A stretch of 64,000 nt of DNA from Yuukianura sp. NJ FZ-2021. Lineage: Eukaryota. Below the pieces are notes generated by a model. The model was not told where the DNA came from. It saw only the letters and a list, made by a program, of their open reading frames with translations, and made no database searches. The stretch covers positions 4,216,001 to 4,280,000 of the forward strand of contig CM102284.1 in assembly GCA_046563655.1 (NCBI GenBank), read 5' to 3'. Each line of letters begins with the position of its first letter. Within the stretch, counting starts at the first letter, position 1. Position numbers and translations under genes: made by a program. This document shows, piece by piece, positions 1 through 64,000 of the stretch.

Positions 1-1448
1 CCATTGTTTTGTAGATCATTACATACAACACGGAAGGAAGATGCGCTCCACAATGAGAAATATTGACATCAATAAAAATCACAGCCCCACAAACAAACAA
101 CAAAAACGACATGATTTATACTCACACTTCAACTGATGATCTCACTCAGGATCAATGCATTTCACACTTTCACTTGCCACTTGATTAGTTACAAATGTAA
201 TTGGAGCAATTAATTACCAAATGAGACATTAATTATTACCAGAGGCTCCCTAATGCTAAGTAACAACAGAAAATTCAATTGTTCCATTATACATTACTCC
301 CAAAGCAGAAATTGCCCCGCCTACAAGGAAGGACTGGCTAATATGATCCACTGCAAAATCCAAATAGAGCAATTTGATGCACCGTGAGGAGTAAGGACAA
401 TTTTAGGTTTTCAATTAAGTTTTTAGCGGTAAATTGTTCCGATTTAAGGAACGTGCTGATATTAAGGAACGTGAAGTTGGATATGGGGGTTTAGCCTTTG
501 GCCTTTGGCACAAAATACAAATTTTCATGGCCAATCTAGATCTTTACTAGGGCAGAAATACTTCATTCGAGGGAGGGAGGGACGCCGGTCAGCCTTGCCT
601 TGCTTATGGCGGTCACAATTTAGTTTTAGTTAAAAAAATTATAACGTTGAGCAGCATGAAAAGACTATGGTGGTTCTGGTTCATTGCAATTAAGGGCCGC
701 ATCCGCAATTTCCCAATTTACTAAAAAAATCAACGAAAGTATCAAGGAAACTCTTTCCATTTTTTCTTACTTTTGTGCCCTACTGAAGATGTCATTTGGC
801 AAATATGAAGATGATGATGTGACGTGCACTTATCAATTATCCTCAATCTAATTCTTCAATTTCCCTTGAGACAATGGAAAAATGGAAAAGTGGATTAGTG
901 AAGAAGGGGGGCCTCGGGGGGAGAACAGTTAGTCGGTCATTTCCTGCTCCCAAGTGTGTCACCAGGGCACACTCTCTTATAGTTACGTTGCCATCTTCCG
1001 ACCAACACTCAACCAACCCATAACCAGTATATTTTTCCATTGTGTACGTTCATACCCTCCCCGCCATAATCGTTCCACAACAAATCACGCCCTCAGCCTC
1101 CATTTCAATTGTTAAGTCTACGTTGTCTCAACAATACTAACAATCCGTAACCATCTTCATCATCAACCCCCTTGTTTACTTCACAGTCATCCCCAGTAGT
1201 CTTAGGAGTTATCAGCAACGCAGCCCACCATTTCACAAGTATCAACTACTTACAGTGCTTGCTCATCAGTAAGTCCACGGCAACGGCATTTGGCACACCG
1301 TTCCTCACTACTTGTGCGCAATACTTGTGCCACGGCCTCAAGCATAAATTTTTTCTTCCGATTTCAAAACTCTAACAAGAACGGCTAGCTACAAGTACAC
1401 CGCGGCGGTTGGAGTTTGGACATGGTTACAAGGCCATCGAAATGTTAG

Positions 1449-2540
1449 ATGGACAACGCATACTACACTGGAGCAACTCTCATTCGAGCTGGAAATATAA
1501 ATGGAGGAGGTAATACCAATCCTAACCAACAAGTCAAATATGCATCTTTTTCAGCCAACACGAGAAGCGCCGCTACGCCACCACTTCCACCACCGCCAGC
1601 ATCTTGCCAACTTCAACCGAATCTCCTAACTGGACTTCCGCTAATTCGAAACGGACAACAACACTTACAGCCCAGCCACCATGTGAGACATCCCGGCCAC
1701 GGTCCACAGGGACCACCACCACCGCCCGGAGTCATTTGTTGTTTCCAGCCGATTTACTACATTCCAGCCCCAAGTCCCCCCACACCAGGCTACAACTCAC
1801 AGATTCTGTTGCCGACTAAACAGAACTCATGCGCAGGAACTTTCCTGACGCAACAGTCAAATGGAAAAGGCATTGGACAACCGAAACGACGCAACTACAA
1901 GTCTCTAATTCCGAATCACATGAAACTGAAACCGGTTCACAGTTCACCTCCACCTTTGACCTCACAGTCTGATCGTGATTTCTACCAAAACCAAGTCACT
2001 TTCAATCAACATCGAAAACTGACTGGTACATCCTCCTACCCTAATCCAATTTCACCTCCGGTCAAAGTTGCACATCAAGTCCTCACTAGAACTAGTTCCA
2101 ATTTTCACTTTTTTGGGTCAGATGACCCGGATTCAGTTACTGAAGAAAAGCAACGAAACGACAACCTTCTCAATTTTTACTTTGAGAAGCATTGGCGACC
2201 AAGGGAGGAGGAAGAGGACAAAGCCTGGAACGATCCGTTGAACGGACAAGTAGAAGATGAGCTAAACAACAACAGTAGCTCTAGCTGGGACATTGGACAG
2301 CGATCAGCGCCGGCGCAGAGAGGGAAGTCGAATGGTTTTGGAATGATTAAATCCGAAAAAATAGAGACTACTGCGGTGACAACGCCTGGATTTGATCGAC
2401 AACCGGGAGCAGGAAGACACAGTTCGTCTCCTCCAACGATTTTAAAACAACAGAAAGATCTGGAAGTAGAAGCACAAATTATTACACTGGCAAATGGACA
2501 TCGGGATTTGGAAATTAGACTATGCTATGTAACGTCCTAA
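1449..2540 (+). CDS. Intronless 363-aa P/Q/S/N-rich ORF of unknown function, nested antisense in a CNOT6 intron
   Basis: ATG-to-TAA ORF of 1092 nt, more GC-rich than its flanks, with a low-complexity/disordered composition. No recognisable domain. Confidence 0.6.
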   Translation: MDNAYYTGATLIRAGNINGGGNTNPNQQVKYASFSANTRSAATPPLPPPPASCQLQPNLLTGLPLIRNGQQHLQPSHHVRHPGHGPQGPPPPPGVICCFQPIYYIPAPSPPTPGYNSQILLPTKQNSCAGTFLTQQSNGKGIGQPKRRNYKSLIPNHMKLKPVHSSPPPLTSQSDRDFYQNQVTFNQHRKLTGTSSYPNPISPPVKVAHQVLTRTSSNFHFFGSDDPDSVTEEKQRNDNLLNFYFEKHWRPREEEEDKAWNDPLNGQVEDELNNNSSSSWDIGQRSAPAQRGKSNGFGMIKSEKIETTAVTTPGFDRQPGAGRHSSSPPTILKQQKDLEVEAQIITLANGHRDLEIRLCYVTS

Positions 2541-3905
2541 TTTATAACTAAAACAAGCAAATCAGAAAACATTGAACGAAATTTTGGGAAATTTCGAGCA
2601 TTATTTTTGAAATGGAAAAACGAAATTTCGAGAAAGACGTTTTGAAAAGCTACAAGGGAAAGCCGGAATTTTGAAAATCGGTTCGAGATGGCGGAAGGCG
2701 GATTCAACGAATGGAAAACATAAGATTAACTGTTTTTATTTTTAACTCGATTCATGTTAATACTTAAACGCTAACTTTCTTATTTGATTTTTTTTTGTGT
2801 AAATAAGTCTCGGGGTAGGCTTTGGAAGGCGATTTGTGTAATACGGTGTCCAAGAAATGTTAATTTTAACTTTAAATTCATATGGTTTACGGAAGGAAAC
2901 CGGAAGTTTATCCTAGGTTAGGTCCCTATAACAGGTGAACTTATTCTAAAAACTTATTTTGGAAATTGTTGTAGCATTTGAACCTCTTTAACTGTTGTTT
3001 TTAGGTAAACTTTTTTTATAAGAAAGATTTTTCCGGCTATTTAATTGAAATAATTTAAGTTCTAACCATCAATTCCAAACCAAAAAATTGTAATAATTAT
3101 CTTGAATTTTAGCAACTTTGTGGTGAAATTATTTTCGTCTATTTTCATACACCTTGTAATCGCAAAAAATTAAAAACTGAATACTTTGTTGGCTTTCGCT
3201 TCAGCGGTAAGGAGCTAGCCATTATTTTTGAAAACTCTCACGATACAAATTATTTTGTAAATTCTGAGATTTAGGCTAGCTTAAAGCTTAAACTAAATTG
3301 GAATCAGATTTGTATTCACAGAACAAAAAATTTCCAACATCTTGCATATTTGGAAACTCAAACGGAGTAAAACAAATTGTGGAAACTAAAAACTTGCGAC
3401 TTGCTAGCACGGTCTCTAACTGCCTCTGCCTCTATACAGTTAAAAGGCGAAAACAAAAATACCAGCCTGAAAATGACACCTTATTTCCAATTCCACTCTC
3501 GCCAGGCACGCGGACAATCGCAAAATGCTAATTAAGTACTCAAATAGCACTTAGCAAAGCTTCAAACGACCAAAGCCAATCAGTTATTCCATGACTCATT
3601 TCCATTTAAATCATCTACACAACTCCAATTCCAACTTTGCACAACGCAAAAACGGGCATTAAACTCTAACTCTAAATGGCTATTTTCAATAACTGCGTAG
3701 AAAAGATTACGATGATGAAAAATAACACCATCATCATAACAACTCTACACCTCGTCAAAAGAGAATTGCACTCAAATGACAATTTGAACAAATTTATAGC
3801 TTGTCCCATGTCTGGAAATGAATTGCATTGTATTCAAAGCACTTCATGCCTAAAAAAGAAATGGTTTTTTCAAATATACAATAGAAAATTAAAGGAACAA
3901 CGTAC

Positions 3906-4593
3906 CGGGTAAATTGTCCAAAAGAAACGTTAAAAGTTTGCTCGTTCCATTGACCTCGGCTTGTAAGTTGATCATGTCCGCTGGAAGTGGATTCCCCTTG
4001 ATGCCCAGAATCTGAAGCTTGAACAGCTTCCCCAGTTCAAATGGAAAGTTTCTCAGGTAGTTATTGTTTAGCAAGAGCTCTTTCAGCCGCCGCAGGTCCC
4101 CAATTTCAGCCGGCAGCGTTCGTAGCTTGTTGTTACATGCGTCGAGCACTTGTAGATTTACTAACTTCCCAATATCCGGCGGAAGTTTCGTGAGGCTGTT
4201 GTCGTTTACGTAAAGATGCGTTAGATGCGTAAGATTGAACAGTCCTGCCGCCAGGCTCCGTACATTCCCTACACAATGGACAAAGAGAAGAAGTATTACA
4301 CAAGGGTTCAACAAATTGAGTGAATGAGTGCAAATCTAACCAGTGATTTCCATTTCGGTCCAGTTCGTGTCCTTGCCCGATGCAACCTCCTCTGGTGTCA
4401 AGATGATATGGACACGACGAGGACGTTCGGACCCAATCTGTGAATGGTACCCATTCCCATCCTTGTAGCCTAGCGTTGAATTGCTAGGTGTTGATGGATT
4501 GGAGTTGATGCTGGAAATATGACCGCTGTTGTTTGATACGAGGATGGAATTGGGAGTTGTCGTTCCAGTGGCATCCTTTGGTGTCCGTGACAT
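3906..4593 (-). CDS. CNOT6: CCR4-NOT deadenylase subunit 6 (CCR4/twin), 5' part; the nuclease exons lie beyond the window start
   Basis: Exons 4593-4341 and 4268-3906 joined by a GT-AG intron. PRRVHIILTPEEVASGKDTNWTEMEITG-NVRSL, followed by LRRs ending LFKLQILGIKGNPL...NGTSKLLTFLLDNL, is the CNOT6/CNOT6L N-terminus. Donor at 3905; no further exon found down to position 1. Confidence 0.93.
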
Positions 4594-6875
4594 CACTAAC
4601 CCGCGTCTTCTATTAATGTCGCCGTCGTTGTCACGTCATCTACGGCATGCAGCGATGCGATTCCCTCACCTCTCTCACTGTCAACATTCGTTGAGTACGT
4701 AGGTTCTGTCAGATGTTCGTAGCCGTTTGACCTGTGGATATCGACTTCCCAAACACTCTCGTCAATGCCCCAATCCAATTGTAGTACGCAATTACTGTTA
4801 GTTACTACTGTTGTTTGTTGGTGTTAACTGCATACTTGACTTTGAGAATTTTGACAAAAAAAAACAGACTATAGATTTGAAGTTGGAGCTGAATTTTGAG
4901 TGGCCTCAAGTTGTGCAGGGAAGTGCCGTTGTGCGAGGCGGGTGAGTCGACTAGGGAGGGATTTTTCTACATTTTTCTCCCCTTTTCCCTCCGGCTCTTG
5001 TGTTAAAGGCTATGCCTGTGTTGCGAAATGCACAGCCTCATGCATAAATTACGCTATCACCAAATTCCCCTAAACAATTCCTCCAAGACGCGTCATGCCT
5101 TGGGCTATACGTCACAAATAAGCACTTCCCCTCAGCTTATGAAAAATTCCGTAAGAACAAATATGTGAAATACCAACGTAGTATTTTAATTAAGTTTGAA
5201 TGCGTTTTTGTTTTTCTCTATTTTTGCGAAACATTTTAGTGATTATTATATTTAACTTGTAAACGCAGAGGTATAATAGTCTAGTAAGTCCATTTTAAAC
5301 ACGCAGTTGTTTTACGCAACTCAACACAGGTAAACACAACTCAAAGTGCTACACATTCAAAAACATTGGATTTGATTCTTCAGTAACTCAGGCAGTGTTT
5401 TGAGGTGCTTTAAATCAGATGCTGTTATTGCTTTAAAACCAAAACCAGTAAGTAGCGAATTTTAAGGTTTTTATTAATTTGCTGTCTTTGAAAGATCAAT
5501 TAATTGACCTTTTTTGAGACAAATTCCACCTTCTCTAAATTAAACGGTCAAAAACCAACTTTAGTTACGTTAACAAGTATACGGTGATTTTAACCTATAC
5601 TACATTAAATCCAAGTTAGTCGATTTCGGTCCCATTCCTTGCAGCAGCATTTACAGCAACTTTTTGCTTTTAAAACATGAAAAGCAAAAAAAATGCAAAA
5701 AAAGCTACTTACTTTTACATCCAAAGCAAAGTATCGACTTTATAAAAGCGCTTTTTTCGAAACACTGGCTCAGGCTCACTACAATATGGACCTTGTGAGA
5801 GAAAATGTTGCTGCAAAATATGGTTGATACATTTTTATTTCGCATAACAGTTAAAGTCCGCATTGCCAAATCACATTTCGTATTTAAATTTGAGGTGGAA
5901 AGTTGGGGTGATTATTGTTTGACGTAATTCTATGTTTTGAACGTGTGAAACACGGCGTGGATGTGGCTGTGGTGCAGTGGACTCTCCCTACTGTATGGGT
6001 TGTTGACGTTATCTCACTTTCACTCACACTTTGTTTACGCATCCAAAAGGCATGTGACTCCCATGAATTAAAAACAGCATCACAAGACCACTGAACTAGA
6101 CAAGTCATCTGCCCGAATGGTGACACTACAAGACTCTTTCCAGCAGAATCTAGGATATCCGGTTCATTCGTCACGTCTACAGTTAACTCACTCAACTAAA
6201 CCCATTTGGACAATAATTCAGGTCAAGAACAATTCAGTGACCTTTATAAAACTTTACCATCTTATCGGCTTTTGAAATAGCACTCCATTTACGGAAACAA
6301 GGAGCACTCTTGTACTACAGAAGATACGTTATCCTATTTGATAGCCCTTCAAGTACTGCTGCCACTAGTATTCACTATCGTTACTTGCAATCAAAGTTGC
6401 TAATTACTAAATATAGGTGAGTTTGGAATTTACTAGAAATAGTTGTGACAGGTCGGGGTCTTAGGGCGTTACCTGTTTATGATGCTATATTCCGTATTGT
6501 AATAAAATTTCTCACGTGATGCTTATCTAATCAATTTGTAGATTTTTCTGGAGAATTGGAAAACACAGTCACTTGACGCTGACGAAAAATGATCCAGTAC
6601 GTAATGCTAATGCTGGGACTTTTAGTCCATTAGAATCGGTGAGTAATAGGAGCATTGTGCTTTTGGTATTTACGTGAGATACGTCTGTACACTTACTAAG
6701 GTGTGGCCGTTGAACTTTCCTCGTCACGTCGATGAGCAATGAACGCAGGGAAATCATTTGACTTTCTTCTGTGAAAATAGCAAATTGGTTCATGCAGCAT
6801 CGATCAACAACCATCACAGTCTTTGTATTCTTTAGAAGTAATGAAAATGTACTGCTACTGGCACTGGTTCTCAGC

Positions 6876-9524
6876 ATGGATTTTTTGGACAAACTAAGAC
6901 TGACACTAGCGTCTCCGCTCAAAAATTTTCACGGAACTCAATCCAACGAAAATTGCGCAATAAAAACGTGAGTGAAACGAAACAAAAATTCTGGAAGTGG
7001 ATTTTATAACTATTATTATTGATCTGCTTTTTTAGATGGACAGTTCCTGGTGGAAACCTTGAAGCAAATCAAGTTCGACTCCTCCTTTACCGAGACTGCG
7101 ACAGACGAGGACGAAAGTGTCTGTATGATTCACAGCATGTCATACGGGACAAGAACGGAAAATTTTCATACATCGCTACCGGAACAAATGGATCTGAAAT
7201 GAAGAATTTGTCAGAGTATATTTTTGGATGCGTACCGTTGTCCAGCAACTGCGGAACCAAACGCTTTCACAAGTACAATGGGAAATTCCTGTGGAGTCAA
7301 GTCTTTAGCGCCAAACCCTGCCGATCCGGTTCGCCCTTGTCTCGTTGCTCAATCTCAATGCCGTCCAACAATACCATTCCCGAATCAGGTAAATCTCACT
7401 CGATTTGTATGAGATGAGATGAAGATTAAAAACAATTGACTGATTACGTGATGAGATGATTCTTGATTTTACTCAGGTTCTGCTCCTACGATGTCGCCTT
7501 TGAGTCAATCTGCCAAGACTGAACTGACACCTCCGACAGATGAAGTTGATGGATGCATCGGTCGCCGACTAGGAATAATCAACTCCTTGCCAAACATTGT
7601 TCCTACCTTAACGTCTTCGTTTGGGAAATGTTTCTCTTTGCCATCTAAACTTGCCGAATCCAATCAAAAAACGTTACTGGGCCTTGGCATCATGATTGAA
7701 CCTCCTGCTGCAACCGAAAGCGATGGAAATGCCGACGGAGGCATGGGACCTTACCTTCAAGCCATGTCAGCAACGCTTGAAGAATGTGCAACTTGGTTCT
7801 CATCAGTTGCGACGCAAGCTTACTGCAACCCGGCAGCATTTGTTCAAATCCTGTATGACTTCACTACCCAATTCAAAGCCATCTTGTGTGCAAGACTCTC
7901 GAATCCACTCATTTGTCCCACGAGCTTAGTTCCTAGTTGGAGATCTCTTCCAGCCTTGACCGCTGAATTGACGCAACTCATTCTTCAAAACGACGAAAGA
8001 CACTGTAGGCTAACGAATAGAATCAAATTAGTTATAGTAGGCGGGTCCAAACGCATCAGTGAGGGTAAGAAAACAGTTCCAAAATAATGAATGCTTTAAA
8101 CGCATTGAGTTTAAAATTTTAATTGATTTTGGTTTTTAGTCGCTGGATTGCTCTACCTCTTCAAAATTCTTCTGCTTCAATGTACTCGCAGCACTGAAAT
8201 GGACGTAGGAATAGACGCGACTGCCTTTTGCAAAGACAGCGATACTTGTATTGACATCAAAGAATCGCTGCCCACCAACCTCCGAAGTAATTCAACTTTA
8301 CTAACTGGTACCAACGTTGAATCCAAATCCACTTACTGCCCCATGGCCGCCAGCTTCGCCTCTATATCATCATCATCTGCAGGAATCTCAATGTCTTCCA
8401 CAGGAATGTCCATGTTTTCAATGTCAACGCCTTCGTCACCACCATCCCCACCCGCCTCACAGCTCTCGAACAACATCCAGCAAATTGCTTTCTCCGTTAA
8501 CTGTCGAAAAGAAGACGAAAAACTTCAAAAGAGAGACTACGACTCTGGAATTGAACTGGAACTGGACCATCACAGCCAATCAGCAGTAAGTCTAGCAACG
8601 CTACCCGCAAAGTCCATGAGAAGATCCATCAGTCAAAAGTTTGACAGCGGCATGGGCAGTGGCAGTGGGTGCAGTTCTGATGAGCAGCATGGCGGACTTG
8701 AGTTATCCACGAATCCAAACTTGCGACGTTACAGTCGCGGACATCTCTACCCACAACTGAGCCATGAATTTGAGGAAGTTAGTTTTCATCTGGGAGATTT
8801 GTCTGTTGATAGCGAGCAATCGTTTAATACTTTGGCCCTAAGTGAACCGAATCTGGACAAACTGAAAACTCAAGCTGGGTCTCCGTCGTATCTAGAACCA
8901 GTAGACGCCAGTACCAAAATTGAGTGTCTGCCAATGGAACCCAAGGAAGTAAAAATCAACTTTGATGAGAGTCACGTTACTAAGACTGCCAGACCCTACT
9001 GCCCTTACTGTGACTCCATCGGACTCGTATCCAAGTTCTGTCCACTATACTACATCCAATGGGTCAAAACGACTTGCTGTAACAGTGGACTCGGAGAAGA
9101 GCAATTCAATCTAATGAAATCATTTTCCACTTCAAAGTTCATTGTGGTCAACCTGGACAAGAGTCTCATTCGAACAGTTAACTTTGACCCTAATGAAAGT
9201 TGTCGGACTACCACCCTTCCTCTTACTAGTTGTAATAGCAATATCAGTTCCAGTTTAGTGACTAATCTTCTCCATAACCTCCAACAACTACTGAATACTG
9301 ACCGCCCTGAGTGTGAAATCGATCACTTCTTACGTGTACAACTGGACTTCATTAGGAAAATTGCTCATGATTTTGGTGAGAGCTGGATAAAGGCAAATAC
9401 GGAAGACTCATCGTGTCTCAAGAGAAAGTATTCGTATTTAAGCCTCAGTGATAATGACCTCAAGCTAATTTATTCCTTGGCTAAGATGAAGTATCCAAGC
9501 CTCTCCACCCAGACTGAACACTAA
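6876..9524 (+). CDS. FNIP: Folliculin-interacting protein, about 805 aa
   Basis: Exons 6876-6967, 7036-7388, 7477-8064 and 8140-9524 splice in frame (2418 nt). Longin-region motifs QVRLLLYRDCDRRGRKCLYDS and NLSEYIFGCVPLS, and C-terminal SSLVTNLLHNLQQL and LSDNDLKLIYSLA, resemble FNIP1/2. Confidence 0.85.
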
Positions 9525-9853
9525 TACGGCAATTCTAGTTTCTAAAACGTTTTCTAATTTGTATCAATCCCATTTTACCCTTAGTTTCATTTGAACTGTA
9601 CTAATTTATCAATTTACTATGTAAAGTAACTTATGCAAAAGGAAAATCTTATTCTTCCCTGAAATCTGTCCAAAATCCAACGTAAAAATAAAATGTGATG
9701 TTCATTTTACGGATGGACTATTTTATTTGCGGCTACTTTTGCTTCCTCTATGCAAGATGGGTAAATTTTTCGTAGTTACTCACCGAAGGTGATTGGCTGA
9801 TCAAGTTGTATGGGATTGACTATTCTCAAGATGTTGCGCAGATGACAAACGTT

Positions 9854-10328
9854 TTAGATGAACTTGAACATTCTATCCCTGTAAGCGACTTGTCCAGTCC
9901 TGTACGTCTCTTCCCTGTTGGCTCTGCGTTTGGTTACCATATACGTCATCAAAGCAATGGAGACAAGGAGAACGGTAGGTGCTATGGCTGTCTTTGGTGT
10001 TGCCTTGAAATAGTCGTATTCACTGATACGAGCTGACATCCACCGCTGCATCGCTGGGTCAAACTGTAAAGCACAGAGAAAGAGATGATGTTTACAATTT
10101 ACAAACTAAAGAACTAACGTATACGTCTTGCCTGAGCGTAAGATGCCGATAACTCACCAAATACCCTCCGTAATTCCCTTCTCCTTTCATATGGCGGTAG
10201 GGATTGGTGTATTGTTTCAGATATTCAGCTCGAAGTTCCGAACGAAGGTTAGCCCTTTCCTGGACAAGTCGCTGTTGACGCAGTGAGGCATCGATTTGGC
10301 CATCGTTGTACGGTAAACGTGATGACAT
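9854..10328 (-). CDS. NDUFB4: NADH dehydrogenase 1 beta subcomplex subunit 4 (B15)
   Basis: Exons 10328-10158 and 10063-9854. LRAEYLKQYTNPYRH...GGYL|FDPAMQRWMSAR...YFKATPKT, a TM helix and RTGQVAYRDRMFKFI are typical of NDUFB4. Confidence 0.92.
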
Positions 10329-11576
10329 CTTCCAGAAACAGTCAGTGCCCGTTTTCCAGTACCCAGTCCAGTCCTTTATATGAAGTACTTCCTTGCCACG
10401 ATTTCAACTATGTCAATATTCCTTAACCTGCTTCAAAATTTCAATTAATTATTTAGTAATTAATCGGTAATCAACAACTTAAGCACTTACCTTAACCATT
10501 AACGTATTTTATAACAATGATCAGCTGTTGGAAACACTTTTTGAGATTTTTCTTCTCACGCTCACATTTTCAAATCAGAAACAACAGATTTGAAATTCCC
10601 ACGAAAAACGACGGTCGGAACCAACGATAACTCCGCTGTAAAAGAAAAAATCTACCTTCCAGCAACTTCTCTAACTCTAAACGTTCAATTTAACTATGTA
10701 AATTCAACAGGAAAACGACAACTAATCGTTGAAATGACGAACATTCATTGCAATGATTGATGGATGAGTCATGCCCAACACTAGGAGTTCAATGGAATCG
10801 CTGTAATCGGAAGATGGACTTCTTTGACCGCTGGAATCGCTGCACCGAATTTCGCAAGAACCGAAAAACAATCTCAAAATGCATTGCATAGTGAATGACC
10901 TGAATATCGTGTTTCTTGGAAAAACGCAGAAAAACGTAATCGGAAATGTTAAAAAACTTGGAAACCGTGATGAAACCAAGACGAATCAAGAGTATGCTGG
11001 CACCAACACTTCTTATTTTAAACACCCTAGTAAATTGGCTCTAAACTATTACGCTAAATACCTTAAGTGATACAAATCCAATCAAATTACGTCTTAACTT
11101 ATGAAATTGAAAAGGCAAAATAAACTTCGTGAGAGGCTGAAGGCTACTGTTGTTGTTTCTTCGACAAGAGAGGTAAAATCGACGAGATACAAATAATTTA
11201 TACAGACATTGGTTGTTAATGTTGTAGTGATAATTAAGTATTAGCAGTACCATTCCATTGTATTTTACGCATATTTTCTTGCCTCAGCGAAGTGTTGTAA
11301 TTAGTTTAATTCCTAGAATTAAAGAGAAGGGGAGAGGCCCTTCCCTAACTCCCCTTGTAAATAGCAAAGGGACCGTTCATCAAATTTAGCACAGGGATCC
11401 GAATTAATAATTTAAAATGGTTCGTGTTTAGTAGTAGAGGGAGAGGGATGGAAAAGAAAAAGTGAATTTTTTAATTTTTGAAACTTGACAATTCATTTTG
11501 GAGGAGAGTGGCTCTTTTCAGTTGTTGTAGTTACTTCCTTTTCTGCCATTAGACGATGAATGGGGATTGCTCTTGT

Positions 11577-13648
<2,072 letters not shown>

Positions 13649-14174
13649 TGTTATTGAAAGAAGTGACTGGTTGACGTGACTGAATCCAAGACTTGTAGTA
13701 TGCTGAGGCGGAAGTTGCTTCGAGTAAAGAATTGGACTACGGTTGAATTTGGATCCACTGTTCCCCCTGCGAAGTGGGACTAGTTAGTAAACTAATTGAT
13801 GAGTCCTGGCGGTGGTACTACTGCAAAATCAGTGATCAGTGACTCGTGTGTCCGAGTTCACTGAAAAAGTGGAGACGGAGGAGGCTGAGGTTTGCTAACT
13901 GTGAAGAAGGGAGTCAGAGGACATTTTCTGCTTGCTCACAATGGGATCTACTGCGGCTCCTCTCTCCTCATAAACTCCTTTGGCCTTTGTCCCTTGCCAG
14001 AGGGACCAAAGCAACGTCACCCGCCTCCCACTTTTACCGCCCCCTTCCTATAGCTCCTCATCTGGAAAATCCCCACCTGATCTCTCCCCTGCAGCATGCC
14101 CCACCTCCTAATCAGTGACGTCATCCATGTCCCAATTAAACTTCCCGTCAACTACGCTGCACCGCACTTCATTC

Positions 14175-14238
14175 TTGAGTTTCATCTTAACTTAAAACGA
14201 TGATCATTATCATGGTTTTAAGTTAAGATGAAACTCAA
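14175..14238. repeat. Perfect 24-bp inverted repeat (hairpin)
   Basis: TTGAGTTTCATCTTAACTTAAAAC (14175-14198) and its exact reverse complement (14215-14238), with a 16-nt spacer that is itself partly self-complementary. Confidence 0.9.
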
Positions 14239-14250
14239 CAGGACAAATTA

Positions 14251-14395
14251 TGCTCCGTTTCAGCTATTTAGACGACGCAACGTGTGTATTTCTTTTCATC
14301 GCCTCCCCTTTTGTGTTTTGCTAAAGTTTGAACCCAATAAGTTGGGACCGGGACCAGGGAAACACACACCACGTTTAAATACCTGAAACGGAGCA
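14251..14395. mobile_element. 145-bp MITE with TA target-site duplication (Tc1/mariner-type)
   Basis: TA|TGCTCCGTTTCAGCTATTTAGACG ... CGTTTAAATACCTGAAACGGAGCA|TA: 24-bp TIR with 2 mismatches. Confidence 0.7.
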
Positions 14396-15980
14396 TACTT
14401 CAATTAATATTGTCTGACCCTGGCCCATTTTTAATTCGGACCACTCGGAAGTTCTACCCATGTATCACTTTCCCATAATTTGCCAAATCCGCAATTTTGC
14501 ATTATTATTAAGTAAATGGAAATTTATTATTTAGAACAATAATAATGAACACTTGGATAAAACTTAAGAACTAAAGATAAAACTAAAGACTAAGTAAATG
14601 TAATTTGGGTAAAATTGAACCTAACCTAAGGTCTTTTGAATTCTTTGGCCTGTTCGTTTCTAGTCATTTTACTTTTGGCCAAATTTTTCTGGCCATTTCA
14701 CCTGCTACGAATAAATGTTAACTCGTTACAATTTTTAATTTCAATTAATCAATTAAGGAAGCAGTAAAGAATTATATTAATTTAATACGACATACTAAGT
14801 TAACGAGTAGACAACTCATGGTATGACTCTTTTTCTCGAGCTTGGGTATGCATGTTTTGGCTATCTGGGTTTTTATGAGTATGAGAACTGTGCAATTCTA
14901 AATATAGCGATTTCTATTTTATTATTTTTCATTATTAACTTTCCATACTTACTTAGTTTCTCAATTTCATGTCGATTTAATTTGTCAGTCTTAGCGTAGT
15001 TGTTGAGAATCCTTGCTGTGACATCGATCTAAAAATGTTGCAAATACTGAGAATCATTGCGTTACCCCACCCCTTTCGTGTGCAACTGGGCGGAGCCTTG
15101 CGACACATATCTCACTTCACTCCATTCCCACTTGATAGATGCTGCTCGCATCATCAACACCGAATAATACTGCATGTGTAAGTTCATATGTTTTGTTGTC
15201 TCTTCCTCGTTCATCCTTCGTTTTAAAATCCTTTGCTTTTCATCATATGCTTTTTATTTAGATGACTCAAGTTTATTCAAAAGCGAATAAGGGGTTAAAA
15301 GTTATTATAAAGTGATAGAGTGACCTCACAGACCAAAGACGGACGTCACCTCAATTTTAGCCGAAGGGTACTCCCATCGTCATATCCTGATCGTGATCGG
15401 TAATAAACTAACGTTAATAAGCTACCATAACATAGAGAATAGCCAAGGACATTAGATATATTTGCATTGTAGCCACCTCTGCGAAACAATTAGTACATAT
15501 CAGAAATCGGAACGAATTTACGTGGACGTGGAGGACTAGCTGACTTGTGGTCAACCCACTTGCAATCGTTAAAACCTGAACGACCAGTGTCTACGTGGTA
15601 TAACACTTGTAACCAACTAACGAGACGATTGATATTTTTATTCACAGGACGGTTGAATTAGTACTTGCAATCTGGTTTCATACAGAACCGAGATCAGCAT
15701 TGTAAGTTCGATTACTGTCGTCGTTTCGTCCAACTTGGAACATTGGTTGTGAATTCAAGGTACGGTCACCGTAAACAGCTAATTTTATATCGAATTTTAA
15801 GAAGTTTAATTCTACTAAAGATGTTTTTTTTTTTTGTAAATAGGACAAGAGGACAAGACCAGTAGCAGCAGAGTAATACCGACCGAATTATGAACAACAT
15901 TGTGATAGCCACTTTTGAGTCAACGTCACCGTGCAACTCATGACTTGCAGAGACTGGGTTCTCTATTTTGAAATGTAATC

Positions 15981-18900
15981 ATGTCTGACATCGATCCAAC
16001 ATGGGAGGCTGTGATGCGGAGAAACTCGAACTCCGCTCGAGTCACAACGAAACTGCAACAACAACGGCATGGCGGAGAAGACCGTGATCCAGCAGTTTAC
16101 GTGAAAATCGGGCAAGAAGCTTGTCATCGAACTCTTGCCAACAATCGTTCCATATTTCAGGTATGTAGAACGTTTCCTTTATATTAGGTTAAGAGCTTAG
16201 GCTTATTTTTATTATAAAATACAGCGCGCCATTCCAGTTTCGCCAGGTATTTTGCTCATCCACCTTATATATTAGTGAATCTTGCGTTTACGAGTCCTAC
16301 CCGATCGATAGTCCAGTCTATTAGGTCTGGATAAATTTCCTAAAACTAAAGTTAATAAGGATTTAAGTTGCACATTCGGAGCTTTTTCTACTCATAGCCG
16401 GTAGTTTTCATTTTCTGTATGCCGAAGTTTAGTTTGTAGGCAAATGCAAGATTCGGAATCGTTAATGTAGTACAACTTTTTAATCAGAGTCTCACTATCG
16501 CAAGGGCACTGGTTGTGAATATGATCTTTAACAATGCATTCTACAACAACGAAATCTAATTTAATTGTACTTGTATTACCAAGTTACTCAACAGTAATAC
16601 ACACAACAATGGAGGATAGGGACAGAAGGAAATGAAGTGCATTGAGCGTAGCACCTCTCACCATTTTCTGCCTGGCATGGCAATCATTTCATCTAAACTC
16701 ACACGAACACTAGTCTTAACATCCACAGTCAGTCACTAACATTACACAGGAGCAAGCAGTTCACTTCAAATTGCAGAAACTGCATGGCTACAGAATTTAG
16801 TAGATTCAGAATTGAGAATTGGTTTGTGCCGAACAGATTGTGAAGATCAGTAGTCCTTGCAGTACTACTGGCAACAAAGTTAAAAATTTCGAGGTTTATT
16901 GTAGGCATTTACTACTTTTTGCTATTTTGATCATTCTGAAAATTTTGAGTAACTCTTTCCCCAGCAGCAACAATGAAACTCATTAAGCAGTATAAGCCAC
17001 TTTAGTCACGTTTTGCGCTTTAGTGCTTCTCTGAAACTTCAGTTTGGCACACCGTGGCCTCTCTCTCCTCAGCAGAGTGTATATTTCTCAAAAGTGCCTC
17101 TACATTGTTGTACATCCACTTCAAAGTGACAATGAAAAGTTTCGTTCATTCTTTCTTCAACTTGGAATAGTAATTAAGTGCAAGCATTAACTGAAACTGA
17201 CAAAGCCAATTCTGTTGTGCTTTTTTGCAATCTGCAAAGACAAGTTTTTGGTGAAACGTTTTTATTTTTTAATGAAAAGATTGTGAGAGTGGAAGTAAAT
17301 TGATCTTTTTGATTAGAATTTAATAGTCTGTGTGCGGTTTTCCGTTGATTAACAGACACTCTCTCAGTTTATAAGAAGTTATTGTTGTTCAAACCAAGGT
17401 TGATTGGATTTCGGATTGTGTTCAGGTAATTGCCATTCAAATTACTGTTGACTGCACGCGAGAAAATCATCGTATTGTTAAAATTTCCCATCATTTGATG
17501 AATCATGGACTTTCCAGGGCGAAAATAATGAAAACGATGAGAATTTGAGATGGCGCTGGAATTGCTGGATTCCAGCGTTAGTCTTCATTATCATCCTTGA
17601 CCGGTTAAATTTTTTTTGGTTTTGCTTAAAGCAATTTTTTGTATGTAAAATTTTAACAATTGAGAGGATTCTGGCATTTTTTTGCACATGAGTGAGGTGC
17701 AATTTGTATAATTAACTTTCCAGTCTCCAGTTTTTTTGTTCTTTAGCTCGTGGCAATTTCTGTTGTTTTTTGAGCAATGGATAAAATTGAAAAGGTGAAG
17801 GTTAGGTCTTTTGTGTGTTGATTTGCGACTTTTTGCAGAAGTTTAAAGATACGCCTTAACACTATTTTGCCAAAAAAATCAATTGGCAGAACTCAAACCT
17901 TGTGATGAGATGACCTTGGGCAGTGTAGAGGTGAACACGGAGGACTAGTGGACTGGAGATGGCCACTACGTCCTGAGGGCTCTGAATTTGGCATATTGCA
18001 AAAGTTAGTTGTTTTTGCAAAAGTCATGGATTAATTCCCCCCTCCTCATGCCTGTTCACCTGTCTTTATTGTTGTCTTGCATGCGCAAAAAAAGTAGTCT
18101 GGTCACACGAGTTTTCTGCCGAAGGAAACACGCTATGATTGTTATATTCGATTTGTCGGATCATTTTCATTTGATTAAAAGCATTACTTATCGGCACCCG
18201 ATTAGTATTTCTGATCTTGTAGATACTTTTTGATCATCAACTTTTGATGATGATGAAGGATAACCACGCGAAAAACTTATTTCTAAAACAAAAACTGTAA
18301 ATTGAAGTAGAGTTTTTTAAATTGGATTTTTGGGAATTGATGGATTGTGATTGTGAAATGTTTGGAAATTGGTGCGAATTTGGCATACCTGTTTTTGTAT
18401 TTTGTATGAGGCCAATGAGCGAGATAAGATTTAGGTTGGGTGGGTGTGAGAATTGTTGGTTTTACGAAATTTTTGTAATTAGTGCGACAAAGACAATGAA
18501 ATTTTCATTATTTTTTGCTTTTTGTGAGCACATCAACTTAAAAGTAGGTGATGATTTTTTCCTTTGTTCTTTGCCAAAATTTAATTTTAATTCGTTTTTT
18601 GTTTGATTTTTTTTTGCTTCTCGAACTAATGCTGATTGGATGTGACATGACATGACCTTGATTTTTACCTCTTTTCCTATAACCATACACGGAAAAACTA
18701 TGTTTATGTTGTAAGTAGCGTAACGTCATCGGAATTGAAAATGCTACTGTCGTCACGTTGTAATTTTGCACAACAACCTGTTCACCTTAATTTCTAGTTG
18801 TAGTTTTTTGGTGTGTTTAAAAAATTTAGAGAGATGCTGTACAACTGCAGGATGTGATATTTTCCACAATGTTTTTATCAAATGTCAAACGTGACGCCGT

Positions 18901-21900
18901 GTAAGGTCACAGTCTGATGATCTCAATGTCGGACTTTGAAGTTGCCAGTTGCAGAGTATGCAGTGTATGACCTCTTTGAAGGTCAATTTGCGTCAGGATT
19001 TGCTTTCACTAAAGCAAACTTTGACTAAAAGTCAGAATTCAGACAGTCTTCGTTTCTGACAGTTTTGTTGATTGTGTTCCTCAAAATACTTGTTCCATGC
19101 TGCTTGTTGCAACATTGGGAAAACAATTTATTAAATAACTCATAGAGGTACTATTGGAAATCAATCAAGAAATCAATCAATACTGTTGCTGCTGTTTCCG
19201 TTAGTGTTTGCATACAAATCCACTCCATTACGTTAGAGTAATTGTTCCTTAATAAGTAGTTTCCCTTGGAAAAGGTGTCATGTTGAGGTGAGAATGCTGT
19301 TTTGCATGGGCCACCTTCCAATCACAATTAATTACTGGCGAAGTAGCGCAAATTGTAAATTGAGTGACTGGGAACGTATCATTATGAGGCAGATTTCTGA
19401 ATCAGAAGAGTTTTTTCTGATGAAGATACTGCGTCAGAAATGCTTGTTATGTTGCTTGTGAATCTAATGTTAAGTTGGGTTAGTAATAGAGTGAATGTGT
19501 TCTTTTGTTGTGTAAACACTTGTCACCACTTCGGTTGAAGTGTTTGTGGTGGAAATCAACAGAATGAGTGGCAGCATACGGAATTTACAGGTGAATGCAA
19601 TTATTGGTGGCAAATATTTTCTTTTTTGGAATTGGAAAAACTTTCCAAACCGCGTTTTAATAGAATTTTCGTTGATGTGAAAGGAGATGAGAAAAATGAT
19701 GAATGTGATGATGATGGGAGAGCCAGTGAATTGCCAATTTTTGGGTGAATAACGTTTTGAACTTGTGGCTCCTGGTTATTGTGGAAGATTCCTGCTGGGG
19801 TAACAGGATTGGTGTTGTTGTAGCTGCAGGAAACGTTAATTTTATTTGATAGAAGCAAGGCAAACTGGTCTTCTGTGTTAGGTTCTTGCTGCTTCTGTGA
19901 AATGGGGGGAAAGTGGAAGGTTGTTTCGATGATATTGGCAGTACTACCTAAAGATTTCAGTAATTAAAAGGAGTGATGCTGATTTTTAATTAGTTTTTCT
20001 ATAGGAGGTAACTGGTTTATTTATTGGTTCTAAAATAAGGTGTGGATGAAATCCGGAGTAGCAATTTTTGCTGATGGCATGATCAGATTCGATTCAAAGA
20101 TGAGTTTGAGCAGTTAGTTTGCAATTTAACGTGTATTGAGGGGATGACACAATTTGTTAAGCTGGATGAATGAGTTCATGAAGAGACGAGGCATCGAAGT
20201 TTCATTTTATTCTTTTCCTACTACAGTTGACACAGTTTTGGCGCAAAGTACATTTTCTTTTTACTAATTTTTGTTTAGCTTCGAGCATGCTGTTTCATTA
20301 CGTTTTTCTTGTTGGAGGCAGCATTCTAATTTGAGCGCGGCCATTTTAGCGTGATTTTGTTCTTCAAAGTGATGAAAATTGCTTCAAGGAGAAAGACTGA
20401 ATCCAATTTTTTAAAAATAAAATGGTCGTTTCTATTCTTTGGCTGCTGCATGCTGGTGTTGGTAGTTTGATGGGCACATCAAAGACGCGGTGTCTCGTTG
20501 CTTGGCAACCTTTGATGGGATGTTGGATTTGGCTCTGAATGCTTAAAATAGACGGATGTTTGATAGTAGCAGGAGCTACAGGTTGTGGAGTTTTTAAAAC
20601 TAGGACAGGCTGAGTGATGAGACTGTTTTTACAGTTTGGTTCAATTTGAGATGACATCTCGGAAGGACTTGAGATGCTGTAGGGAGTGACGGGTCATTAT
20701 TTGAAGGCAGAAAACAATGGTTGAAGTTGTGCATCTTGTAGAGTTTTGGACTTAATCCATCATTAATTTCTTTTGTCATTATGATCCAGTCTTTTAGGCT
20801 TAAAAAGTTCTCAATGTTTTAAGTTTATGCAGGAAGGAGTAACAATGCACAAGGTTGTTTCGATTTTTCAGGGATGATGAAGGTGGAAAAGCTCAATTTG
20901 TTGCAGATTTTTTGAGACTAAAAAGAATCTGATGAAGGTTTGCACGTTTTTGAAGTTCGTTTCGTCATAGAAGGTTTTTTGATGGGTTGGTTGACAGGAA
21001 TGTAATTTTGGTAAGCGGTTTTGACTAGCAAAGTAAGGTCAACTTCTGTCGTTTTTTGAGACGTGTTGAATTGGACACATTCGACAGACGTGTAGATTGT
21101 AAAGCAATTTTCAATTAATTGTTCCTTCATTTGAAAAGTAATTGAGCTTTCTGTGAGACGGTGAATTGCTAACTCAAACAAAATTTTTTGGTCTTGAACT
21201 TTTATTTGAGGTGCAGCAAAATTAGAGTGTAATTGGTGAATTAAGAATTTGCGAATGTTTTTTGCATAGTAGGATTTTTGGGAGCAAAATCGCCGTCTTT
21301 TGCCCATGACTTTATTTATTGAGGCCGCAAGGAGTCCTAGACGGTGTAATTAAATCCTCACTTTTTGAATGCATGCTGGTTGGAGGGGAGCTGAGAAGTT
21401 ATTATTATGAATTCATCAAAGTCAGAACACGTCAGCGAAATTGGGGCGGACAAGGGAAAAAACGTTTGCGAATTTGAATTGGATATAAGCTGTTGTGCCT
21501 ACATGTGATGTATGAGTATTGCATTGCCAAAAAGAGTTGCAATAATTTAGGAGTTTTTTATGATTTGACTTTTTAGAGGACAAAACAGGGATGATTCTGC
21601 AGAAAAAATTGGGGTTTTTATTCAAGTCGTGTTTAAATTAAAAAGTGGTTCTTACGTCACAAAAAGGAAAAAATAGAAGGAATGTCTCCGATTTTTATTT
21701 GTGAATTTTATGGTTGGCTGATTTTGGATGAAAAAAACTGAACAAGCTTAAAACAATTTTGTGTAGCAAATCCATTTGGTTTTTCTTGGTTTTGGTGTGA
21801 TGGGAAAGTGAGAATTCGGGAAGATAAAAATGCGACACTGTAAATTGCAACATGGAAAGGTTGTTTTCAATACAAATACAGACGATTTCAACAGTATTCT

Positions 21901-24900
21901 GAACGTTGTTACTGCAATTTTGTACTTGCGTCTCATTTTTTCGTTTTGGAAGTCAGATTTTTGGAATTTTCACTTTTACAGATTTTTTTTGTGGTCAACA
22001 TCCGTAACTTGTTACGAAAAGTATGAGGGGGGAAGCATGATTTTCTGCTGAATTGGTGAATTGTGATTTGGTTATTGGCAAACAAGGAAGAATTTAGCGT
22101 GTGAAATATTTTTGGTTAAAATCAGTAGTGGTATTTTACCGTTCAATCGACATTTTTTTTTTTTGCAAAGAGAAGTAAAATGCATGACTGCTGAGACCAC
22201 TGCCACAATTTACAGATATTTCTGTGAATCATTTCTTTTTTTCTATTTTTCCCAAAGTTGGACGTGTTTTGTTCTGCTGATTGTGCTTTTGAAATTTAAA
22301 AGTCCAAATGCAAAACTACCCACTTTGGATATTTTATGCATCAAATTTGATGCATGTTTTTGTGTTCAGGAGATATGATGCTTTTGTGATTCTGTGCTGG
22401 GTATATCCGTAGACGAAATGCATTGTTTAGTACTTCCGCCGGAACTTGGTTAGGGGTACCCCTCCTTGAAATCCTTGGAATAAATAGACTTTTGAGAATC
22501 ATCGTTGGTCGTATACTAAATAATTACCTTTGCTTTGGTCGTTAAGAGTTTTGCAATTGGTTGGTAAATCTCATGCTCATGTTAGTTTTGGACGTGGAAG
22601 TTCAAGTCATTGGCTAATTTTAGAACAAAACTCTTTTTGGAATTAACTTTTTGTAAGTCTTTGAATTTGAATTATGCCGTGGAAGTTGATGGGAATTGAC
22701 AAGATGAGTTATGAATTATGAAAATAATGAAATATGAATGGGAAGAACAAAAGAAAAAAGGACAACAAAGAGATATGATCACGATTGATTGAGGAAGATT
22801 GGAGGCAACATGGACGATGATTGCTCAATGCCTCCTGGATCTAATGTTTCTTTCTGCACATCTTCCTTACTTGTAGAGTTGTAGAAGAGTGAGTGAGCAT
22901 GAAAGAAATTGGGAATTTGTTATAGTGTATGAGGGGGGATTCGTTTTGTTATGTCTTGGCACATTTACGTTCATTGACACTTGAGAGTTGAGAGCGAATT
23001 TAGTGATGAAATATTGATTGATTGGTGATTTGTCGAAGAAAATAACTTTTCTTTTGGTTTTTGTAGCAGAATTAAATCAACTTGAATTCTCAAAAAAGAA
23101 GTAGTTTTTACGCAATATTTTTGTGAGTTCGAGTATCTCTGTGCTGATATTTTTTGAGTATCAAATTTTTAGCTCCTATTCACTATGACTATGAACTTGA
23201 GCCTTGTACGTTGATTGACGTGGAGTATTTTGATACCACGAATTGACGTGATGCAGAATTTTAATTTTGGCGATTTCAGTTCTTTAACCTCTTGAACCCT
23301 AAATACGACTTTAGTAAGTACTTTCTGTGCGGGCTCAGGGGCCTGAATACGACTATAGTCGTACTTTCTGTGCGTGCTCAGGGGCCTGAATACGACCAAA
23401 GTCGTACTTTCTGTGCGTGCTCCGGGGCCTGAATACGACTTTAGTCGTATTCTGTTTCCCTGCTCAGGAGCCGGACTACGACTATTGTCGTATTTTTTTT
23501 TGAAAAAAAAAGAAACGTTTTGTGAAATCTTATTGGCACGGATTCTTTTCGAAAATGAATTGAAAATCTTTTTATAAAAGAAAATTTTTAGAAAATTGAA
23601 AAATCGAAATTTTTTAAATTCTGATGCGTTTTTTTTAAAGAAAAAAAATTAAATTTTAACAACACCGTAAAAACGTATTCCAACGTAATTCGAATTTCTT
23701 GGCCAAAATTCTAATTATAACAAATATTCAAAGTGAGAAAGTGTATTCTTGGGCACATATCACCATTTCTGGATTAGACTATTCTTGATCAGACTTTTCT
23801 GGATCAGACTTTTCCGGATCAGATTTTTCTAAATAAGACTTTTATGGATCAAACTTTTCTGGATCAGACTTTTCTGGCTCAGACTTTTCCGGATCAGATT
23901 TTTCTAAATAAGACTTATGGATCAAACTTTTCTGGATCAGACTTTTCTGACTCAGACTTTTCTGGATCAGACTTTTCCGTATCAGATTTTTCTAAATAAG
24001 ACTTTTATGGATCAAACGTTTCTGGCTCAGACTTTTCCGGATCAGATTTTTCTAAATAAGACTTTTATGGATCAGATTTTTCTAATTAAGACTTATGAAT
24101 CAAACTTTTCTGGATCAGACTTTTCTGGCTCAGACTTTTCTGGATCAGACTTTTCCGGATCAGATTTTTCTAAATAAGACTTTTATGGATCAGATTTTTC
24201 TAAATAAGACTTATGGATCAAACTTTTCTGGATCAGACTTTTCTGGCTCAGACTTTTCCGGATCAGATTTTTCTAAATAAGACTTTTATGGATCAAACTT
24301 TTCTGGATCAGACTTTTCTGACTCAGACTTTTCTGGATCAGACTTTTCCGTATCAGATTTTTCTAAATAAGACTTTTATGGATCAAACGTTTCTGGCTCA
24401 GACTTTTCCGGATCAGATTTTTCTAAATAAGACTTTTATGGATCAGATTTTTCTAATTAAGACTTATGAATCAAACTTTTCTGGATCAGACTTTTCTGGC
24501 TCAGACTTTTCTGGATCAGACTTTTCCGGATCAGATTTTTCTAAATAAGACTTTTATGGATCAGATTTTTCTAAATAAGACTTATGGATCAAACTTTTCT
24601 GGATCAGACTTTTCTGGCTCAGACTTTTCCGGATCAGATTTTTCTAAATAAGACTTTTATGGATCAAACTTTTCTGGATCAGACTTTTCTGACTCAGACT
24701 TTTCTGGATCAGACTTTTCCGTATCAGATTTTTCTAAATAAGACTTTTATGGATCAAACGTTTCTGGCTCAGACTTTTCCGGATCAGATTTTTCTAAATA
24801 AGACTTTTATGGATCAGATTTTTCTAATTAAGACTTATGAATCAAACTTTTCTGGATCAGACTTTTCTGGCTCAGACTTTTCTGGATCAGACTTTTCCGG

Positions 24901-27900
24901 ATCAGATTTTTCTAAATAAGACTTTTATGGATCAGATTTTTCTAAATAAGTGGATCAATGGATCAGACTTTTCTGGCTCAGACTTTTCCGGATCAGATTT
25001 TTCTAAATAAGACTTTTATGGATCAAACGTTTCTGGATCAGACTTTTCTGGCTCAGACTTTTCCGGATCAGATTTTTCTAAATAAGACTTTTATGGATCA
25101 GATTTTTCTAAATAAGACCTTTATGGATCAAACTTTTCTGGATCAGACTTTTCCGGATCAGATTTTTCTAAATAAGACTTTTATGGATCAGATTTTTCTA
25201 AATAAGACTTATGGATCAAACTTTTCTGGATCAGACTTTTCTGGCTCAGACTTTTCTGGATCCGACTTTTCCGGATCAGATTTTTTTAAATAAGACTTTT
25301 ATGGATCAAACTTTTCTGGATCAGACTTTTCTGGCTCAGACTTTTCTGGATCAGACTTTTCCGGATCAGATTTTTCTAAATAAGACTTTTATGGATCAGA
25401 TTTTTCTAAATAAGACTTATGGATCAAACTTTTCTGGATCAGACTTTTCTGGATCCGACTTTTCCGGATCAGATTTTTTTAAATAAGACTTTTATGGATC
25501 AAACTTTTCTGGATCAGACTTTTCTGGATCGATCAGACTTTTCCGGATCAGATTTTTTTAAATAAGACTTTTATGGATCAAACTTTTCTGGATCAGACTT
25601 TTCTGGATCAGACTTTTCTGGATCAGACTTTTCCGGATCAGATTTTTCTAAATAAGACTTTTATGGATCAGATTTTTCTAAATAAGACTTATGGATCAAA
25701 CTTTTCTGGATCAGACTTTTCTGGATCCGACTTTTCCGGATCAGATTTTTTTAAATAAGACTTTTATGGATCAAACTTTTCTGGATCAGACTTTTCTGGA
25801 TCGATCAGACTTTTCCGGATCAGATTTTTCTAAATAAGACTTTTATGGATCAAACTTTTCTGGATCAGACTTTTCTGGCTCAGACTTTTCTGGATCAGAC
25901 TTTTCCGGATCAGATTTTTCTAAATAAGACTTTTCCGGATCAGATTTTTCTAAATAAGACTTTTATGGATCAAACTTTTCTGGATCAGACTTTTCTGGAT
26001 CTGACTTTTCTTCATCAGACTTTTCAAGATAAGACTTTTATGGGTCAAACTTTTCTGGATATACAAAATACATTAAAGAGGTAATGTATTGTTTACGGCA
26101 TATAATATGTGTATATGTTATATTATCCACATAATATAAATAATAATAATATGTTATTCTTATTATTATCATCATATATTACCTTGTTGTAATATATGGT
26201 AAGTACAGTTATTAGCAAGTTTTTGGAAATTATGTTGCAGTACGGCAAGAGTGTGGGTCATAATCCCACCCATGACGTAAATCACTCTTTGCGGCGAAGC
26301 CCCAGTAAGCACGCGGAGCAGCCTCGGCATATTCAATATTTATGCCAGTGGTTAGCATATAATATTATTACAATCAAAAATATTGCACTCGTCATGAAAA
26401 GTTGAGAAAATGGTTTTTGGTTGTCAAAAAAGTGTAAAATATGTTCTCAGAAATGCATTTTGTAACAGTACATAATTTGAATTTTGCTTAAAAGGGACGA
26501 AATACTCCGTCCTTTTTAAGCAAACACTTTCTCGGAAAACTCTTTTTTGGTTTTTTTTTAAATTCTTGATTTTTTTTAAAAAAAAAAAAAAAAACCGCGG
26601 TGTATGTACATGTAGTAAGGCAATGGACAAGAAACTCCAGAATTTTTGTATCATATTATTCCAAAAAAAAATCGGAATTTGTGTCAAACTAAAGTGTTGC
26701 TGAAAAAGTGCAATTTTTACAGTGTTGATGTTTCAGAAAACGTTGTAGCTGCAGTTGTAAACAAGTGAGAGTAGGGCTAATTTGTGTTGTTGGGGTTCGT
26801 AGTGCGAACTTCGCACCATCATCAATTGCGTTTTTCGACGAGAAGTGAGAACCTTGCTTAAACTGTGAAACTACTTTGTACTTTGTTTTTTGTTGCGGTT
26901 GGATTAACTGGGCAGCTAAAACTAATTCAAGGATAGACCATTGAGTTGTAACTCAAAATGTTACTTTTTGGTGAAGTTGGCGTAGCGAAGCAGTATTAAT
27001 TTTATGAGACTTAATAACCTAAGACTAGGGTTTCCGACGTGTGTTGAACAAGCAAAATTTTATGGGCACACAAGACTAAAAGCTAACATAAGTTAGGATG
27101 ATGGATGACCTCTATCAAAACAGAACCCACTCTGTCAAAAGCTTTTGCCAAAATTTATTCATGCCAAATTTAGTGGTCAGACGAAGTCGTGCTGTTGCTG
27201 TTTGTTGGAATAATCGAATCATGCCATATTGTATTGATGACAAAATTGGTAGTGGCTATTTATTAAGGGCAGCAGGGGTCATTGTATGGGTTGTTTATAC
27301 AATTTAATATTTAATGTCCAAGTATCAAGTTTAATGTCTCACGTCCAACAAAAGACTTATTGAAGGTTCCTGGCATAAATTGGGTTGAGTTGAAGTTCTG
27401 GTTCGATAGTTTTGCAATTAAAAGTCTATTTTTGGGATATCATTAAATAGGAGCTATACCGAATTGGCGGAAAACGACGAAACTTTCACCGATCAATTTC
27501 GTGGAACTAATGTTTTTTAAAAGGTTTCAGTTGAAATTAATTTTTTTTTTTTTAAATTTGACAAAATTTATTTCTTTTCTTTTCCGTTTTGGTGCAAGAC
27601 CTTGGTTTTCAACGTTTTTGTTGTTTGCTTGAATAATTATAAGTTAGTAGATTTCGTCAAGTTCTTTTCCTGGACATAGATGGGAGTCCTCACTGTCCTC
27701 TTTGAGGATTCCTCAAAGAGGACAGCTTTTTTTCAGAAATTGAAGTTTGAGGATTTGAGGACTGAAAATTGGGTGAGGATTGAGGAAAGAGGATTTGAGG
27801 ACTGAGATCTGAATGAGGAATGAGGAAAGAGTAATTGAGGACTGAAAGTAAAATGAGGAATGAGTTTTGAAGAATTGAGGATTGAGTTTGGCGTGAGGAT

Positions 27901-30900
27901 TGAGGAAAAGAGCAATACTCTTTTTCACTAAGCGAAGTAAAATTTCAGACTTGAGACTTTAAAATGTTGAAATGCATAGGTAGCAAATACCGCGGTTGTT
28001 TCAAATTCATTTTTGATCAAATTTTGCTTTGCATACTTTACCTGCCTGCCACAGCTAGCTGGACTTATTGAGTGTCTTTTTTTTTCATTGCTGGTACTTT
28101 GGCAAGATCTAGACGGTCTAGAATTACAATTGAATTGTTCCAAAACGTATTAATGGTTCGTCTGCATCTCCTGAACTCGACTGTTAATTAACAATCGCGA
28201 TTGTTTTTGAAAATCAATACTTTTGCTGACATTATTATCGTAGTTGAAAAGATTTATGTAGATTCAGAGTTAAACACTAACTAAATACATACTACATTAC
28301 TTAACTGTAGTATATAACCAAACTTTTGCCATTTAACATTCTTACACTGGAATCCTACCGAGTTTCCGGGAAATGTTCACAATGAGGATTGAGGAATGAG
28401 TTTTTGAGGACTGAAATTCAGGTGAGGATTGAAGTTTGAATATTTAAGGACTGATTTTTCAAAGAGGATTGAGGAATGAGGTTTTGAGGACTGAAATCCC
28501 GTAGAGGATTGAGGAAAGAGGTTTTGAGGATTGAAATTTCGTTGAGGATTGAGGAAATGAGGAGTTACTCATTGAGGATTCCCATCTATGTTCCTGGAGG
28601 AATGGTGCCGAGAATTGAGGCGGAGTTGCCACGTTGAATGGCTATGCTGATTCTTTGCAAATTAATTAATTTGAAATTAATTATTTATGGTTCAAGTTAG
28701 AGGGAACTGAAAATCATAACTGAAGTTGGCATAATAACATAACATGAGAAGTAAATGAATGAAAGCTGGCGGAGTTTTATGGTTGTGAATCTAAATTTAA
28801 ATTGGTTTACATAGGGTTTTGAGTTCTCAGTATGGCTATGGGCAGGCTTGTCAAAAGTATTCACTAAAAATCATCGAATTAGTATTGATAACGAAAAATC
28901 TATCCCATTTCCCATATAAATCGCCTAAATATTTACTCATGTAACGTTCGTGCTTCTTGACAATGAAATTAGGATTTAACACTTAATTAACACAAAATAC
29001 GGAAAAATCTTCTCTTTTTTAAAACATTATATTTACTTTATACTGTAAAAATATTGATTCAATTTTTTTTAAATCGTGGAAATATTTATTAATAAAGTCA
29101 AAAAACCCTATGATAAAAAATATTTCAAAAAATTGTAGGAATATTTATTTCATTATATTTTAGTAGTAACAAAAACCCCGGAAATATTTTTTTATTCACA
29201 TTATGGGGACTAACTATTTTTGAGGGGCCTAATTATGACGATTTTGCGTAAATTTAAAAGAGAGATTATCTCGTCATCTCTGTTAGAATTAAATCCAGTG
29301 TGGCCCTAATGTCTCTCACTACTGCCTCACTTTCATTTTTGACTTTAGTGAATTGAAGACAAAGGAAGGATGATGAGGAGGAAAGGATTAAGAATTGAAT
29401 TTAGAAAGGAAAGCGAGATGTGATTGACTTTGAGAAGGTGTATCATTCACAGGGAATTAAATTACACGACGTACAACTAACCCTATACTTTAGTTTCGCA
29501 CAGTACAAAGATGATATTTTAAATTTCAAAAGCTGACTTTGACTGGTGGTGCAGAAGCTACGCTTGCGAAGTAGTTAATGATTTGTTCTGTTGTACGGAT
29601 TTTGAAATCTGTACAGCCAATTTTTAAGTCTATTTTGACATGTAGCAGCACGAGGAGAGAAGTAGTGAAAAAACACAAAAGAATTCACAATCGATTCGTG
29701 TTTCCTTGAAATGAATTCTTTTAAAGCCTTTTTTGCAATGTTTCTTTCATGTTTTGTGGCTCAGGGGCCTTTTGTATTCCATATTCTACAAAGAAAAAAA
29801 TTAGGAATATCTTCGTACTGTCAGTACTGCTGCGCTGCTTATTGTTGTTTTTCGATGCATTTGGAACTTTTTACTTGAAAGGAAAATCGAAACTTAACAC
29901 TTAGGTAGGCTAGGTTTTATTTTTGGTGAAGTTCCTAAAAATAATGTATGGATTTTTGCAAAGTAGCGAAAAAGTGTCTTGTCTCTTGTGAAGTTTTCGC
30001 ACAACCACAACGGCTCCTGTGCTTAGTGAACCACTTTTTCAAAATGCATTTTTCCTTTTTTGAATTTTGGGTTTCGGCTTTGCTGTTCTGTGCTTTTTTT
30101 GCAAAATGCAGAAGGATGACAAATGGATTTTGGAGGGAGTGTTGCATTGTAATGCCGACGGCTTATTGCTAACTCTGCTCTCGTCTTAAGAGAATTAATG
30201 GACAAAAATTAAGTGAGTGAGAATGAATTGGCAAAAAAATAGAAGGGCTGTTTCTAATAGTAGGGCTGTGTGTCACACGAAGTGAAAACTGAAAGTGAAC
30301 CAATTAGAATGAGGAAATCCATCATCCGCATCCATGGATTTTTTGTCTGTGATTTTCAAAATTGGTAGGAATTTGTTAATTTTGAAAAATTATGGGAAGT
30401 GGGGTGTTAAAACGTAGTCTGCGTTTGCGTAGAGGGAGGATTCGCTTCTCTGCACAGAAGTTTTGGTTTGGCATAAATTTTGCGTGTAAAGTGCATGCAT
30501 GCTTTTGTGTAATAAAAACTTTGAAAATATGTGATGTGTACAGGAGCAATTTAATGGAAGTTAGTATGTACATGGTGTTCAATACGTATGTAATAATTTG
30601 GGTTGTTACAAAGTTGTTCTTAATGAAATTGTTGAATATTAGTTGCAAAAGTATTGATTTAGTCGGAAGCTTTTATATTTTTTTAAAGCTTGAAAGCGTT
30701 ATTTGCGCTCCACGTGCCAACACTTTCTTCTTTTCCATTAACTTTGCAATTTACTCGAGCTTCCATTGTTGTTGTTTTGCAATATCCGTTTCTAAATTTG
30801 CAAACTTTTGGGATTTAAATGTCTTTAAGGTGAAAACTTAGGAAGATTGATGTCTTCGGGTGCGCAATTTGCGAATCAATTTTTGCTTGTGAAAGAGTAA

Positions 30901-33900
30901 TAAGTTTTGCTGTCGCTGTGTGCGAATATCTTTTGGAGTTTTAGTTTTTGAATTTATGTCAACTTTTAAAGGATCCTGGTTCTGCTCTAGTTGAAATGAA
31001 ATTAAATGGTTTAAAGTATATTTAATTTTTGGTAAATCAGTTTCTTCTTTTTGTCTTTTAGTGTGGAAATTTCCTTTAACGAGAGAGAAATTTTTTGCAG
31101 TGGGTGGTAGATTGCAAAAGACTAGAAATGTAATGTGCAGTGACAGTCCAAAATTGAAGTTTCCCAGTCCTTGTAAATTCTAAAAGTGAACCATTTTTAG
31201 TCCGTCTGTCTCAGGCTGGGGCAGTCTAAGGACATACGGATTAAAAATGGGATTAAAAGTTTAAATGTCCCCTTCAAAAATTCCCTTTCTAAATTGTGTT
31301 ACGATCTTCCTTTAGGCTGTAGAGATTGTAAATCTCGAGTCTCTTATGGCCACTAACCTCTCGTCAGTTTAAATTTTGCAGAGGGTGGATCTCTGGTTCC
31401 TGTTATTAAACAATTCCTAGTATGCACCCCCTGCCTTCCAATTATGACATGGTACAAGCGGAACCGCTTGGTTCTTAATTGCCACTTCAAAGCACCCTAA
31501 AACCTAACCCTGCTTTTCCTTAACATGAATTTTGAGAGTTCTGAACTTGTAGGGTTTATCGTTTGAATCCACTAAGGTCAGTGGAGTAGAGCCTTATTTC
31601 AAGTCCAAGTACTCTTAAGAATTGAATTAAGACTATCAGATGAGAGTTTGAATTCGCAAAGTGTACTTTAAAAGGGCTCCTGATTGCCCTGACCCCTTGG
31701 ACTCCCACGCAAAGTAAATAATTTAATGGACATTCCACATTCTCGCAATTGAAATTGCAAAGTGTAACCATTTACTGGCAAATACAAGAGAAATTGAGAC
31801 GGCTTATGACATGCAATGGCAGTTGGAAATTGTCAAGATGTCAGAATCATCTTGAAATCTTCTTTTAAGGTGGTGTGATAGGCTGATGATGATGATTTTT
31901 ATTATTTTATTTAGACCAAAAGATACCATTTATGGAGGGAAATTACTAGGTTTGGAAGTGATTCTTTTACCTTGAAGTCAATAAAAAGACAACACGATAG
32001 AATGTTACATTTTGGGTATGTCTGCGAAGGAGGTTATAGAATTTTTGAAGGAAATGATGATGACGCTGACAGATTAGGTGGGACGAAAAACGACCTTTGG
32101 GCAGAAACTGTTTTTGGAACAACGGATTTTTTTTAAAGTTATTATTATGAAATGAATTTTGGTTCTCCGATGGGTATGGGTTTGACTTTCTCTATTGTTT
32201 TCCTATGTTTGGAAATTAATTGCGATTAAAATTAACGCAACTGTGCTTCTGCCGCCCTTCCTTTTACCTTGGCTGCAGCGATTTGAATTGGGAAGACGAA
32301 AAGGCGCTAAGTGATTAGAATTTGGGGTGCAATTTTATGTGTAATAATAACGCAGGTTTTAAATGATTCACAGTTAGATTATAACATAACGTATAAGGGG
32401 AGCACTTAGACAATTGAAAGTGATTAAGGGAGGGTGTGGCCTGAATTGTCGAAGTGCCATAATTCGGATGACGAAGCGCGGAGTAGTATATGGGCTGGAT
32501 CAATTTTGTGAAGGGAATGAGTAGAGCATCAACATGCTTTTGCAATGGGACACAGTTGACAAAGTCTTAATTATCGCTTCTTTTGTGTTGTTCAACAGGA
32601 TCAGTGCAATGACTCAAGCTGGATGGATTTCCTACAGATCCTCGTTCATCAACATGCCAAGACGATTGTCCATTTACAGGTGAGATAATCTTGATTATTG
32701 TTTAATTTTAACTAATTATTTAAGGAAAGTCGGAAGTATGCATTGGTTTTTGCTTTTTGGTTTCCAGGAACTCAGTACGGAAGTGGAGAAGCTAAAGGAC
32801 TTCCGTTCCTCTTTTATAAGCTCACTCACTGCGGATTTAGTTAAGTCATCGTCGGCTGGTCCGTCCGACCTCCATCATCACCTCTCGTCCCAGTCCAAAG
32901 ATGTTTGGACATCATCTCCAAATAAACTCATTGACTCTGGCTTCTCAACGGAAACGAAGGAGTCGGCGAACCAGAAGGAAGACGAGGATCCGCTCTACTC
33001 GCTCCTGGACTTGATCCAGACGAAAGTGTCCAATTCCGCCAATAGCACTAACTCTACGCACATTGCCACTTCTTCTGCTCCTGCTGCCTGCTCCTGTCTC
33101 GTCCGAATCAACAATGGAACTCGTCAGAGTGCCCTGAAGTTGGGGAAGCTTGACCTAGTCCTGGGATTCAAGAGTGGTGTTGGTGAAAATGTTCATATTC
33201 CGAGGGAAATCATTCGCGCCATTCTTCGGGAGTTGGATGTCGTTGAACTTCAGCGTCAACTGCTCTTTGCAGCGGCCAATGTCAAGGTGAGTTGATTTAC
33301 GTCAATGTCAATCGGCAATGTCGATTCGACAAGCACACGCGCTGAGTACCAAGTACCTGACACCAGCCGTTGCTGTCATTGACCAAGGCAGCAAGACCTA
33401 GAAGTGCTAAGACGCAACACTCGGCTCTTAGTACTTCTAACTTCATCAAGAAGTGAGATCTTGTAGCATGTTTGGCTTGGTATTTCAATGCTCATGTCCT
33501 ACTTGCTCAAAGTCTGCGTATTGAGCTTTGACGGACGGATCTACTTTATTCTAAGTCACTGACTTTTGGCTCATCCTGTACTTGCTGTCATAAAAACAAA
33601 AGATTCGCAAGAATTGACGGCAGGAAGATCTCCGTATCTTCTAAGAGTATCTTGTTTGGTACCTATTTGAGCTTAAGTTTGAACAGAGTTTGGTGGTAGA
33701 ATGAAATTGAGTACTACTGCATTTGGTAGTGGAATTGATGGGCAGTACACTGTATAATAATAGTATGGTTCCTTTGTTTAAGGTCTTTATACTCACAAGA
33801 GTGAGTTAACGGCACTTAAAAATGAATTTTGTCGAAACGCTTGGAAGCACTCTCTGGCCTCTTTCATTTCCGTCCCATATTCATCTGACTAACGAAAATT

Positions 33901-35306
33901 TTAAACTTACTTTCCAAAATAATGACAAAAAAACGGAGTAAAAAAGAGAGTTTAAAAGTTGTAAAAAAAACAACGAAAATTGTAATCAGCTAATGAATTT
34001 GTCTTTTAAATTAAAGGGAGATGGATATCTGTTTTATGTGTCGAGGCTTTAAAAAACGCCAATGTTCCCATTTTTATGCGAATGAAAACTCAAATGTTTT
34101 TGGTAAATGGGATTGTAGCATGGGAAGGCAGGCGGCTGGCTCTGTATACGATTGTAATTGCATCTTGCACGCATCCTTACACAAATACAAAAAATAGTAG
34201 TAAAAAGTTTGCTCTGGTGTGTCGAAATCGCTGAGAGCACAATTTTTTAAGTTAAATGCGTGATCTGTGTCATTTTTTTTTGAGGAGATGATGAGGATGG
34301 AAGAATGGTTTATTATTTAGGGCTATGAAATTACAAAATTATTATAAAAAGTTTGATCTATTTTACTCTGTCTGACTGATTTTGGTTTTCTTTGTAATTA
34401 CAGACTTTGGAATCTCAACTTTCCAGTTTGGAATTGGAAGAAAACAGTTCACGCCTTGCGTCAAAGTACCTTGCCTTGTCTCATGAAAATGAGTTACTAA
34501 GATTCAAGCTAAAGGAACAAGAGATTCAATTAGAAGGGACGAAAGCAAGACTACGAATTTTAGAAAAGAAGAGTCAGGCTCTAGATACTATTTCTTCGCC
34601 AAAACTATCACTTGTTCCACTGGACTCATTGCCCAGATCAACAAATACTTCCAGTGACACTCTTCATCTGTCCAAATCAAGTTCACATTCCAGACTACTG
34701 CTGGATGTCAAGCCGCACCTTCGTTTGTCAGAATCTTACTCAAAACTCCCTAGTGATTCCACGGCTAAGGAGCAGAAGAGACTGGAGCCAGGTCTAAGCG
34801 CAAATCGGCTAACACGAGCCACCTCTTCTGCGTCGGTACTTCTGAATTCCGAGATTTCATCAACACGTCCACCACCTCAGGAGTTGAAGAATCCTAGGAA
34901 ATCCGAAATCGAACAGCTACTGAATCCAGCTACGGAAGTTATTGACAGAGAAGCCTTGTGTGGAATAGGTGGAGAACATGGAGGTAATTCGAGTCATTCC
35001 GAAAGTGAGGAGCAGCGTGTTGTAGTTCGTTCGGCGACGTCCAGAATCCCGACGAGAGTTGTCGTTATGAACAATTCGGCGGCGTGTTCTCCTGTTCCAA
35101 CAGTTCAGCCTCTTCATCAGTCAATTTGTAGCAAGTCACCAGGATCCTCAATGTCGTCCAAGTCTTCTATTCCTATTGCCGTAACTAGAATAAAAAGGAA
35201 TGGAAGCATAGTTAGCAGTAGTGGTAGCCCTGGAGGAAAAACTGGAACTGCAGGAGAAGCGAAGAAGCCAAATTCAAAGTTCTGGACGACTTGGTTTGCA
35301 GCGTAA
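15981..35306 (+). CDS. Uncharacterised coiled-coil, Ser-rich protein, about 560 aa, with a 16.4-kb first coding intron
   Basis: Phase-0 exons 15981-16160, 32599-32679, 32768-33286 and 34404-35306 splice in frame (1683 nt). Heptad segments ELDVVELQRQLL and HENELLRFKLKEQEIQLEGTKARLRILE. Linkage of the first exon is inferred from phase and from the lack of another start. Confidence 0.7.
16560..21307 (-). pseudogene. Decayed long coding relic (possibly a transposon/viral ORF) inside the intron
   Basis: Sustained G/T skew on the + strand with successive broken minus-strand ORF fragments (20918-21307 starting MGKRRRFCSQKSYYAKNIRK, 20364-20657, 19601-19858, 18462-18771, 17478-17702). No intact domain recognised; boundaries approximate. 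Confidence 0.4.
23298..23492. repeat. 43-bp tandem array containing five 16-bp palindromes (TACGAC-N4-GTCGTA)
   Basis: Palindromes at 23304 (degenerate), 23348, 23391, 23434 and 23477. Unit CCTGAATACGACTATAGTCGTACTTTCTGTGCGTGCTCAGGGG. Confidence 0.92.
23767..26060. repeat. 2.3-kb satellite: 15-bp monomer (GATCAGACTTTTCTG and variants) with 371-bp and 272-bp higher-order periods
   Basis: Monomer visible throughout. Identical spurious ORFs recur at 24095/24466 and 24213/24584 (371 bp), and similar ones at 25573/25845 (272 bp). Confidence 0.97.
27675..28590. mobile_element. 916-bp non-autonomous TIR element with 8-bp TSD (P-element- or hAT-type MITE)
   Basis: TSD TTCCTGGA at 27667-27674 and 28591-28598. 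TIR CATAGATGGGAGTCCTCA / TGAGGATTCCCATCTATG. Many subterminal TGAGGA(T/C)TGA motifs at both ends. Confidence 0.88.
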
Positions 35307-35837
35307 ACAGGATGGGAGGAACGTTCAGGATTTTTAATAATTGTGGAATACTTTTACAAATTGTTAAGACTTCCGCTAATTAGTAGAGCAGCAGCGACTA
35401 TACTTTAAGGATAAGTGCAGCCTATGTAGTAAAACTTGCTAAAAACTATATTAGTTAGAGTATATGCATAAGTATTTACGACTGTTACTGGAGTTTAAAA
35501 TGTTACTGGAGAATAATTCGTATAAGAATCTCAAAGGTGCAGCGCAGAAGTGAGGTACTCTTCGTCACTACTAAATGGACACTTATGATTATTATTCTTA
35601 TTGTGATACGGGACTTTTTGTCGCAAGACGCAAGAAGATATGTTTATGTTGGGATTTGTGTCGAAAAGAAATAAATCCAGTGGGACTTCCTCGAACGCAT
35701 TTTTTTCAAATTTTTCGGAAAACTTAAGTTTTTTTTGAAGAGTGACAGGGAAGTGATCTAATTAATAACTTCTTGGCTAACCTTTTCGTTAAAATTAAAA
35801 ATGTAGTTGTCTTAGTTTCACCACTGCTAAATGTTTA

Positions 35838-36754
35838 TAGTCCAAGTCAAAATTCCGTACAGATTGTTTATTTCAAAATTAGCATTTTCCCCCATGGTAA
35901 CACTAAGACAAAACTAGCCACAATGTACCCATTGCCCTCTTCTGAATGGTAAAGCACTGCAAATTTCTCAATTCTGAACTACGTACGAGCTACAAAATGG
36001 GAACTAAAACAGAAAAAGTTATTCCTCATCGGTGCTGGTGTCAGATTCCGGTAAACTTTCTCCAAGATTAATGATAATCCGTTCTCGATGCGATTCAAGA
36101 AAATCCTCCGCAATTTTTTCAGCATGCATAATCATTTCCTCCAAAGCAATTACGTGACGACAACAGCTTTGCCAGAACTGGTCAATTTCAGGTAATTGTA
36201 CCACTTCCTGAACAATGGGAAGCAGGTATAGCTGTCCGTTTACAAACGTCGTTGTACTTGACCGGTATGTCTTCTTTCTTGACCTTCTTCATGTTCACAA
36301 CGTTCTCGAACAGGGATTTTTCATTTTCGAATGTCTCCTTAACGTTAAGTATCAACGTTTTCTCCCTAACAGACTTAGGGCTCATTTTAATTGTAAATTA
36401 GCAAAGAATAATACCCTTATTAATCAATTAAAGTTTTCGAATAAATGAATTTTTTGAAACTGAAATGAAAATATCAAACAAAGAAAAAACCATTGTAATG
36501 GGTTGTCGTAAAAGATACTCGAGGCTTTCCCATTCAGATTAACCATGCGGAGTTGGGCACCACTCTTAATTAAATTAAGCTGTCGTTGCTCCTTAACTAA
36601 TTAATAAATTAAAATTTAGTCAAAATGCAACTGAATCTTTGTGGAAACTTGGGTACAATGCTGCTCGGTATATTTTCCGTCAATTTTGATGTTTGCCGGG
36701 GCAACGGAGGAATTTGACGAATCAACAATCTGTACGGAATTTTGACTTGGACTA
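35838..36754 (-). mobile_element. Internally deleted IS630/Tc1/mariner DNA transposon (917 bp) carrying transposase N- and C-terminal fragments
   Basis: Perfect 31-bp TIRs TAGTCCAAGTCAAAATTCCGTACAGATTGTT flanked by TA. Minus-strand fragments MSPKSVREKTLILNVKETFENEK...KRTA (36385-36188) and WQSCCRHVIALEE...IIINLGESLPESDTSTDEE (36204-36019) resemble the termini of arthropod Tc1-like DDE transposases. The catalytic core is absent. Confidence 0.85.
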
Positions 36755-36893
36755 TAGTATTTTTAAGTGGGCGTGGTTTGTTATGACGTCTGTCTCTTTT
36801 TCCGCAGTTCCAGAGTGTTTCGATTTTTGAATTTGGCGTGTTTTGCTTTTTGTTGTCTGTGTTTCTCCAGTTGACCTCTAATAACTTTTCAAT

Positions 36894-39800
36894 ATGCGTG
36901 TAAGGTCAGCACTGTTGGACTGTATGCATTTAGACCCGGGCTACGCCCTTCTGTCCGTGCAAAACTGTGTATCGTGTCTGGAAATGTTTCGAATGATGGA
37001 TATTCACGTAAGGTTTCCAAAAAATGTTGATCATAAACTTTCCTTTGCGTTTTTTAAAAATTCTTATGAAAAATATTTCAAATATTGTTTATTTTGTTTT
37101 CTTTCCTGCCGTCTAGAACAATGCTTCCCTGAACGGTAAATGATTTGATACAAAATCAATATCAGTTTAGTTTCGAAAAACATTGGTAAGTCTTTTGTTG
37201 TTTGTTTTTAGATTTCCAGTTCAGGCAGTTCATGCGATCGTTTACGGATTTGAACAATCATCAAGCGGACACTCTGTTTGAACTACTGGACATTGATCAT
37301 TCAGGAGAAATGGAATTCGAAGAGTTCTATCTCGTTTTCTGCATTATGGTTTCCTGCAAGGTGGACTTCAAAAAGAGAAATTTAAAAATAAAAACCGAAT
37401 TTTAAAAATCATTCCTATGATTTCATATTATTTTCTTAGGACCAATATGAAAAAGAGTTCATCTACCGTCATTCCACCAACATTTTCAGACTGATTGACG
37501 CTGATGATTCAGGGCTGATCTGTGGTCCAGAATTTATGCAAATGGGAGTTCTTTTCAACTTTGACTACAATTCAATCCACTCTATCTTTGACGAATTTGA
37601 TGTTTCCGGAGACAAAAATTTGGATTTTATGGAATTTCGAGTCGGTGATAAACGAAATTCTACAAAAAAAAATTGTGGAAATTCTAAGTTCCGACACTAC
37701 TTTTGATATTCAGCTCTTCACAATGGCTTGTATCGATGAACAGCGCTGCGCAGATGCACTAACTCGTGTCCGTGTCCTTACAAATTATCATTTGAAACTG
37801 CTGAAGGCTTTGGAATACTTTGTCCGAATGTACATCATAACCCAAGTACGTTTGTACTTTAGTGAATTAGCGGATTTCCTCCAACGTGAATTAATCTGAT
37901 ACTCTTTTTTTTTAAATTTTATTTGTTTATAGAAAATTCCAACACCGGCACACCTTCAAGGTTAGCTTACAGTTAGTTCGGCTCTTAACAAATATACGGA
38001 TACATTTTCAGAGTTTTAGTATTCAAGCGTGGAAGATTTTTTGATGTTATAAAAAATTTTCATATTTTTTTAAAGTTTGACAAGCAAAGATCCGGTTTCT
38101 GTCACTTTCTTTTCCCGAGATATGAATTTCCAAAGATTTTGCAAATAAAATATGGAATGTTCCAAAATTTTACAATTTATAACTAAAAATAAAAATTTGG
38201 AAAAGTTTAAAAACGAACTAAACAGTTTTGGTATTTTTTGAGGAAATCCCTGAACCTTAGTGTAGGGATTCTACTTTTCTACTCAAGATCTGATAAAATT
38301 TGGAACTCCATTTTTTTTTGCAAATTTTTTGCACTAAATTATGTGAAAAGATGTTTTGTAACTTGAGTCCAGCGATGGGGTCACAGAAATCGCTGCAAGT
38401 TTGAAATTTTTAGAATTTTCTAAAATCGGAATTGTAGTTGTGTTTTTGAAAGTTTTTGAAGAGTCTTTTACATGGGAGGCTTTTGTGAGAGGAGAAAAGT
38501 AGACAGGGTATTATGCGGAGCAAAGGGGCAGGTAGCCCCTCTCTGCTTTTGGGATTTTTGTATGGGGAGACCACCAGCGGCAAAAAAGTTGAGAAAGTAG
38601 AAGAACCTTTTTGGTTCGCTGAATCTCCGCATAGTTCCGGACAGTTTTTCAGAGAGCCTACCACTTCTCAAAGTAAAATCTCTTTCCAAAATTTCAGAAA
38701 ATTAAAAAACTTTAAAAATTCATATCTCAGGAACGGAATGCAATAAATTGCCAATTTCATTCGCGACTGATTTGAGAATGATCTTAAGAATATTTTAAGA
38801 CCTAAATTGAAATTCGAATTAATTTTAAACAAAATCACTGAACCTAGTCCATGGATTTTTTTTTTCCAATTTCATCAAAATTTTGAAGATGCGTTTTTTT
38901 GCACCAAATTACATGAAATACAGATTGGCACAATGAACTGAGCGCTGGATCACAAAAATCGCTTCAAAATTGAGGTTGCAAAGTTTAGTTTAACGAAAAT
39001 AAAAGTTTTTTTTTCTGATTTAGTATAGACGCTAGTTGAAATTTAAAATAATTCAGTCCATGAATTTCATATAGGTACACCTTATGTGAAATTATTAATT
39101 TTGCATTCAGCTTTGGGGAACTCTCTGAAAATTCATCGCTTTCTCAATTTCCAAAATTTTGGAAAATTTTGAAAGTTAATTTTTTGGAAACTATTTCCAG
39201 CAAATTAAGCGCAATGTTGTTTTACAATTTGACTCGGCTGACGCTGGCGGGCCTACGGCATTGCAAATTGTTGCAATTTACTGCAAAACTGCTGAAGTTT
39301 TTAAAACGCACACATTATTTTGAGTGTGCGTTTATTTGCACTAATTTGTGCGAGATGATGTTTTGCAACTTGAGTCAAGCGATGGAGTCACAGAAATCGC
39401 TGCAAGTTTCAAATTGTTTGAATTTTAGAAATTGGGAATTATGCTTGTGTTTTTGAAAGTTTTTGAAGAGACTTTTGCATGGGAGGCTTTTGTGAGAGGA
39501 GAAAAGTAGACAGGGGATTATACGAAACGAAGAGGCAGGTAGCCCCTCTCTGCTTTTGGGATTTTTGTATGGGGAGATCACCGGCGGCAAAAAAGTTGAG
39601 AAAGTAGAGGAGCCTTTTTGGTTCGCCTAATCTCCGCATAAGCTCCGGACAGTTTTTCAGAGGAGCCTTTAACCTCACAATGTTAAATCTCTTTCCAAAA
39701 TTTCGGAAAATTAAAAAACTTTAAAAATCCATATCTCAGGAACGGAATGCGTTAGAAAGCTAAACTCTGCACGGCTAAATTCAGAATGATCTCTTAGAAT

Positions 39801-42800
39801 ATTTTAAAGCCAGAAAAACCGAATTCGAAAATTTTACAAATTTTTAACAAAATCACTGTCCATGGATTTTTTTGTCTTTCTTCATAATTTTGGAGGTGCT
39901 TTTTTGCAGTAAATTACAAGAAATACTGTTTTGAAACAATGGACTGAGCGCTTCATCACAGAAATCGCTGTAACGCTGAGAATTCAAAGTTTTGTTAACG
40001 AAAATGAATTTTTTTCTAAATTGGTTTAGACGCTAGTTAAAATTTAAAATAATTCTCTCTATGCATTTCATACAGGCTTACCATACCTGAAATTGTTAAT
40101 TTTTCATACAGCTTTGAAGCACTTTCTGAAAATTCGTTGTCTCACTTTTCAAAATTAATTAGACACATTTTTTTTTCAAATGATTTTTTTTCAATTTGAA
40201 CACAATAGAACGGTATAATGTAAAATGTATTCACAAACGTTTTGTTATTTGGACTTTTTTATACTCATTATAACACGACGCGTTCATCGGAGACATTGAT
40301 GAAAAACTTGATGTTCGCTATTGGAATTCTTAAAATTTCTAACAATTCTTATTTTTTTGAAAGTACAATTGTAGCGTCCCAACGAAGAAGGGCGTAACTC
40401 GGATTTTGAAATTTTTTTTCCCTTCGAGACGAAAAAAGTAAACAAATTTCGCCAAAACTCGGAATCAAAAATGTCTGCAGATTTCGATTTCAAAAATGTA
40501 ATTAGAAATCGCTTTAACAAAGTATCGATAGTGCAAGTAACTTTTTCCCTCAATATCTTCGTATTTAGCAAAGTAGCGAAAGTGCAGAGTATTTTTTCAT
40601 TGTATTCACAAAAACTTTGGAAATTACTGAAATAGTTTGCGCACCCTCATTAAACTGTTGCAACTGCTTTGAAAATTTTCAATTGACATTGACGAAAGGA
40701 ACTGAAAATTATTTAAGGAAGCCAATTAATCAAAGTACACATCCAATCCAGCCTCACTAAACCTAGAGAAGGGCCAAAGTGGGGAAGGGAGTTGAGAAGT
40801 CAATGTCAACTTGATTCAGAGAACTCAAGTGTTTTCTGTGAGGTCAAACTTTCGCACATCACTTCTCACAGGCGCCGAACTCATATAACTTCAAATTTTC
40901 TCAAAATTTTCGAATATGTATCTTCAATGATATTAAAAGATCAGCGAGACGTAGACCGACTGGAATTTAACCGTACAATATAATAATAGCTCAGCATTAA
41001 GGCGGTTTTCTAAAACAAACTCAACGTAACCGAGTAAGCCCCGTTTTACGCGTTAATAGTGATCAAATCCTGGTCATGATATGTTCATTGGATAACCGAA
41101 ACGACATCATCCAGTAGTTTCTGAGTAGTGTGGCTGGTTTTTTCCAGCGTTGCTGTAAGCTTAAACGTCCAGTGGCTTAGTTGCCACATATCCACTGGAA
41201 GAAATACACCAAAAATGTAAACTTTTAGTGGAGGTAAGAAATCAAAAATCTAGCGCGAAATTTAAAAAAAAATTAAAATTACAAAATAACATCAAAAAGA
41301 GTTTCTTTCATCGTTAAATTTAATAATTTATTTATAAATCATACAAAAACGTTATTTCCTTCGTCTCGTACGGTAATTCGAATAGTTTAGGCTTTGTATC
41401 TAATTAATGTAAACCCTGAGGGCAACGCTACGCCGCTTTTGGTTCATCTATTTTGTGCATTTCTTCCACTGGATATACAGCCGTGGACGAAATCTCGCAA
41501 AAGTGGATTTTTAACAACACCGGTTTTTTAAAAATAAAACCAAAAATACCTAGTTTTAGTTAAAGCCATGATTTATTTGGCTTTTCTCGGTTTAAAGTTT
41601 AAACCAACATCAAAAACTCGATATTTCTCAGAAAATGAATCTATACTTTAGAACTATTTAATCCGTTGAAATTCCATCCACTGATTTCAGTTCCAACAGT
41701 ACCTTAACAATGTGAAAAAAGCGTTAGAACAGTAATTTGGGAAAACATAAACGAGTTAGTACAAAAGAGCGAATGAATTTCATTCAAAAACAAGACTTTT
41801 CTGTTAATTCAGTATCCCCTTTTTCCCATTTACTCATGTTGGTTTAAACCTAATAAATGTGAATAAAAACCGCTCGGTTTAAATCGTGGTTTAAACCATG
41901 GTTTGGATCATTTCTCCTAAACCAAGGCCACCCTGTTTCTAATAATTAATCCGGACAGACAGATAGACATGAATAATATTATAATAACAGCGCCGCAATT
42001 ACAATAATCTTAACAGCCCCACGAACATTACAACACAGCTCGCCCAAACAGAATGACACACAGACAGACACGTGAATATCATAACATGAATCTTTTGAAA
42101 AAATTTTTGGAGATGAATTCGGTAATTTTGTTGCCGACTCTTGTTAAATTTTGTTTACGTTTTTTCTTGGCAACGCAAGTCGTCATCGCGTTTTGAGGTA
42201 CGCCATTCTTCGTCGGAGCTATAGAATTTTTAATTTCAAAAACTTTCAAAATTGATATCTCTGGAATGAAAAGCGATAGAAACCTAATCTTTTCGTCACA
42301 AACTTTGGGAATGATTCCTTTGGGAAATAATTAACTTCACGGTGAAAGCCTCACTGTTTTTTTTTCATTGTAGGGTTACTAGCGAAAATCCCGGATCCGT
42401 TTATTCCTGAAACCAGGCGCCGCTACAGCTTCTTCGACACGTCCTTCATCTGGGGGAAATTGACTGGCAATGGAGCCCTAATCCATCGTGTCAAGGTCTT
42501 TCAAAACTGGTCCTACAAATTCTTGAGATGTCTCTGCTGTTGGTTCTGTTGCTGTATCTTGGGAAGGAAGCTCAAGGCCAAGGTCAAAGACAGTTCTGGC
42601 TGGAAATGCTGTCGAAAGTATCGACGACGACGCTACGCAAAACGACTGATGAAGAGTCGCTTGTCAACTAACTTGAACAGAGCCAGCCGAATGCAACGAC
42701 GCAGGAAAGAGAAACGGAAGCAACGGAGACTAGCTAAACTGGGAAAGGAGAAGGGAACAGCATGGTGGCAAAACATGCGGCAGCGATTATTCAAAGCTAA

Positions 42801-42966
42801 GCAAAACGAATCAGAAGAAGAGCACACGGAAAAGCGTGGTTCTAAGATGGCACCGAAACGACAAACGCAGACGGGAAAAGCAGTGCCAAAACCTGTACCA
42901 GGGAAGGTGGCATCCAAACAGGAAATCCCTTCCGAGGATGCACCTATAATCGGAGAGACAGTATAG
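36894..42966 (+). CDS. EFCAB9: EF-hand calcium-binding domain-containing protein 9-like (CatSper Ca2+-sensor homolog) with C-terminal extension, about 411 aa
   Basis: Exons 36894-37007, 37117-37135, 37212-37360, 37440-37640, 37714-37845, 37933-37960 and 42374-42966 splice in frame (1236 nt). MHLDPGYALLSVQN, LFELLDIDHSGEMEFEEFY, EFIYRHSTNIFRLID and IFDEFDVSGDKNLDFMEFRLFT parallel mammalian EFCAB9. Confidence 0.82.
38320..40160. repeat. Diverged ~1-kb tandem duplication (repeat-element-like) in EFCAB9 intron 6
   Basis: GGGAGGCTTTTGTGAGAGGAGAAAAGTAGACAGG at 38474 and 39481; ATATCTCAGGAACGGAATGC at 38722 and 39731. Paralogous spurious ORFs at 38410-38664 and 39375-39590. Confidence 0.85.
41191..41473. 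mobile_element. 283-bp MITE with TA TSD
   Basis: TA|TCCACTGGAAGAAATACAC ... GTGCATTTCTTCCACTGGA|TA: 19-bp TIR with 2 mismatches. Confidence 0.65.
41515..41935. mobile_element. Truncated hAT-like MITE remnant
   Basis: Repeated GGTTTAAACC subterminal palindromes, ending ...GGCCACCCTG (the reverse complement of a CAGGG start). No matching left TIR or TSD found. Confidence 0.4.
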
Positions 42967-43541
42967 TTTAGCCAAGGCCTCCAAAAACGTTCTACATACA
43001 TTTCAAAACGCGTTCAATTTTCAATTTGTGAATTTTAGCACTTGCTTGGCACTGTTCTCTCTTATTTTTTTTCAATTTAATGAAAAATGAAATGACAAAA
43101 AAATGCAGATTGTGTCTTACGAATTTTTTTTAAAGTTACCCAACAGAAAAATCGTGTAAAATTAGAAACGGAGGTGAAACTGATTGGGATTATGAAATTG
43201 CAGTTTAATTAATAATTAAATAAGTTTAAATTCATATGAATTTATGCTCAACACGGGACGCTTTTACACCAAAACCAATAGCATATAGGGATAAGTACTG
43301 TGCATTTTGAAGTTGGAGCATTCATGTGCCACATCATCTGCTGGCGGAAACACGCGTCCACTTCTACGCAAGGTGAAAAAAATTCAAGTTGACTTTTTCA
43401 AATCAAAACTGAAAGTTAGTGGATTTGAATCACATAGGGATTCAGAATTGGAGACCGGTATTTAATTAAGTTTTCGATTAATTTGTAATCACGATTCACG
43501 AAGCCTTAACATTAAAAACCGAACTTGCAAGCTTTGTCAAC

Positions 43542-44468
43542 ATGAACGCCGTTACATTCGTCCTCGTCGCTCTTTTTGCTACAGTTTACGGTAAAAACGT
43601 TAATCTTTTAGTGAATTTATTATTAGGTATATTATTTGTTTTCTAGTTGGATCTTATGGTAAAATTGGAAAAGTAATTGTTGCTGTTTAATCTCTTGTAA
43701 TTCTGATTATTGAATTGTTTAATTTGTGTTGCAGGAACCAGCTGTCCTTCACCAACTGTGTCAGTACTCAAGGGATACACCACGACAGATGCCTCAGTCC
43801 TCAGCGCCATTGCTTTCATAAGTCAATTTGACCTCAAATGTAACGGATCTCCAGCTCCAGCGACTGCCAACTTTTATGCTGAAGGTAAACTAAATACTAC
43901 TTGATTTTGGTTTTGTTAACCTGAATTTGGATTTGGTGTATTTATAAACTATTTTTTTAGTTGGTGGAAAACACTTGAACGTTGTCAGAAACTCTAAGGG
44001 ATCCTACCAGGTCAGTTGGACAGAAGAAGTAGCAAGAGCCTCCCGTGGCGACTACAAAATTAACATTTACGATGAAGAGACATTCCCACAAGTCCGAAAG
44101 GTAATTTCTTAGAAATACTTAATGGGACTCAGCCTGGTAATATTAACCGTACTCTTATAGTTAAGTTAAATTCGGCTTAACAGTTAACATCGGAGAGTAT
44201 TCTCTCTGGGGTATCTGTTTCTAAATAAGTTTTCAGTTTCTGCTTGTTCGAATCCGAGAACTCTAAACGTCGACAAAAGAGATAATTGGAATTTCTTGTT
44301 TGATTTCTTCAGGGAAAAGGCGAGCTTCCACAACCTTTGGTAACCGTAACACTGAACCATCCGGGAGCATACACTGGCCCGTGGCTCAGCTCCGAGCACT
44401 TGGCAGCCATTCTTGGGGTTTTCGTAGTGTACATCGCCCTCACTTGCAGATCCAAACTCCTTTCTTAA
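43542..44468 (+). CDS. SSR4: Translocon-associated protein subunit delta, 168 aa
   Basis: Exons 43542-43590, 43647-43658, 43735-43884, 43961-44100 and 44313-44468 total 507 nt. Signal peptide, YTTTDASVLSAIAFISQFDLKC, YQVSWTEE, HPGAYTGPWLSSEHLA and a C-terminal TM helix. Confidence 0.93.
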
Positions 44469-45227
44469 GTTCGTTAAGTGACCAGCATTTACCATTGTTT
44501 CCAAAATAAAGTGCTTCAATTCTAAAGGAAACCTAAGCGAATACTTTTCAAATTAAATACGGCTCATTAATCAGCGTTTTAAGATTTCTAATTGTCATTC
44601 AACTAGTTTATACAGTGAATTATTGCGAGTGTGGAGATGGACACAACCGTTCCTCTTTTGCTGTAAAAATTTCCGCGGGAGTTACAAAAGTTTGCAGCTT
44701 TTGCATTGCATGGCATTGCATTGGTGGGTGAATCGGTTCATTTCATTGCGGTAATCACCGACCGGTTTTTTCGTTAAATCTTCCTGCTCGGAACTTTCAT
44801 TCATCATCTAACATCTGCAAACTGCAACCGTAATTAAAAGTGGTAATTCGCAAATTCGTTGGACATTCTCGATCTCGATTCTCCTTAGATACACAGGTAA
44901 CTGGTGTGAAAATCAAACAGTAGTCTGCACTTACCTGAACGAACAGGACGACTTTCAACTTTCAGAATTCACCATCTTGAGGAACGGTAAACCCAAATTT
45001 CACTGTCGATTACCTTCATTACGATAATCTCTTGCGAAAATATCCTGGCATGCTTTCTCCGATGTCAGTTTTGAAGTGTAAATTGGTCATTTACGGAGAT
45101 AAGTATGCAATCACTTCTTACCTTGTCAAAGTAAATTAATCGTCTTGCTATTTCTTTGCACAGAAACATACGTTACTTTTCAATTACACAAGAAAGTCAA
45201 CTGTAAGCAAACTTGATCGACTGCAAA

Positions 45228-46326
45228 ATGACGGAGGATACGAAGATGACTTCGCGATGGGCTGATGAAATTGAAGACGAAGATGAACAGTACATTTCCA
45301 CTGCACCACAAGAAGTACTTGTCAAGGATGGAGAACGAATGGTGACGGAAGTTGTAGTTGATCCAGATACTGGAAAAAAGAAGAAGATCATTAGAACGTT
45401 TAAACTGGAAAAGAAATTCGGTAAGTCTTAAATCAAAGAACGCTGCGTCCTCCACATTGTTCAATTACGCAATGCTCACCTTGAATTTCACATTTTATAG
45501 TTTCCAAGGGCGTTATTGAGAGAAAGCACTGGGTCAAATTCGGTGCTTCAAAAAGAGATGCCCCTGGTCCAAACTCAGCAACCACCGTCGTTGGTGACCC
45601 TGTCTCAATGTTCTTTCTCGGTACCAAGGAAGTTGACGTTCAAGATGACTTCAACAAAGACTTGCGAGATGGGAAAGGCTTCGTTCGCTGCAGATACTGT
45701 CAAGAGAGTCACTTTAGTGCAAAATGTCCCTACAAAGATGCTGGAATATCAACAGAATTTCTTTTGTCTACAAAGGATCTGGCGGAAGACAAGAAGGTTC
45801 TAATACAAATCTTTTTCACAACTATGCTTTCGATATCAACAGAATAATACGATTCTACGGTATCGTTTTAGGATTCTGAAGCTAAGCCCGGAGTATTTGT
45901 GCCACCTCATGCTCGTCGTGGTGGAGATATTGGACGACGTGGTGAGATGATGGGTTCGAGTACTCGCAAAGATGAAACTACAATCCGAGTATCCAATCTC
46001 CCCGAATCCATGTCGGAAACGGACTTGCAGGAACTATGTGGTCCATTTGGCAAGATCGACCGGATATTCTTGGCCAAGGATAGGTAAGTCTCAATTCACA
46101 CATTTCAACCAATCTCAATGCCAAAGTCAACGGTACTGAATCAGCAAAGTATCTCTTGTTAAAAATGTCACTTTTTACGCATAGGGCAACTGGAGTTTGT
46201 AAAGGATTTGCGTTCGTGACCTATGCGATGAGACCCAATGCCACAATGGCTCTTCGTGCCCTCAACGGTTATGGCTACGACCACCTTATTCTTAACGTGG
46301 AATGGTCCAAACCAGCAGCAAATTGA
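45228..46326 (+). CDS. EIF3G: Eukaryotic translation initiation factor 3 subunit G, 280 aa
   Basis: Exons 45228-45420, 45501-45796, 45872-46083 and 46185-46326. WADEIE, RKHWVKFG, zinc knuckle CRYCQESHFSAKCPYKD, and RRM TIRVSNL...CKGFAFV...LNGYGYDHLILNVEWSKP. Confidence 0.95.
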
Positions 46327-46919
46327 TCAATTTGTTAACAACTTTCCATTTAACACAAATCGAATGGCAGTTCGATTCTCAACCTTCTCCAGATGAATAA
46401 AGATGTAACAAGACAAAGACAACAGTTCTTTATAATGTGTCCATTTTATTAAAATATCGACACTGATATAATCTAATAAATCCAAAACTTCGAAAAATTA
46501 CACAACAGTAGTACCTATTTAAATATTCCAAACTACATGACGGCTTAGTTTTGCTTAAGTTTTGTTTTGTACTCTGCCTGTTGGCAGTATAAGCTCACTA
46601 AACATTTATGGCATAACTGGCTGAGTAGCATCTCCTCGACACCAAACAATTTTTAACAGTGAAACAATACTGCGTCTGAAAATGCCTTTGAGTAAGTTCA
46701 ACTTACAAATATTAAGAAAAAGCGTAAGTACAAGGATTGTCAACTGCTACATCACAGTCTCTATCCCAAATTTGATTGCTAGGAACTCTTCAAAAATTAA
46801 TTAAACTATAAGTTGGAAGGATCCGAATGAGACTCGGGTCAATTAATTGTAGTTAACGAAACTCTGGAAAGTCAGCCTTGATTTTGATTTGTCATTAAAT
46901 TGTTCCCTCACCAGCTTTC

Positions 46920-49900
46920 CTATTGGCTGCCTTCCTCTGAAGCATCTCCGTCCTCTTTACGCAGCAACAAAGCATTCTGTGGTCCTGGAGTCGCCACTTC
47001 ACCACCTCTGTAGCGAACCAGCTGCTTGTTGTGGTAACTCAACATTCTGAAATTGGGGTAAATCAAAAATTAATTAGATCATAAGCAAAATATAATTATT
47101 GATTAATCAAACTGTTTCACATACTTAAGCCAGTCTTTATAGAACCCCACGTCCTCGTCTGAATTCGAACGTTGGATTTCCAGCGCCACCCAATTAATAT
47201 TATCCAAGGTTTTCCTCCCAAGGTTTCTCACGCTCTGGAAGAAAGAAGAGTTCGAATACTAAATTCTTCTCGACTTTTGAAGATTTCGGATCTTAAAATG
47301 TTTTCAATTCGTACCTGAGACCCCTCCTGGCTAAACGGCTCACTGTCTGTTTCAAGAACAGAAGCCGAACCCGAATTGTGACGCTTGCGGCGTTTTGCAG
47401 GCACAACAGCGGTTTGGGTAGTCTGAAGTCCATATGCAGCTCGTGAGGTGCTGGGACGCACAGCTTGATCAATGTTTGCAGCAACTCCTGGCTCAGCGCT
47501 TCGTCCTTGTGTAATTCCAATCTGAGTCCCACCACATTCCAGTTTGAGCCGAGGGCGTTTTGGCTATTTTCAAGAAATTGCTTATTACGAGATTACGACT
47601 AGACATTAAAACATTAGAACTGAAAGATGTTAAAGGTCATACATTAGTTTCCAGAGTGAAATCCTGTGAATCCTCCGGAAGATCAGGAACTTCTTGTTTG
47701 AAGTTCCTTGGCCTGGTTCCAGTAAGTTGTGTACTCAACCACTTATTGCGATCAGAAGTGGAGTCCCGTCCGGGACATTTGCATATTTTCAAATTATAGG
47801 CTTGTCGGCCCAATTCGTATGTCCTGAATATTCAAATCAAAAGAAAACAACAAAATTCAAAAAAATTGTAATTCTTCAGCTTCTAAAAAACTTCAGCAAC
47901 CGCTCGACCTCGGATAATTTTCAATATGGTCACGCAAAACTCAACACACTGTTACGCCTGGTTTATAGTCTCACTTTTCACTTCACTTTTGTGCTGAACT
48001 TCACTTCCTCCGTCACTTTGTCGTATTTAGAGTACGAAGTGATGAGGATGTGATCATCCCTGTCTCACTTTCGTTTCCTCCTCACTTCCTCTTTCACTCG
48101 CTGCTTATTTTGAGTTTCACTTTCATATCACTTCGTCGTCACTTTTCCTTCACTTTTTCAAAGTTGAACTGAACTCAACTTTTCTCAAAGTGACGGCGGA
48201 GCGAAAATTGAATGTATTCATTTTTACTTTTTCAGTTCATCTCTGATTTGTTCAAAAACGACTATTTTTGCAAATACGATGGACAATTAATGCTGTCAAT
48301 AATGTTGACCCCATTTTATTTTGGAAAATCAAAATTAACTGACAAAAGTCCGAACACAGCTGATTTGTTCACTTTGGGATTTCGCTTTTTCTATTTATAC
48401 TTTTGGCAAAGTGAATTGACAATGAAAGTGAAGTGACCACGACATGACATTGTAGTGAAACTGTATGCCTAATTTATAGTTCACTCGCATGAAAAGTGAG
48501 GATGAAAGCGACATAACAGTGAAGTGAGCATGAAGTGAAGAGTGAGACTATAAACCAGGCGTTAATTTCCAATTCGTGGAGGTTAGATGTTATAAAACAT
48601 GCGATCTCTTACCCGTATCTCAAATAGAACATCAAAGTCCAATCCCGGCTTTCTTTCAGTTTCTCTTTGACCGGGCACGAACTCAGGCACATGAACTTGT
48701 AATTGCGTTTCATAGTGTACTTGGTAGAGGTAGATCCACCCTGGCAAAAACGTTAGATTCGATCAGCACCTCTTTTTCGTAATCCATTTGATGAAGATAA
48801 ACGAACCTGAACCTTCTCGAGCGGTATTTCAACGCATCGATGAATTTTTCGCTTCGGCTTATAAACGGCTTTTGCACTATCGCAGCGGATGACATGACCG
48901 CGGATACCTTTAAAACAACAAAACAAAGAAACAGTTAGCCCGATACGATCTGATTTTTTTATTATCAAATAGGGTATTACTATGTCCGTTTTCATCCAGC
49001 GGTGGGTTCTTCTCCAGTTTCTGACAGTTACTGCACTGCTTTACGGCCTCCTGAACGACCAAAGCGTTCGCCGTGAAGTAAATAACAGCTTGAACTTTGA
49101 GCTGGCGGTAGGTAACGTTAGCCTTCGTAAAGTCCAAATTGATGTTGAACATAACAGGTTGATTGTCCTTGCAGTAGATCTTGTTCCTCTCCGCCAAGTA
49201 GACGCATTGTTGCTTGTTAGAAACCAATTCCGGGGTCACGGTGAAGTTCAAAAGACCTGGAAAGGAGTCCAACAAGGGAATCCGGTTCCCTTGACTCTGA
49301 CTATCATCCTGACTCGAACTTGAATCAACCCCATCTCCATCATCATAGTGAAATTGGTCCAATTGTTCATCTGATTGTCGTGATTGTACAGATCCTTGAG
49401 GGGTTTCCAATACCAGGGGTGGCTCTGCTTTCACCATTTGGTAAAGAAAGGGACCTTGATCTCCGTTCCCATCAGAGTCATCGACCGGTCCAGCCGACAG
49501 CGGCGGAGTAGGGTTTGAAGAATCTGAAAATTAATAATTTAATTCTTCAGTTTGCAGCGTAGCGATACCGTGAGTTGGAGATTAATTCTAATTTATTGTG
49601 TAACTTGCATTGTACAGCTACCGGTGCTGGTGTCAAATCTGGAAACAAGTTGTCCACGTCCGCCTCATACGAATCGTTTGCCAGTTGAGCAAGTGAAGCG
49701 CAATCGGATTTAGCACTGACCAAAAAAAAATGGACAGTTACGTTGACTTAATAGTAACTGATTATAATAAATTCTTGTTCGTGTAAATGTCGTTGTACCT
49801 TCCAATTCTAGGGTCAGGTCCCGTATTTCCTCCGTTTCCTACGTCCAGTGGTTGCAAACCCACTCCAATGTACGGATCGTTTCGACTAACATAGACTGAA

Positions 49901-50091
49901 ACAGGATATGCGACATGATTATTTATGTCTTGCAAATCCATCTGCGATGAGTCGATAGAATAGCCTTGGGAACTAGCAAGCATTTGAGAAAAGGTAGTAG
50001 TACTGTCAGGGAGAGGATTTCGTTTCTGCGAGTAGTATCTGAATTGTCTTTCCTGTTCCTGTGAATTTGTTTCTTGATTTCCTTGGTCCAT
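46920..50091 (-). CDS. p53: Divergent p53-family transcription factor, about 612 aa, no SAM domain seen
   Basis: Exons 50091-49799, 49715-49609, 49523-48981, 48907-48807, 48740-48613, 47823-47643, 47563-47315, 47234-47125 and 47046-46920 (1839 nt; needs one GC-AG intron). DBD motifs FPGLLNFTV, CVYLAERNKIYC, VKQCSNC, HVIRCD, YKFMCLSSC and LGRQAYNLKICKCPGRD. Confidence 0.88.
47955..48561. mobile_element. 607-bp PIF/Harbinger (Tourist-like) MITE in a p53 intron
   Basis: TTA|CGCCTGGTTTATAGTCTCACT ... AGTGAGACTATAAACCAGGCG|TTA: perfect 21-bp TIR with 3-bp TTA TSD, and subterminal TCACTT/AAGTGA repeats. Confidence 0.88.
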
Positions 50092-51745
50092 CTCGTCTTT
50101 AGTCACACTTGATTGCTGAAATGATAATTTAAGACATAATCCGTCAACCAAACAGAAAAAAACGTGACCAACTACTCACAAGTTAATTGAATGGTAAATT
50201 GAGCAACTTTAAAAATCGGATCTGATATTTTTAGAGTCAGTCTTCGGTCCTCATCGTCTTCTACCTTCCTCGACACTTTTAGAAGTAGTGGTACAGTATA
50301 ACCCTCCAGTTACTCTAAACAAAATTCAGCAAAATGTAATCGGTGTGACTCATAACTTAACGCTATTCATAGTTTCTCGGCTTAAACTCAGTTGTCTGCC
50401 ATTAAATCCTCAAACCAGTTCATGTGAAATATTTAATTTACCGGACAGTGCAGAAAATGAACCCCTCAACAGTTGACAGTCAATGCGATCAGTATATGTA
50501 TTACCTGTTGGGTGACACTAACGATCAGCAGGAGGCTAACAACCCGGCACTTGATTCTCAGATGATCCAGTAGTGGCTCCGATTCTGGTGTCCTAATTCT
50601 TCAGTTTCCTTTGTTCTGGACAAGGTCGAAGAAAGATGACCAAGAAGAGAGAGGACGAAAACCGAACACTTCAAAGTAGGGAAGGACAATGCGAAGTGCC
50701 GTAGAAGAGACAGCAGAGGATACACATTTTTTTTGTTGTTGTGATTGTTTTCTTTGTGTTGAAAAGCGAGGGACGAAGAAGAGTTTACCTCCCGGCGTCC
50801 ATCCAGGAAGAAGCGTCTTATATTCCTTTTAAAATCGGGGCCGGGGGAGAGCGTCTTTTAACCTCCATAACCCCCTCTACCACTTCCCATAACTTTTCCA
50901 TTTCCACCCCCCGCTATCCCTTAAGTTTAAATGTTAGAGGGCCTTAGCTTTCCTTGTCTTACCCCCTCCAAAATCGTGGCATGTTGAATTCCACTCCAGA
51001 GGACAGTTTAGGACGTTGTTGTCTTTGAATCGATTGTCCATGATGAAACGGGTCACTATAAAACGTTTTATCGGAATGTGAAAGGATAAGCGAGGATACA
51101 ACTTTGTGACCACCGAAAACACAAAGAGTCAATTACTTGATTTGCATAAACTTATGAAGTTGAGACGTCGCTTCACATTCCAGCAGACGTTCAAATTTTC
51201 GGACATAAATAGTTTCACAATGAGGAGTTCCACTAGCGGTAGAACGATTTTGGATTTTATTTGAAAAAGTTTTTCAAAAGTAGAGTAATAATTATTGTAC
51301 CTAGAAAGAAGTGTATTTATTTATTACTTTTTGTTACTTTTTATTAATTTTTGTTTTGATATCAACAGTTTTAAAGTCGAGGGAAAGTTCATTGGATGTT
51401 TTATTTTAATTATTTTATGACATGCAAAAGAAAAAGTACGACAGGGAAAATTAATAAGCTCAACAAGTGAAACCCATTGTTTTATTCTTTAAACTCACTA
51501 ATTTAAGAAATGAATTCACATTCTAAACCATTTTTACCTAATCTTTAGTACAGGTGAAGTTTCATCTCATGCGACAGGTTGACCTTGACCATTACTACTG
51601 ACGTAGTACGTCATGTTTGTGTACTTACATGACCTACAAACAACAGTCCAACTAAATTCTCAATTGTAATTTTAACTTAGTACTTGTGGACAACCATCTT
51701 AGAAAAATGCTGAATTAACTAGCAGTGGAAATTAATTCTGTTAAG

Positions 51746-52957
51746 TTACCGACGTATAGGCGTATGACCTGCTGCCAGCACAGTACGATGATGCTGGTAG
51801 TTGTGTTGACTTGGATTGGCAAAATACTGGCCATGAAAATTTTCCACATCATGCTTACTGGCCGGAATTAAGTAAAATGGCGATTCGGCCCTACCGGCAG
51901 TGCCGTAACCATGTCCATCCATCTTCAACATTTGTATCAAGTACCCATAACTTGGAAATTGGCCTACACTGGCACCATGGGAGCTTATCTCATATGGATC
52001 GTTTGGTATGAACCCTGAATGGTCACTTTGAAAGTGCTGACCTCCTTGACCTGCGTCCGGGTTAACAAATGGGTTACCCGGACCAAGTCCATTCTGGGTT
52101 ACTTCGGAGTAGACTTGCTTTGCCCCATGGGGGTTAGACTCCGGACGGGTAATTGGAACAAGGTCATCCACATCTTTAAAATTATGAAACCGATCTTTCA
52201 TGACCCAAACAGTATTGCGGTTTCTCAAACTTCCGCTGGGGTTATGCGAGACATGTCCTGATGAATAAGAGGTCGTGACCCCTCCCTTGTTAAACGTTGG
52301 CACACTGTTTTCGTAAGCATATGGAAACGAAGTGAAAGTGGTGACCTGCTGAGGACCGCCAATTCCATTGTATTCAAATTTGTAGGGTGACAGTTGTCGT
52401 TGATGAGTGACCTTGTTTTCATGTCGTGAATGGGAAGGACTAGAGTAGTAAGTGTTGCGATTAATTTCCATTGGGAACAATGACGAAGGGGGGACAGGGG
52501 GTTCTGCATGAGCAGAATGGAAATGCGAACTGAAGGGCGGAGATGATTGCGGATTTTCCCAGTAAGTACTTCCCCCATTAACAATTGATGATGGTTGTGA
52601 CGATGAGTAGTACGCCGATCCAGGAAACGATTGTTGCGAATTGGAATTTGAGAAGTATTTCATCAGCGATGGAAATGTTGCGGAGATTTCTTGCTGCTCG
52701 TATGTTTTTACAGGAAATTTAGTGGAAATTGGTCGCAACGCCGAACTTTTAGTTTTCAGTGAGCCTAGAGCAAGCGTTGGATTAACCGCTCGTGAATCTT
52801 TTGATTTTCGAGTCATAATTCGCGGAACGATTTCTTCAGTATCAGTATGATTCCTGAAATTTCCATAATGCGAATTCGTCGTTTCTGAATTTCTCAAATC
52901 GGAATCTAGAATACTGGAAGATGGCGACCGGCGGGAACGAAAGTCGATCTTTGTTTT
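51746..52957 (-). CDS. 403-codon low-complexity S/H/P/Y/G-rich exon; probable alternative terminal exon of the Reeler gene, or a separate gene
   Basis: Open frame from the acceptor ttttag|AAA at 52957 to TAA at 51746. It is phase 0, matching the Reeler exon-4 donor, and has no ATG near its 5' end. Confidence 0.6.
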   Translation of the reverse strand, partial: KTKIDFRSRRSPSSSILDSDLRNSETTNSHYGNFRNHTDTEEIVPRIMTRKSKDSRAVNPTLALGSLKTKSSALRPISTKFPVKTYEQQEISATFPSLMKYFSNSNSQQSFPGSAYYSSSQPSSIVNGGSTYWENPQSSPPFSSHFHSAHAEPPVPPSSLFPMEINRNTYYSSPSHSRHENKVTHQRQLSPYKFEYNGIGGPQQVTTFTSFPYAYENSVPTFNKGGVTTSYSSGHVSHNPSGSLRNRNTVWVMKDRFHNFKDVDDLVPITRPESNPHGAKQVYSEVTQNGLGPGNPFVNPDAGQGGQHFQSDHSGFIPNDPYEISSHGASVGQFPSYGYLIQMLKMDGHGYGTAGRAESPFYLIPASKHDVENFHGQYFANPSQHNYQHHRTVLAAGHTPIRR

Positions 52958-53157
52958 CTAAAAATTGCAAATTGTGTAAATTCATACAAAAAGAAGTTCA
53001 TATGAATTTTATTTTGCAAAGTTAACCGAAATCAGGTATTTACAGTTTGGTGGTCACTAATAAGTAAATTTAGGAAAAGCGGTGCAAATTTCGGATGTTG
53101 AAATAAAGTGCTGACGATTCTGCTGAAAAACGTAACCCAAACCCAACCGGAGAAGTT

Positions 53158-54030
53158 TTAAACCTAAAGAGAAAGTTTGATGAGAAAGTTTAGAAAGTTA
53201 ATTAGTGCATTTTAGCTCATTTTTAAAACTTTCATTTTAATTCAGTTGGTTCTACCTTGACTGTAAGTGGACCTCCTTTGACAAACGTCCAGATCTTCTC
53301 AAATTCAGCAACAAACGTTGCACTGTAAATTTAAGCAAAACATTTAGAAACAGTACATTTCATGTAAAATATTTAAAAGTCTTAAAACCTCATCGTAGTT
53401 TCACAGTGAAACTTTCACTTACTAGAAGTTGATTTCACCCTGATAGTCTTTAGGTGCAGTCCAGTACAGGATGACCTCTGCCTTTTCACCCCGTACTTTG
53501 TGGAACGCCGCGTTCTAAACCACAATTATTCCGTGATTTAAGAAAAAATAAGAAATTTGATGAAATTAATAGAAATTTTATGAAAATTTTGAAGTTTGCG
53601 TCTTACATTCACTCCGCCAGGACAACTGTGAGTACCAGTGACCTTGGAATCGCTTGGAAGAAAAGTTCCAACAGGAGTTCCATCAGGCTTACGGGCCTGA
53701 ATGTAGTAGCCCTTGAAGGGTGTAGGACCGTCCTTGCCCGACAGAACAACTGAAACAGAGAAATTTCACTTTTATTTTTGACCTAGAAGCTCTCAAAACA
53801 ATCAAAATTTACCGTCGATTGTTAGAAAGTTTACCTCTGACTTTGTCCCCTTGTTTGACTATTTTTGGATCCACTTTAACCTGGTATGGAGCTGGGGAAT
53901 CCTGGGGGTCTACTCCGTGACCTGGCTTCATTGACTTACATGCACCGTCTGGAACGGAAGTGGGGTAGCACAGTACACTGGAAACGAAGACGCTGATGAC
54001 CAGCAGCGACGTTCCGAACGAGCGAGCCAT
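53158..54030 (-). CDS. Secreted Reeler-domain (defense protein-like) protein, about 167 aa
   Basis: Exons 54030-53835, 53749-53607, 53514-53423 and 53322-53256, then GTT TAA at 53163-53158. Signal peptide followed by YPTSVPDGACKSMKPGH...PQDSPAPY, FKGYYIQAR, WTAP and FYATFVAEFEKIW. Confidence 0.88.
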
Positions 54031-55262
54031 CTTCTTGATTCCTTCTGTTTTCGTCTAGTTTTGTCCTGCGTGTTAAAATGCTCCAACGAAGACTTCTGAA
54101 ATCTGAAGTGGACATGCAATTGTCACATTTTCAAAATTATGATGACATCAAAACAACTAAATCCTGAAATGATTTTCTACCAAAATTGAGCTGGAGCTGG
54201 ACTAACCTAGCACTAGTCCTGTTTCTGAAATCAAGTGCTGCGAATATGTTCAAAATGAATAAGTTGTGTTATTAGGAAAAGAATTATTAGGACGCACGCA
54301 ACGCTTTTTAATTGTTGTTCAATTCACTACCACTACAATGAGGTATTAAATTTTGGGAAAAGCCTATAGTGAATGCTAATGTCTGTCAAGTCCTTGACAG
54401 CCTTGCTCAATAATTGCTTGATTAGCTATTTTGCTTGCAAAAACAAAAACACGGAATTTTGTTTTCTGCTGGTACTGCTAAATACTGCCAGCAGTTTCAG
54501 CTTTACATGAATACTGGTGGTACCGTTTACGGTATTCTCAACGTTGGATGCGAAAAGAAAAGATTAACGCCCTGATGTTAACTCTTGTCTTAATTAACTT
54601 TGGCTACTTTAGCACATACTAATTCATCTAACCCTAAAAACTTGTTCAACCATACGGTCTACTCGGCCTACTGTACTTACGTTTTGATAATATCCGAACG
54701 AAATGTCAGGTCAGTCTTCAGTCAGGACTTCTTTGCAAGCACTTTTGACCCGACCGGAGGACAGATTTCGACTAAATCTGTCTTTCAATTCTTGATTGTC
54801 TTTACTTTTGGCATTAGCATTCGGGCAACAATCCTTTGGGTGGTGCAGTTCATTCTGCAATTCAAGTTGCCAAAACCAAGTTTAGTAACGTTAGGATTCT
54901 TGACAATCCGCCACCTCAAGCATCTTTAGCTTAAGATGATTCTTGTTTAAGGAGGAAAGATGAAGGGGGCGATGGCGGGGAAGGGGATGATCTTAGTCAT
55001 TTGTTCTTTGAGATTTTACGAGATGAGTTTTTGCAGTTCGAGGCAACGACCGACCCCTTAAGAAATGCTCAGCTCCTGTTCCTAGCACCGGGAAGATGTC
55101 GAATCTTGGTTGTCCATTTTGAAATACAAAAACTAACTGTACCAATCAACTACTTCAATTGGTATAATGTGCAAAAATTAGAATCAGTAGTACTGGAACT
55201 TAGTTTGCAAATTACAAAACTTGGTATGGCGTGGTTACCAGAAACTCCGCGGATGCGTATCG

Positions 55263-55271
55263 CCCTCTTTT
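55263..55271 (+). promoter_or_regulatory. Candidate TCT initiator / 5'TOP pyrimidine tract of RPS24
   Basis: CCCTCTTTT about 180 nt upstream of the RPS24 ATG. Ribosomal-protein genes typically start in such tracts; the TSS is not verifiable here. Confidence 0.4.
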
Positions 55272-55445
55272 GGCGGTTGGTTGAGTCAAAACCTGCAAAG
55301 AGAGACATCAATTTTTACTGTAATTTTCAAAGTCTTCACCTCACCGTGTGCTTGTGTGTATGGGAAGCCGACACGAAAATCTGTATTCATCGATTACAAA
55401 TTCATCCAGTATTTGGTCGATTAATAACATAAATTGTCATCAATC

Positions 55446-57030
55446 ATGGTAAGAAATTGGTTTCTTAATTACTGGTCATTGTTTTAATACGTTGTGTTAG
55501 TGTATAGATAGATATTAAGCGTAGGGATTAGTTATAATCCTGATTTTTTTTTGTGAATTTTTTTGATTTTGTGGTGATGACCCGAGGTCATTGTGGAAAT
55601 ATAAAGAGTTATGAGTTTTATTTTGGATTTCAGTCGGAAGGTACGGCGACAATTCGGACGAGGAAGTTCATGACTAACCGGTTACTGGCCAGACGTCAAA
55701 TGGTAGTTGATGTTCTTCATCCTGGCAAGGCATCTCTCCCTAAGACAGAAATCCGAGAGAAATTGGCCAAATTGTACAAGACTACCCCAGATGTTGTATT
55801 CTGTTTTGGATTTAAAACAGCATTTGGAGGAGGTCGTAGTTCAGGATTCGCTCTCATCTATGATTCCCTGGACGTAGCCAAGAAGTTCGAACCCAAATAC
55901 AGACTGGCTAGGGTATGTCAATAGTTGTAATTTATAGCCAGATTCTGTTTTCCAGTGTTGAAGTTTGGGCACAGCTTTAGATCCCAATTCGAATGGTTAA
56001 TGCCACATTCGAGGTGGGAGTCGGACCTGTGCGAAATTGATTTCAACGAGCTGCTTGCTAAATTCAAGTCTGTTCTAGCTTGAGTTCGCAGCCCTTGAAA
56101 CAAAATACTGTTAATTCATAAACTTATGTACATTGACAGTATTTTATTTAGATACTTTTCAATTCCTTTCCAACACTTCAGTTCAGTTAACACCTAATCG
56201 TTTTGTTTTAATTTTCGTAGCATGGACTCTTCGAGAAGGGAAAGACGACACGCAAGCAGCGCAAGGAAAGGAAAAACCGAATGAAGAAAGTTCGGGGAAC
56301 GAAAAAGTCCAAGGTCGGAGCAGCGACGAAGAAGGTTAGTTTTCCTGAACTTTTCCATATTCTTACTATTACTTCATAAATTATTTTAGATAAATTGTAA
56401 GTAGCAGTCCATCGTCTATCGAATAATTAAGCTTTAAGGGTTGCGGCTTGGGTATGCTTGTTTGGTAGCTAAAAGAGTGAATGGTTGATGAATCGCGAAA
56501 AATCATTCTCAATGAACTAAACTGTAATTTTGTTTGTAAATCTGCTGCGATCAAGCGAGGAAAGTAAACCAGCAACAACGTCCCTGCGATTCGATCAAAT
56601 TTCAAACTGGTGAGGGGTTGCTGAGTTGGTGTGCGACTTTATTATGTGTTGATTTTGTGTTAGGTTTTCGCTTTGCTTTATTTCAAGCTTTTTAATTAGA
56701 ATGTTTAGTTAATTTGTCTTAGTTAACGGTACTTACCATATTTGAAGGGCACAGCTTTTAGATCTTGTTTCACCAGGCGTTCTTGCCTCATTGTGACTCA
56801 AGAGTCGGATCTGTGCAAAAGTAAAGTGTGGAGTCACTAACTTCAAATTAAGTTCGAAATTGAAAAACTTGAAAGTGATTTCATTCTACACCTTCCAATG
56901 TCTAGCTATAATTCCTTTTTCGTTAAGTTTGTTTTAGTTTAGTTTGATTTTGTTGTGAAGTTTTCTTTAAGATTGTTGATAGGTTGTCGATAAATCTTAA
57001 TCAATGATTTTTGTTTTATTTTTGCAGTAA
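55446..57030 (+). CDS. RPS24: 40S ribosomal protein S24 (eS24)
   Basis: ATG-only coding exon 55446-55448, exons 55634-55912 and 56221-56334, and a final exon starting with TAA (57028-57030). [26 protein letters not shown]...[14 protein letters not shown]...[14 protein letters not shown]. Confidence 0.97.
55967..56105 (+). ncRNA. Candidate box H/ACA snoRNA in RPS24 intron 2
   Basis: Hairpin 1: GCACAG/CTGTGC lower stem, 7x7 internal loop, TCCCA/TGGGA and TCGAATG/CATTCGA upper stems. Imperfect H box (AAATTG). Hairpin 2: TTCAA/TTGAA and AATTCAAG/CTTGAGTT. ACA at 56100-56102. Confidence 0.55.
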
Positions 57031-57704
57031 ACTGGACGGATCCTGGAAGACCTCATTTGGATTTGTTACTGTACATCATTTTAAGTTTTCTTTACTCTTG
57101 CGTAAGAAAATAAAGGCGAGATTTTGTCTTAACCAATTCCAAGAAGCTCCAGCCGTTGATTTCGCCGTTCGTTGTTAATTTCTCTGGATTTTATTCATTT
57201 TTCCACTGCTGACCACACCTAGTACGTTAGAATGAGATTCGCAAACAAAACTTCAATCAACTAACACAATTTCTCTAAATCCCTGCCATGATGAACGATT
57301 TCTTGCAAACTTTTCTTAAACTACTTTTAACACATTAAATTTAAAGTCCTTCAGTTAATAATATTGATTGGTATGAAGAAGCTAAGTATTCACCGTAACT
57401 TTAATGAAGGAGAAAAGTTACAATCATAGTTAAAGTTAGCATTATAGTTGCAAACCAAGGACTAGCAGAGTCTCTTACAAGTTACAATTTCAAAGTGGTA
57501 AGACTAAATCATTTTTTTAATAATACAAATTCTTTATATACATTTTAAAACAAACTTATTTTTTACTCTGCCTTTTGTTTTAGAAAACGACAAAGTACGA
57601 ATACTGCTGAAATCTTCCAGGAAGAAGTGGAAGTTGACGTTCAGAAGAGGCGGGAGACATGACGGCCAACGTCTGGGGGGATCGTGACCTTGACCTCAGA
57701 GCTT

Positions 57705-63986
<6,282 letters not shown>

Positions 63987-64000
63987 CTATCCCAGAGGTC

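What the first reader, a model, noticed from the sequence alone, without database searches (positions are those of the whole stretch)
37714..42966. EFCAB9 fused to a ~230-aa tail with a Cys cluster and polybasic tract
Seen: no stop right after the EF-hand region. The donor at 37846 splices in frame via a 28-nt exon and a 4.4-kb intron to exon 42374-42966, encoding FLRCLCCWFCCCILG, then KCCRKYRRRRYAKR...RRRKEKRKQRRLAK. Established: human EFCAB9 is about 200 aa and relies on mammal-specific CATSPERzeta; Cys clusters next to basic tracts are typical palmitoylation/membrane anchors. Inference: a self-anchoring EFCAB9 whose tail may replace a zeta-like partner, i.e. a possibly undescribed invertebrate CatSper architecture.
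Basis: partly seen in the sequence, partly recalled or inferred. Interest (0 to 1): 0.72.

Follow-up and report, generated by a model that had tools for sequence, protein, structure and literature searches.

The report
Springtail sperm calcium sensor, cysteine tail
In springtails, the calcium-sensing subunit of the sperm calcium channel appears to carry a long extra tail with a cysteine cluster that probably fastens it to the membrane, a modest and apparently undescribed twist on a known protein.

Summary
The window encodes a 7-exon, 411-aa EFCAB9 (the CatSper Ca2+ sensor), most likely of a springtail. The join via the 28-nt exon to exon 42374 ranks 1 of 45,188 possible AG/GT chains against three springtail orthologues; the read-through form scores -14 against 28. 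About 84% of the 4.4-kb intron is repeat DNA. All 4 other springtail EFCAB9 models found have long Cys-bearing tails; Priapulus has none. The shared tail pattern is a Pro-rich linker, a helix and Cys clusters. The polybasic tract is not shared, and the last exon alone is only weakly similar to the orthologues. Support is comparative, from predicted gene models. Best reading (0.55, inferred): a multiply S-acylated membrane anchor on the sensor. The 'replaces zeta' idea is unsupported: no zeta-like sequence, fold or conserved IQ-like motif was found, and a 2025 paper reports non-mammalian CATSPERzeta found by HMM. Springtail CatSper genes are already in databases; I found no paper on the tail in 8 searches.

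The parts
36894..37007 (+). Exon 1, ATG, EFCAB9 N-terminus (38 aa)
   Evidence: aligns with orthologue N-termini; tblastn-type match of P0004 1-40
37117..37135 (+). Exon 2, 19-nt microexon in the degenerate first EF loop
   Evidence: a 19-nt exon lies at the same place in metagenome contig L004
37212..37360 (+). Exon 3, EF-hand with canonical loop
   Evidence: same 149-nt length in L004
37440..37640 (+). Exon 4, EF-hand pair
   Evidence: Pfam EF-hand; best PDB hit mouse EFCAB9, E 1e-8; 72-73% identical to springtail proteins
37714..37845 (+). Exon 5, end of last EF hand and long C-terminal helix; Priapulus EFCAB9 ends about here
   Evidence: helix 157-193 in the O. cincta model
37846..37899 (+). 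Intron 5 read-through, 17 codons to a stop (possible short 222-aa form)
   Evidence: scores -11 to -19 against springtail orthologues
37933..37960 (+). Exon 6, 28-nt microexon, start of the Pro-rich linker of the tail
   Evidence: used by all top 12 of 45,188 chains
38311..40117 (.). Intron 6 repeat family A (about 1-kb direct duplication)
   Evidence: copies about 71-86% identical, many on C2
40355..42236 (.). Intron 6 repeat family B, about 1.9 kb, imperfect inverted repeats near the ends; probably a non-autonomous DNA transposon (inference)
   Evidence: two 99% copies on C7, others 82-92%; arms 40432-40470 / 42126-42164
42374..42966 (+). Exon 7, 197 codons plus stop: most of the tail
   Evidence: GC 0.49 against 0.34 in the intron; single copy in G000
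42529..42555 (+). Cys cluster, C267 to C275 (6 Cys in 9 residues), in a predicted helix; candidate S-acylation site
   Evidence: Cys clusters at the same distance from the EF hands in Orchesella and Folsomia
42604..42738 (+). Second Cys pair (C293, C294) and polybasic helical tract
   Evidence: Cys pair matched in the alignment A3; basic tract not conserved

Best explanation
This is the single EFCAB9 gene of a springtail, part of a CatSper sperm Ca2+ channel that springtails retain. In the springtail lineage a tail was added at about the old C-terminus, at the exon 5/6 border. Shown by sequence: EF-hand domain with three canonical-looking loops, long helix, Pro-rich linker, helix, hydrophobic Cys cluster, second Cys group, then a fast-evolving low-complexity end. 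Inferred: a zDHHC enzyme S-acylates several of the Cys, which lie in a helix too short in uncharged residues to span the membrane here. The acyl chains, helped in this species by the basic helix, hold EFCAB9 on the inner face of the flagellar membrane beside the channel. The EF hands would still sense Ca2+ and act on the channel as in mouse. The tail would add membrane attachment to that module, not take over the EF-hand-binding job of zeta.
For: EFCAB9 identity. CatSper context: CATSPERB and TMEM249 Pfam hits over cut-off in G000; source data of PMC12638846 list Efcab9, Armh2, theta, Catsper1/3/4, beta, delta and gamma for Folsomia and Orchesella. Splice model: rank 1 of 45,188; best acceptor by pyrimidine tract and open frame among 323 AG sites; ungapped register of the Pro-rich linker with 4 of 4 springtail proteins. 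First 100 tail residues against orthologues: 8, 3, 53 and 0 of 500 shuffles reach the score for O. cincta, O. dallaii, Folsomia, Allacma. Tails of 162-351 aa after the last EF motif with 7-23 Cys in 4 of 4 other springtails; 66 aa and 0 Cys in Priapulus. Longest uncharged run around the cluster is 12 residues here, 13 in Folsomia, 10 in Allacma. AF2 places the cluster in a helix (pLDDT 66-78 for residues 31-60 of the exon). Precedent: yeast CYSTM proteins, whose Cys-rich 'TM' helix proved to be a palmitoylated anchor (PMC10840359 abstract).
Against: No acylation is shown; no predictor was available. The orthologue tails are predicted gene models, and two have visible faults (O. dallaii is fused to XRCC3 and lacks the EF N-terminal half; Allacma has a 15-aa insertion). 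The last exon alone is barely similar to them: 101, 36, 32 and 6 of 500 shuffles reach the score; profile E 1.3 for the exon and 0.059 for the joined tail; no hit by BLASTP, word search or phmmer over 1.84 billion proteins. Allacma has one Cys at the first cluster and its CCC lies among charged residues (best hydropathy 0.68). Orchesella has uncharged runs of 19 and hydropathy 1.92, compatible with a true TM helix; Orchesella and Folsomia have 7-8 CxC and CxxC motifs each, compatible with metal binding. Pfam models of CatSper gamma, delta, delta/epsilon C-terminus and ARMH2 gave no match in G000 (weak negatives for an intron-rich genome).
Confidence: 0.55

Rival explanations
1. The tail is real, but its Cys bind Zn or form disulfides, tying EFCAB9 to structural elements of the sperm tail in the manner of Cys/Pro-rich sperm-tail proteins (Drosophila Mst87F family, ODF1, SMCP; recalled, not tested here).
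For: 20-23 Cys with 7-8 CxC and 7-8 CxxC motifs in Orchesella and Folsomia; His-rich stretch in Orchesella (12-13 His).
Against: Cys number and spacing are not conserved (7 to 23; CxxC 0 to 8), unlike a metal-binding fold. In the window the Cys sit among Leu, Phe, Trp and Ile in a helix flanked by Lys and Arg. No Pfam family on any tail.
Confidence: 0.17
2. The tail is a tolerated, fast-drifting extension, or does something unrelated to anchoring (sorting, mRNA or protein stability); the Cys are not under selection for one role.
For: Beyond tail residue 110 the window shows no similarity to orthologues (375, 239 and 58 of 500 shuffles reach the score); tail lengths vary twofold.
Against: The Pro-rich linker keeps its register in 5 of 5 springtail proteins whose first 205 residues are only 55-76% identical where compared; first Cys cluster at offsets 95-109 in 4 of 5; Orchesella against Folsomia tails 0 of 500 shuffles.
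Confidence: 0.1
3. The main transcript stops in intron 5 (222 aa, ordinary EFCAB9 length) or does not reach exon 42374, which then belongs to something else.
For: Read-through gives a protein of normal size ending about where Priapulus EFCAB9 ends; AATAAA at 38144 and 38188; the last exon has no detectable homologue by itself.
Against: Read-through scores -11 to -19 against orthologues where the spliced form scores +11 to +20 over the same 17 residues; exon 7 begins with a strong acceptor, has no Met until far inside its frame, and the next gene has its own start; the intron is about 84% repeats. AATAAA/ATTAAA is common in this AT-rich intron (12 sites in 38144-41862). A minor short isoform is not excluded.
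Confidence: 0.1
4. One reading: the tail folds back on the EF hands and does the job of CATSPERzeta.
For: The zeta column is empty for Folsomia and Orchesella in the source data of PMC12638846 (OrthoDB-based); the tail has amphipathic helices that an EF-hand lobe could grip.
Against: The zeta column is also empty for the tail-less Priapulus and the other invertebrate rows seen, so lack of annotated zeta does not track the tail. Non-mammalian zeta exists by HMM. No zeta hit, no compact fold, no IQ-like motif at a shared position, although zeta needs one to bind EFCAB9 (PMC8147001).
Confidence: 0.08

Closest known systems
Springtail EFCAB9 models in NCBI/UniRef: Orchesella cincta ODM97307.1 (441 aa), Folsomia candida OXA50237.1 (520 aa), Allacma fusca CAG7837865.1 (346 aa), O. 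dallaii CAL8083282.1
   Same: 55-58% identity over the first 205 aa for the three full models; same linker register and Cys-bearing tail. Two are already named EFCAB9.
   Different: Tail sequence has diverged to near-undetectable; fewer Cys than Orchesella and Folsomia; long basic helix shared only with Folsomia.
Mouse EFCAB9 (216 aa; PDB 7EEB, 9LWO) in the ARMH2-EFCAB9-CATSPERzeta subcomplex
   Same: Best PDB hit by sequence and by fold; collinear EF-hand domain and long C-terminal helix.
   Different: About 195 aa shorter, no tail. In the alignments seen, the springtail EF loops 2 and 3 look more canonical than the mouse ones. Mouse EFCAB9 and zeta are interdependent for expression (10.1101/459487).
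Priapulus caudatus EFCAB9-like XP_014662555.1 (237 aa)
   Same: 45% identity over 170 aa; C-terminal helix aligns up to the end of exon 5.
   Different: Ends there; no Cys after the EF hands.
CYSTM/CYSPD palmitoylated Cys-rich helices (PMC10840359); by recall also other lipid-anchored EF-hand sensors (KChIP, CBL, trypanosome FCaBP)
   Same: Works like: a helix of 5-6 Cys among hydrophobic residues that anchors by acylation.
   Different: No sequence relationship found; cluster is internal, not C-terminal; the lipidated EF-hand sensors recalled are anchored near the N-terminus.

Membership tests
EFCAB9 | Best match is EFCAB9, not calmodulin, calcineurin B or PDCD6 | tested here: met
   Exon 4: EFCAB9 E 9.7e-9, next family 1.9e-6; orthologue P0004: 1.9e-42 against 3.1e-9; Atlas top three clusters are EFCAB9
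EFCAB9 | Degenerate first EF unit plus three conserved EF hands | tested here: met
   Loops at 36, 71, 114, 148; the last three have Asp at 1 and Glu at 12; family description in 10.1101/459487
EFCAB9 | Fold like mouse EFCAB9 | tested here: met
   Tested on the O. cincta orthologue model only: top Foldseek hits 9lwo_A and 7eeb_I, E 7e-9, next 3e-5
EFCAB9 | Co-occurs with other CatSper genes | tested here: met
   2 of 6 CatSper-subunit Pfam models hit G000 over cut-off: beta, theta; gamma, delta, delta/epsilon C-terminus, ARMH2 no match
EFCAB9 | Length about 200 aa, ending after the C-terminal helix | tested here: not met
   411 aa; Atlas EFCAB9 representatives 203-212 aa. This is the variant feature, not a bar to orthology
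EFCAB9 | Testis-specific, flagellar, bound to CatSper, Ca2+/pH sensing | not testable with these tools
   Needs expression, localisation and biochemistry
CATSPERzeta (for the tail) | Sequence similarity to zeta | tested here: not met
   5 PDB hits at E<=10 for exon 7, none a CatSper chain; single-sequence search, so a remote homologue could be missed
CATSPERzeta (for the tail) | Compact helical lobe (recalled from the 7EEB structure) | tested here: inconclusive
   Two long helices, pTM 0.28, no Foldseek match; O. cincta tail pLDDT under 50; alignments of only 4 rows
CATSPERzeta (for the tail) | Conserved IQ-like motif that binds EFCAB9 | tested here: not met
   Loose pattern found once in the window tail and once in Folsomia at different offsets, in 0 of the other 3 springtails
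CYSTM/CYSPD | Helix with 5-6 Cys among hydrophobic residues | tested here: met
   6 Cys in 9 residues in a predicted helix
CYSTM/CYSPD | Small protein (60-150 aa), Cys helix at the C-terminus, Pfam match | tested here: not met
   Cluster is 136 aa from the end of a 411-aa protein; no Pfam family on the tails
CYSTM/CYSPD | S-acylation | not testable with these tools
   Needs acyl-RAC, ABE or click labelling

The most novel reading that the evidence does not exclude
Springtails, among the few hexapods that kept CatSper, rebuilt its cytosolic module: a lipid-anchored EFCAB9 holds itself at the flagellar membrane and supplies, through its own tail, the stabilising or row-organising role that needs zeta in mammals. 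Reversible S-acylation (and His-rich or basic segments) would then be a new way to tune the channel's Ca2+/pH sensor when stored sperm are activated.
Probability: 0.15. Interest if true: 0.72.

Novelty: new variant of a known kind. Interest (0 to 1): 0.42.

Why it matters
How EFCAB9 is held at the channel outside mammals is open, and mouse EFCAB9 is unstable without its partners. A lineage with a built-in membrane anchor would show another way to couple the Ca2+ sensor to CatSper. It is testable in lab-reared springtails and in cell lines with the tail alone. The gene family, its presence in springtails and long protein models are already in public data, so the gain is a domain-architecture observation and a hypothesis, not a new system.

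Tried and rejected
RNA: no RNA holder was listed for 36850-43100; no reads could be laid. This is no evidence either way. Complex prediction of O. cincta EF domain (1-200) with its tail (205-330): no verdict, score 0.01, alignment not used; no evidence either way. Homologues of exon 7 alone: none among 472 candidates of 344-2000 aa, none in 1.84 billion representatives, nothing meaningful in PDB, Pfam or, for the O. cincta tail, the ESM Atlas. Metagenome scan: 14 loci, 1 a close relative (L004, 83% over 146 aa), whose contig ends before the tail; the other 13 (26-54% over short stretches) were not followed. Tree of 6 rows: only window + L004 is supported; springtail order not resolved. One search's L004 rows used wrong exon bounds and were discarded; one search corrects them. 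One search failed on a script error; one search repeats it. O. dallaii was left out of the junction scoring matrix (near-duplicate of O. cincta) but kept in the tail profile and shuffle tests. The EF-region homologue search used E<=1e-15 and lengths 190-606 aa and gave 4 proteins among 210 candidates, so it cannot show that long tails are absent elsewhere. Rejected: a transmembrane helix in the window protein (12 uncharged residues, hydropathy 1.25); acceptor 40699 (weak, in a repeat); exon 7 as part of the downstream gene (TRAP-delta with own ATG); a second EFCAB9 copy (one locus, plus one weak 31% EF-hand match elsewhere). Earlier-findings look-ups by sequence and by words gave nothing.
Full report
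Observation. A gene model read from the window by coordinates has seven exons (36894-37007, 37117-37135, 37212-37360, 37440-37640, 37714-37845, 37933-37960, 42374-42966), all GT-AG, in frame, 411 aa. Without splicing at 37846 the frame stops at 37897-37899 (222 aa).

Identity. Exon 4 has mouse EFCAB9 as best PDB hit (E 9.7e-9; next family 1.9e-6). Its closest proteins are from the springtails Allacma fusca and Orchesella dallaii (72-73%). A second search added Orchesella cincta, Folsomia candida and Priapulus caudatus. The window's first 205 residues are 55-58% identical to the three full springtail models and 45% to Priapulus over 170. The O. cincta protein hits mouse EFCAB9 at 1.9e-42 and its model matches 9lwo_A and 7eeb_I first. 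The genome (G000, 98.7 Mb) has one such locus and Pfam hits over cut-off for CatSper beta and TMEM249/theta; four other subunit models gave no match. The animal is therefore most likely a springtail (inference).

Is the tail really joined? Evidence is comparative. Counting without gaps from a motif at the end of the last EF hand, the first 17 residues after exon 5 score +20, +20, +11 and +13 against the four springtail proteins in the spliced form and -12, -12, -11 and -19 in the read-through form. That exon drives most of the score: with it fixed, acceptor 42374 leads 205 candidates by only 28.0 to 25.3. Two independent features settle the choice. Of 323 AG sites, 42374 has the best pyrimidine tract among YAG sites and the longest in-phase frame, while the runner-up is a weak AAG inside a repeat with a 20-codon frame. 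About 3,690 of the 4,413 intron bases belong to two repeat families with copies elsewhere in the genome, which explains the intron's size. The downstream gene is TRAP-delta with its own start. Against: exon 7 alone finds no homologue, a four-sequence tail profile gives E 1.3 for it and 0.059 for the joined tail, and the orthologues are predictions, two with visible faults. I put the spliced form at about 0.9.

What is shared in the tail. All 4 other springtail proteins found continue 162-351 residues past the last EF motif with 7-23 Cys; Priapulus continues 66 with none and ends about where exon 5 ends. Shared: a Pro-rich linker in register, a helix, a first Cys group at offsets 95-109 (window, both Orchesella, Folsomia; one Cys at 87 in Allacma) and a second group at 110-135. 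Not shared: the polybasic tract (+14 per 30 residues here, +13 Folsomia, +8 Orchesella, +7 Allacma, +8 Priapulus) and the end of the tail, where the window shows no similarity. For the first 100 tail residues 8, 3, 53 and 0 of 500 shuffles reach the window's score against O. cincta, O. dallaii, Folsomia and Allacma; for the last exon only, 101, 36, 32 and 6. AF2 gives exon 7 two long helices, the first holding the Cys cluster, with no compact fold (pTM 0.28) and no structural match. The O. cincta tail is below pLDDT 50.

Mechanism. Best reading (0.55): multiple S-acylation of the Cys helix anchors the Ca2+ sensor to the flagellar membrane. Shown: the sequence pattern, its rarity in the window (2 places), its recurrence in springtails, and an uncharged run of 12 that is too short for a transmembrane helix. 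Inferred: acylation, localisation and any effect on gating. Precedent: CYSTM/CYSPD proteins (PMC10840359, abstract and outline seen). Rivals: Zn or disulfide tethering (0.17), a drifting or otherwise acting extension (0.10), no join or a short main isoform (0.10), zeta replacement (0.08).

The zeta idea. The 2018 preprint 10.1101/459487 (passages) calls zeta a recent mammalian addition and shows EFCAB9 and zeta are interdependent in mouse. PMC8147001 (passages) shows zeta binds through an IQ-like motif. PMC12638846 (passages and sections 6, 7, 8, 25) adds ARMH2 as a third partner and states that an HMM search found non-mammalian zeta missed by BLAST. Its Supplementary Fig. 2b, which would name the species, was not among what I could read, and this bears on the claim. 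Its source data (searched, and part 9 of 16 of file 5 read) list Efcab9, Armh2 and most CatSper genes for Folsomia and Orchesella, with no zeta entry for them or for tail-less Priapulus. The tail shows no zeta similarity, no shared IQ-like motif and no confident lobe.

What is in print. Springtail CatSper appears in data tables (PMC13674862 passages list O. cincta CatSper1). PMC6660944 (passages) reports patchy CatSper in arthropods. 'CatSper' with 'Collembola' returned 0 papers. Seven further searches (listings only, apart from the six papers named) showed nothing on an extended or acylated EFCAB9; 'palmitoyl' does not occur in the two main texts where I looked. Subscription papers are mostly outside the library. 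Earlier notes of this scan report CatSper2, CatSper3, delta/epsilon and theta genes in this genome; these are unchecked leads, and only theta was partly tested here.

Verdict. A real EFCAB9 with a springtail-wide Cys-bearing tail: a new variant of a known kind, interest 0.42. The bold reading, a self-anchoring sensor that reorganises the cytosolic module of CatSper, is not excluded (0.15).

Noticed in passing
window 40355-42236: About 1.9-kb repeat with imperfect inverted repeats near its ends and two 99% copies on C7: probably a recently active non-autonomous DNA transposon.
   Followed up: partly
window 38311-40117: Second repeat family, a 1-kb direct duplication, with many of its copies clustered on C2 at about 5.0-6.6 Mb.
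   Followed up: partly
P0004 and P0002 (Orchesella), about residues 355-371 of P0004: His-rich stretch where the window and Folsomia have a basic tract; could be a pH or Zn-sensitive segment, as proposed for the His-rich CatSper1 N-terminus.
   Followed up: no
P0002 (Orchesella dallaii CAL8083282.1): Database model joins an XRCC3 domain to the second half of EFCAB9 and is named XRCC3; probably a chimeric gene prediction.
   Followed up: no
window 37212-37640: EF loops 2-4 have canonical Asp/Gly/Glu positions in all springtails seen, more so than the mouse loops in the alignment; Ca2+ affinity may differ.
   Followed up: partly
L004 2148-2827: Metagenome contig with a close relative (83% over 146 aa) and identical exon lengths 114, 19 and 149 nt; ends before the tail.
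   Followed up: yes
window 43542-44469: TRAP-delta (SSR4) gene directly downstream.
   Followed up: partly
window 23766-26060: Array of about 154 copies of a 15-bp unit inside a long stretch of positive GC skew (about 18-34 kb); it gives spurious repeat ORFs.
   Followed up: no
window 48910-49530 (-): Exon with a p53 DNA-binding domain match at the Pfam cut-off (E 3.8e-6).
   Followed up: no
window 45485-45847 (-), 55544-55924 (+): eIF3g and ribosomal protein S24 exons.
   Followed up: no
window 58198-58593 and 63630-63986 (-): Homeobox exons that look like Pitx (label recalled, not tested).
   Followed up: no
window 8127-9524 (+): 465-aa open frame with a weak FNIP C-terminus match (E 0.035).
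   Followed up: no
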